A stretch of 64,000 nucleotides of DNA from Octopus bimaculoides (GCF_001194135.2 NC_068987.1:63058233-63122232), one strand, 5' to 3'. Numbered from the stretch's first letter, positions 1-64,000 are shown. Numbers and translations: made by a program. Notes: a model not told the origin generated them from the letters alone.

Positions 1-140
1 GAAATCGAAATCGAACCAAATTTGAGGACAAGCACCTATACCAACCTCTCCTTCATTGGACACTAAACTCTGCTTGCGAAAACCTGTTGGGGCAAGTGAA
101 ATCGAAATCGTAATTGAACCATATTCGATGACTGGCACCT

Positions 141-607
141 GTGCCAGTGGGGCACTAACAGCACTCTCTAAGCGTGATCATTGCCAGAGCGGCTGTCTGG
201 CATCTGTGCTAGTGGCCCGTAAATAGTACCATTTGAGCGTTATCGTTACCAGCGTCACTAGACCGGAACTTGTGCCAGTGGCACATTAGAAAATCATTCG
301 AGCGAGGTCGTTGCCAGTGCCGCTGTACTGGCTCCTGTGCAGGTGGCACATAAAAAACACCATTTTGAGCATGTCCATTACCAGTACCGCGTGACTGGCC
401 CTCGTGTCGGTAGTACGTAAAAGCACCCACTACATTCTCGGAGTGGTTGGCGTTAGGAAGGGCATCCAGCTGTAGAAACTCTGCCAGATCAGATTGGAGC
501 CTGGTGCAGCCATCCGGTTCACCAGTCATCAGTCAAATCGTCCCAACCCATGCTAGCATGGAAAGCGGACGTTAAACGATGATGATGATGATGATGATGA
601 CATATGA
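141..607 (+). mobile_element. (GAT)n-tailed retroposon family B (RTE-type 3' end or RTE-related SINE); other copies at about 17930-18150 (+), 26960-27145 (-), 31330-31576 (+), 34945-35100 (-), 38487-38705 (-), 50680-50893 (+), 55320-55505 (-), 63415-63610 (-)
   Basis: Shared gagtggttggcgttaggaagggcatccagctgtagaaactctgcca..ggaaagcggacgttaaac(gat)n. Confidence 0.85.
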
Positions 608-1101
608 NNNNNNNNNNNNNNNNNNNNNNNNNNNNNNNNNNNNNNNNNNNNNNNNNNNNNNNNNNNNNNNNNNNNNNNNNNNNNNNNNNNNNNNNNNNNN
701 NNNNNNNNNNNNNNNNNNNNNNNNNNNNNNNNNNNNNNNNNNNNNNNNNNNNNNNNNNNNNNNNNNNNNNNNNNNNNNNNNNNNNNNNNNNNNNNNNNNN
801 NNNNNNNNNNNNNNNNNNNNNNNNNNNNNNNNNNNNNNNNNNNNNNNNNNNNNNNNNNNNNNNNNNNNNNNNNNNNNNNNNNNNNNNNNNNNNNNNNNNN
901 NNNNNNNNNNNNNNNNNNNNNNNNNNNNNNNNNNNNNNNNNNNNNNNNNNNNNNNNNNNNNNNNNNNNNNNNNNNNNNNNNNNNNNNNNNNNNNNNNNNN
1001 NNNNNNNNNNNNNNNNNNNNNNNNNNNNNNNNNNNNNNNNNNNNNNNNNNNNNNNNNNNNNNNNNNNNNNNNNNNNNNNNNNNNNNNNNNNNNNNNNNNN
1101 N
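608..1101. other. Assembly gap; others at 7691-8600, 30328-31073, 32517-32526, 33552-34066, 37620-38043, 38711-39071, 45576-45724, 47692-47701, 54104-54113, 56166-56604
   Basis: Runs of N; ORF-track entries containing X are artefacts of these. Confidence 0.99.
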
Positions 1102-1318
1102 AGTACGTAAAAGCACCCACTACATTCTCGGAGTGGTTGGCGTTAGGAAGGGCATCCAGCTGTAGAAACTCTGCCAAATTAGATTGGAGCCTGGTGTTGC
1201 TATCCGGTTTCACCAGTCCTCAGTCAAATCGTCCAACCCATGCTAGCATGGAAAGCGGACGTTAAACGATGATGATGATGATGATGATGACATATGATAT
1301 ATATACACATTACATATA

Positions 1319-2583
1319 TCAGGTCATCCCATAAGTTCTGTCCGAATTTTGAATAAAGAAAACAAGTGATCAAATGTTATATTTAATTGAAATTTAATCA
1401 TCAACGTACTTTCCCTGATTGTCTATGACTTCCTTCCATCTATTTACAAACTTTTTAATCCCATCAATGTAAAACTCTTTTGGTTTCAAAGCAAAGAACT
1501 CTGAAATGTCAGTTATGACCTCCTCCTGGCTTGCGAAAGTTATGTCCCCCAAGTACAAAACAACAAAACAAATGGTAGTCTGAAGGAGCAAGGTCGGGAG
1601 AATAAGGTGGATGAGAAATTTTTTCCCAATTAAGCGCTTCGATCTTTGTAGTGTGGGGTCACGCATTGTCATGATGAAACATCACTTCTTTTCGATTCAC
1701 TAAAGGTGGTCTTTTTTTTCTTCAAAGCTTGGTTCAAACACTCTAATAGCTGACAGTAGACTTGAGCATTGATTGTGGCATTAGGAGGTAACAATTCAAA
1801 GTGAATTACTCCTTTGCAATCCCACCAGATAGAAAGAACCTTTTCCCCATGAAGTTCCCTTCTTGGTTGTGGTAGAATTTTTCCCCTTTTACCAAGCCAC
1901 TGTTTATGACATTTAACATTTTGATAGAAGATCCATTTTTCTTTATCAGTCACAAGTCTATCTAAAAATGGTGAACTGAATTCGCGAGAATAGAGAGAAG
2001 AGCAGATGTCAACTCAGGATTTGCGATTGCTTTCGGACACTTCATGAGGCACCCATTTTCCAAGTTTAGGAATCTTTCCAAGTTGTTGAAGATTACGATG
2101 ACCAGTTGTATGGTTTGAACTAAACTTTATTGCCAATTCTTCAACTGATAATGCAGGATTTTCTTCAAGTAATGCCTCAGGGAGTCTATCATCAAACTCA
2201 ATTGGACATCCTGTTCAATCTTCATCTTCAAGGCTGAAATCTCCACTTCTGAATTTTGCAAACCATCTTCTGCAAATACTTTCATTCAAGCATTCTTTGC
2301 CATAAACTGAGTTTATGTTTTGAGTCGCTTCGGCTGCAGAGTTTCCTTTTTGTACTCATAAAGCATTATGTGCCTCAAATGCTCTTTGAATACTTCCATG
2401 TTAGAAAGGGTGTTAATGAAAGAAATTTTAATTCTATTATTCTGTAAAATAATATTTAATTAGTTTAAATGTACACAAATGCATAAAAATAATTCTTAAT
2501 TCCATTAGACTTTCTAAAATACTATTAAATTTCATTCAATTTAAAAAAAGGCAAAATCGGACAAAACTTATGGGATGACTTGA
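1319..2583 (-). mobile_element. Full-length mariner (DD34D) DNA transposon, inactive
   Basis: About 30-bp TIRs (tcaggtcatcccataagttctgtccga / tcggacaaaacttatgggatgacttga), TA duplications at 1317-1318 and 2584-2585, length 1265 bp. Confidence 0.93.
1394..2399 (-). pseudogene. Mariner transposase pseudogene
   Basis: MEVFKEHLRHIMLYEYKK..., RRWFAKFRSGDFSLED, KWVPHEV, LVTDKEKW, WWDCKGVIHFELL, HHDNA*PH, SPDLAPSDY, GKYVDD*. Carries frameshifts and three in-frame TGA codons. Confidence 0.93.
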
Positions 2584-2662
2584 TATATACATATATACAA
2601 TATATATAGACATATATATGTATACATATATATAGATATATACATATATATAAATATATTCA

Positions 2663-2698
<36 letters not shown>

Positions 2699-2730
2699 CA
2701 TATATATATTATATATATATTACACACACA
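2584..2730. repeat. (TA)n-type microsatellite; representative of many (TA)n, (TG)n, (GA)n, (TATG)n and (GAT)n tracts across the window (e.g. 10805-10860, 26630-26800, 29630-29850, 37520-37619, 62695-62738)
   Basis: Seen directly. Confidence 0.95.
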
Positions 2731-4299
2731 CAATATACTGGTCGAAACCTATCAAAGTTACATATATATATACACACACATAATGAACTCCTACGCATTC
2801 GAAACAATAAACACCGACTGTGTGTACAACATAAATGATGTTTGTACTTGCATAAGAGATCCAGACTTATTCAATTTAGACAAACAGATGAATATTATGA
2901 CGTTTATGCACGTCTCAATGGTATTGGGAGATACACGATCGCCAATCAAAATTATTAAGTGTTTGTTCTAGACCTGTCGACAGAGAAATAAACATTCACA
3001 GTTTTCGTTTCTTCCTTTTTCTAGTGTGTTTAGATCAGAGACGAGGAACCCTGGCCTGCATCCAAATTTAAAACCGTTCACATACGATATCTAAGAAACC
3101 TTAACATTAAAAAAAACCGCTTCATTCCTAAAAAGCGAAACAGTAATTTTAAGTTGGTTTAACTTTTGAATTTGTAAAATTAAAGATTCGTTATTTCTCT
3201 CAACACGAATGCATCGTCCTTAGGACTAATAAGATACCCCACCCTTGGTTTAGATGTTTGTATTATCTGATCAATCTAGAAGCAATATTTTCGATCAACA
3301 ATTACTTCTAAACCTGTTTTAGAGTAAAGACCACATGTACCATATATCTCCTACTTCTCTTACCAAGCGGTCAGCTTTGCTAGATATCTCATGGAAGATT
3401 TTTTTTTCTATCATTTATTCAATCATTTGTACCAAGCAAGACCCAGTTTCTACATACATCCATACATGACAAACTCAACCACCACCGAACACAACTGACA
3501 ACGAAGCTTGTGCTAAACATCGCATACAAAAACATTCAAAAAGTAGCAGGATCAGCCGCCGCACAGTCAGCTCAACAACCCAGCAGCCGCCCCTCAGCCC
3601 GGCATGTCAATTCTAACTTCTACTACTACTACTACTACTACCACCGCGATTCTTGCAGCACCGGTCGTTCTGAATAGAGGCATTTATCCGTTTTATTTTC
3701 TTCTTTCACTCCTCACACCAGATTGCAGCCATCGTTTCTCTTCCCCCCCCTCCACCTCTCTTTCTCTCTCTCACAAATTATCAACACTATCGACAGCCCT
3801 ACCTCCCGCCTTCCCGGTTTTTAATAATGTCTTTACCCAACATGCAACGGACGAAGGAAGTCCTATTGAAAAATTGAACAGTCAACCCTACCACCTCCAC
3901 TGCCATCATCATCGCCGCCCTTGATTTCTTCCGTCTTCGCTTCTGTTTTTACTCCATAAAACAAAAACCAACCACTGCTTTTAGTATTACTAACCATCAC
4001 AACCAGAGCGGTCTACGGAATAACAGACTGACAGTTTTGATGTAAGATATTATCAGAAACAGTTTAAACAAGAGCCGGACTTCACTTCGATCTTGCTTAG
4101 ATTTCCCCCTTTTTAAATTTTTTTTTATAGCCAAACTTAGGCAAACGAGATGAAGGTAGAAGCCGGAAATCGATAAAATAAATAAGAGTAATAATATATA
4201 AAGAATCGATTTTAAAGAAAAAAAAAAGCAACAAAAAATTTGTGCTTCGCCAAAATGAAATTAGGATCATATTATCGTGTCAATTGTTTGCTTTCATAC

Positions 4300-5050
4300 G
4301 TTCAGCTATTTACATCCTCCCCTTCCCCCTCTTTCACCACCCCTTTTTTCCTCTTTATCACTTCATTCATCCGTTTTCCTCTAGCTTCGATAGAAAGACA
4401 GAACTGAGCATCCATCTCTACCCACTCCTCCCAGCCGATTTCCTTTACCTGCTCCTCCTATGTATTCTTCCTATTTATCACTTCTCTCTATCTTTTCTTC
4501 CTTCAACACATGTTCAATAGTCGCTCTTTTCCTCTCTCGCTTCTTCACTTCACAAACTTAATTTTCATTACTCTTTCCACTACTCACTACTTAATCTCTT
4601 ACTCTCTCTTCCTCTCCCCTCCACATCACGGTGTTAACTCTCTTCCTTTTACTCCTCGTTACCTTTAACATTCCACTTCTCTCTATTTTTACATTCTCAA
4701 CCTCTCTTCCTTTCCCTCCATTTCGTAATCCAGTTTTCCTCTCACTTCATCGTACGTATTCCTCCGTTCCATAACTCTTTCCCTCCTTCCATCTATGTAT
4801 ATATATTTTTTCTCTCTTGCACTTCGTCATAAAGGTTCTTGTCAGACTTAATGTTTTCATACTTTCACCGTCCTTCCTTCTCAACAACCTACATACAATG
4901 CTTCTTATACTTCGCCTCCACGTTGATTTATCCTCTCACTACTACTCAAAATCACCCCCTCACCTTCTCTACTTCACTAATATATTTATGATGAAAACTC
5001 CCTCCCACTTTCACACGAAACCCTTTCCTATTTTCCTCATATCTATGTCT
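4300..5050. repeat. Pyrimidine-rich (C/T) low-complexity tract
   Basis: About 750 nt dominated by C and T on the + strand, no usable ORF. Confidence 0.8.
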
Positions 5051-7466
5051 ATATATATATATGTATACTCTTTTACTTGTTTCAGTCGTGTTGACTGTGG
5101 CCATGCTGGAGCACCGCGGCAAAAGAGACCGATAGAATAAGTACTAGGCTTACAAAGAATAAGTCCTAGGGTCGATTTGCTCGACTAAAGGCGGTACTCC
5201 AGCATGGCCACAGTCAAAATGACTGAAAAGAGTATATATATATATATATATATATTACAAAAACTTCGCTTTTTAATCTGGTGTTAGCTTTGTTTATTGT
5301 CTTTAAACACACCTCCAGTAAGTAAGACTTACATAGATTTGAAGATATATGTGTGCGGTAAAGTGCAGCTTCCATATATAAGGTAGCCTGCATAACTAGA
5401 AGTTCTTAATGCAGATGGCACTCCTTTGTATATTATATTGCGGTGCTCTAGAATGGCCTTTATGCCTAAAATCGTAAGAACATCGCTGCACATACTTCTA
5501 TCTCAGCTGGGGTAGCAAACAAGGTGTTTTTTAACCTCATATATACAGCAGATGACGCATATATACACTAATAACACAGATGGACTAATAACAATACATG
5601 GAATGAAAGAAATGAGAAGATAAAAGGATATTTATACATTCGTTTTAAAGCAATCGATTCTTTTACATATAATTTGTTTTGTCTTTCCTTACAAATGTCA
5701 AAAAATAGGCAGGCTTTCTCCAAACTGGAGCAAAATAAATTGAAACTAAATCATATGTAATTAATGTTTTGGCGTGTAACGTAAGTTTTATATCCATACT
5801 ATATAAATGTTTATCGGAAATAGTTTTGGAACCAACCACTTAGTTCACTAATACTGCTTAGAAAATTCATGTACGCTATTAATACACTCCTATTATGTTC
5901 CTAACAAAACAGAAATTGTATTCGATAAACGAAGAAAATTACTTTTTAAAAAAAAATTCCAACTTGAAAACATCTAACGTCTTCAAATATGGCATCAACA
6001 ACACACAATCGCAATTTAACCCATTCCCTGTCCAACATTTATTTTATAATGGTGTGTGCATCACCTTGTGACTAAAAAAAGCTACGTGTTTTAGTTCTCG
6101 AGATTCGGTTTCGATTCTCTGGTAGTAACTATTCTATTTCATACACACTGTTTTTGTCCTTGACACACACAGGCATGAGTGTTTCAACTTCCTAAACATC
6201 TCTTCTATTTTAAGAGGAAGTCACACAGTTGTCATGCTCTAACACCATGTTCAAAACAATCGATACACATGATTTTCGACTCCCACTTGGAACCATTTCA
6301 CGTCACCGTTGCTTTATGCCTCAAGAAAGGCATGAAAGGTCGCAATCATCCATTACTCGCCCCCCTCTACATTTATCCTTAAAAATGGTTAGGTCCTACA
6401 TAAGAAACGACTGCAATTCCCGACAGATTAAATAAAGTGTAAGCTTGTAAATTAGTCTGCATATGCAAACAGAAAGAGGAATGGAAAAAGAGTTTGGTTA
6501 GGCAAGCTGTTTGTATATGAAAGTTGATGTTTTAGACACAGAGCAGCTCTGATTGAGCAGACCTTTCTTTAGTCAAAGACACTTCATTCGTGGCCATCCT
6601 TTTTAAAATCATTTTCCAGAACACTTCGTGGTTTAGATATCCTTCTGTTTTTCTTTCTTTTTTTTTTTATAACGGTAGGACGTGAAAAATTCGACTGCTA
6701 TTTCTGATCGAACAGAATTTATCAAAAGCATTCCAATTAAGAGCATCCCGTCTTTTTTTCAATTTTATATTTCATTTTAGTTTTTCCATCAACTATTACG
6801 GACTCTTCTTGATTATTTAGATATCCAATGTGTCCTCTAAGCGAGATGTGATTTTAGTATGGTCTCACTGCTCTTCGATGCAAATCGAGTGCTCACACAG
6901 AAGTTTGCCTCATTAGCTTTGCATAAATGAAGGTTATGTGGCTGCTAAAGCTGAGATAAATGGGCCTGAATGTTGTACATTATTGCATGACCCATTCTTA
7001 TAAATAACGTGCAAGCATCAAAAAGAAAGGCTGCTTTTTCATTTACACATCTACAAATAATTGAGAGGTTTGTATAACTTTAAAACACAAATATCTTATA
7101 TACTACAATCCCAACACAAGGTATATTTCATCCCCTTCAATTCTTTAATACATATGCGCGTGTATACAAATATATATATATTACAAACACACACGTATAT
7201 ATACGATAAAACATTAGCCACATGTACATCAACATACAAAGATAAACTTAACACCTCTATTTAAATAGCTAGATAGATCGTGCTACTGTGCGGTCGCTCG
7301 ACCAGCTAGAAATATCAGTCAACCCTCGAATCATAACCTATTGCTCTTAAAAAGCAGATACCGCAGGACAAATGCTAGCTATACGAAATGTATAAATAAA
7401 AAGGATGATCATGGGTAATAATGCGTTTAACCATATGTCTGATAAATTAAAGCTGATCTGGGGCTG

Positions 7467-7503
<37 letters not shown>

Positions 7504-8600
7504 GAACCCATTATTATTATAACTTTGTATGAGTGATGATGTAAGGGAGTAAAGAATAGAGGAAGAAGAAATCAATCAAGCTATATTCAGCTATCAACAT
7601 AAGGCATGATGTGTAGATATCGTTATCTGGCTCTAGGTCAGTCCCAACTGAGCAGGCCTATGATCATAGACATTCCAGTTGTGACCATCTNNNNNNNNNN
7701 NNNNNNNNNNNNNNNNNNNNNNNNNNNNNNNNNNNNNNNNNNNNNNNNNNNNNNNNNNNNNNNNNNNNNNNNNNNNNNNNNNNNNNNNNNNNNNNNNNNN
7801 NNNNNNNNNNNNNNNNNNNNNNNNNNNNNNNNNNNNNNNNNNNNNNNNNNNNNNNNNNNNNNNNNNNNNNNNNNNNNNNNNNNNNNNNNNNNNNNNNNNN
7901 NNNNNNNNNNNNNNNNNNNNNNNNNNNNNNNNNNNNNNNNNNNNNNNNNNNNNNNNNNNNNNNNNNNNNNNNNNNNNNNNNNNNNNNNNNNNNNNNNNNN
8001 NNNNNNNNNNNNNNNNNNNNNNNNNNNNNNNNNNNNNNNNNNNNNNNNNNNNNNNNNNNNNNNNNNNNNNNNNNNNNNNNNNNNNNNNNNNNNNNNNNNN
8101 NNNNNNNNNNNNNNNNNNNNNNNNNNNNNNNNNNNNNNNNNNNNNNNNNNNNNNNNNNNNNNNNNNNNNNNNNNNNNNNNNNNNNNNNNNNNNNNNNNNN
8201 NNNNNNNNNNNNNNNNNNNNNNNNNNNNNNNNNNNNNNNNNNNNNNNNNNNNNNNNNNNNNNNNNNNNNNNNNNNNNNNNNNNNNNNNNNNNNNNNNNNN
8301 NNNNNNNNNNNNNNNNNNNNNNNNNNNNNNNNNNNNNNNNNNNNNNNNNNNNNNNNNNNNNNNNNNNNNNNNNNNNNNNNNNNNNNNNNNNNNNNNNNNN
8401 NNNNNNNNNNNNNNNNNNNNNNNNNNNNNNNNNNNNNNNNNNNNNNNNNNNNNNNNNNNNNNNNNNNNNNNNNNNNNNNNNNNNNNNNNNNNNNNNNNNN
8501 NNNNNNNNNNNNNNNNNNNNNNNNNNNNNNNNNNNNNNNNNNNNNNNNNNNNNNNNNNNNNNNNNNNNNNNNNNNNNNNNNNNNNNNNNNNNNNNNNNNN

Positions 8601-8631
<31 letters not shown>

Positions 8632-10803
8632 CACTTCAAACAACACTTGTGGACAAAAGGAGTAAAAAGAAAAGTAAATGCAAATTTACACATATATATA
8701 TATATATATTTATATTCTTATGTGACTGGAAGTAGGAGAGACTTTCTCCCACTACATCTTTCTAAATGTTTCTTTTACTTTACCATTTTATATTTTTTAC
8801 ACGACGCATACATATCATTTCTTATATAGGCAGAGAATCGAGTCGGATACTTATTAGGGGTGAAGGTACGAGATGTTGTGATATTCGTTCATAGCTTTCG
8901 TTATTATTTTACATTATAACACCCATTTAGGATTTCTTGTCACTGGGGCAAAAACCTAATAGTTGGTCTACTTTATTTTTCGATAGGGATTTCGTCTTTT
9001 CATATATGATATTGAAATCTGTACGTATACATATTGTTTCTAGTAAGGGAAAAGGAAATATAGATATATATATATTACTGGTACTTATTTTATCTACCAC
9101 AACAAACATTTAGGTTGATAGCAGAAAAACTAAAGTCAATACCGACAGATTTTTTTTTTTAATTCAAACCACAGCAAAAACACCTAACTCTATGTTAGAG
9201 TAAAGATCTGAATAATGAAACAATTGAAAAATAACAAAAAATGGAAAAAAAAGTTCGGGAAAAAATCCTAAGTTTGCATTAAGGTTTATGTTGTTTGTTG
9301 TTGGTTTCGTTGTTATTGTTTTGTTATTAATCTTCAAACTAGTCTTCTCTGGATTCCATGAATGAATTTTTTCTGTTTATGCTACAACTTCGCCGATCAA
9401 TTAAATAAATATACACATGTCACTGTGCGAATATATTTCGTTCTTAATTTTATAGTACATTATTTTTTTTCCATAAATAAAATCAATCACAGGACCCAGG
9501 GTGTTTGTTTTTGGTCCAACCTCTCTGAAAATGATTTATAAATAGTTTTTTTTTTCCCCTCTATCTTACATTAAATATATGAAGTAAGGGCGAATTTTGT
9601 TTTTCTCTCCTATTCGATTTTAGAAATAAAATATACATCGGAGAGAAATTTAAGTTGTGAAGTGGATGGATGAAATGCGAGTGAAACTGTTCCAACATGA
9701 GAAAGCGAAAGGGCCAAAACATGAAGGAAAACGACAAACGCATGTTTAGTTCCCGACCAAGTAATTATAATATTCTTTTCTACTCTAGGCACAAGGCCTG
9801 AAATTTTGGGGGAGGGGGCCAGTCGATTAGATCGACCCAGTACGCAACTGGAACTTAATTTATCGACTCCGAAGGGATGAAAGGCAAAGTCGACATCGGC
9901 GGAATTTGAAACTCAGAACGTAAAGACAGACGAAGTAATTATAATATTGGTTTCGTTTATGTTGGCATAGAGAAAGGACATGCATTTTTTTTAGAGGATA
10001 TTTCAAATGAATAACTGTGATGATGATAATGCTTTCCAAGGATGAGCCACATAAATTGAAGTGAAATTTTTTAACTATGCCCGGGAATCGTAACAACATT
10101 AGTTCATTTATTTGTTCTTTTATATAATGACAATAATAACTAATATAGGAAAATGTATATATTTATATATACAACTGTATACATACCTATATGGCACTTA
10201 TACCAAACAAATAAACTGACATGATTTTCGAAACACTATTAAAAAAATCCTTTTAAGTGTTCTAGAGAAATACTATAAGATAAAATGACGATTGCATTAA
10301 TGAGAACTAATATAATTAAATTATATTTTTAAGATTTCCATTATCTTCCTAGACCAAACCATACACGCAACACTAGGAAATATATTTACATTTGTAGAAA
10401 CAGCAACTATTATATTATATATGTGTGTGTGTGTGTGTGTATAAACGGGGACAGTTTAGTTGACAACACCAAGACCTAATTCATTTTTAGAAAACAAAAT
10501 TACGATGGTGACTGTAATGTAGAAGACAAACAGAATACATACAATAATAACCAAACTAAGGTGTAAAGTATTACCTTCTTATATTTGTCTCTTCTCTTCG
10601 TTTGTTGGTTTCCCTTTTCTTAATTTTTTTTTTTCGTTTATATCTGGTCGTTTGGGGGTGAAAATGTGCTTGATTTGAAATCAGGCTTAGATTTTGAGAT
10701 CGTATGCTCCAATATTCGAATTAACTTATGGATTATACAAATACATATTTGTATATATATTCAGAGAAATAAACAAATGATAAATCCAAAATATTGCTGT
10801 CTT

Positions 10804-10860
<57 letters not shown>

Positions 10861-11090
10861 GATGTATGTATAAATATATGAATATTGTTTTTAACTCCTT
10901 TTTTTTTTCTTTTTTCGTTTTCAAACGTCAATTTTCTTTCGTTCTGTCTGCCCCATTTGAAATATATGTCGCAAGCATGGTGCTATCTGTCTATCCAACT
11001 TATAACTGCTCTCAACATAGCTGCTTGCTGCTAAGGCGAACAGCAAATACAAACTAACAATGAAAGCCGACTGGCGGACTGTTTTGAGTA

Positions 11091-11160
11091 TGCGCAGGTC
11101 AGAGGTCAACAGGTCAGATGTCAACGGGTCAACACTTAGCAGCAAGAGATTGCTAGGTCA
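11091..11160. promoter_or_regulatory. Cluster of nuclear-receptor AGGTCA-type half-sites (alternating DR1/DR2) preceded by TGCGCA
   Basis: AGGTCA at 11096, 11103, 11111 and 11155; ATGTCA at 11118; GGGTCA at 11126. The motifs are seen directly; function is inferred. Confidence 0.5.
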
Positions 11161-12506
11161 GCGAACTGTTTGTTTCTATTTGTTATTCAGTTATCTCCCT
11201 TGAAATATGTAATTCTTTTGCTTTTCTTGTGTCATAAGATGACGTGAATTCCTCTGTTGTTGTCGATCATGTATGTTTAACCCTAGGTCAACCATGATCG
11301 CGCATACCTAGCTATGGTGAAAGATCTACCAACAGCATGATCATCAAATTTTTATTATTTTTTCCCCAGCATAGTGTATTTAGGTATACTTTATTTGGTA
11401 TGTCCTTTGTTCTATTTTTTAAAAGGCAGTCTAATGTAATTTAAAAGGGATTCGATTGTTATTTCTAACATGTTGAGTGACCGCGGTTCTTTTGTGGAAA
11501 TCCTGTGTTGAAACGAGGAAACGAGTCTTGTATTTTATTCAATGATAGTTGAGTCTTTTTTTATGTTTATCAGTCTTTCGTCACACGCCATCACTTGTTT
11601 TTAATATCAAAAATTAATTTATCTTTTGGTATGTTTCATCCCACTATCCATCAACTATAGCATCATTCATTCATTAATCAACTCTTGCAGCTTCTTTCTG
11701 ATAAACAGTCATCGATCAGCTTGCTAGAAAAATAGCATTCTACTGCCTAAAACTATAAAACGACACTTTAGATAATGTAGTTCCAGACACACTTCTAAAA
11801 AGATGGATCGGCACGGCTGGAATATTTTTGATCAAAGTTCTGCTCGATCACAGTTGACCTTGGGCTGAACAGTAACAGGGCAGTCGTACTTCTTTTGACA
11901 TTTTGCCGGTAACAACGAAGAATAAAAATAAGTACAAAAGTATTTAAAATATTCCTTATTTTATCGACACCTAAAGGCAAAGGGAACCTGACGTCGGCTG
12001 AATTTGAAATCAGAAGGTAAAGACGGACGAAAGTATTTTGATCGATGTGCAAACAACTTTGTCAGCTCGCTGCTTGTTAAGAAAAAAAAAATGTTCAAAA
12101 TATTGATAAAATAAAATGAGCGTATTATCCGACTAAAAGAACAACGGCAAAGGTTTAATGAATGAAACCACTAAAATCTACCTCAAATCACACCTCTTCG
12201 TTTTACAAAAACAAAGATACATCATGAACAAAGTAGAATTCAAAGAAACCGGGGTTGGTCTGTGTTATAGGTAGGCAGGCAGATAGAGAGATAGACAGAC
12301 AGACAGATAGATAGATAGACATGTGGATAGATGTTTGTAGAATTTTATATAAATAAAAATGCCTCACAATTTTGTACCATTGTAACAGCTATATAATCGT
12401 AAGGTATTTATATAAACATATATTCTACGCTCTCTTGTATTAGATCCTTTCTTACATTTAGTTTTATTGGATGTAGATCATGGGCTAAATTATCTATCTA
12501 TATCTA

Positions 12507-13680
12507 CAGGGTGCAGTGAATAAATTGTCTAAACTATGCAGAAATGAAAATAACACTGACATCTCATTTTAACAGATATATTTACCAAAATTACATAAAA
12601 ATATCTTGAAATACTAAAGAGTAAATTTATTCAATAAAATCGCCATTGCCTTCAACCACAGCCTCCTGCAACTTTTCTGGATAGTCTCCTTCTTTAAGTT
12701 GGTGAATGCTGCCTTAATCCTTGCCTTCAGTTCATCTTTAGTGTTACAAGGAGTTTTCTTGGTCTCTCGCTGAACCGCACCCCACACATAATGATCAAGG
12801 GGGTTGCAGTCTGAGGAGTTAGGTGGCCAAATGTTAGGGGTGATATCACAGAAATTGTCTGACAGCTATGATTGAGTTCTTTTGCTTGTATGGCATGGTG
12901 CAGAGTCCTGTTGCCAGATATAGTGTCTTCTAGCAGCCACCATCTTGACCCAGGGCAGTACTACATCCTCCAAGCGCTTGATGTAGGCCTCCACTAGTGA
13001 TCACTCCTAACACCCTGATGTTGACTGGATGTTTGATTTTTATCACTCTCGGTACATGTTTTGGGGACACAGCAAACCAACGGTCCTGTGTGTTCACCAT
13101 CTGATCGTGGAAGAAATTTTTCCAGTTTGAGAAAAACCAAAGCATGTTCGTTTGGAGGGGATGCTTGAGTTTGTTCAAAAGCTTTGTAGCGTGGTCTTAC
13201 CTCTTGTCCTTGATGGCTTGGGATAAAAATTGGCCCTTTCTCATCTTGTATGAGGAATACCAAATATCTTAATGTACTACCTATCTGATAAGAAACTCAG
13301 ACACTCCCATGTCTCTGGCGATGGACCTGATTGACTAGGGGGACTGTTGTCAATCATGGCCTGGATCTCACCAACAAATTCAGGAGTTCTTTTCTTATCA
13401 GAAAGATCAGAGTAAATTTTCTGAGCTGCTGTATCTTTGTAATCACCATTAGACTCATTCAACTCTTTCCAAATCCTCTGCACTGTCCTCAGATGGACAT
13501 CCAAAATACACTAAAATGTTTGTATTGGAGCTTTCAGTGTGAATGCCAAGCAGTACAGCATGTTGTTTCCAAATTTTTGGCAGATTACTTTATGCTTGTG
13601 CTAGAACAACACTGTTGCATGGTAGTGAGACACAGGCCTTGAACACAGAGAACTTGACGAAACTGAAAAGAAATGAATCC
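12507..13680 (-). mobile_element. Decayed Tc1/mariner-superfamily element, maT (DD37D)-like
   Basis: Terminal ta|cagggtg. Fragments LRTVQRIWKELNES..KRTPEFVGEIQAMID, DQMVNTQDRWFAVSPKHVPRVIKIKHPVNIRVLGVITS and WPPNSSDCNPLDHYVWGA..KTPCNTKDELKARIKAAFTNL. The other end is not clear. Confidence 0.75.
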
Positions 13681-13699
13681 AATATGCTCTCTTAGATGT

Positions 13700-13990
13700 G
13701 CAATGTAAGTATGCATGAATGACAGTATAAATGTACTGAGAGAAAAACTAGGCATAAGAGGAATCGGATGTAATGAGCAAGAAAAAGGACTACTCTGGTA
13801 AGGACATGTGATGCATATGGATGAGGACAGTTAAACAAGGTATTGTTGCACACTCAAGGTGGATGGAGCTTGTGGAAAATGGTGACCCAAGAAGACAATA
13901 AAATGAAGTGGTGACAACTGATCTCAGGACTCTGGGCCTCATAGATGACTGGTGATACACGGTTCTTGAAAAGACGTACCTGCCTCAGTG
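13700..13990 (+). mobile_element. RTE LINE 3' remnant
   Basis: RGIGC..QEKGLLW.GHVMHMDED and the G.PKKT motif typical of the RTE ORF end. Confidence 0.6.
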
Positions 13991-14309
13991 AAACAGATTT
14001 CTGAAAGTGCTATATCTGTGTGTGTGTGTGTGTATCCAAATTGAGTGAGTGGAGGAGGTAAAATCCAGGCTACATATGTTTCCTAGCTAGCATATTCTCT
14101 GATGTACTAATTAGTGAATGAGGGATACTCAGCTAGCTATTCACCAGGCCGAAGATACCTTAACTATATGAACGTTACAGTGTTGTTAAGGAATCCCAAC
14201 TCACCAAAGATATAATTTGAAATGAGTGGTGAAGTGCTTGAAGCTTACAAACTTTCTGCATTTAGATCCTTGGATCTTATAATTACACATATATGTATGT
14301 GTGTGTGTA

Positions 14310-15090
14310 TGAACAAATGGATCTTTTGGCCAATCTCCTCCTCAAATCACCCCATTCTCCCCACCTGTCATCTCTCTAACTGCAGCTCTCACTTGATACC
14401 ACTTATTTTTCTTGTTACCTGGAACCATTTCATTTATTATTCATACTTCATATATTAATACTGTTCTCTCCACCCACAATTTACATACTGAGCTCCCCAA
14501 TTATCTTTACTCTTCCACTACCATACATCTCTCTCTCTCTCTCTCTCCATGTGCATTACACCTGCCTCTTTCTCTCCCCCCACCCCACATTCCTGCAACC
14601 CATCCATCTATCTGTCATATCTCTCTCATCTTTCCCCTGCATACTGTATCATCACTCTTATCCTGATACTTCTCCCCCTGCCTCCACTTTCTTCTACACC
14701 CTTATCTACCCTCCAACTCATGCATCGTTTGTTATTCCCCTACAAATTATCCACTATTCACTACATCAAGCTTTCAACCTTATCCAACCTTTACAGATGC
14801 TATCTCCCCTCTTCTCATCCATTCCCCCATTTCTCACTTCACAATTTACTGTTGCAACCTGCCAACCACCCACCTGCCCTTCTACCCTCCTGCATTTGTG
14901 GTTCCCCTATTCCCTCATTTCTACTTACCTTGTACCTTGAGAGGGGGAGGGCACTTGAACACTTCATCACTGCTATTATATCTCTTTCCAACTCCACCTG
15001 ATCATTCTCACCCTCTCTTCTAAATGTGAGTAGTCATATAGTTCCCCTACTGCAAGAAACCTGTTCTGCTTTGATACCTTCTCTCATACT
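14310..15090 (+). mobile_element. Degenerate pyrimidine-rich retroelement remnant, possibly Penelope-like; similar stretches at about 43700-44100 and 60985-61330 on the opposite strand
   Basis: Strand-biased C/T-rich non-tandem sequence with many broken ORFs. Family assignment is tentative. Confidence 0.3.
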
Positions 15091-18000
15091 TTAACATCTG
15101 ATATACTAACATAAAGCGCTCCCACTAACACTGAGGTTCATAGTCTTGCTTAGCTACATGGCAATGTCATTACTGCTGGTAGCATGAAAAAAGCACGCAG
15201 TAAACGCTGTAAAGTGGTTGGTACAAGGAAGGGCATTCAGTTAAAAAACCATGCCAAATCAGACACTGGAGCTGGATGCAGTTCTTGGACCATTAGTTTC
15301 TGTTAAATCATCCAACTCATTCCAGTATGGAACATGGCCACTAAATGAAGAAGGAGGAGGAGGAGGTGGTGGTGGTGGTGGACGGACAGACAGATATCAC
15401 ACCTTTCTGTCTAAAATGGGGAGGATACTTTGGATAATGTAGTCTCAGATAATGTGTATGAAAAAAAGATGGAGTTATCATATGTCAGGTCAAGACCAAT
15501 TTCATCATGAATTCATGGGAAAACATATATGCACACACACACACACACACAATAGGCTTTTTTCAGTTTCCATCTGCCAAATTCATTCACAAGATCTTTG
15601 CTTGGCCTGGTGCGATAATAGAAAACACTTGGCTCATGTGCCACATGGTAGGACTGAAGCAAGGTCAATGTATTTAGGAAGCATACTTCCTAAGCACACA
15701 CCTATACCTACACTTCAATATTTATGAATATTATAATGATAATATTTATGAACCTGTGCACTCCAACTAGCAAGCCCACTCACAAAGCTTGGCCAGCCTG
15801 GGGTTATAGTAGCAGGTACTTATCCAAGGTACCACATTGCAGTACTGAACCTGGAACCATGTAATTGGGAAGCAAATTTCTTATCATACATCCATGCCTG
15901 TGTCTATATATATATATATATGCATAGAGAGAGAGAGAGAAAAGAAAAACAGATGACAAAGGAATAAATGGTTATCTGTTTCTGTTATAAGATCCAGTGA
16001 ACTCATAGTTCTTATAACTTCACTGGAAGCTCTGATGTAATTATAAGGTGTTATTCAGGCACTCAACAATAAGTCCACTGCATCTTATAGCAGAAACAGC
16101 TGTAAGCTAATGAAGTTCATAAGATAATTATTCATTCCTTTGATATCTCTTTTTCTTATTACCACTTTAAATTTGTCTAACACTTTGTTCTGAAACATAT
16201 GTATATTGAGTTCTACACCAGGTTATTGGTCTCACTATGCCCAAGTGAAATATTAAAACAATATATAAATGTATGTATACATATATATAGTAATAATAAC
16301 AATAATCCTTGGATGGAATTTAGAAAAGACATCTATCTCTGGCAATGAGTGAATTTTCAGTGATTGAGTGCTGGATAAAATGCCTTGTAGTATTTGTTCT
16401 GGCTCTCTGCATTCTGAGTTCAATTTTTGCTGAAGTCAGCTTTGTCATTCATTCTTTCTGGGTCAACAAAAAACAGTACCAGTTCAGTTGGTGGATTGAG
16501 ATAACTGTTGGTGCATTAGATTGGATGCCTTGTAGTATCTGTTCCATCTCTGTGCATTCTGAGTTCAAATCTAGTTCTTCTCTCAGGAGTTGGGACTGAC
16601 AGTATCAATAATTTATCAAAAGACATTAGAAACCTAGATTCTTTGGTTTGACTGCTAATATCTCCACATCACTGGCACATAACCATAAATTTAGGGAAAC
16701 ATTTACTGTTAGTTAAATCAACATTAATACTTGACTAAGTACTTTATTTTATTCATCCTGAGAAGTTGAACAGCAAAGTCACATCCAGCAGAAATTGAAC
16801 TCTGAATGTAAAGAAATATAACTAAATGCTTAAAAGCATTTTGTCTGCTGTTTTACTGTTTCTTGAATATGTATCAAGCAAGAATCAGCAAAATCAAATA
16901 AAGACAAAGAGGAGGAAAAGAAAAAGAATAAGACCACCTTGGTATCTATTTGTATGTGACTTCATTTAATACTAAGATTTTAAAAACTTCTGAGTATGTT
17001 TACAAAACTAAGAAATATTTTAACTTATGGATTACAATTTATAGCGAGAAAGTTAAAAAAAAAAACAAACATTATAAAAGGGTAATGCGTTTCTGAAGAA
17101 AAAAAAAGTAATTTATAGTAATGAAAGTGATGACGTCACAAGGGATATAACTCCACTGTGAATGTAGAAGAGTTATATTACTTAAAAGTTCAAGCTATAC
17201 ACAGTACAAAGGAATACTTTTAAATTAAAACCAGTTACTTTTAGATTTTTAACGGCCTGAATGCTTACTCTAAAACTTCATTATGATTCAGATAGTATCC
17301 TGCACATTAATTTCTACTTTGATGCTTGAGAAACGAAGTTACCCGTATAAAAAAAGAAAATAAAAAACAGACACAAGTCCATGAGGCAGGCTCTACGCTA
17401 GGGGTTTGCAAACCAGGATATGCATATCCTTGGGGGTATGTGTATCCCTAGGGGAACACAGGAGCAATTGCATGAGTAAGTGAGGCTTGTAAAAAGACTG
17501 GAATTTTGAAGTAATCACGACTATGTAAATGCTACTATTATGTTTAGAAAATGTGTGGAGAGCCTTTTGTTCTCATCCATTTCCTGTTGTGAATAAGGGT
17601 TTTAAGCAATTTTCATAATCAAAAACGAATTTCATGCAAGTCTTTCAACTGAGAATGATATGTGGGTGTATCTCTCTGGAGCTGCCTAAAACAGAGTCAC
17701 TCATTCAGAAGATCCAAGCTTATTATCCTCATTAAGAAAAAAAGTAACATTGAATTAAATAAAATTATTTCTCACATAAGCACAAGGCCAGAAGTAGGTA
17801 GGGAGGGAATAGCTGGGTATATCAACCCCAATATTGAGATACTTTATTTTATCAGCAATAGAATAATGAACGATAAAGCTGATTGTAGGGGAATTTAAGC
17901 TCATTAAATTAGGTTAAATTAATAACAAAGGCACCAGTGTTGGTGCCATGTAAAAGTGCCCATGCTCATGCCACATAAAAGCGTCCAGTACACTCTGTGA

Positions 18001-19519
18001 AGTAGTTGGCATTAGGAAGAGCATCCAGCTGTAGAGTCCAAGCTAAAATAGACAAACAGAGCACAAGCAGCCCTTGAGCTGGCTAACTACTGTCAAACTG
18101 TCCAACCCATGCCAGCATGGAGAACAGAGATTAAATGATGATGATGATGAGTACATGTCTATTATCTGTTCTATAGTATTCAATCAACCATTTAACATTA
18201 TATTCTTCACGTAGGGTATGCTAACACTTTTGGACATGAGGAAGAGATATGCCAGTAGAAAATGTTAGAGAATCCCATATTGACGCAATCACTTGACCAG
18301 CTAGAAATGGCAGCCAAATCTCCCTCTAATCCCATCCAACCACTAAAAAAAACAAGGAAAGATACATTAGATTGTTTTGCCCAAGATCAGACCAAATAAA
18401 AGGACAATATAGTCATGACTGAAATGCCTCTGATCATAGATCTGTCTGATCAAGTCTGATCTAGGACTAAACAACTGTGTATATAGAGTGCATATTTTAA
18501 GCATGCCAGACAAAATGCTTAGCAGCATTTCATCTGTCTTTATATTCTGAGTTCAAATACCACTGAGATCAACTTTGCCTTTCGTTCTTTAGGGATCAAT
18601 AAAATAAGTACCAGTTAAGCCCTGGGGTCAATGTAATCAACTAGTCCCTCCCACTCAAATTTCAGGCCTTTGGGCTATTGTAAAATTGGATTATATAAAG
18701 ATAACTTATCATGTCAAATATTTGTGGAACAGAGCTTGATAATCTGTCTAACTCTGTCAACTTGACAATAAATTATGAGTTAGATCTGTTGTCATCAAGA
18801 AAACTGATGTCAAATAAAAATAATACATCTTGCTTAGCTGAGTTTTGGATGCATATGTATGTATGCTGCTACGTGTAAAGCGAAAGAGTATTTGTGTGTG
18901 TGTTTCTACAATGTTTTATTTCGTTATCTGAATACTGATTTCTTATACATACACAATGATTAATGTCGAATATTTAAGTGAAGCAGTGTTTGATATTTAA
19001 AGTTAAAATCATTTAAAAGCCAATACAATATGTAAGTGTAAGCATGGCTATATAGTTGAGAAGCTTGCTTCCCAATCATGTCATCTTGGGTTCAGTCCCA
19101 CTGCAAGGAACCCAACTCAAATGTCTTCTACTACAGCTCTGCACCAATCAAAAGCCTTCTGAGTGGCTTTGGTTGATGGAAAGTGAAAGAAACCTGTTGT
19201 ATGTGTGTGTGTGTGTGTGTGTATACATATAAATTTGACATGGGCGATTCTTTCTTGTCTTGGGATTCACGGTCAAATGGCTAGGTGGAATTGCATGAAA
19301 AATTACACATCTTTTGAAGCTTTGTAAAATTTTGTAACTGAAAACTGAATAGAGGTCTGTTGAACACTGTTCTTATTCACAAGTTTTATTATTATTATTA
19401 CTAGTCATCTAACTCCAATTGGTGACACTATGACGTTCCAGAACTCCATAGTATTTTCAAGTAGCTAAAGTGAGTTAATGAATCACCAGTTCTATCAACT
19501 GATAGTAATCCACTAACTT

Positions 19520-19950
19520 ACTTGGTTGACCCAAGACTGGACATTGACTGAAGAGGCTCTTTTGAACAGAATGTGTTGTGTAGTTTCACTGAATGAAGAT
19601 CAATACATCCAACTTCACATATGCTATACTGCTCCCCATGTCTTTGCCATGATCCTGGAGTCCAGGGATTTTTCATCATTGAAGTTAACTCCTCTCTATA
19701 CACACTATTGAATGGCTCTTGACTCTTACAAGTTCCTCTGCTCTTTGACAGGTTTTGTTTTTCATCTCACAAAGTGTCCAAATTACTCTTCTCATTAAGC
19801 AAGCTTGGTGGCATTGACAGTTTAGTTGCTGACAACTTGACCATGTGATAGGTTGTACTGGGTTACATTTTACCAGTAACCATTGGGGGTGATCTGACAT
19901 AAGTGCCAGACATAATTTACTGTTTGATTTAATACCACTATCTGGCAAAG
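19520..19950 (-). mobile_element. Highly decayed Tc1/Tc3-like transposase fragment
   Basis: Frame-hopping similarity: NPVQ..RRVI..MKNK..QRAEEL..FNDEK..IM..TWGA..KLDVLIFIQ. Confidence 0.4.
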
Positions 19951-20594
19951 TCTACTCTATTGTAACTATTCAGGATAAATCTATGGAATGGAGACAACTT
20001 CCTCCTACTAGCCTCTTAGACTCTGCGAAAGAGTAAAGGTTGTTGCTTGTTAATCACTGATCAAGTCAGTTATAAAGAATGATATTCTTTACTGATAATA
20101 CTCCTCCATCCATTACAACTATTGATACCAGAGGCTTTGGTCAGCTAAAGGCAATAGTAGTGGACACTTGTCCAAGGTGCCATGCAGTGGGACTGAACAT
20201 GAAACCATGTAGTTGGAAAGCAAAAGTTTCAACAACACAACCATACCATTCACCCCCACACACACATACTAATTATTACTGGTGGCGCACCAGCATGGCC
20301 GCAGCCTCAAGGCTGAAAGATATAAAAGAATACTCATACATCCACACCTCTCTCTCTCTCTTTCTCTCTCACACACACACATCCACCTCTCTCTCTCACA
20401 CACACACACATGCACGCACGCACACACTTTGAAGGTATTTTTCACTTCTTTTTTAAGACAGTTATTATTTCTTCCTGGTATATAAAATGTTTGCTTCATT
20501 CCTTTATCAATTTCTGCTCAATTTATATATACCAAACTTTTGTGATGTCATCACCTCTTATATATTGTGTGGCTAAACATATTACTAATGTATT

Positions 20595-20812
20595 TATGAG
20601 GGGATGCTGAACAGTTCCTGGCTTTGAGGGTATCATGAAAGGCCTGGCTGGAGGCCCAACCTTCCGAATTCTTTTACAGGGCTTAAAAAAACTGAAGGAC
20701 CGCTACAAGTGTGTGAATCTGAGAGGGGGAATATGTTGAATACACTCATAATCAACTGACCCTTCTGTATTCTCTTTTACCCAAAGGTAGGAACTTCTCA
20801 GCAACCCTCATA
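20595..20812 (+). mobile_element. Non-autonomous mariner deletion derivative (MITE-like)
   Basis: 24-bp TIRs tatgagggatgctgaacagttcct / aggaacttctcagcaaccctcata. The interior keeps a transposase C-terminus (GLKKLKDRY.KCVNLRGEYVE*). Confidence 0.8.
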
Positions 20813-21464
20813 AAAGTGTATAATATGCATTTTATATAGTGTGTACTATTAATTTTGGGGGTTACAAAATATATAATATGCATTAACTTGTCTTTACTAT
20901 TAAGATATATAGAAAAAGATGTGTTTTGTCAGATTTTGTCAAAAATATTGAAAAAATTCAAATGTTTTAAACAAAGCAAAAACCAAATTCAAAAGTGATC
21001 TTTGAACTTCCTAAATGAACACATGGAAGTCCTGTCATCAGCCCTCAATGGGTGTGTGTGTGTGTGAAACATAATCTTGTATATTCTTTGAGCAATTCAA
21101 AAGCTGAAGCCTACCCACTCCTTTTATTTACAAGATCTGCCTGTTCCAAAATGCAAACAAAGTGAGAATAATCTTTATTTGCGGATTATCCAATTATCCA
21201 TTAATTAACAAAAAAAACAAAACAACCTGAATGAAGAGTAAAAGGTTTTTTCTTTTGCATATTTCAGTCGATCCATTGTTGTTCTGTGAGTACAGAGATG
21301 TAATAGGCGTGACAACTTTCTTAGTGTAAACAATTTCATTATCAAATGCTTCTGTTAAAATACTTTTATTAATGAATATTTTCACTCTTTCAATAGAAGC
21401 ATATACAGCAATACTTCACTTTACAAGGAGCTGCTTTATAAGACCCCAAGTTTATGAGTTTTAT

Positions 21465-21720
21465 TTTTCAAGCACAAGATCCAAATTTTGAATGATGTGC
21501 AAAAGTTTCTACTACCATAACAAATGTGTTACTGAGAAATTTACAGAGAGCGAAAAAAGCTTCATCTAAGCAAACAACTCTAAACATTTTTTTAAAAAAG
21601 AAATCTACAAGTCTGTCTATGAGTGCTTGTGAAGTGGTGATTACATCTACAAGTCATGGTGTGCATGAGTCTAGTGTGAGTGAAAGTGATCCAGAAAATG
21701 ATTATAATAATAGTATTTTT
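21465..21720 (+). mobile_element. Tigger/pogo transposase 3' remnant
   Basis: QDPNFE*CAKVS..., R.KKASSKQTTLNIFLKK resembles the pogo/Tigger C-terminus. Confidence 0.55.
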
Positions 21721-21829
21721 TATTCAAAAGAAGTAAGATGGAAAGGAGCTTCAGCTAGGGTCCTCACAGGCAAGGCACATAAGTATAAAGTCTTCTGGAA
21801 ACCAACTGGATCTGCCAATGCCAGATTTT

Positions 21830-22110
21830 GACACAACAATGCCCTATCATACAAACAATGGACTATAAGAACTGTTGTAATTCAAATCATCCATAGTCTG
21901 ATATGATATTTCGGAGTAAAAACTCCTTCTTCAGATATCCCTAGGAATTGATGGAGTCACTGATATAATTGGTTTTGCAACAGCACATTTTTTTTTCGGA
22001 AGCGTCTCAGCAGTGTTCTCAAGAAGCTCCTACCGGAATTCCTCATGAGAAGTGTGTGAGGTCGGCCATGTCTCATTCTTGTGTGTGCTGGCACATCCGT
22101 TAAGATTTAC
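21830..22110 (-). mobile_element. Penelope-like terminal (pLTR-type) fragment with a hammerhead motif
   Basis: Abuts (TA)n at 22110 and contains CTGAAGA..GAAA..ATC closed by a 5-bp stem I (21900-21940). Confidence 0.55.
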
Positions 22111-22139
22111 TATATATATATATATATATATATATAGTA

Positions 22140-22345
22140 AATCCCAAAAAGAACAAACACAAAAAAGCAACAACGCGAGGACGTGGTACATGTAATGTAT
22201 TAGCAGACGCTCAGGAAAGGAAAGAAAGATGGTTTAACGTTTCGAGCAGATGCTCTTCTTTGGAAACAGAGGAAAGTCCAATAGAAAGGAAGAGGGAGGA
22301 AGAAAAAAATCGCCAACGAATCACATGTGGTTACATTTTGAAAAT
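22140..22345 (-). mobile_element. Penelope-like terminal fragment with a degenerate hammerhead motif
   Basis: Flanked by (TA)n and (TG)n; contains GAAGAGC-atct-GCTCGAAACGTT at 22232-22267. Confidence 0.55.
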
Positions 22346-23389
22346 ATATATGTGTGTGTGTGCATGTGTGGGTATATATCTTTCTGTCTCCTTGTTTAGA
22401 TATTGCATGATAGCCATAAACAAGTGGTAATGTCATAATGTCATACAATCAGTTTCATCCATTTTCAGTCTTCTGTGAAAAACATGTCTGACTATGGAGT
22501 AATACAACCACGTAACAACCGGTGTTGGTTCGTATACTTCCTTCGTAACATAGCGGTTCGGCAAAGGCGGTACCCCAGTATTGTCGCAGTTCAATGACGG
22601 AAACATGTAGAAGATGAAAGACATGTCTAAAAGTTATGAAATATTAACACACACTCACACAACTAACACAATGAAATTGAATAGATCTTGCAGTTTGAGG
22701 TTTGGTGCGTCAGCCTTTTATTATTATTGGAGTCATCATTATTACAAATTTTACTTACGAGGCAAAAATGTCAAGATACAAAACAGGATGAACCTTCTAG
22801 ACACTTTCCGAATACGATACAGAAAATAAGAAAATAAATAAAGAATATTATAAAGGATTTAATCAAATACATACAAATATTTACTTTATCTAGATTAAAA
22901 AACAGAAAGATAGAAATAAGGAAATCAACATAGATAACAAAAACTGAAAGCTATTTTGATAACAGAAAACTGAAAACTATTTACTTTGATAAGCTATTTA
23001 CTTTGAAAGCTATTTACTTTGATAAATCAAAAATATTTTGATAATGTATACAGATAAAGAGAGAAGATAATTTAATGTGCCCTATTACGAATCATTAGAG
23101 AAAGACGTATTAGTTGGCAATAAAAAAAAAGTGTACATTTCTTTCAGTTTTGTTTTCTTTTATCTTTCAGTACAGCAGACATGTATCTTGAATGAAAGAA
23201 AAAAGGAAGTTTAATAGCATTAAAATTGTCAGAGTGGCTGTTTTCTGACATACACACATATATATATATACTCCTTGACAAAGAAAAAACGTGAATATTT
23301 TCTTAAAGGATGATTATTATGGAAATCTATTAGCTTGCTGAATAATCATGGGGAAAAAAAACGAACTTAGAGTATAGTGTCCGGGTTGA

Positions 23390-24300
23390 AAATACAAGAT
23401 GAGGAAAAAACGAGAATAAATAGAATTAGGAATGTCTATAATAGTGTAAAATGAGAATTTATATAAGGTGGTTGTATGAAATGAGTGAGAGAATTGGAGA
23501 AAGTGGTTGTTGATGTAAAGAAGAGAGAAAAAAAGAAGACAGAACGTGGAGACAGAAAATGTGGTTGATGATTGTGTAAAAGAGAAAGAAAGGGAGTCAT
23601 GAAATGTGCTGATGTGAAGAGAGTGACAGTTAGAGCGAGCGAGAGAGTGAGTGATAATCAGAAAAGGTAATTGAGGTTGGAGAAAGAGAAAGAGAGAGAT
23701 AAAAATACGGTGGTTGATTGAGGTGACGGAGAGTGAGAGTGTGAGTTAAAAATGGTAGTTGATGAAGTGAGAAAGAGTTAGAGAAAGAGATCAGAGACAG
23801 AGGGGTTGTTGATGTGAGTGAAGGTAACAGAAAGACAGAGTTAGAAAATGTGAGGAATGATAAGAGTGAGTGCGACAGAGAGCGTTAACAATGTGTGTGA
23901 GAGACAAAAAGAAGGAGACAGAGAAGATGGTTGTATAATGTGAGTGAAAGAGAGGAAAAAAAGGGGAAGGAACATAAAATGTACAGGCGCACAAAGATAG
24001 TATAGAAGTAAATGTGCATTAAACAAGTGAAGAAAGAAATACGTGTGTACGAGGAAAAAAGAGAAAAGTATCTATTTTATTTATAAGAAAGAGGACAGTA
24101 AGAGATAAATATAGATAGAAAAATCAGTGAAAGAGTGTGTGTATGTGTGAACGAATGAGAGGGAAAAAGATTGAAAACTAGAGAAATAAATAGAGAATGT
24201 ACGTATGTGTGAGAGTGTATGTGCGTGAGTGAAGAAAGGACAGGAAAAACAATATGCGAGAATACAGAAAGAACTTAGGTTATAGTGGTTGGCGGTGTTG
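23390..24300. repeat. Purine-rich (G/A) low-complexity tract
   Basis: About 900 nt dominated by G and A on the + strand. Confidence 0.8.
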
Positions 24301-24429
24301 AAAGAGTAGGGCAGGTGCTTTTATGAACACGGAGTGCTAACAGAGGAGGAGTTGGCAGTGCTTACTTGTTCTTTAGTTATAGTAGTGACAGTAGCAGTAA
24401 TAGTAGTAGTAGACATTATTCTTGTTATT

Positions 24430-24672
24430 ATTGTTGCCGTGGCGGTTTTTTTCCCTCTCCAAAGCGATCCTTAAACCAACTGGTGTGCTAAGAGATACGA
24501 CATATGTTCTAGATTCCAACACCATACTTTAAAGAAAAAAAGTTAAACTAAAGTGTCAAACAAACAAACGTAAAAAACAAAAGTCATTAAGAACAAAAGC
24601 AGTTTGAAAAACCGAATCCGACAGTTTAGAATAAACTGGTCTCTGGAACGATCAGTTCTTGTCATCTTCCCC
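24430..24672 (+). promoter_or_regulatory. Candidate 5' UTR exon / promoter region, possibly of the HMGB-like gene
   Basis: CpG-containing, A-rich unique sequence ending in a consensus donor cc|GTGAGT at 24673. A second candidate donor, aatc|GTAAGT, lies at 26532. The start coordinate is approximate. Inference only. Confidence 0.25.
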
Positions 24673-27149
24673 GTGAGTAAATTCATGCCCTCATTTTATT
24701 CGATGCGTGTGTGTATGTATGTATGCATGTATGATTTTATAGTCATGATTATGGGCCACAGAAATTCATTAGGGAATGAGTATTTGTATGAACAAACATG
24801 AGTGAGTGTAAGTATGTGTGCATATGAGTATGTATGTGATAGAGACAAACAGAGAGAGAAAGAATGATAATTAGAGAGAGAGAGAGAGTGAGAGGACGAA
24901 GGAAAATTAATGAGAGAGAGAGAGGCGAGTGAGAGGAGACGGGGTTTTTTTTTGAGGAAGATATCGACACATGCTTGCATTCTGTATGTAACTTCCACAA
25001 CATATTGCTCATCACATTTATGAGTGTTTTTCCCTCCGCGATATGATCGTATCTCATGGTCGATAACTGTTTATATGTATGTGTAAATAAATGCTTTTAT
25101 CGGAAAATATAATGTGTTTACGTATATTTCAACAGAAACAAACATATGGTCATATAGATCATTTTTGCTCATACACATGCGTACGCATACTCACACACAC
25201 ATCTTTTTGAAAGAGATACATGTACACGCTCACACACATAATGTGTGTATGTGTAAATATTTGCGTTTGTGGGTGTGTTTAAATGAAAAGCATATTGCCA
25301 CAAAGCGTAACTAATTCGTGAGTAAATGGGAAAATCTGGTCATACACAAATATTACATACATAGACACGTTTGAGTATGTATGGAAAAATAGTATCAAAG
25401 AATTTATGTATGTTTGTGGTAAACAAATAGATAGATAGAGAGAGAGAGAGAGAGAACGATAAGTGGCCTTGTTTCTTCGATAAGGCGTTGTTTTCAAAAT
25501 ACTCCGGCACGTTTATAGGCCTTTATCTATCCCTTCCTCATACCTGTTTATCTTAGTAAATTCTCATTTTTACCTTGTTCTTATACAGCTTTCTACAGAC
25601 CTCAAAAGTGATTACTTGATTTGCTATAAACAGCAGCAGTATCTATCTAAAATCACATCCTATTTGAGAAAGGATAAACCAAAAAAAGCGATGAGGTGAT
25701 GGATAGTCATGTGAGGAACACTTTTGATCAGGTTTATTGAGTTAGGACTGATCTAGGGTTAAACAAGATCTATTTTCTGATCAACAGAATTATAATTTTA
25801 ATCATTACTCAAAAATAACTTTCCGAAAAGACTGTTTCCTAAAGATTAATCTAAATAACAGTATTGTTATTTCTAATTGTATATCGGTATGTTAATTTCA
25901 TATCGTTGTTTTAGAATCATTGAAACTAGGTTCGTTATATCAGATTGCTTCAGAAACGTGTCACATCCTAGTTACCCTTAACTAACCCTTTATGACTGGT
26001 GCAGAAACTAGCCCACCATCCACCCGTTTCTCTGTCACCTAACTACTATCTGCTATTTTCTTCACTACGACCCACGTAGTCATTCGATCTGTTAGACATG
26101 ACAAGCAAATTTCCTCTAAACTACACTCTTCCGTCTCAAAGAAAAAAAAAAAAAGCGGTACATTGCACAGTGTAACTTGAAAACAAAACTGGATGGTCAC
26201 AATTAGAATGCTTTTGATCATACGTCTGCTTAATCAAGGCTGGGTTGTGGCTATACAACAACGAATCTTGTCCGCAGTCACCACCTCATTTTGTACTCGC
26301 AGTAATCACAATTCTCCAATGATTGTCTGTGTATGTTGCACGTTACCTTGCCCTTATAAGATATGTGTATGAATATTATTGTACACACGATTTAGGGGCA
26401 TGTACACAAACACTTATAAAAAATTGGCGATTTACTCTGTCGGTACTGATTGTTTCTTGCTCGACACGATCCTTCAGAATATACTACCATCTCTCTCTAC
26501 TCGTCTGATTGATCGTAGTGAACAGGAAATCGTAAGTAGTTTAGCAATGAAGTGACTCACCAGTTTCATACAAATAATTATACTCTACAGCTTGTATTGA
26601 GTACGCTTTGAGTATCTGAGTATGTACGTGTGTGTATGTGAGTGTGTGTGTATACAAACAAATGTATGTATGTGTGCGTGCGTGCATGTGTATATGTATG
26701 TATGTATGAATGTGTGTGTGCGTGCGTGCGTGCATGCATGCATGTATGTATGTATGTATGTACGCATGCATGTATGTATGTATTCACGTGTGTATGTATG
26801 TATACTGCTAGCAGCAGCGCTTGCAGCAGACGGCAATAACAATGCTCGAACAAAACAAAATATCTTCAGAATTGCATTAGGATTATCATTAATAATCGAA
26901 GAAGCTCCTAGAAAAACTATTGGACCATTCAGAAAATTAAACACAACCCCAGAGTATTCTCATCATCATCGTTTAACGTCCGCTTTCCATGCTAGCATGG
27001 GTTGGACGATTTGACTGAGGACTGGTGAACCAGATGGCTACACCAGGCTCCAATCTGATTAGGCAGAGTTTCTACAGCTGGATGCTCTTCCTAACGCCAA
27101 CCACTCCGAGAGTGTAGAGGGCGCTTTTAGGAGTGGTTGGCGTTATTCT

Positions 27150-27500
27150 TTAGTAAAAAGCAAAGGCTTCTGTTTCATTTATTAGTGCACTAAAACATCC
27201 TCCAGATTTTGTCAAAGTTGTAGAGATTCTACTGAAGCAATACTGTTCTCTTTTCAGTGGTACTGATTTGGTTGATTTATGCTGTATCTATTGAAGTTAA
27301 ACTAAATCCCTGATATATCAATCCTTAGACATCATAGTGGCTAATAAAATTAAACACAATGCAGCTGTAAAGCATCTTAAGTTACCCCCCAAGTATCTTG
27401 TAAACAGTATCGACATCAACTGATCCCTTTTGTCTATTTTTTGGAGAAAATGTATGGATGCTGTCTATAATACCTGAGCATTTTCTGTCCCTGTTTGTCA
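27150..27500 (-). mobile_element. Possible Penelope-like RT remnant
   Basis: Weak frame-hopping similarity (FL..I..LMSILF.R; KENSIASVESL.L) to the PLE thumb region. Confidence 0.3.
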
Positions 27501-27779
27501 TCCCAGCTTTCAAAAATGGAAATAAATTGCTTACAGTAAATTACTGTTTGCTTACTGGTCTCTCTTATTTAAGTATTAGAGGGAGAAAGAGAGAGAGAGA
27601 AAGAGTGATGAAGTAACAATAACTGATTTTGAAGAAAGCAACAATCTTCTAAATCTCAGCTACCAATAAGTAGTAAAGACTGCTTAACACAGCTTCTACA
27701 CTCTAATGACATTTTGATTGCTTTAAGCGTGGGCCCCCAACATATGTCACATAACTCGGCTTCAGTAAGGCCACTCATA

Positions 27780-27960
27780 ATCATTAATCATAACATTTTG
27801 ATGGAGAAAATTATCCAATATGGGAGTCTGCAGAAAGGTAACTGCAGAGGTTTAAGTGTTTTCTAGTATAACCCAACATATTGCAATCAATAAAATCCAC
27901 TCAAGCCCTGCAAAAGCGATGCAGCGGTGTCCAGCTCAGGAATTGTGTTAGCCCTTCCAA
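27780..27960 (+). mobile_element. CR1/L2-like RT remnant
   Basis: HNILMEKIIQYG followed by a degenerate SGVPQG.VLGP-like nucleotide stretch. Confidence 0.45.
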
Positions 27961-28089
27961 GACTTTCCTTATGTGTATATATATATATATATGGTGCCCC
28001 AACATGACTGCAGCTTTAAGGCCCGAGACAAGTTAAAGAGTTCTACATAACTTTCACATCTTTGCTCTAGGGAGTAGAGTTTTAAACTT

Positions 28090-29560
28090 TTACCATCTCT
28101 CCTAGATAATCTTGGTGCAGCAACATTGAATAGCTTCTAGTTCCATACCAACACTTTACATTGACCATAGCTGAGAGCAATAATCCCAATAGCTGAGAAT
28201 GAATGTCTCCAGGTGACATTCTTGTGAAGGATCTTGCAATGCATTCTACTAATTTGCACATTGTTGCCATAGGTGCATGAAACAAACCATCATTACTCAT
28301 ATTAACTTTCAGGTTGTGCAGTAGTTGTAATTCTGGGATTGCAGTATCTCTTGTCCTATATATCCTGATTGTGGCAAGTGTCCTATATATCCTGATTGTA
28401 GCAAGTGTTTAAAGTTTTCTGTCATTAAATTGCTTGTGCTATCTTCAGCATATTTGCATATTGTATTTAGGTCTTACTGGGGATTTGAGACATTATCAAG
28501 GTTCTTGATTGCCTTTGATACTTACCTGTCATCAATATTGCTAGTGAGAGTGCTGCTTGTGCAATTGAAGGTATGCCTGAGAATACAGCTATAAACAAAT
28601 ATGGTTCCTAAAACAGTTTCCTGGTGGACTCCATTCAGCATTAATGTTTCCCATGGAAGCACATCTTAACCACTCTTAGTTTTCCAATTTTGGTGAGATC
28701 ATCATGATCAACTTTATCAAAGGCCTTTGCAAAGTGAAGATATATCACATATACATTTGAATAATTTAGCTGCCATTTCAATACCCAGGCATAATGCTGT
28801 AGGAGCTTTGTAAATCTACTCAGGTAGAAATTATGCTGGTTGTTTGTACGCAAGTCATTTATTTCCCAGAAATGTGATCAGTTTCTCATTGATAATTTAG
28901 TTCTGCAATTTTGTTGATGTGTGAAGTTAGAGAAATAGACTTTTAATTTTTATCATCTGCTCTTCTTTCTCTTTTATTGATATAGTATAATATGCTTTGT
29001 TTTAACCTTTTGGAGAATTTTTACCAGTGAGTAAGCTTTTAAATTCTGGAATAGTTTTGCTAAAGCTTGTTTTCATGTTATTACGAGAATTATTGGAAAG
29101 CTACCAGGTTCTGTTGCTGAGTTTAAACTCATTTCACCTGTGGCTGACAATACATCTTTCTCCTTTATGCTGATGTTATCAATTATTGCACTTCGCTCCC
29201 ATAGAATTGCAATGTTGAAGAACTCATTTGGCTTATTTATTTACATGTTTTCCAATGAGGTGGTGACAATACTTTAGAATTGTTCATTCAGTATTTCCTT
29301 TATCCTTTTGAGGTCTGCAGCCAGCTATTTTTTTGGAATAATGGTCTTATTTTGTAAAGTACAAAAACTAATTATTTTGCAAATCAATAAAAGCTTTAGA
29401 GTTTGTTTCCTAATTTTCTGCAGCTCTGGTTTATTTGTGTTTCTTCCTTTTTCATAAGAATGTTTGATTTGCTTTTCAATATCTAGAAATATTCCCTTTA
29501 GGTAGTATTTTTCACTGTTCTTGAGTTGTTCACATAAGCAATTTGAGATCTATATTTTTT
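28090..29560 (-). mobile_element. Decayed CR1/L2-like LINE
   Basis: QHNF..SRFTKLLQHYAW..NVYVIYLHFAKAFDKVDH (RT motif DFxKAFDKV) with upstream linker-like sequence. Boundaries approximate. Confidence 0.7.
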
Positions 29561-29638
29561 TGTGCTTTTTGTTTTGGACTCTAATCAGAAGACTAATAGA
29601 TATTGTATACAATGTGTAATATACATATATATGTATGT

Positions 29639-29701
<63 letters not shown>

Positions 29702-31073
29702 CTTTTCAAAGTTTCAGCTCAGAGCTGCGGCCATGCTGATGCACCACCGTGTATGTATATATATTATATATATGTATATGTATATATATATGTATATGTA
29801 TATAAATATTATATATATTATATATATATTCAATATATATAAATATATAGGCATGGGGAGAAGCTTGCTTCCCAACCACAGTTCTGGGTTCAGTCCCACT
29901 GTGTGGCATCTTGGGTAAGTGTTTTCTACTATAGCCTTTCGCCAACCAAAGCCCTGTGACTGGTTTTGGTAGATGGAAACTGAAAAAAGCCCATTGTGTG
30001 TGTGTGTGTGTGTGTGTGTGCTCGCATGAGTGTGTGTGTGTCTTTATGTTGGTGTTTGTTCCCCCCGTCAATGTTTGCCAACTGGTGCTGGTGCGCTTAT
30101 GTCCCTGTAACTTAGAAACCAATAAAATAAGTACCAGGCCTAAAATAGAAACCAATAAAATAAGTACCAGGCCTAAAAAAAAAAATAAGTACTGGAGTTG
30201 ATTCATTTGGCTGACAATTCTTCAAGTCAGTGCCCCAGCAATGTCACACTCTAATGACTGAAATGCAGTGGCCGTTGCCAGTACCGCCTGACTGGCCTTT
30301 GTGCCGGTGGCATGTAAAAGCATCTACNNNNNNNNNNNNNNNNNNNNNNNNNNNNNNNNNNNNNNNNNNNNNNNNNNNNNNNNNNNNNNNNNNNNNNNNN
30401 NNNNNNNNNNNNNNNNNNNNNNNNNNNNNNNNNNNNNNNNNNNNNNNNNNNNNNNNNNNNNNNNNNNNNNNNNNNNNNNNNNNNNNNNNNNNNNNNNNNN
30501 NNNNNNNNNNNNNNNNNNNNNNNNNNNNNNNNNNNNNNNNNNNNNNNNNNNNNNNNNNNNNNNNNNNNNNNNNNNNNNNNNNNNNNNNNNNNNNNNNNNN
30601 NNNNNNNNNNNNNNNNNNNNNNNNNNNNNNNNNNNNNNNNNNNNNNNNNNNNNNNNNNNNNNNNNNNNNNNNNNNNNNNNNNNNNNNNNNNNNNNNNNNN
30701 NNNNNNNNNNNNNNNNNNNNNNNNNNNNNNNNNNNNNNNNNNNNNNNNNNNNNNNNNNNNNNNNNNNNNNNNNNNNNNNNNNNNNNNNNNNNNNNNNNNN
30801 NNNNNNNNNNNNNNNNNNNNNNNNNNNNNNNNNNNNNNNNNNNNNNNNNNNNNNNNNNNNNNNNNNNNNNNNNNNNNNNNNNNNNNNNNNNNNNNNNNNN
30901 NNNNNNNNNNNNNNNNNNNNNNNNNNNNNNNNNNNNNNNNNNNNNNNNNNNNNNNNNNNNNNNNNNNNNNNNNNNNNNNNNNNNNNNNNNNNNNNNNNNN
31001 NNNNNNNNNNNNNNNNNNNNNNNNNNNNNNNNNNNNNNNNNNNNNNNNNNNNNNNNNNNNNNNNNNNNNNNNN

Positions 31074-31330
31074 CCGGTCTTCATACTCTTAATTGCTTTA
31101 TCTACCCTGGTACTATCAACTCGGATAGCTGGTCCCTCTATTGGGTCGACATAAGGCAGGCTCTCTTTCTCCCATTCATTCTCTTTATTAAGCAATTTAT
31201 CGTAGTGGCATCTCCAGACCTCTTTCTTTGCATCCTCATTTAATGCAAGCGTACCATCATCCATGCGAACACATTTCTCTCCTACAACATCACTATTCTC
31301 TCTCCTACACTGTCTTGCAACACGAAATAC
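31074..31330 (-). mobile_element. RTE LINE fragment (endonuclease-RT linker)
   Basis: VFRVARQCRRENSDVVGEKCVRMDDGTLALNEDAKKEVWRCHYDKLLNKENEW..VDKAIKSMKT. Confidence 0.8.
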
Positions 31331-32124
31331 CTCACACAGTGCCACATAAAAAGCACCCATGCTGGTTCCATGTATAAAGCACCTGTACCACAGCCATGTA
31401 AAATACACCCAGTACACTAAAGTAGCTGGTGTTAGGAAGGACATCCAGCTGTAGAAACTATGCCAAAACAGACAATCTGAGTCTAGGCAGCTTTCTGGCT
31501 GGACAGCTCCTGTCAAACTGTCCAGCTCATGCCTCTATGGAAAACAGACGTTAAGTGATGATGATGATGATGATGAGCTTCTTTCTATTTCTGTCTACCG
31601 AATCATCTCACAAGGCTTTGGTCAGCCTGGGACTATAGTAGAAGACACTTGATGAAGTGTCTTCTACTATACTGACCAAGTGTATTCTACTATATATGTA
31701 TGTATGTATGTACGTATATGTGTATATGTGTGTGTATGTGTATACATATGTATCTATGTGTGTGTGTGTGTGTATATATATACATATGTATATCTATATA
31801 CATGTATATATACATGCATATGTATGAGTGTGTGCTTGTGTGTTTGTTCCCTTTCCTTGACATCACATGATGGCTGTAAACGAGTGTCACCATCATACAA
31901 GTGATGTTGTTTTGATTCCAGTCGTACATGAAAACCTGTCTGGTCATGGGAAAACTTGGATCAAAGGCATTCCAGCTATGAGCACTGCAATGTGTCCTTT
32001 ATTTAAGATGGTAGGGTGCAAGGTAAAATATTTCCCATTGCTATAATATTAAAAATGAATGACACTGTTTCTACAACACGAACAGTCATTTTACAATTGT
32101 CACATGATGCCAAGACAGAGAGAC

Positions 32125-32515
32125 AGGAGTGGCTGTGTAGTAAGTAGCTTACTTACCAACCATGTAGTTCCGGGTTCATTCCCACTGCATGGCACCTTGG
32201 GCAAGTGTCTTCTACTATAGCATCGGGCCGACCAAAGCCTTGTGAGTGGATTTGGTAGACGGAAACTGAAAGAAGCCCGTCGTATATATGTGTGTGTGTG
32301 TGTATGTTTGTGTGTCTGTGTTTGTCCCCCCCCCCAGCATTGCTTGACAACCAATGGTTGTGTGTTTACGTCCCCTGTAACTTAGCGGTTTGGCAAAAGA
32401 GACCGATAGAATAAGTACTAGGTTTCCAAAGAATAAGTCCTGGGGTCGATTTGCTCGACTAAAATGGCGGTGCTCCAGCATGGCCGCAGTCAAATGACTG
32501 AAACAAGTAAAAAAA
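32125..32515 (+). mobile_element. tRNA-derived SINE family A, near full-length; further copies at about 29825-30240 (+), 42280-42680 (-), 46425-47090 (+), 37250-37510 (-), 35395-35590 (-), 49355-49560 (+), 53905-54270 (+), 62080-62280 (-), 19040-19220 (+)
   Basis: Pol III-like head (tggctgtgtagtaag..gggttcattccc), ggcaccttgggcaagtgtcttctactatagc core, internal (TG)n and a conserved 3' end ccagcatggccgcagtcaaatgactgaaacaagtaaaa, repeated many times in the window. Confidence 0.85.
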
Positions 32516-33203
32516 ANNNNNNNNNNGTTCATTCCCACTGCATGGCACCTTGGGCAAGTGTCTTCTACTATAGCATCGGGCCGACCAAAGCCTTGTGAGT
32601 GGATTTGGTAGACGGAAACTGAAAGAAGCCCGTCGTATATATGTGTGTGTGTGTGTATGTTTGTGTGTCTGTGTTTGTCCCCCCCCCCAGCATTGCTTGA
32701 CAACCAATGGTTGTGTGTTTACGTCCCCTGTAACTTAGCGGTTTGGCAAAAGAGACCGATAGAATAAGTACTAGGTTTCCAAAGAATAAGTCCTGGGGTC
32801 GATTTGCTCGACTAAAATGGCGGTGCTCCAGCATGGCCGCAGTCAAATGACTGAAACAAGTAAAAAAAAAATACATAAACAAACATGGTAGGGAAACTTA
32901 GCTGTTATTTCTAGCAGGTTGAATGGGCATGTAAAGCAGGAGTGGGAAACTTTTATAACAAGCATGAAATAAGAATAGCCCAAAAGGCAAGTCAGTTTAT
33001 AGCAAGTTTTAATTCATAAAATGTTAAAGAGACAAACATACACACACTCATATATGTACACAAGCATAGTAAGGAGATTTAACTGTTATTTCTAGCCGGT
33101 TGAGTGGGTATGTAAACCAGGTGTGGGGAACTTTTATAACAGTAGGGTTGAAGTATGAATACCTCAAGAGGCAAGTCGGTTCAAACAAGTTTTAATTCAT
33201 TAA

Positions 33204-34319
33204 CCCTTTAACATTCAGATTATTTCTGTCAAATGTTGTTGTTGTTGGCACTCCATCGCTTACAACGTCGAAGGTTCCAGTTGATCCGATCAACGGAACA
33301 GCCTGCTCGTGAAATTAACGTGCAAGTGGCAGAGCACTCCACAGACACATGTACCCTTAACGTAGTTCTCGGGGATATTCAGCATGACACAGTGTGACAA
33401 GGCTGACCTTTTGAATTACAGGCACAACAGAATCAAGAAGTAAGAGTGAGAGAAAGTTGTGGTGAAAGAATACAGCAGGGTTCGCCACCATCCCCTGCCG
33501 GAGCCTCGTGGAGCTTTAGGTGTTTTCACTCAATAAACACTCACAACGACCNNNNNNNNNNNNNNNNNNNNNNNNNNNNNNNNNNNNNNNNNNNNNNNNN
33601 NNNNNNNNNNNNNNNNNNNNNNNNNNNNNNNNNNNNNNNNNNNNNNNNNNNNNNNNNNNNNNNNNNNNNNNNNNNNNNNNNNNNNNNNNNNNNNNNNNNN
33701 NNNNNNNNNNNNNNNNNNNNNNNNNNNNNNNNNNNNNNNNNNNNNNNNNNNNNNNNNNNNNNNNNNNNNNNNNNNNNNNNNNNNNNNNNNNNNNNNNNNN
33801 NNNNNNNNNNNNNNNNNNNNNNNNNNNNNNNNNNNNNNNNNNNNNNNNNNNNNNNNNNNNNNNNNNNNNNNNNNNNNNNNNNNNNNNNNNNNNNNNNNNN
33901 NNNNNNNNNNNNNNNNNNNNNNNNNNNNNNNNNNNNNNNNNNNNNNNNNNNNNNNNNNNNNNNNNNNNNNNNNNNNNNNNNNNNNNNNNNNNNNNNNNNN
34001 NNNNNNNNNNNNNNNNNNNNNNNNNNNNNNNNNNNNNNNNNNNNNNNNNNNNNNNNNNNNNNNNNNGAGAGAAAAAAAATATAAATGTAGTGGTCAGCGA
34101 TCTATCTATCTATCTATCTATATATATATATGATTGACCGTTGACTGAACACTATTCAATTTTTTTTCTCCGTGTTTTTCTCCTTGTCTCCGTATTCTTT
34201 CTGTTGAAGAGCGTAGCTCGAAACGTCAAAGACTTTCCGTATTCCCGAGCGTCATACTAATATATACTTTTGTTATTTACACCACCTGTCCTCGTCTGTT
34301 GTTATTATTTGTATATTCT

Positions 34320-34354
<35 letters not shown>

Positions 34355-34716
34355 GTGTGTGTTTATATATATATATTCCTGCACCCCCACCATCACTTGA
34401 CAACTGATGGTGTGTTTATGTCCCCATAACGTAGTGGTTTGGGAGAAGAGACCAAGAGAATAAGCACCAGACTTACTAAAAATAAGTGCAGGGATCGATA
34501 TCTTCGATTAAAAGGCAGTGCTCCAGCATGGCCACAGTCAAATGACTGAAACAAGTAAAAGAACAAAAAAAATATCTCATAGCTTTGAGATTTTGAAGTT
34601 GTGATTGTATATTTTTAGAATGACGTAGGATAGGTATGACAGGCCAGACCTGGCTGGTTTAAACATTAAAAGGTAGAATATTGGGACCAGATATGGCCGG
34701 TTTAAATACTAAAGGG
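33204..34716. mobile_element. piggyBac-like non-autonomous element split by nested insertions
   Basis: TTAA|ccctttaacatt at 33200-33215 and aatactaaaggg|TTAA at 34705-34720. The body resumes at about 34575 and matches an uninterrupted copy starting at about 40512. Confidence 0.65.
34135..34322 (+). mobile_element. Penelope-like terminal fragment with a hammerhead-like motif
   Basis: (TA)n on both sides; TCTTT-CTGTTGA-A-GAG-cgtag-CTC-GAAACGTC-AAAGA at 34196-34232. Confidence 0.6.
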
Positions 34717-36905
34717 TTAAAGATTCGACTGACTTCTATTGACAAAACTGTAGTAGTTTACAAACTATTTGTAGCAACAGCGGCAGCAGCAGCAGCTACT
34801 GCTGCAGAATATTGTGGAAAAATCTTACATAATCATTAATACATTTCATGGACAATTATGTCTAAGTAATGAGGTTGTGTCATGACATGACATCATCTTG
34901 TGGTTGAGTGAAAGCATTTTTTTTTAGTATAGTTATGGATGCCGTTGTCATCATCATCATCTCTTTTAATGTCTCTTTTCCATGCTGGCATGGGTTGGAC
35001 GGTTTGTCAGGAGTTGGTTAGGCAGAAGACTGTATCAAGCTTCACTGTCTGTTTTGGCAGGGCTTTTATGGCTGCATGCTCTTCCTAACTTCAACCACCT
35101 GAAATTTTCTTGGAAATCAATAGTTCAGCAGGAGTATCAAATAAAAGTCAATAGTTCCCTTCGATTTTAGCTTTATGCTCCATAAAGCAAAACAACCAGA
35201 TACCATATTCTTTTCTATTCTAGGCTCAAGGTCTGAAATTTTGGGAGAGGGGAGCCAGTCGATTAAATCGACCCCAGTATGCAACTGGTACCTAATTTAT
35301 CGACTCTGAAAGAATGAAAGGCAAAGTCGACCCCGGTGGAATTTTATTGTGTTGAGTCATTTGTGTCATAGTACAGGTTTTATGTCGAAGATTGTAGCTT
35401 TTATCTTTTACTTGTTTTACTCAGCGGATTGTGGCCATGCTGGAGCACCACCTCAAATGTTTTAGTCAAGTAAATTGATCCCAATACTTACTCTTGCAGT
35501 CTCTTTTTGTCAAACTGTTAAATTACAGGGATGTAAACAAACCAACACTGTTGTCAAGTGGTATTGGAGGATAATCACATACATAGATATATACATCACA
35601 CACATACATACATACATATATATATATCAGGATGATAATGTCTGTCTATCTGTTTGTGAATCCCTAAAACTCAAGAACTACACAACTGATTTCATTCAAA
35701 CTTTAAACATGCCTTACCTAGGGTCCATGTAGTGTCATGGGCCCAAAAAATTTTCAACTTGCCTAATGCAACCCCAGGAATTTACAAATGTGAACAAACA
35801 ACTTATTCCCTACAAATTCATAGGTCGGGAACTTATATTTGTTTCAGATTTTGGTTCAATGCCAGCAATTTTGGGGAAGCACTAGTGTAGTTAGAGGTGG
35901 GAGGCAGTGGTCTACCCCATGTGGCACTTTTAGTGGGGCAGCATCACTTTTGGGTCTGCTGTAGGCAATATGTATTTTTTGTGGGGACCTGTGGAGCAGC
36001 AAACTGAAGAGACACTCTGGGTGGTGCACACTAGCTACAATAGTATGGGAGAGGGGTTGAGTTGATTACATAGACCCCAATGCTCAACTGGTACTTATTT
36101 TATAAACCCTAAAAGGATGAAATGCAAAGTTGACCTCAGTGGAATTTAAACTCAGAATGTAAAACAGGCGAAGTGCTGCTAAGCATTTTGTTCGGCATGC
36201 TAATGGTTCTGCCAACTTGCTGTCTTGTAGGAAACATATTAACCCTTTTGATGCTAACCCACCTGAAACCACCCTTAGTTTTGTGATACAAACTTTTTTG
36301 TTTTAAAGTTATCTAAATTAAAATACTCCCACAAAATTTCATGTTGTTTATGCACCAAACACCACTTAAATAATGATTAAATTATATTACTTATTCTTTA
36401 ATATTTTTCAAAATCAGTTGAAACAAAAGCAGTTTATTTCAACAAAAATACGGCAACTAAAATTTACTGTTTTGGTGTTAAGACTTAAGTGATTTCTTTT
36501 TGTTGGGATTTTTAGAGATTTCCTTATAGACAGTTTCACATTTGAATGTAAATGCAATTTCACTTATAAGTGAGGAGTTCTCCATCTTTAAATTTCTTCA
36601 CTTACTTGTAATGCTTTAGTTGTAGTTGATAGTAATGCCATTGTCTATGATAGAGCATTCTGGTATTTCAGTCTTAATGTAGGGTTGTAGTAGTGATTGC
36701 TGATGGTAATTGCATTTGCAATACAGTATCACTCTTCCCTTGGTTAACCATGCTGGAACAGATACAGCAGTGAGTTCTCCAGCAGTAATTTGGTGAGTTC
36801 AGCTACCTGCCCAGGCTCCACTGCTTGTCAGGCTGAGAAAAGCAAACTGTCATGTGGTAGTGGAGACCTCCGGTGTCTTCAGCCCCTGGGCCATACTTTG
36901 TTTCG

Positions 36906-37229
36906 AAAGTAATGACAGCCTTTCGAAAGGCTGTCATTACTTTTGAGACAGAACTTCTTGATACACCAAACATTTCGGCTGTTTTCGTTACTCTAGCGCC
37001 TGCAATACGAGCACCAACAATTTGACCTCTTTGAAAGTCCGATGGATCTGTCATTTTAATGAATTTTAATTACCTTTTTCTGATATGTGAAAAGAAACAG
37101 TAATTTTAGCGAAACATATTAAGCAACACTTAAAAACATAAAAATAAACAAGCTTTTGACGGTTTTATAGATATTTCAAAATTATGATGCTATGATGCTA
37201 GGTGTTTCCATTATTTTGTCCAACCCCTG
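36906..37229 (-). mobile_element. 5' fragment of a Tc1 element
   Basis: TIR caggggttggacaaaataatggaaacacc next to TA. The ORF start MTDPSDFQRGQIVGARIAGARVTKTAEMFGVSRSSVSKVMTAFRK is a typical Tc1 HTH. Truncated at a palindrome. Confidence 0.85.
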
Positions 37230-37528
37230 TCTATATATGTATATATATCGAATGAGTCAACCCCAGTACTTGTTTGTTTTTAAGTCTCGTACTTATTCTA
37301 TCAGTCTCTTGCTTAACTGGTAAGTTATAAGGATGTAAACACACCAACACTGGTTGTGAAGCAGTGTTAGGGGACAAACACATACACAGTAATGCACACA
37401 CATATATACATACAACAGGCTTCTTTCAGTTTTCATCTACCAAATCTACTCACAATGTTTTGGTCATCCCAAAGCTATAATAGAAGACACTTGCCCAAGG
37501 TGCCATGCATTGGGAATATATATAAATA

Positions 37529-37561
<33 letters not shown>

Positions 37562-39074
37562 ATGTATGTGTGTATATATGTATGTGTGTGTGTATATGTA
37601 TGTATATTATATATATATANNNNNNNNNNNNNNNNNNNNNNNNNNNNNNNNNNNNNNNNNNNNNNNNNNNNNNNNNNNNNNNNNNNNNNNNNNNNNNNNN
37701 NNNNNNNNNNNNNNNNNNNNNNNNNNNNNNNNNNNNNNNNNNNNNNNNNNNNNNNNNNNNNNNNNNNNNNNNNNNNNNNNNNNNNNNNNNNNNNNNNNNN
37801 NNNNNNNNNNNNNNNNNNNNNNNNNNNNNNNNNNNNNNNNNNNNNNNNNNNNNNNNNNNNNNNNNNNNNNNNNNNNNNNNNNNNNNNNNNNNNNNNNNNN
37901 NNNNNNNNNNNNNNNNNNNNNNNNNNNNNNNNNNNNNNNNNNNNNNNNNNNNNNNNNNNNNNNNNNNNNNNNNNNNNNNNNNNNNNNNNNNNNNNNNNNN
38001 NNNNNNNNNNNNNNNNNNNNNNNNNNNNNNNNNNNNNNNNNNNCTTTGATGAGAGAGATAAATTCTTGGCAATCTTATGTATACTTTTCCAGTGAAATTC
38101 TTCACTGATATCGAAAAGGTGAAAACAAGGAATGTTAATTCTCTAAATGAAGTATTAACAGTAACTGCACGATAAAGTGAAGTATATTGCCACTTAAGTG
38201 TGGCTGACCCCTAGGGGTGGATGTTACTGTTGCTTTTAGCCCCAGGAGGACATCTCCTCCAGCTGGCAAACAGGACATAGTAGTGTGTCGATAAGCCAGC
38301 TGGAGGAGATGTCCTCCTGGGGCTAAAAGCAACAGCCAGAGGAGACAGGGTCCATTATGAGCTTGCGAAACTTGAAGTAGCACGGAATCTGAATCGAACT
38401 GTTTTGAATAATACATGTAACACCTAATAAATGTGTTGAGTGCCCACTCACTCATATATATGTGCGTATGTGTGTGTGTGTGTGTATCATCATCATCGTT
38501 TAACGTCCGCTTTCCATGCTAGCATGGGTTGGATGATTTGACTGAGGACTGGTGAAACCAGATGGCTACACCAGGCTTCAATCTGATTTGGCAGAGTTTC
38601 TACAGCTGGATGCCCTTCCTAACGCCAACCACTCAGATAGTGTAGTGGGTGCTTTTACGTGCCACCGTCATGAAGGCCAGTCAGGAGGTACTGGCAATGG
38701 CCGTATATATNNNNNNNNNNNNNNNNNNNNNNNNNNNNNNNNNNNNNNNNNNNNNNNNNNNNNNNNNNNNNNNNNNNNNNNNNNNNNNNNNNNNNNNNNN
38801 NNNNNNNNNNNNNNNNNNNNNNNNNNNNNNNNNNNNNNNNNNNNNNNNNNNNNNNNNNNNNNNNNNNNNNNNNNNNNNNNNNNNNNNNNNNNNNNNNNNN
38901 NNNNNNNNNNNNNNNNNNNNNNNNNNNNNNNNNNNNNNNNNNNNNNNNNNNNNNNNNNNNNNNNNNNNNNNNNNNNNNNNNNNNNNNNNNNNNNNNNNNN
39001 NNNNNNNNNNNNNNNNNNNNNNNNNNNNNNNNNNNNNNNNNNNNNNNNNNNNNNNNNNNNNNNNNNNNNNNTTT

Positions 39075-39109
<35 letters not shown>

Positions 39110-39958
39110 CTGTTACATATATATACAAATATGTATATTTGTATGTATATATATATATATATATATATTGGTGTATATATGTCAAAATCACTTTAATGAC
39201 CACTTTTCCATGCTTGTATAGGTTGGATGGAGTTTTGTTGAGATGAATTTGTAGCATGGTTATGATGAAAGACTTCTCCGTATATATACATCCTTTATGT
39301 ATAAATTGAGACACAAAGTGTTCATTTCAATACATGGAGAATAAACTGTGTATGAAATGACATATTACAAGTGCAGCAAATCTTCATCAGAAATTCACAT
39401 TTAGGCTGATTTTACACATCTATGCATATTCTTGTTGCCAGTTGCTATGATATGTTTCTTCAGCTATTGCATTGGGTTGAGTATGTAGCTGTGGAAACAG
39501 CTATTAGTGAAATTTGTGCTGGGTTGAGCATGTAGCAAAAGAATTCATCAACGAACAAATTCATCAAGGAACAAGTTTGCTCATGGTCTGAATTCACTTT
39601 GGCTTTTTCATACCAAAACCATTTGTAGCCTCTGTTCACAGAAAGTTCTTGTGATTGTCACCAAATTATCACATGAACAAAGAGCGCTGATTGGCTGAAA
39701 TGGGGGCTGCACTCATGATGAACTTGTGGTTTACATGTAGCTGAAAGTGGGGTTGAAACCAACTTTTAAGATTTTTACTACAACTGGATGCCCTTCCTCT
39801 CACCAACCCTCATCTGTTTCCTAGTAGGTTAATATTTCCCCATGACTAGATATGTTTTCATGGAAGATTGGTAATGAAAGACACCACCTGCATGATGGTA
39901 ACATTTATTTCCAACTGTCACACGATGTTAAGGCAAGGAGACAGTAACACACACACAC

Positions 39959-39990
<32 letters not shown>

Positions 39991-40083
39991 TTATGTACTC
40001 ACATACAATATTATTCACAAATTGTGACATAAAAGAAATAAGCAACACAATAGTCAATATATAATATGCTACAATATGTAATA

Positions 40084-40347
40084 GGTGGAGGCGCGTGGCT
40101 TAGTGGTTAGGGTGTCAGCATCATGATCGTAAGATTGTGGTTTCAATTCCTGGACCAGGCGACGCGTTGTGTTCGTGAGCAAAACACTTCATTTCATGTT
40201 GCTCCAGTCCACTCAGCTGGCAAAAATGAGTAACTTTGCGATGGACTGGCATCCCGTCCAGCTGGGGAACATATACGCCATTGAAACTGGGAAACCGGGC
40301 CTATGAGCCTGGCTAGGCTTTAAAAGGGCGCATTTATTTTTTTTTTT
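40084..40347 (+). mobile_element. tRNA-derived SINE family D with target-site duplication
   Basis: A box TGGCTTAGTGG, B box GGTTTCAATTCC, T-rich tail; perfect 14-bp TSD tacaatatgtaata at 40070-40083 and 40348-40361. Confidence 0.9.
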
Positions 40348-40511
40348 TACAATATGTAATACATACCTCAATTTTTAGGACTTGAACTGTCTTAAATACC
40401 TAATACCATTTATAATTCACAGTGTTGCCCAACTGGCTACAAAAGTGTATCTCAGATCTACCACAAGCCTGAAGGCTCATAATACAGGAGCTTATCCTAT
40501 TTCAACGGCAT

Positions 40512-40767
40512 TTAACCCTTTAGCATTCAGATAATTCTGTGAAATTGTGAAATGTAATATTTATTTACTGACACCCTTTTGAAATAATCATGGATTATGT
40601 TGTAGCTTTGAAATTTCAATGAAGTGATTGTTTATTTTTTTTAAGAGTGACATTGTAAGGTAGGTATGAGATGCCAGATCTAGCTGGTTTCAACATGGAA
40701 CAAGTAGGATATTTGGGTTGGATATGGCTGGTTTAAATGCAAGATGTTGGCATTTAAACCAGCCATA
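40512..40767 (+). mobile_element. Second copy of the piggyBac-like element, 3' TIR replaced by a fold-back
   Basis: Starts ttaaccctttagcattcagat; interior matches 34575-34715; ends in an 18-bp inverted repeat. Confidence 0.6.
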
Positions 40768-41074
40768 AGGTTATTGCATCGTGGTTGGCTTCACCTGGGC
40801 TCACACCCGTGACTTCCATTGTTTGCCACAAAGCCTTCCTATTTTTACTGGTGATTGTGCCACCTAAAATTTTAGACCCAATAAAGCTTGCACAATATCA
40901 TACACACTCTGTTAACATGACTCACAGACATGCCAGGGCAAGATATCCTGTGCTAATATGGGTCACCAGCTCAGGAATGTGAGAGTGCCATTATCTCAAG
41001 CGCAAGCAAAAGATCCCCAAAATGTCCAATCCCATTCCCTACATGTCCGGTTTTAAATCAGAGTGACCTTCTCA

Positions 41075-41290
41075 TATGGCAGTGAGCTGGCAGAAATGTT
41101 AGCACGCCTAGCGAATGCTTAGCAGTATTTCATCTGTCTTTATGTTCTGAGTTCAAATTCCGCTGAAGTCGATTTTGCCTTTCATCCTTTCGGGGGTTGA
41201 TAAATTAAGTACCAGTTGCATACTGGGGTCAATCTAATCGACTGGCTCTCTCCCCAAAAATTTCAGGCCTTGTGCCTAGAGTAGAAAAGA
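41075..41290 (+). mobile_element. SINE family C, full-length; other copies at about 9775-9940 (-), 11930-12035 (-), 18505-18690 (+), 35205-35345 (-), 36040-36225 (-), 52960-53620 (three, +), 57775-57970 (-), 59289-59544 (two, inverted)
   Basis: Shared ggcagaa.cgttagc..ctgagttcaaattcc..gtcgactttgcctttcatcc..aagtaccagtt..ttcaggccttgtgcctagagtagaaaag; B-box-like gagttcaaattc. Confidence 0.85.
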
Positions 41291-41568
41291 GTGACCTCAT
41301 ACACCCATACATACATACATGCATACACACAGACACATAAATGCTAGCAAACAAAATTAATCTATATAATCTATTAAATTATCTATAAATACATGTATTA
41401 TATACATTCCTAATTTTAGTGAAAAAAATGTGCGTTTTGTACATTGGTTTTTTCCAGTAATTGTTGAAATGTCTGGATTGGCCTTCCTAGTGTTGACCAA
41501 TTCAGCTGTGAAGTTAGGAGCAGAGTCTATATTTTGTTCAGTAAGACAAACTGGTGCAAGTAGAGTTA

Positions 41569-41653
41569 CATCTATTGTTCAGTACACAGCACTGTTCACA
41601 GCATCTATTGTTCAGTACACAGCACTGTTCACAGCATCTATTGTTCAGTACAC
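41569..41653. repeat. 33-bp minisatellite, 2.6 copies
   Basis: Unit catctattgttcagtacacagcactgttcacag exact at 41569-41601 and 41602-41634, partial at 41635-41653. Confidence 0.95.
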
Positions 41654-42799
41654 TGCAGGCAGATTTAAACTTAGGATCCTGTCATCACTTGTCCAGTATT
41701 ATTAATTAAATTGACTTACACCTCATTGATACGTTCTTGAATTATTGAACAACTAACCAATCTTTGAGTCTTTTGCATTTTGCCATTGGCAGTGCACTTT
41801 TTCTATAATAGAAATATGTTTGTATTATAATCCTGAATGTTTGAAATCCCAAATGGCTAGAATTTTGAAAACAAACATCTTTACAAGTTCATCTCAGGCT
41901 ACATTATCTAATATGCTCTTCCTTTTTTTCCAAAGATGGTTGGATATAATTTGAAAGAGATTTGGCTACTGTTTTCAGCAGACCAAGAATTTACCACAGC
42001 ATAGTGGTATAATTCGCCACTAAGTATTGGCCTGTAAAACTGAGTAATACTGAGATCAATCCTTGCTTTAAGCTCTCTGCAGGGAAAGTTAACTTGCAAT
42101 AGACTAATATCCTATCAAGGGGAAGATTTACCTCTCATCAGGCCTAGCAAGATCTGTGACAGATGTACTAGTCCCAGTGTATCCACAGACAAGTGACCTT
42201 ATGGTTAACCTTTTTTATACCAACCTATCTGAGTCTACATCTGATTCAATGGTATCTTTTATCTTTTATTTTTTAATTGTTTCAGTCATTAGACTGTGGC
42301 CATCCTGGGGCACTACCTGGAAGAATTTTTAGTTGAATGAATTGACCCTAGTACTTTTTTTCTTTTTAATTTTTAAGCCTGGTACTTATTCTATTGTTCT
42401 CTTTGCTGAACTGCTAAGTTATGGGGACATAAACACATTAACACTGGTTGTCAAGCTGTGGTGGGGGACCAACACAGGCATAATGACTCACATGTATACA
42501 AGCATACGCACACATGTACAGGACAGGTTTCTTTCAGTTTCTGTCTACCAAATCCACTCACAAGGTTTTGGTCAGACCAAAGCAATAGTAGCGGACACTT
42601 GCCCAAGGTACCACACAGTGAGATGAACCTGGAACCATGTGGTTGGGAAGCAGGCTTCTTACCATACAGCCATGCCTACAAACTTTCTGTTTATAGTAAT
42701 TCTAAATTAAAATATACATCAAAATTTCATGTTCATTTATGTTTCAAACACCAACTTAGATCCACATTACTATTTTATCATGGTACAATTTCCCTTCAG

Positions 42800-42954
42800 G
42801 ACATGTTACCTATGGAAAAGAAACTGTTTGAAGAGATGGCTCAGAAGGACAAGATTCGGTACGAAAATGAAATGGCTAACTATGTGCCACCCCCCGGTGA
42901 AATTAAACGGAAACGGAAACAAGTTAAAGATCCGAATGCTCCAAAACGTTGTCT
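42800..42954 (+). CDS. HMGB: HMGB/Dsp1-like protein, internal coding exon (end of HMG box A, linker, start of box B)
   Basis: Acceptor tcccttcAG at 42798-42799, donor GTgagt at 42955. 155 nt encode [51 protein letters not shown] plus a split Leu codon. The FEEMA..DK.RY..EM..Y.PP and KDPNAPKR motifs are diagnostic of HMGB/Dsp1. The symbol is family level only. Confidence 0.93.
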
Positions 42955-45224
42955 GTGAGTGGAAGTTTACTCTGTACTCTGGAAATTTTTCAAACTTTAT
43001 TTTCTATTATTTCTTTTAATTCATTATTTTGCATCTTGTATATAGAGACATATGTGTAAGTATCATCATCATCATCATATCATCATCATTAAATATCTGT
43101 TTTCCATGCTTACATGTGTGCATGCACGTATGTGTGTGTATATATATATATATATATATTGAGAAAGAGAAAGAGAGAGAGAGAGAGATATTTATATGTA
43201 TATATGTGTATATATATACATATATATGTCCAGTTTAATATCATCACCTGCCTTTAGAACAGTCCACTCTGTAACAAGCACTCTGGCCAAGTTTCTGGTC
43301 TGAGGATAATTCACACCAGTTTTGGAGACTGTGACAAGGTTCATGGGTACTACTCTGTCTTCTGTGATTAAGCATCATAAAAAGAAAAAGGTCAATTGAA
43401 ATCTTCTGTTTTACTAACTCTTTATCTGCAAAACATTGTAATACAGTGTTTTCTAACATATAAGCCAACATAGAGTATAAAATAAACATGTAGTGTAATC
43501 ATTCAAACATAGTTACCATCTTTCCAAATCCTGCTGCATTTCACTTGGAATTTTTGGCAACTTTGGTTAGAAAAATTCAACTTGTATCCTGGAAAACATT
43601 GTAATAACTAACAAATTGTTGTTAGTATTGTTATTGAGCCTGTCCAGGGAGTTCTGTTCAAGCAAGCCTAAATTATGCAGGTAGTCAATCAATTATTTTC
43701 AGAGCAGAATGAGGGTATGGGATTTTTTTTTCTTTTCCATTTTCAAATGGTTTGGTCTGAGGGAAGGAACTGAGACTGTGGCTCTAGCAGGTCCTCTGAC
43801 ACTGGTGAGACTGATGCAGTTGATGTTCTTGTTGAACATGAGTCAGTCAACAACAGTAGGAAAAACACTGGCAAGGAAGGAATTCCACATGGGTAGCATG
43901 GATAACATTCAAGGTAGAACTGGGATAAGTGATATGGTGTGGATCCTGGTGAGGGTAGTGGTAGACACAATATGGATAATGAGGGGAGGAAAGGGGAGTG
44001 AGTCACATGTGTCAAAGTGAAGGTGGTATGTAATCAGTGGGCTCTGAGAGAGGCCACTGTCATAGTGATAGAAACGACAGAGGGGGGTAAACTACGTATT
44101 TAGGGACCAAAAGTAGGAGTATGTTGGTGGTGTGACTTCCTGCCAAGTGGTTACATGTCTTTTATTTAAAAAATTTTGTTTTTAATGCAATCTCAGGCGT
44201 TTGTATGTGTAGCAGTAGCATCATCAACCTCCTGCTCTGCTGTGCAGTGGAATGTTACATCAGAAACTGTGTACAAGTTGGAGCATGTTCAGTGTATTTT
44301 GCCTCCTTGTCTGTTCATATATTGGGAACTGTTGATGCCTTAAGATAACCCTTTACCTATCCAAAGTATTTCTATTAGTTTGTCCTTAATATCCATTCTT
44401 GTTTTCGGACTTTTAGTTAGCCCTTGTTTCATGCATTCAGAGTAATATAAAACTTTCCTTTCATAAGGACCAAAGTACTCTGGTAGTTAAAAAGAATTGG
44501 TAATGTGTATAATTTATGATGCATGGACACCTGGGAAATACATCCTGTGTGTCACGTGTTACACAGGACAGAGAAAGGGTTCGTAAGTAATTGCATAACT
44601 AGTTAAAAGAGTTGAGAAGTTACTTATCCTTTTGTGTTTGTACTACATCTCTCCATGGCTAAAACACTTAAGTCTCATCTGCTAAGTTCATCTAGCTTTA
44701 AAACATTGTTGTTTAGATTCATATCAGCCTTGATAGTGTAAACAGATCTCTGATCAAAGGCCATTCTGGCTACGATCATATCTGATATTCTAGAATAGTG
44801 TACCTTGGACAATATTATTTAATGTATTCTTATTTAAGATGACAGTGAATGGTTGGAGGAAGATTTGCCTGCTATTTCTAGCAGGTCGAATGACCTCATA
44901 GAATTTTCTTCTTACCTCTGTAAGTAGTGGCACTCTTGTGTAATTTATGTAAGTTATGTTGGTGTGTAGTGTTATGATCAGTGGAAAAATATATGTCTAT
45001 AATAGGCCAGCTACAGATCCAGAAGATTTATCTCCCTTCATTCCAAAACCATACCAACTTACCTTGTGAATTCTTGTGATTCAAATAAGTGTTAGCTTTC
45101 TTGTGCAGTTGAAGATCCTAATGGTAACTGCAATGAATACAAAGTAAGGTGGAGCTCAAATTCTATTCGACATGTTGATACCTTGGAATTTGTAAGATAT
45201 GTTTAACAGTCCCTAGAAAAGAAT

Positions 45225-45380
45225 AGTACTCAAATACCGAAAGTAGAGTTATATGTTTTTATTAAAGCTGCAAAATTATTACAAGACTGTTACTCAGAGT
45301 TTCATATTCCTGTTCGTTGGACAGTTGTGATGAAAACTTATCACAACCATCTAGTGTACGCGTAGCTTTAATAAAGTATA
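45225..45380 (-). mobile_element. Penelope-like terminal fragment with a degenerate hammerhead motif
   Basis: Abuts (TA)n at 45380; ACTGT-CCAACGA..GAAA-CTCTGAG-TA-ACAGT at 45286-45325. Confidence 0.5.
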
Positions 45381-46211
45381 TATATATATATATATATATA
45401 TAGTTTTAGGGAAATTAATAATTTTCATCGATGAGTTCTTGAAAACTGGTTATTTTCCCTAAAACTATATATTATATATACTTTATCTATAAGGCTCAAT
45501 TTAATTTTAATTTTTTATAAATTGATTTTAATTGAGTTTTTTACCTGTAATTTTGGATTTTGTCCCTAATATTATNNNNNNNNNNNNNNNNNNNNNNNNN
45601 NNNNNNNNNNNNNNNNNNNNNNNNNNNNNNNNNNNNNNNNNNNNNNNNNNNNNNNNNNNNNNNNNNNNNNNNNNNNNNNNNNNNNNNNNNNNNNNNNNNN
45701 NNNNNNNNNNNNNNNNNNNNNNNNATATATATGTGTATATATCATCATCATTATAATTTAATGTCTATTTTCCATGCTGGCATGGATTGGACGGTTTGTA
45801 ATCCTGGCCCTCAGCTCATCCTTTGTATTGTAGCTGGATTTGTTGGTCTCTCATTCCACCACACCCCACATAAAGAAGTTGAGAGGGTTGCAGTCAGGTG
45901 GGTTAGGATGCCAAGCATCAGGTTCCACTGAAGAAGTGCATATGTATTTATATATATACACACACATGAAAGGCTTCCACACAGTTTTTGTATATCAAAC
46001 TCACTCACTTGGCATTGGTCGGCCTGGGGCTATAGTAAAAAATAATTTACCCATGGTGCTGTGCAGTGGAACTGAACCCCAAACTATGTGGTTTCAAAGC
46101 GAACTTCTCAACCATATAGCCATGTCTGTGCCTTATTTACCTCTGCTCCTTATATTACAGTCACATTAATTTACTTTACATCTTCTCTTTCATTTCTATT
46201 TTCATTTTCAG

Positions 46212-46386
46212 CTCGGCGTTTTTCATCTTCTGTAAGGACCACAGAGCAAAGCTGATTGAAGAAAAACCAGAATTAAAAGTATCTGAAGTGGCTACACTGC
46301 TGGGAAAGATGTGGAAATTATCGACACCTGAGGTGAAGAAATCATATGAAGAAAGAGCAGCACAAGATAGAAAACGATATGAGAAG
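46212..46386 (+). CDS. HMGB: HMGB/Dsp1-like protein, HMG box B exon
   Basis: Acceptor cattttcAG at 46210-46211, donor GTaatt at 46387. 175 nt whose phase is compatible with the previous exon. Encodes (L)SAFFIFCKDHRAKLIEEKPELKVSEVATLLGKMWKLSTPEVKKSYEERAAQDRKRYEK. Confidence 0.93.
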
Positions 46387-46661
46387 GTAATTGTTTTGTT
46401 TGTTCAAGAGTTTTATATCAAAGCAAGTATGGCTGTGTGGTTAAGAAGTTTGCTTCGCAACCACATGTTTTGTGTTCAATCCCACTGTCTTCTACTGTAG
46501 CTCTAAGCTGACCAAAGCCTTGTGAGGGCATTTGTCAGATGGAAACTGAAAGAATCCCATTGTGTAAATTGTGTGTGTGTGTCTATGTGTGCGAGTGCAT
46601 GTGTGTGTATGTATGCGTGTATGTGAGTGTGTATATTTGTGTCTTTTTATCTTGATATTGT

Positions 46662-47042
46662 GGAAGCGCAATGGCCCAGTGGTTAGGGCAGCGAACTCGT
46701 AGTCATAGGATTGCGGTTTTGATTCCCAGACCGGGCGTTGTGAGTGTGTATTGAGCGAAAACACCTAAAGCTCCACGAGGCTTCGGCAGGGGATGGTGGC
46801 GAACCCCGCTGTACTCTTTCACCACAACTTTCTCTCACTCTTACTTCCTGTTTCTGTTGTGCCTGTAATTCAAAGGGTCAGCCTTGTCACACTGTGTCAC
46901 ACTGAATATCCCCTAGAACTACGTTAAGGGTACACGTGTCTGTGGAGTGCTCAGCCACTTGCACGTTAAGTTCACGAGCAGGCTGTTCCGTTGATTGGAT
47001 CAGCTGGAACCCTTGACGTCGTAAGCAACGGAGTGCCAACAA
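46662..47042 (+). mobile_element. tRNA-derived SINE family E inserted into a family A copy; another copy at about 33236-33551 (-)
   Basis: A box TGGCCCAGTGG, B box GGTTTTGATTCCC, (CAA)n tail; 12-bp TSD atcttgatattg / atcttgacattg at 46649-46660 and 47043-47054. Confidence 0.88.
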
Positions 47043-47459
47043 ATCTTGACATTGCATGACTGTTGTAAATTATCGTCCTTCATTTCCAGTGTTCTGTGAA
47101 AGCATGTCTGGCCCAGGTGTAATATTGCCTTGCTTGCAAACAGGTAAGGACTAGTGAAAGGAAGGACATCCAGCCATGGAAAAAGAAACTTCTTTTAAAA
47201 ATACTGCACACCATCTCACTCTTGATTACATGAACCTTTAAATGGCAGTAAAGAGTTTGCATGATTGTGTGTGCCAAGCAATCAGAAAAACAAAAATTAT
47301 CTCTTTTCCTGAAGGGTAATTTTTATAATTATTTTCACTTTAAATAAATACAAAAACTATAGTAATTGTCAGTTTCTCTTCCAATAAAATTTACAATCTC
47401 CTTGTTGAAGAGTGCCATAGATTATTCACTTTTGTCTAATGACGGCTAAATCTCTTTTA

Positions 47460-47972
47460 CTCTTTTACTTGTTTCAGTCATTTGACTGTGGCCATGCTGG
47501 AGCACCGCCTTTATAGTCGAGCAAATCGACCCCAGAGCTTATTCTTTGTAAGCCTAGTACTTATTCTATCGGTCTTTTTTGCCGAACTGCTAAGTTATGG
47601 GGACGTAAACACACCAGCATCGGTTGTCAAGCGATGCTGGGGGTCAGCCTTGTCACACTGTGTCACGCTGAATATCCCCGAGAACTACGTTNNNNNNNNN
47701 NTCTTTGTAAGCCTAGTACTTATTCTATCGGTCTTTTTTGCAGAACTGCTAAGTTATGGGGACGTAAACACACCAGCATCGGTTGTCAAGCGATGCTGGG
47801 GGTCAGCCTTGTCACACTGTGTCACGCTGAATATCCCCGAGAACTACGTTAAGGGTACACGTGTCTGTGGAGTGCTCAGCCACTTGCACGTTAATTTCAC
47901 GAGCAGGCTGTTCTGTTGATCGAATCAACTGGAACCCTCAACGTCCTAAGCGACGGAGTGCCAACAACAACT
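47460..47972. mobile_element. Chimeric SINE: reversed family A 3' part joined to the family E 3' half
   Basis: Junction at gtcaagcgatgctgggg|gtcagccttgtcacac; 47527-47691 is duplicated across a 10-N gap. Confidence 0.7.
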
Positions 47973-48106
47973 TGTTAAGATAGTGGGTGTTGTGGTGGTG
48001 GTGGTGCTTGTTAAAATTGTTGTTGTTGTGATGATAGTGGTCGTTATTGTTGCTGTAGTGGTGGTTGGCTGTGTGTTTATTAATTTGCCTTTATTGTTAA
48101 TTGCAG

Positions 48107-48931
48107 GAAATGATAATCTTCCGAAGTCAGCAAGTCAGTGTTGAATCACCAAAGGCTATTCCTGTACCAAAGACCACAAATGAAGAATTCCAACCAAAAG
48201 CAAAAGTTGCCAAATTGAAACCAGAGAAATCAGTTAAACCTCAAGCACCAGTAGCTGTACAAGTAAAATCTCCACCGTCACAACCACAACTACCGCCAGC
48301 AAAACCCATGATTAAAAATACCAAAATAACTGATAACCGGACCAAAGCAGCAAAGGCACAGATGGCTGCTCAAGCGGCTCAAGCGGCACAAGCGGCACAA
48401 GCAGCACAAGCAGCTCAAGCAGCCCTAGTTGCAGCAACAGTGAAAAGAGTGGTAGTAGAGTCAGACGATGAGTCAGACGAGGATGATGATGAGGAAGAAG
48501 GTGCAGAGTCGGAAGAGGGGGAAGAGGGCAGCAGTGAAGCTGGGGAAGAGAGCAGTGGGGAGGAAGAGGAGGAGGAAGAAGGGGAAGAGTCAGAGGGAAT
48601 GGCGGAGGCGGTGGAAGTTAAGGGCAAGGCACAGTGCAAGGACAGTGGTACCATCAATACTGACAACAACAACGACGATGTCGACGATGACGATGATGGT
48701 GATGAGGATGAGGATGAGGATGATGATGAGGAGGAGGAGGAAGTGGAGGAGGAAAATGACAACAATAATGACGAGGATAATGATGACGAGGGGGATGATG
48801 GTGGTAATAATGCAGGTGTCGAAGTTGACGATAAAGATGACAGCAGTGATGATGATGATGACGATGAGGACGAGGACGATGAGGACGAGGACGATGAGGA
48901 CGATGACGATGAGGAGGAGGAAGATGAATAA
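48107..48931 (+). CDS. HMGB: HMGB/Dsp1-like protein, terminal coding exon (end of box B, Lys/Pro-rich linker, AAQ repeat, long acidic tail)
   Basis: Acceptor ttgcAG at 48105-48106, phase 0. Continues YEK|EMIIF, as expected for the end of an HMG box. Open for 274 codons to TAA at 48929-48931. Confidence 0.88.
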   Translation, partial: EMIIFRSQQVSVESPKAIPVPKTTNEEFQPKAKVAKLKPEKSVKPQAPVAVQVKSPPSQPQLPPAKPMIKNTKITDNRTKAAKAQMAAQAAQAAQAAQAAQAAQAALVAATVKRVVVESDDESDEDDDEEEGAESEEGEEGSSEAGEESSGEEEEEEEGEESEGMAEAVEVKGKAQCKDSGTINTDNNNDDVDDDDDGDEDEDEDDDEEEEEVEEENDNNNDEDNDDEGDDGGNNAGVEVDDKDDSSDDDDDDEDEDDEDEDDEDDDDEEEEDE

Positions 48932-49219
48932 AGCAATGCAATTTGAGAGGCAAAAAGTGCTTTTTTTTTTTTTAATATTTTTTTAATCGCTTAGTGAGAA
49001 GGGGCAAAAGGCAGCCCCTGTGGTCCATTTGGGCCTCTGACTGGTGGCAGGAAAGGTGGACATTATGCTCAAAACCAGAGATCTGTCTCAAATGCTTGTA
49101 ACAGAATGGACTCTGCTAAAACCATCTGATGGCCTGTTGAGGTTGTTAAACAAGTCTATGTATTAAGTCTACCAAAATCGTCCTACTCTATCGAGATCAT
49201 GTACACATTGCATTTATTT

Positions 49220-49225
49220 ATTAAA
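49220..49225 (+). promoter_or_regulatory. Candidate polyadenylation signal (ATTAAA) of the HMGB-like gene
   Basis: ATTAAA about 290 nt after the stop codon, in A-rich context; sequence only. Confidence 0.25.
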
Positions 49226-49589
49226 AAAAAATACAAAAAAATACAGGTACCAAAAATGCTATAAAAGAAAATGTTTTCTTAGCGTTTTTATTTATTTTTT
49301 TGTTTTATAGGGTATTGTTTGCTTTTCTTTTTTTTTGTTGTTATTATCGTTACTTTAGGCATAGGTGCAGGCATGGCTATGTGGTTAAGAAGTTCAGTTC
49401 TCAACCATGTGGTTTTGGGTTCTGTCCTACTGAACATCACCTTGGGCAAATGTTTTCTACAATTGCCCTGAGTCAACTAAAACCTTGTGAGTGTATTTGG
49501 TTGATAGAAATTGAAAAAAATAAGCCCTTTCCATGAATGTGTGTATATATACATATGTGTGTAACGTGTGTATATATATATATTTATAT

Positions 49590-49860
49590 AGATAGGGTGA
49601 TAAATTGAATATTAATTCAATTTAAAACCAAGTGGCCTAGCATATAAAAAAATCTGAAAATTCAGAAAAAATTGTATTACACGTGTATAAGGGATGACCA
49701 CTAGGTGGACATCCAATATGCTAGAAAGAGGTCATCAACGACCCAACCACAAAGAAAAATAATTAGTTTTCTTTATTTTTCTTTGTGGTTGGGTCATTGA
49801 TGACCTCTTTCTAGCATATTGGATGTCCACCTAGTGGTCATCCCTTATACACATGTAATA
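49590..49860. repeat. (TA)n-flanked interspersed element with an 88-bp fold-back
   Basis: Same family as 55842-56159; arms 49675-49762 and 49773-49860. Confidence 0.85.
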
Positions 49861-51059
49861 TATGTGTCTGTATATATGTATATATATACATATGTATAGA
49901 TGCGTGTATATATAAGATGGACTCTCTTGTCGAAAACAACGCTGAGCGTTCAGTTCTTGCCAAATAACCTGCACAAATGATATGTTTACCTTGATCAAAT
50001 GGTCATGCCACACATTAGCTCACTGTCTCTATCAAATCAATGTTGTCTGAACAGGTGCACAGTGTAACACACGATGAAAGGTGTTTTAGCAGTTTAGTGA
50101 TCATCTCTTCTCTTTGATTATCTCCAAATACACTGTTTACTTTCTTTTAAGGAAGTAAGCTTTGAGGAAGATTTGGCTGCTATTTCTAGTTAGTCAAGTG
50201 ACTGCACAGGTGCTTTGGTGGTAGCTAATAGCTGATCAAACATTTGGCATTGTTCCACAAATCCACAAGTTGTGAGTCCTTTAATTTGTGTCAGGAATGC
50301 CACTGAAGAGAGATAAGAAACAAACTAAGTCTTAGGGTTGATTTATTTAATTAAAACCCTTCAAGGTGGTGCCCCAGATTGGCCACAGTCAGATGACTAA
50401 AACAAGTAAAAGATAAAAGTTAAGAATAAAAATAGAAACAACAGCCAAATATCTCTCAAATTCCATCCTGCTGTCTTGAGAAAGGAAGAGATGGTGTGGT
50501 TACCCCTGGAATGTTTTTGGTCCTAAGCCTATTCAATCGGCTAATCTGGGGTTAAACAACAGCACATCACCTCCCTCCAGTTAATGTCTTTGGTAAATCA
50601 GTTCTAGAAGTAAGTATCAATTTGTATCAATGGGAAGAATTAGTTGGTGGAATTGAACTCAGTACTGCTGGTTTTACAAATCACTCACCGCCTGACTGGT
50701 CCTCGTGCCGGTGACACGTAAAAGCACCCACTACACTCTTGGAGTGGTTGGCGTTAGGAAGGGCGTCCAGCTGTAGAAACTCTGCCAGATCAGATTGGAG
50801 CCTGGTGCAGCCATCTGGTTTGCCAGTCCTCACTCAAATTGTCCAACCCATGCCAGCATGGAAAACGGACGTTAAACGATGATGATGATGATGTCACTGC
50901 TAAGAATGCTTGCAATCTGTGTGGACTTGATCATTTCAAGTTTGTCTTAGTCATCAAAACTACCCAGTTCTCTTAAATGCCTATGCTGTCATGTTATTTA
51001 TCAAGAAAGTAGTACAATGAGGTGTCATCCAATTACTGGCATAGCAGTATCACCGTTAA

Positions 51060-52140
51060 CTATTGGGTCAAACTACAAGGGCAAAAGAGATGTTCTAGAA
51101 AGAGGTCACTGTAGAAGCATCAAACTGATGGGCCAAGTTATGAAAATAACAGAAAGAGTTTTTAGCAACAACTGATTAGGATAAGAATTAGCTTGGATGA
51201 AATACAGTTTGGATTTGTGCCTTGACAGGTTATGACTGATGCCCTCTTCCTAGTGGGCAACTACAAGAGAAATTCTTAGCTGAGTGCTATATCAATTGTT
51301 CATTGATCTGGAGAAAGCCTTTGACAGGGTGCCATGTTCTGTAGTCTGATAGTCTTTAAGAAAGCTAGGTGTAGATGAATAGTTTGTGGTAGCTGTGCAA
51401 GCCTTGCACATTGTTGCTATCAGCAAGATGAGATCTCAATGAAGAATTCAGCGTGCAGGTAGGTGTCTAATCAAAACTTGGGTCTCAGCTCTTTCCTGTT
51501 TATTATACTTCTCTTTCCTGTTTATTATACTTAAACATGAGTTTAAGATCGAGTGATGACCAGCTCTCATAGTGGAATAATTCAAAGATATAGAGAATTT
51601 CTTCTCTAAAATCAAGATGTCTGAGAGTAGACCTAACAAAGTCAAAAGTTATAACAGGAAAGAAAACAAGAATCTACTACCATTTGGAATGTGGATATGC
51701 TCAATATGCAGAAATGATGCAAGTAGGAATTCTGCACAGGGTACAGGGTATGCAATATAAACAATGTGTGGACATGTGATGTAGTTGAAACTCAGAAAAC
51801 TGTCAGATGCACAAAAGTAGCTTGTCATAATAGCACCCTCAAAATTCAAATACTTGGGAAGTAGTTGATAACTTCTGTTACCTGTGTGATCTAATTTGCA
51901 ATTGAAGTTGAAACTTTGAAACACAGTAGCCAGAATACAGAATAGAAAAAGTTCTAGGAACTCTTCTCTTTTGGCAAAAAGGAGTTCTATCTTCAAATGC
52001 AAGATAAAGTGTATGATGTGTATTGTTGCTTGGTAGCAAAATATGGGCATTGAATGTGAAGGTTGTGCAAAACTTGAAAAGAAATGAAAGAAGTAAGATA
52101 AAATAAAACTTAAAATTTTTATGTCAATAATGCGAGCTCT
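51060..52140 (+). mobile_element. Decayed RTE LINE reverse transcriptase
   Basis: DVLERGHCRSIKLM, DEIQFGFVP..TDALFLV, FIDLEKAFDRVP..SLRKLGVDE, with stops and frameshifts. Confidence 0.85.
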
Positions 52141-54122
52141 TTGCAATAAATTTATCCCAGAGAGAAGGATCAATATATGCAAAAACATTTTTTGAGACAG
52201 AAGTCTATGAGATGAAGAATAAAGATCTCAAAATGTTGAAGGCAGCAAGGAATCCCATTTAAAACACCGAAAGCAAACTCAAACTCTCCCAGGACAGTGC
52301 AGGAAGAAAAGTCACTGCTGTAGAAAATACAAAAATGAACCTCAGATTCTATAAATTTGCAAAATTGATTATATTATGAAGTGGCATCCATCAATTACAT
52401 CGACATAAAAGAGTGATGTAATATCAGCAAAAAATAAACACAACCTGATGGCTTTCCTGAGATTCTTTTAAAGACATAAGAAGACTCCAGCAAAACTACC
52501 ACATATTTTGCAGAGCTTTGCTGTAAATGGTAAACTCATCCCAAAATTAAAAGAAAATATAATATACTCATAAAACAAGAAACAGAGCGGATGCAATTCT
52601 TCACACTAACCCCTTCTTCTCTTTCTCTTATTTTGTTATTGACCCCAGGTTAATGTTGAATAAACTGATATAAAGTCAAAGATGTGTTCTGTTTCCTCTC
52701 CCACAGTACATTAACATCACCTTTTTTCCTTGCTTTTACTATTTTAATCATTGCTTTTATAGACCATCTCTAGTCTCTTTGAATTTTAGGGATTATATTA
52801 TTATTGTAATTCAGTTGTAACTCGATACCACATAACTTATTTTGTTATGTGTGAGAGGCAATGTTGTAGTTTGGGTGGGGGAAAATGTAAGAGATGAAAA
52901 GGCCAGCCTACCTGAACTACAAGTCATCTTTAATTAACACGAGAAGTGTGCACACTGGTTTGTGAGTAATGAATCAGTGGCTTCATAAAGACCCACATAG
53001 TGTTGTCATTGTTGGACAAAATGCTAAGTGGTATTTCTTCCAGCCTTATTCTGAGTTAAAATTTTGTTAAGGTAAAATAAGTTCCAATTGAGCACTGGGG
53101 TCATTGTAATTGAGTAGCTCCTTCCCCCAAAATTTCAGATCTTGTGCTTATAGTAGGAATAAAAAAAGAAAAAAAAAAGACAAATAATATTTCCTCTTTT
53201 AAAACTGGATTGGCAGAATTGGTAGCATGTTGAACAAAATGTCATGTGATATTAAGTTATGGCTCTTTACATTCTGAGTTCAAATCTTACTGAGGTCTAC
53301 TTTGCATTTCATCCTTCTGGGATTGATAAAATAAAGCATCAATCAAGGACTAGGGTTGACATAATCAGTGTTTTCTTCCCTTAAATTTCTGGCCTTGTAC
53401 CTATCAAGAAATTACCAGGGCAGTGAATTAGCAGAATCATTAGTGTATTGGACAAAATGCATTGCAGTATTTGTTCAAATTCTTTACAATCTGAGTTCAA
53501 ATCCTGCTGAAGTCTATCTTGCTTTTCATCTTTCTGGGAGGCATTAAAATAAATCATTTGTTAAATAATTGACTAAACTCCTGCACACAAAATTGCTGGC
53601 CTTGTGCCTGAATGTGATACCTTGCTGCCAGTTTTGACCTTTGTTACCATAAAAGTTTTATTCTTTGCATTATAATTTACAGTAATAAGTAAATTGAGAA
53701 CTCTGAAAAACAAACAAACAAAAATGTTGGAAAATGAAGTATCTTGAGTTCCTTCAAGCATCTAAGTGAAGGTTTTTGTTATAAGGTTAATTGAAAATGT
53801 GGGCCCTTATAGCTACAAAATTTGTGTAAGGAGCAGTGACTTCAGGTACTAGTGCTGCTTAAAAAAGAGATCAAGGTAGGGTCCATGCAAGTAGCTTTTT
53901 TCCTGCCAATATTTACATGACTCTGTGGTTGAAAAGCTCACTTCTTAATCACATGGTTTCAAGTTCAGTCTCACTACGTGGCACATTGGGCAAGTGTCTT
54001 CTATTATAGCACTTGGTCAACCAAAGTCTTGTGAGTGGATATAATGGACAGAAACTAAAAGAAGCTCATATATATATGTATATATATATATAGCCAAATC
54101 GACNNNNNNNNNNGATGATGAT

Positions 54123-54158
<36 letters not shown>

Positions 54159-55664
54159 TATATGTATGTGTGTGTTCTTGTCTTAATAATGCTTGATAGA
54201 TGTAAGTGAATGTCATAGTTATACATGCAATGCCATTCATTTCCAATCATACATGAAAACATGCCTGGACATGGGTAATAATACTTTGCTTAGAAAGAAG
54301 TTGGCAACAGGAAGGGCATGCAGCTATTAAAAATTATCTTCAACAAACTCCATTCAGCCTTTGCAAGCATGGAGAGTGGATGTTAAAATGACAACAACGA
54401 CGATGTTGATGATTATGTTGTATTTTCCTCTGGTAGCTGGCAACAGATTCAAGGATGGTACAAACTCTACTTATACCACTGACTCCAGTTCACTCAGCTG
54501 TAGAAATAAGTTGCAATGTCACTGGTGCCAAGGCCTTGCCTTTCCTTTGGATAACATCAGTGGCGTAAAGAGGGGAGTCTGGTATGCATGGATGACTGCT
54601 GGTCTTCCATAAACAACTTTGCTTGGATTTGTGCCACCTCAGAGGGGAACTTTTTAGGTGCAATCCCATGGCCATTCACGAACAAAGGAGTCTTTACCCT
54701 TTACACTAGGCATTATTAGTTTCAAAAGACATGCATCCAGTGCAGAAGTTGAGAGATGTAGGTGATAGATAAAGAAATATATTACAGTAAAAGTAATCTT
54801 TAAATACTGATATTCATCAATCATATTAAAAGGCTTAGTAATAACACAAGGTAAACAATTACAGTTCTATTTGTTTAGAGAGTCACTGCTCTAAAAAAGA
54901 ATTATTTTGTGTTCTCAAAATAGGTAGAGAAATTTGCAGGATTACTTTGTTTCAATAGTAGAATACCTGTCGTGTTAATAGGAGATGTAGGTTCAATTCC
55001 TATGGACAGCTGTTGATATTTTCTATCCAAAGGATTCTTTTAATCTAATGTGCATGTGCTATTATTTATAGCTTTATCTGCTTTGAGATCCACTGTTACA
55101 TAAAAGGATAATTTTACATTCTCTTGAAGTTTATAAATTCTTCTTACATCAACAACATACAGTTCTTGCTGGTAAGAACAAAGTTTCTAAAATGGATTGA
55201 GAAATTCAAAGTATTGAAGGCTGATTTCAAAATGCTGAACATTACAAAGATGACAAATAAACGATTACCCATTTGAGTTATTGTTTAGATTTGTTACAAA
55301 CACACACACACATACATGTATCATCATCATCATCATCATCGTTTAACGTTCGCTTTCCATGCTAGCATGGGTTGGACGATTTGACTGAGGACTGGTGAAA
55401 CCGGATGGCAACACCAGGCTCCAATCTAAATTTGGCAGAGTTTCTACAGCTGGATGCCCTTCCTAACGCCAACCACTCAGAGAGTGTAGTGGGTGCTTTT
55501 ACGTGTGTATGTATGTATGTATGAGTTGGCAGTACAGCTAAGCACTTTATAGGTGCAAAACCAATGGTCAGTTTCTGACTGGCCATTACAAACAATCATC
55601 TAAATATGTTACTGTTCTAGTGACTTAGAATGTACTTCTTTTTCAGATATATGAACTACTGATG

Positions 55665-55696
<32 letters not shown>

Positions 55697-55758
55697 ATAT
55701 ATACATTATCCATTATCTATTTTCTTTTTTTTGTTTGTAACACTGACAAATTATATGC

Positions 55759-55797
<39 letters not shown>

Positions 55798-55841
55798 TAT
55801 ATATATACACACACACATAATATATATACATATATATATAC

Positions 55842-56159
55842 ACGTGTATAAGGGATGACCACTAGGTGGACATCCAATATGCTAGAAAGAAGTCATCAAT
55901 TACCCAAGCACAAAGAAATTTTTTTCTGAATTTTCAGATTTTTTTATTTGCTAGGCCACTTGGTTTTAAATTGTATTAATATTCAATTTATCACCCTATC
56001 TATATAAATAATACATATATATTAATACAATTTAAAACCAAGTGGCCTAGCAAATAAAAAAATCTGAAAATTCAGAAAAAAATTTCTTTGTGCTTGGGTA
56101 ATTGATGACTTCTTTCTAGCATATTGGATGTCCACCTCGTGGTCATCCCTTATACACGT
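55842..56159. repeat. (TA)n-flanked interspersed element forming a 141-bp inverted repeat
   Basis: Arms 55842-55982 and 56019-56159, one mismatch, 36-nt spacer. Confidence 0.9.
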
Positions 56160-56604
56160 ATATATNNNNNNNNNNNNNNNNNNNNNNNNNNNNNNNNNNN
56201 NNNNNNNNNNNNNNNNNNNNNNNNNNNNNNNNNNNNNNNNNNNNNNNNNNNNNNNNNNNNNNNNNNNNNNNNNNNNNNNNNNNNNNNNNNNNNNNNNNNN
56301 NNNNNNNNNNNNNNNNNNNNNNNNNNNNNNNNNNNNNNNNNNNNNNNNNNNNNNNNNNNNNNNNNNNNNNNNNNNNNNNNNNNNNNNNNNNNNNNNNNNN
56401 NNNNNNNNNNNNNNNNNNNNNNNNNNNNNNNNNNNNNNNNNNNNNNNNNNNNNNNNNNNNNNNNNNNNNNNNNNNNNNNNNNNNNNNNNNNNNNNNNNNN
56501 NNNNNNNNNNNNNNNNNNNNNNNNNNNNNNNNNNNNNNNNNNNNNNNNNNNNNNNNNNNNNNNNNNNNNNNNNNNNNNNNNNNNNNNNNNNNNNNNNNNN
56601 NNNN

Positions 56605-56672
56605 TAAAAATAAAAATAATAATAAAAAGAGGAAATCTTTATTTATTTGACTTCTACAAAAATAACCGAACA
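56605..56672 (+). promoter_or_regulatory. EXOC1: Candidate non-coding first exon / 5' UTR of EXOC1
   Basis: Strong donor gaaca|GTAAGT at 56673, at the edge of a locally CpG-retaining zone (about 56.6-58.1 kb) and 3.9 kb upstream of the ATG exon. The upstream part is hidden in an N-gap. Inference. Confidence 0.4.
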
Positions 56673-57288
56673 GTAAGTCTGAGCCGTCTTTTTCATTATC
56701 TCTGCATTAGTTAATGTAATATTTTATGATTTGAGCTACAAATATTAATAAAACAATTCTTTCGCTTGATGTAGCTTATAAAAGATTTGTCGTCTGAATA
56801 TTTTGGACAAATTTCTTAAACGTTATTTAAATATTATGCATTATATTTGGTAAATTTTTACAATTACACCCTAAAAATTTACCTTATATCTATAATATTT
56901 ATGATAGGCTAATATATATATTTAGCGGTGTAATACACAAACATTTGCAAGTGAAAGTGTGTAAATAAAGCACCTGTATTCTAGACAGGATAATCCTGGG
57001 CTAAGTACGACCCCTCCCACAAATCTAGTAACTACGTTACCGTTGTTTAACCCTAAGTCAATCCGGTATCGAGCAACTCTGTGATCAAAAACATTCAAAC
57101 CGTGACCATCCCGCCCTTCTTCATTTCAGAACCTCATTATCAAATGTGTTCTTCTTTTTAAGGGGAGTAGACTTAATTTATAGAGAGAATAGGCTGCTAT
57201 TTCTAGCGAGTCGACCATTCACTCGGCAATTTGAGACTTGAGTTATGGGCAGAAATTAGTCATTGAAGTCTGGTTTATTTCTCTGATG

Positions 57289-57558
57289 CAGTGTTTCTCA
57301 ACCATTTTTTTTTTTTTACCTATGTACCCCTTTAATTCCCATTTTGCTTTATTAGACCCCTTCCAGTTGCCATTCGATGTTTAAAAAATCCTGTTATGTT
57401 TTCATAATTGAATATTATTAGAAATTGTATTGCAAGAATTGTTAAAATATTTTGTGTATTGTAAAACCAATTTATTGCACATAAATGTTAACGACAAAAT
57501 CTTATAAATCTTGTATGAACCCTTAAAGGGTCATATGGACCCCGGTTGAGAACCATTG
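57289..57558. mobile_element. hAT (Charlie-like) MITE
   Basis: 15-bp TIRs cagtgtttctcaacc / ggttgagaaccattg; 8-bp TSD ctctgatg / ctcttatg (7 of 8 match). Confidence 0.8.
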
Positions 57559-58264
57559 CTCTTATGTACCCAAGATGTGAATAGAATTATGATAGAAATA
57601 ACGTCACCTTTTAAGTTTTCCATTGTCTTCTTGTCACCGCTAGCAGCTCTGATATTTTCAATTTATTAAAAAGGAGAGTATTAAGTGACGTTTAACGAGC
57701 GTCAGTGTTAGGAACCTCAACATATCAACATGTTTTTATTTTGAAACTCAGCATCTTTATACATATATACTGCTTTCAAATGTTGGCACAAAGCCAGCAA
57801 TTTCAGGGGTTGGAGTAAGTCGATTACATCGACCCTAGTACTCAACTGGTTCTTATCGACCATGGAAGGATGAAAGGCAAAGTCGACCTAGGCGGATTTT
57901 GATCCCGGAACGTAAAGACAGACGAAATGCTGCTAAGCATTTTGCCTGGCGTGCTAACGATTCTGCCAGCTTGATCAACATTGTTCCCCCACCCCACTTA
58001 TCCACATAATAATAATTAAATAACAGTCATTGCATCTTTTAATATACTCCTCCCCGTTTCTCCATTTATGATAACATGCTTGGAACTCTGGCTGCGACCA
58101 AAAACAAAAAACATTTGTAAGCTTTGAAGAACTCAGAAGATTTTACACTACTAAAATATGTTTTAGCCTATTATATTCTTTTATGTGATAGTATATTATA
58201 AAATTGTCATACGGTAGTCTTTATAATTCTATTTCTTCTTCTTTATCATCATCATCATTGAGTA

Positions 58265-58790
58265 AGAGAGCAGCACATGCCGTCAAAGTGACACTGGGGT
58301 ACAAATATATGAAGCCCAGTATACCTATCATGACTATCCGTCTGATAAGGGTACACCAGGCACATGCATCACAATCAAATGTGCACGACAGGGTAATCTC
58401 ATATCATGATAAACAGTGCATGACCTTGCAGGTGGGGTCCAGTTAGAATTTTTTTCAGGTCAAGTAGCCCATCCTGCTCAAAAGGTCCCTGAATAAGGGT
58501 TGTTTAAGAATGTTGTACAAAACACCCATGTTTCCAGAGGTGAACTATTCAAACCCCAAAGAATTCTTCTTAATGCATGGCTATGATGCTCCCCCACTAC
58601 TTCTGCTCGTGATCAGAGATGCACATATCGTCAGCCACAAAGGGACATGCTCAACTGGCTAAGGTCAAACAACTGACAAGCAAATCTGTGGTATTAAGCA
58701 GAATATTTGCTGTAGCTCATTTTTTATACCAAGACAAAACATGTACATGATAACACTTCCAATCAGTTAAGATCAGAAGCCATGAGAGCC
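58265..58790. mobile_element. Probable interspersed repeat of unassigned class in EXOC1 intron 1
   Basis: GC-richer block starting after a (CAT)n tail. Single copy in this window, so the assignment rests on composition and recall only. Confidence 0.35.
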
Positions 58791-60567
58791 ATCATTATTG
58801 TTATTTCTTCACTTTTCTCAGTCTTTCCCTCCATAAAGGAAACACCCATCGTTTAATAAACTTCTCAAAGTCAATGAACAGTTCTAATTAACCTAAAAAT
58901 AAGATATAATTAACCTAGAAATAAGATATAATAATAGATTAAAGCAGATATGTTTTTAGATGCCATCAGTTTTGATAACTTAGCTAGTTACTGTAAGAAA
59001 TTACCGAAGAAGGAACTTTTACAAAGTTGTTTGACCTGCCAAAATTAGCAGCAAAATTTTCATTATACCACATCGGCTGTTAAAAATGGACGCATTGGAT
59101 AACATAGTTTGAGGTAAAAAAAAGAAAAAAGATTGGATGGTCATGATTTGAATGCCTTTGATTATATAGATCTATTTGATTAGAGCTGTCTTGGGTTAAA
59201 ACATTATCTATGAGGTATTTGAACTTGGTCATTGAAAATCAAGTACTTTGAGTGACACAATGGTACAGAGGCAGCGATAGAGTAAAAACTTTTCTACTCT
59301 AGGTACAAGGCCTGAAATTTTTGGGGAGTGGGGTCAGTCGATTAGATCGACCCCAGTACGCAACTGGTACTTAATTTATTGACACTGAAGGAATGAAAGG
59401 CAAAGTCGAAATTCTGCCAAGGTCGACTTTGACTTTCATTTTTCGCGGTTGATAAATTAAGTACCAGTTGCGTACTGAGGTCAATCTAATCGACTGGCTC
59501 CCTCCTCCCAAAAACTTTCAGGCCTTGTGCCTAGAGTAGAAAAGAATAGAGTAAAATCTATTAATTTTTCTCTTGATTGTACAGAACTCAACCGTTTCTG
59601 CTCTCAGAAATAAGTTATGGAAGAATTGTCAAGTTGTTAAGATTTCTTTGATGAAGTATGAAATTGTTATCGCAGGTATTTTGAGATGATGAGATGATTG
59701 TTATGACATATTTTGAGGTCTTGAGGTTCAAAAAAAAAAAAAGGAGCCATTCTTCAGGCTTAGGAAGAAGGATAGTGGTAGTGTCAGTCAGCAGAATCTT
59801 GCAGATTGAAACTGTCCACAGTATTGTTGCCAAGTGAAATTGGTATGTTGCTACGGAGTGATATAGAAAATACACACAGAGAATGGATTTTATTCATTTA
59901 TTAATGACTTACACACATTTGCATAAAATTTCTTTATTTGTTGCTTAAGGCTACCATTGGTGTCATGTTAAAAAAATATCTTAATATCCTAACAATTTTT
60001 CAAGCTGATCCCATAGTGGAATATATGATAGGATCCTTTCAGTTTCTATCTACCAAAGCCACTCACAATTCTTTGGTTGGCTTGAAGCTATAATAGAAGA
60101 CACTTACCCAAGGAGCTGTACAGTGGGACAGAACTCAAGACCGCATAGCTAGGAAGCCAGCTTCTTAACCACAGATTATATAATAGAACTTCTGAAGAAC
60201 CATTAAAATATTAAAAGCTGTTAACTGTTTTTCTATGGAAATCAGATATATCCACTCAAAATTTCATTACCCTTAACTGTGGAAAGCAGTTTTATATACC
60301 AAACTACCTTTTGTTGTGCAATGTCATGTTTGAAACTATTTTTTGTTGGAATCAGTCAAATTCACTGAGTTAACATAACTTGCAGAAAATACCAAATCTA
60401 AGTTTTGTTAGATATTTAACATAATTACTGGAATAACCATAAAATTTAATTTCACAGTTAAAAGGTTAAAACAAACCTATGCACATGCAGTGACATTCCC
60501 ATGAATGTCTATATGCACACACATAGAATTGTATACAAGTGTTTTTTTATTTCTCTTTCTTACAGTA

Positions 60568-60691
60568 ATGACAGCAATTAAACACACACTTCAGCGGGAG
60601 GTATTTCTTCCCGCTGAAGAAAGACTTGTTGGCCTAGTTCATGTTGCAAAAGCAGGAAAGAAGAAAAAGAGTAGTTTCTTGTGTGCAGCAG
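60568..60691 (+). CDS. EXOC1: Exocyst complex component 1 (Sec3), first coding exon
   Basis: Acceptor tttcttacAG at 60564-60565, ATG at 60568, donor GTaagt at 60692. Encodes [41 protein letters not shown], closely matching the metazoan EXOC1 N-terminus (MTAIKHALQR...KAGKKKKNCFLCA). Confidence 0.95.
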
Positions 60692-61772
60692 GTAAGTCTG
60701 AATATCACTCCCGTTTACCACGAAAAAAAACAGCAAAAAAACATCACTCTAACTACCCCATTTCTCATTGACAGTAAGCAGAATTTATGGTGTTAGGTAA
60801 TGCATATCAAATATTTAAATATAATCATAAAATCTATGTATTTAGTATTGCCTTTGGTCAGGCAGGACAAAGTTTAACAAATACTGCATTTGGTTAATGT
60901 TTAAGAAAAGGAGAGTCTTAATGTTTTGGGCATTAGTCTTTCATCAGCGAGGAAGTGAAATCAATGAGAGAGAGAGAGAGAGAGAAAATGGGATATGAGC
61001 CAGGCAGGAATGTGGTTCATGTGGGGGTGTAGGTGGGGAGTTAAGAAGTGTTTGAAAATGATCAAACAGTGGAGTTGTGTGTGTTTTTTTTTTTGGGGGG
61101 GGGGGTGTCTGCATGTAGAAATGTGCAGGTGTGGAAGTATAGTAGTGTAGGCTAGAGGGGGTGTGAGGTGTTGATGTGTGATTGTAAAGTGTGTATGGGG
61201 AAAGTGAAGATGTGAGGAGGTGAGAGCAGGTGTGTGTTTCAAGTTAAAGGGAAGGTAAGAATGTGGATAGTGCAAAGAAGTGTGTGCAGGGGTTTGAATG
61301 CAAGACACTGTTGCTTGGGAGATATGAACAAAAGAAGTAAAAGTAGGAGAAAAGGTTTAAGGAGAGAAGAGAAGAGGTCAGAGAAAAATGAATGATTATA
61401 AAAGACATTGGTAGAAGAAATGCTTTTACTAGTTCTGAGAGAGAAGTTATTTAGAAATCTCAAAAATGTTGGTGAAACATCTGAGGAAGAATTCTGTAAG
61501 AAAAATTGTGAATTCTGAGAGAAGCATTTTAGAAATTTCACAACACTAGCAAAACGTTTGGGGAAGCTGGAAAGTCCTTAAGATGTTGAGAAACTGGTAA
61601 AAACAAAAGAAGTTAAGAGAGGCAAATGGAGAGGAAAAAAGAAAGTGAAAGAAGTGTGTGTGTATACACTGGAGTGTGTGTGTGTTATACTCAGTATAAC
61701 ACTGTAAAAAAACTCATACAATATGATATACTATACACTATTCTATCTCGATGTCTCTTAACTTTATTTCAG

Positions 61773-61903
61773 TGACTGTTGATAGCCCTGTTCAAGCTCA
61801 TATCTACCAACTGAAGAAAGCAGACAAGGGCGAATCATATAAGAAAAAGTTGTCCTGGTTTCTTAGAGAACTGAAAGTGGTCGATGGCAAAGATGTCAAT
61901 AAA
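61773..61903 (+). CDS. EXOC1: EXOC1 second coding exon (Sec3 N-terminal PH-like domain)
   Basis: Acceptor tttatttcAG at 61771-61772, donor GTaagt at 61904. Phase is compatible. Encodes VTVDSPVQAHIYQLKKADKGESYKKKLSWFLRELKVVDGKDVNK. Confidence 0.93.
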
Positions 61904-62692
61904 GTAAGTATTACATTTGTTGGTTTTTAGCCCATGGATGATCTCTGGTCAATGTAGATAATTAGCTGAATGATTGGTGCAAGCCACAATACCAGATATG
62001 TCTTATCTCCACCTAGCTGAATTTGGGATCACATTGCTCTTTCTGACAAGCTTGTATGACTGAAAATCATTTTACAACTATCGCATGATGTGAAGACATG
62101 AAAGCACACACACACAAATACATGATGGGCTTGTTTTAGTTTCTGTCTACCTCATTCACTCATAAGGCTTTGGTTAGTCTGTGGCTGTAGTAGAAGACAC
62201 CGAAGGTGCCACTCAGTGGGACTGAATCTAGAGCTATAAGTTTGGGAAGCAAACTTCTTCCCACAGAGCCACATCAGAGAATATAAATCATAAATAGAAT
62301 TAGAGAGAAAGAGAGAAATTAGATGTGTTCTGTCTAGTTTCACATGTAATGTAGAATGACTTTTCTGTTAATAGATATAATATTGTTATGGATTGGAGTG
62401 AACATGGTCGTCTGGGCAGAAAATACAGAAATAAATTTGTTTGTACCTTCATTTTATGTTTTTTTTTTCTATGATAGCATAGGTTAAATGAATACATGTT
62501 AATAATCTTACAACTGGATGTTCTTGCTGGTGCTAACCCTTGTTTTGCAAATAAGGAATTTTTTTTACTGATTCCACATGTCTGTAAAAGTAGAGATCTA
62601 TTGGATGATTTCTTGTCAAGGAATTGTCAAACTTCACATATTGTGGATGCTATATTTTGCAAAATGCAACATAAACATTCACACAGATATGC

Positions 62693-62740
<48 letters not shown>

Positions 62741-63157
62741 ACACACTCACACAATGAACTTTGCACAGTTTACATCTACCAGAGTTACAGTCAAACATTT
62801 GTCTAATGTACTGTGTAAGTGGGACTGAACCTAAAATCACTTGGTTGAGAAATGAACTTCTTAACTGCAAAGCCCTATCTGTATCTAAATAAAGAAATAA
62901 AATGTATGCCACAATAAATCCTCATCTTCTGAAAAACCTTCAATTAAATATTGTGTAAACATGCTAGATATTGCTACAGTAGATATATTTTTATACAAAT
63001 ACATGCATACACACATGCTTACATATTTATATGTGAATGAATTTGAATGTGTGCGCATGTATGTGTGCATAAGCAATGAACTGTGTTTGTAATTTACTTA
63101 AGTTCAGTGTTGTTAATTTTAGCTTTTATTTTTAATAAAATATTTTTTGTGTTCCAG

Positions 63158-63259
63158 TTTTCAGAAATTGCAGAATTTGACCTCCATTTTGAGAAAGTTT
63201 ACAAATGGGTGGCCAGTAGCATGACTGAGAAGTCCAGTTTTATATCCTGCCTTTGGAGG
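63158..63259 (+). CDS. EXOC1: EXOC1 third coding exon; the gene continues beyond the window
   Basis: Encodes [34 protein letters not shown], matching the conserved [15 protein letters not shown] motif. Donor GTaagt at 63260. The exact acceptor is slightly ambiguous (see findings). Confidence 0.9.
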
Positions 63260-64000
63260 GTAAGTTCTAGCTTCCTCAGCTAAAGCACAACTCTTTGCTT
63301 GGACCAATGGATGTCTATAGCAGTTGTGGTCTCTTCTGAAACTATTCATCTTCCTATAAACCTAGGGTAAACTCTTGTCATCAATAATAATGGTTATTTC
63401 CAACAGAGTTATTCATCATCATCATCATCATTATCATCATCTAATGTTTGTTCTCCATGGTGGCATGGATTGCATGGTTTGACAGGAACTGGCTAAGTAG
63501 AAGACTGCACTAGGCTTCACTGACTGTTTTGGCAGGATTTTTACAGCTGGATGCCCTTCCTAACACAAACCCCCTTACAGAGTGAACTGAGTGCTTTTTA
63601 CATAGCACCAGTATTTCCCTATACTTATAAAATGTTAGCTTTTTCTCAATTTTCATATACATTTGAACTGTTTGTGTTGTATTTTTAAAATTCCTGTGGG
63701 GAAAATATCGAAGTTTTATAGAAAATATTAGATGAAATAAGTTTTATATACACTTTATTCTTTCATTAGTGAAGTTGATATCTCCTAGGTGGTTGAAAGG
63801 AGCCACGGTAATCCCCTGGATTGTACTTGGGTTGTTTCTTTTATTAGGACAATGACTGAATGCATCAAAGTTCCATCAAGCACAACTTGGCATGTTGATT
63901 GTTTAAAGAGAGGAAATAAATGATACAGTTGGTATGGGAAGAGCTAGACAAATGAAAAATTTATTTTATTCAGTTTATTTTAAATTAATGAATATTTTCG

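What the first reader, a model, noticed from the sequence alone, without database searches (positions are those of the whole stretch)
48107..48931. HMGB-like protein with a 274-aa C-terminal extension and a roughly 157-aa bipartite acidic tail
After box B come about 85 aa rich in Lys/Pro/Ala with SP motifs (linker-histone-like), an AAQ repeat, an E-rich block, a short basic spacer (VKGKAQCK) and a D/N/E-rich block to the stop. Many S-x-x-D/E CK2-type sites are present. The vertebrate HMGB1 acidic tail is about 30 aa, and Drosophila Dsp1 has no comparable tail, so this one is about five times longer. Box B is also diverged. Inference: a lineage-specific HMGB variant combining DNA bending with a nucleolin/nucleoplasmin/UBF-like acidic domain, possibly a histone or protamine chaperone or a condensate-forming chromatin protein.
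Basis: partly seen in the sequence, partly recalled or inferred. Interest (0 to 1): 0.72.

Follow-up and report, generated by a model that had tools for sequence, protein, structure and literature searches.

The report
Octopus HMGB with an oversized acidic tail
This is the last exon of an octopus HMGB chromatin-protein gene whose flexible linker and acidic tail have grown to 5-10 times the usual size by repeat expansion; the feature is real, conserved between two Octopus species and undescribed in the literature searched, but it is an enlarged version of a standard design and not a new kind of protein.

Summary
Window 48107-48931 (+) is a 274-codon terminal exon, joined in frame to HMG-box exons at 42800-42954 and 46212-46386 through GT/AG sites. 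The first coding exon lies in the N gap 38711-39071.

The exon encodes the end of box B, a 77-aa K/P/A-rich linker, an AAQ/Ala-rich block predicted to be helical, and two acidic blocks. The acidic region is 157 aa with net charge -95.

The Octopus sinensis orthologue (RefSeq 'glutamic acid-rich protein' X1/X2) has the same exons and splice sites. Its annotated C-terminus is shifted by one base, yet the acidic frame is the conserved one (dN/dS about 0.1-0.2, same stop).

Seventeen canonical mollusc, annelid and unplaced marine HMGBs have only 34-55 aa after box B. The nearest relative, from the cuttlefish Sepia, has 71 aa; octopus has 269. An exhaustive search of 1.84 billion proteins found no relative of the extension outside Octopus.

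It is best read as a lineage-specific expansion of the normal HMGB linker and acidic tail by in-frame repeat slippage. Chaperone or condensate roles remain inference. Expression in octopus, and whether it is a paralogue or the sole HMGB, are unresolved. It is a new variant of a known kind, of moderate interest.

The parts
38711..39071 (.). Assembly gap (361 N) where the first coding exon should lie (50 aa, the N-terminal half of box A; MGKKADGKPRSRSTSYMFFVKICREEHEKQHPGVKLDFKEFLRKCSERWK in O. sinensis)
   Evidence: O. sinensis exon L008 10001-10150 lies between blocks that map to window 38330-38428 and 39073-39158. tblastn with the O. sinensis and Sepia proteins finds no such exon in the sequenced part of the window.
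42800..42954 (+). Coding exon: C-terminal half of box A, the inter-box basic linker and the start of box B (DMLPMEKK...DPNAPKRC)
   Evidence: tblastn against human HMGB1 gives E 4e-12. The exon has AG/GT boundaries and is in frame. It differs from O. sinensis by one residue.
46212..46386 (+). Coding exon: core of box B (LSAFFIFCKDHRAKLIEEKPELKVSEVATLLGKMWKLSTPEVKKSYEERAAQDRKRYEK)
   Evidence: Pfam HMG_box scores 85.8 bits, E 2.7e-24. AlphaFold pLDDT is 86-93. Splice sites are conserved in O. sinensis, and dN/dS over this exon and the 42800-42954 exon together is 0.03.
48107..48130 (+). End of box B helix III (EMIIFRSQ), at the start of the terminal exon
   Evidence: It matches HMGB1 DIAAYRAK after the same junction. 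It is contiguous as ...RYEQEMAIFRGQ in the intronless Sepia-type gene. The predicted helix runs across the junction.
48131..48361 (+). K/P/A-rich basic linker, 77 aa, net +10, predicted disordered
   Evidence: Composition. pLDDT is below 50. dN/dS against O. sinensis is 0.14 over aa 1-85, this linker plus the 8-residue box B end. There are no relatives outside Octopus.
48362..48445 (+). AAQ/Ala-rich block ((GCN GCN CAA)n, six AAQ units), predicted to form one long helix
   Evidence: TRF reports period 9/18 at 48371-48423. Six amino acids present here (two AAQ units, 18 nt) are absent from O. sinensis. The helix covers residues 187-229 of the partial protein with pLDDT 60-72.
48446..48601 (+). 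Acidic block 1, E/S/G-rich, net -29
   Evidence: Composition. TRF reports arrays of period 9 and 12. It is conserved in O. sinensis with dN/dS 0.34.
48602..48646 (+). Short neutral spacer AEAVEVKGKAQCKDS between the two acidic blocks
   Evidence: Composition. One non-synonymous change against O. sinensis.
48647..48931 (+). Acidic block 2, D/E/N-rich, net -65, plus the TAA stop (48929-48931)
   Evidence: TRF reports arrays of period 3-18. 18 of 24 substitutions against O. sinensis are at codon position 3. dN/dS is 0.20 overall and 0.11 downstream of the O. sinensis frameshift. The stop is shared.

Best explanation
**What it is**
- This is the terminal coding exon of an Octopus two-box HMGB gene with the layout box A, box B, basic linker, acidic tail.
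- In the Octopus lineage the normally short C-terminal disordered region (a linker of about 20-30 aa plus a D/E tail of about 16-30 aa) has expanded to a 105-aa linker/Ala-Gln segment plus a 157-aa acidic tail in two blocks. The expansion came from in-frame slippage of triplet-type repeats.

**Shown here**
- The gene structure, the conservation, the purifying selection on the acidic frame and the restriction of the extension to Octopus.

**Inferred from what is established for HMGB1, HMG-D and ZmHMGB1**
- The boxes bind and bend DNA without sequence specificity.
- The acidic tail folds back on the basic boxes and linker and damps DNA binding.
- The tail is released or competed by basic partners such as the histone H3 and H1 tails, and tuned by CK2-type phosphorylation.
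- The tail charge (-95) far exceeds the positive charge of the rest of the protein (+27). The protein should therefore be strongly auto-inhibited and carry surplus acidic surface available for basic chromatin proteins.
For: **Gene model**
- GT/AG, in-frame exons.
- Pfam finds two HMG_box stretches and nothing else.

**Orthologue**
- O. sinensis has the same four coding exons and conserved splice sites.
- The RefSeq models use the same 46386>48107-type junction.
- The intronless Sepia-type ORF reads straight through the equivalent point.

**Constraint**
- dN/dS is 0.03 for the box exons and 0.14-0.34 for the tail segments.
- 40 of 58 substitutions are at codon position 3.
- Indels are multiples of 3 except for one net -1.
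- The stop is identical in both species.

**Origin by repeats**
- TRF arrays of period 3, 6, 9, 12, 15 and 18 cover the AAQ and acidic blocks.
- AAQ copy number and D/E run lengths differ between the two species.

**Size comparison**
- 17 canonical HMGBs (13 named molluscs and annelids, 4 unplaced from RNA-seq or marine metatranscriptomes) have 34-55 aa after box B; Sepia has 71; octopus has 269.
- The canonical ones already carry a K/P/A linker followed by a D/E tail.

**Restriction to Octopus**
- The exhaustive phmmer search finds only the O. sinensis orthologue.

**Disorder and charge**
- Structure prediction; charges.

**Mechanism by analogy**
- Acidic tails occlude the DNA-binding face, and phosphorylation strengthens this (PMC4207994).
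- The HMGB1 paper PMC3902940 characterises an interaction of HMGB1 with histone H3.
Against: - No expression evidence for octopus could be obtained. No RNA-derived ORF covering the linker exists in the protein collections, apart from the RefSeq models.
- The O. sinensis assembly carries a 1-nt frameshift in acidic block 2. If this is real, the last ~60 aa would be dispensable in that species.
- Third-position bias and triplet indels are partly what repeat-unit slippage would give without selection.
- The N-terminal half of box A is unverified in this species because of the assembly gap.
- The functional steps are by analogy only.
Confidence: 0.8

Rival explanations
1. It is a specialised paralogue, for example germline- or tissue-restricted, that acts mainly as an acidic chaperone or condensate scaffold for histones or sperm nuclear basic proteins. 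A separate canonical HMGB elsewhere in the genome would do the housekeeping job. This is essentially the first reader's functional reading.
For: - The octopus and Sepia proteins form a 100%-bootstrap clade on a long branch outside the canonical mollusc and annelid HMGBs.
- That clade lacks the 2-aa box B deletion shared by all canonical lophotrochozoan HMGBs examined.
- The protein has a net charge of -68 and a pI of 4.3.
- No octopus RNA-derived ORF was found in the Logan-based collections, which fits low or restricted expression.
- HMG-box proteins take part in the histone-to-protamine transition in other animals (PMC13578768 abstract).
Against: - No canonical cephalopod HMGB was found in three searches.
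- The Sepia relative is seen on 56-85 contigs across many whole-larva RNA-seq runs. No canonical-type hit exceeds 12 contigs. This suggests it may be the main HMGB there.
- There is no homology to nucleoplasmin, nucleolin or UBF.
- No expression or binding data exist.
Confidence: 0.3
2. The long tail is neutral, unstable low-complexity sequence: a run-away coding microsatellite with no length-dependent function. It is tolerated because any acidic tail above a threshold length suffices.
For: - The tail is a mosaic of short triplet-type tandem arrays.
- Repeat copy numbers differ between two close species.
- The O. sinensis assembly even carries a frameshift that removes the last ~60 acidic residues from the annotated protein.
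- Sepia manages with 62 aa.
Against: - dN/dS is 0.1-0.34 across all tail segments, including the non-repetitive linker and spacer. The motif GMAEAV.VKGKAQCKDS is conserved.
- The block order and the stop position are the same in both species.
- Downstream of the O. sinensis frameshift, changes remain synonymous or D/E swaps in the acidic frame. This points to an assembly error or a very recent event.
Confidence: 0.25
3. It is an annotation or assembly artefact or a decaying pseudogene: the acidic ORF is a chance open frame in GA-rich repeats and is not part of the HMGB protein.
For: - (GAN)n is open in several frames on both strands.
- The first coding exon is missing from the window.
- There is a frameshift in the O. 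sinensis assembly.
Against: - Two independent assemblies of two species give the same exon.
- The exon begins with the last turn of box B, exactly as in HMGB1 and Sepia.
- The missing exon maps into an N gap.
- All splice sites are intact, and the box exons show 7 synonymous changes to 1 non-synonymous.
- HMGBs characteristically end in acidic tails.
Confidence: 0.04

Closest known systems
Canonical metazoan HMGB proteins (vertebrate HMGB1-3; mollusc and annelid HMGB annotated as 'HMGB1/2-like', 'HMG-T-like' or 'DSP1')
   Same: - Two tandem HMG boxes, a basic linker and a C-terminal D/E tail.
- The same exon boundaries as I recall for human HMGB1: after ...ERWK, within ...PKRxx|SAFF and after ...YEK (from memory, not checked against a record here).
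- Conserved Cys23, Cys45 and Cys106 equivalents, Phe38 and Phe103 equivalents, and a conservative I122V change (alignment).
   Different: - 269 aa follow box B, against 34-55 aa.
- The acidic region is 155-157 aa in two blocks with Asn, Ser and Gly interspersed, against 16-30 aa of nearly pure D/E.
- There is an extra AAQ/Ala-rich block predicted to be helical.
- The boxes are only about 50-58% identical to the canonical ones.
- It lacks the 2-aa box B deletion of lophotrochozoan canonical HMGBs.
Sepia esculenta HMGB-like protein (P0002/P0044, RNA-seq-derived) and its relative P0003 (intronless ORF on a 192-kb genomic contig, ENA analysis ERZ21867824)
   Same: - It is the closest relative: 63% identity over the boxes and a 100%-bootstrap clade.
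- Shared motifs are EEHE[KR]QHPGVKLDFKEF, LKVSEVAT and EM.IFR.Q.
- The tail is acidic and contains Asn runs.
   Different: - Only 71-72 aa follow box B. There is no K/P/A linker and no AAQ block.
- The gene is intronless and head-to-head with a Tim22-like gene. The octopus gene keeps the ancestral introns and has no Tim17-family neighbour in the window.
Octopus sinensis 'glutamic acid-rich protein' isoforms X1/X2 (XP_029639268.1, XP_036360879.1)
   Same: It is the orthologue: syntenic, with the same exons and splice sites, 97% identity over the boxes and linker, and the same tail blocks.
   Different: - The annotated C-terminus is out of frame by 1 nt from mid acidic block 2 onward (RRKRRKMTTIM...).
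- Six amino acids of the AAQ block (two AAQ units) are absent.
- The name does not reflect the fact that it is an HMGB.
Acidic-tract chromatin proteins (UBF acidic tail, nucleolin N-terminus, nucleoplasmin A2 tract)
   Same: They share long D/E/S-rich disordered tracts next to nucleic-acid-binding or chaperone modules. UBF also combines HMG boxes with an acidic tail. This comparison rests on general knowledge.
   Different: - There is no sequence or domain relationship. Pfam finds no Nucleoplasmin, RRM or UBF-type box array, and the exhaustive search finds no relatives.
- The resemblance is compositional only.

Membership tests
HMGB (two-box, non-sequence-specific HMG-box chromatin proteins) | Two tandem HMG boxes (A and B) | tested here: met
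   Pfam HMG_box gives 2 stretches, 85.8 bits. Box B and the second half of box A are encoded in the window. The first half of box A is seen only in the O. sinensis orthologue, because in the window it falls in an N gap.
HMGB (two-box, non-sequence-specific HMG-box chromatin proteins) | Basic linker followed by a C-terminal acidic (D/E) tail | tested here: met
   The linker has net charge +10. It is followed by 157 aa with net charge -95 running to the stop. The order matches canonical HMGBs, but the region is 5-10 times longer.
HMGB (two-box, non-sequence-specific HMG-box chromatin proteins) | Conserved structural and intercalating residues (Phe38, Phe103 and Ile122 equivalents; Trp; Cys23, Cys45, Cys106) | tested here: met
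   The alignment shows F, F and V (I122V), W and all three Cys conserved. The box A residues come from O. sinensis exon 1.
HMGB (two-box, non-sequence-specific HMG-box chromatin proteins) | Groups with HMGB proteins in similarity searches and trees | tested here: met
   Apart from a few three-box protist proteins, the significant hits are two-box HMGBs. In the NJ tree the protein falls among metazoan HMGBs, though on a long branch with Sepia.
HMGB (two-box, non-sequence-specific HMG-box chromatin proteins) | DNA bending and binding to distorted DNA; tail-mediated auto-inhibition | not testable with these tools
   This needs biochemistry with recombinant protein, with and without the tail.
Canonical lophotrochozoan HMGB orthologue group | 2-residue deletion in the box B loop (W-E-x-C-P--N-K-P-K-Y type) and about 65-77% identity among members | tested here: not met
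   The cephalopod clade keeps the full-length loop and is only 49-58% identical to the canonical members. It sits outside the group in the tree. I therefore do not file it as a plain member of that orthologue group. Whether it is a paralogue or a divergent orthologue is unresolved.
Linker histone H1 C-terminal domain-like | About 40% Lys, multiple S/TPxK motifs and sequence relatedness to the H1 C-terminal domain | tested here: not met
   Lys is 18%. There are two S/T-P motifs and no SPKK. There are no relatives outside Octopus.
Nucleoplasmin / nucleolin / UBF | Nucleoplasmin core, RRM plus GAR, or a multi-HMG-box UBF array | tested here: not met
   Pfam finds only HMG_box and HMG_box_2. The exhaustive phmmer search of the extension finds only the Octopus orthologue.

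The most novel reading that the evidence does not exclude
This may be the principal, possibly the only, two-box HMGB of octopuses. Its 157-aa, -95-charge tail together with the Ala/Gln helix would then give it a qualitatively new activity: a self-contained chaperone for histones or sperm basic proteins, or a charge-driven condensate former, fused to a DNA bender. General chromatin architecture in Octopus would then rely on an HMGB unlike that of any other animal studied.
Probability: 0.12. Interest if true: 0.6.

Novelty: new variant of a known kind. Interest (0 to 1): 0.38.

Why it matters
- HMGB acidic tails are a well-studied regulatory device, and their length (about 20-30 residues) is tightly conserved across animals.
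- A natural HMGB with a tail 5-10 times longer, kept under purifying selection, is a ready-made test of how tail length and charge set auto-inhibition, histone-tail binding and phase behaviour.
- It also shows coding microsatellites remodelling a core chromatin protein in cephalopods.
- On the practical side, the O. sinensis RefSeq entries are misnamed 'glutamic acid-rich protein' and probably carry a frameshifted C-terminus.
- It remains a compositional elaboration of a known architecture, so the surprise to a specialist is moderate.

Tried and rejected
- **Box A first exon.** I looked for it in the window with human, Sepia and O. sinensis queries and did not find it. Synteny explains this: it falls in N gap 38711-39071.
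- **Look-up of isoform X2.** The locus look-up failed. X1 worked.
- **Synteny with Sepia.** I tested for the Tim22-like neighbour. None is present in the window or in L008.
- **Paralogue or orthologue.** I traced the run accessions of canonical-type hits. The P0012/P0021 clade comes from unrelated runs, including marine metatranscriptomes, so this was not informative. No cephalopod-labelled canonical HMGB appeared in the best 120 of two searches. Absence from a truncated list is not proof.
- **Literature.** Searches for octopus or cephalopod HMGB and for 'glutamic acid-rich protein' in octopus found nothing relevant.
- **Intron repeats.** A tRNA scan of the window was negative.
- **Rejected readings.**
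  - Chance ORF or pseudogene: see the rival explanations.
  - A linker-histone-like domain: the composition and motifs do not fit.
  - Homology to nucleolin, nucleoplasmin or UBF: no domain or sequence match.

Full report
**1. Observation**

It is preceded by a good acceptor, ttaattgcag|GAA.

Upstream on the same strand there are two HMG-box exons:
- 42800-42954 encodes DMLPMEKK...DPNAPKRC.
- 46212-46386 encodes LSAFFIFCKDHRAK...RKRYEK.

Both have AG/GT boundaries. The three pieces join in frame to a 384-aa partial protein. Pfam finds two HMG_box stretches (85.8 bits, E 2.7e-24) and nothing else, even at E <= 1.

The segment composition is as reported:
- a K/P/A-rich linker (aa 9-85, net +10);
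- an AAQ/Ala block (aa 86-113);
- an E/S/G-rich acidic block (aa 114-165, net -29);
- the spacer AEAVEVKGKAQCKDS;
- a D/E/N-rich block running to the stop (aa 181-274, net -65).

Together the acidic region is 157 aa with net charge -95.

Two details were overstated. There are only two S/T-P motifs. The S/T-x-x-D/E matches number eight, overlapping in about four clusters.

**2. Organism and orthologue**

The best database match is Octopus sinensis 'glutamic acid-rich protein' isoform X2 (P0001, 97% identity). Its cluster mate, isoform X1 (P0043, XP_029639268.1, 393 aa), adds a normal box A N-terminus.

The O. sinensis locus (L008, CM016865.1) is collinear with the window at about 85-95% nucleotide identity, so the window is from another Octopus species.

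O. sinensis has four coding exons, and all splice sites match those in the window. Its first coding exon (L008 10001-10150) lies between blocks that map to window 38330-38428 and 39073-39158. In the window this is the 361-N gap at 38711-39071. That explains why no box A first exon was found by tblastn.

**3. Is the splice and the frame right?**

Four lines of evidence support the 46386>48107 join:
- It is phase 0 with GT/AG sites.
- The terminal exon starts with EMIIFRSQ. This completes box B helix III exactly where HMGB1 has DIAAYRAK.
- The RefSeq models use the same join.
- The closest relatives, from cuttlefish, are intronless and read ...RYEQEMAIFRGQ... without interruption.

AlphaFold (single sequence) predicts box B at pLDDT 86-93, with helix III continuing across the junction.

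Openness of the acidic part is not evidence in itself, because (GAN)n is open in several frames. The comparison with O. sinensis is informative, though:
- 58 substitutions, 40 of them at codon position 3 of the window's frame.
- In acidic block 2 the figure is 18 of 24.
- All indels are multiples of three, except one net -1 at exon position about 627-637.

That single-base difference is why the O. sinensis models end in RRKRRKMTTIMTTRIMMMRGVMVVIMQVP. Adding one G to the GAG run restores ...EEEENDNNNDNEDNDDEGGDGGNNAG...DDEEEEDE and the same stop as in the window.

dN/dS by region:

| Region | dN/dS |
|---|---|
| Box exons (8 differences in 330 nt, 1 non-synonymous) | 0.03 |
| Box B end + linker (aa 1-85) | 0.14 |
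| Acidic block 1 | 0.34 |
| Acidic block 2 | 0.20 |
| Acidic block 2, downstream of the frameshift, in the acidic frame | 0.11 |

Intron and UTR divergence is 3-8%.

The acidic frame is therefore the conserved one in both species. The O. sinensis frameshift is most simply an assembly error or a very recent change. One caveat applies: in triplet repeats, slippage alone also favours in-register changes.

**4. How unusual is the tail?**

A search with a canonical-type HMGB returned 1198 hits at E <= 1e-20. The best 120 are 189-255 aa long. They include named proteins from Pinctada, Elysia, Patella, Mytilus, Physella, Mactra, Mya, Lottia, Pomacea, Babylonia, Nucella, Capitella and Helobdella.

Measured on 17 of them (13 named molluscs and annelids plus four unplaced Logan-derived sequences), the region after box B is 34-55 aa: a linker of 18-30 aa and an acidic region of 16-30 aa. 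Human HMGB1 has 53, 23 and 30 aa. The octopus protein has 269, 114 and 155 aa.

These canonical proteins already carry a K/P/A-rich linker (for example KKAKPEKPAPKVVAPVV or GGASPAKKPAGPPAKKPKPE) followed by D/E. The octopus architecture is the standard one, enlarged.

**5. Origin and distribution of the extension**

TRF shows the AAQ block and both acidic blocks to be mosaics of short arrays with periods of 3, 6, 9, 12, 15 and 18. Repeat numbers differ between the two Octopus species: six amino acids of the AAQ block (two AAQ units) are present in the window and absent from O. sinensis, and the D/E runs differ in length. This is the signature of replication slippage within coding sequence.

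An exhaustive phmmer search of terminal-exon aa 1-185 against 1.84 billion representative proteins returned a single hit, the O. sinensis orthologue. The extension has no detectable relatives elsewhere, including linker histones, nucleolin, nucleoplasmin and UBF.

The nearest relatives are P0002/P0044 and P0003, at 63% identity over the boxes. They share the motifs EEHE[KR]QHPGVKLDFKEF, LKVSEVAT and EM.IFR.Q.
- P0002/P0044 come from Sepia esculenta RNA-seq. Runs SRR19578108 and SRR23936182 are identified through PMC10141105, PMC10442824 and PMC10571815.
- P0003 is an uninterrupted ORF on a 192-kb genomic contig.

They have 71-72 aa after box B, with no K/P/A linker and no AAQ block.

A search with the full Sepia protein found no further clade members. 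Scores drop from 424 to 216 bits straight into canonical HMGBs. The large expansion is therefore specific to the octopus lineage as far as these data reach.

**6. Paralogue or divergent orthologue?**

This is unresolved.

For paralogy:
- In an NJ tree of the box region, the octopus and Sepia proteins form a 100%-bootstrap clade on a long branch outside the canonical mollusc and annelid group.
- All canonical lophotrochozoan HMGBs share a 2-residue deletion in a box B loop. The cephalopod clade, human HMGB1 and DSP1-like proteins lack it.

Against paralogy:
- No cephalopod canonical HMGB surfaced in three searches.
- The Sepia protein is seen on 56-85 contigs across many runs, while no canonical-type hit exceeds 12 contigs. 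A second abundant HMGB in Sepia should have shown a comparable count.

The hit lists are truncated to 120, so this is suggestive only.

**7. Mechanism**

Shown here:
- two HMG boxes with the key residues conserved, namely the Phe38 and Phe103 equivalents, a conservative I122V change, Trp, and Cys23, Cys45 and Cys106;
- a disordered basic linker;
- a 43-residue Ala/Gln-rich helix of moderate confidence;
- two disordered acidic blocks;
- charge of +27 over the first 277 residues against -95 in the tail, giving net -68 and pI 4.3.

Inferred from established HMGB biology:
- The boxes bend DNA.
- The tail binds back onto the boxes and linker and lowers DNA affinity, and CK2-type phosphorylation strengthens this (PMC4207994).
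- HMGB1 interacts with histone H3, which helps position it on chromatin (PMC3902940).

With about 68 surplus negative charges, this protein should be more strongly auto-inhibited than HMGB1, and should keep acidic surface free for basic partners. Whether that amounts to histone or sperm-protein chaperoning, or to condensate formation, was not tested here.

**8. Surroundings**

No other convincing gene lies in the window. It is rich in N gaps, microsatellites and SINE-like repeats. A mariner-type transposase remnant (Pfam Transposase_1, E 5e-22) lies at 1672-2013 on the minus strand. No Tim17-family gene is present, unlike next to the Sepia gene.

**9. Verdict**

The 'lineage-specific HMGB variant with an exceptionally long, bipartite acidic tail' is supported. 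The 'linker-histone-like' and 'nucleolin/nucleoplasmin/UBF-like' labels are compositional analogies without homology. The proposed functions are untested.

The sequence exists in RefSeq for O. sinensis under an uninformative automatic name. No paper found here describes it.

I rate it a new variant of a known kind, with interest of about 0.38.

Noticed in passing
L008 about 20225-20240 (O. sinensis CM016865.1), equivalent to window about 48733-48743: The O. sinensis RefSeq proteins XP_029639268.1 and XP_036360879.1 end in an out-of-frame RRKRRKMTTIM...MQVP. One base is missing from a GAG run relative to the window. Restoring it recovers the acidic tail and the shared stop. This is probably an assembly indel, and the name 'glutamic acid-rich protein' hides the fact that the gene is an HMGB.
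   Followed up: yes
L001 10001-10711 and 4969-5163 (-); L011 383-985 (-) and 1262-1966 (+): The Sepia-type relative is intronless in genomic DNA. In RNA-derived contigs its 5' end abuts a spliced Tim22/Tim17-family gene on the opposite strand, which suggests a bidirectional promoter. This may be a retrogene or a case of complete intron loss. The octopus gene keeps the ancestral introns.
   Followed up: partly
Alignment (box B loop, window about 46330-46345): All canonical mollusc and annelid HMGBs examined share a 2-residue deletion in a box B loop (CP--NKPKY). Human HMGB1, DSP1-like proteins and the cephalopod clade lack it. This could serve as a marker for HMGB paralogy in Lophotrochozoa.
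   Followed up: partly
window 38711-39071 (also 37620-38043 and 45576-45724): Assembly gaps interrupt the gene. The 361-N gap hides the first coding exon (the first half of box A), so any gene model built on this assembly would be N-terminally truncated.
   Followed up: yes
window 1672-2013 (-), possibly extending to 1397: A mariner-type transposase remnant (Pfam Transposase_1, partial DDE domain, E 5e-22). The reading frame is broken.
   Followed up: partly
window 46640-47040 and 47450-47900 (intron), with many other copies across the window and L008: SINE-like interspersed repeats fill the last intron. One copy is duplicated on either side of a 10-N gap (47692-47701). ARAGORN finds no intact tRNA.
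   Followed up: partly
window 48415-48936 (-): A 173-codon Ser-rich antisense ORF and a second open sense frame (48468-48986). Both are by-products of the GAN repeats and are not genes.
   Followed up: no
P0001 versus P0043 (O. sinensis isoforms): Isoform X2 starts at the Met inside the 42800-type exon, so it would lack the first half of box A. This implies an alternative 5' exon or promoter. Its reality could not be checked here.
   Followed up: no
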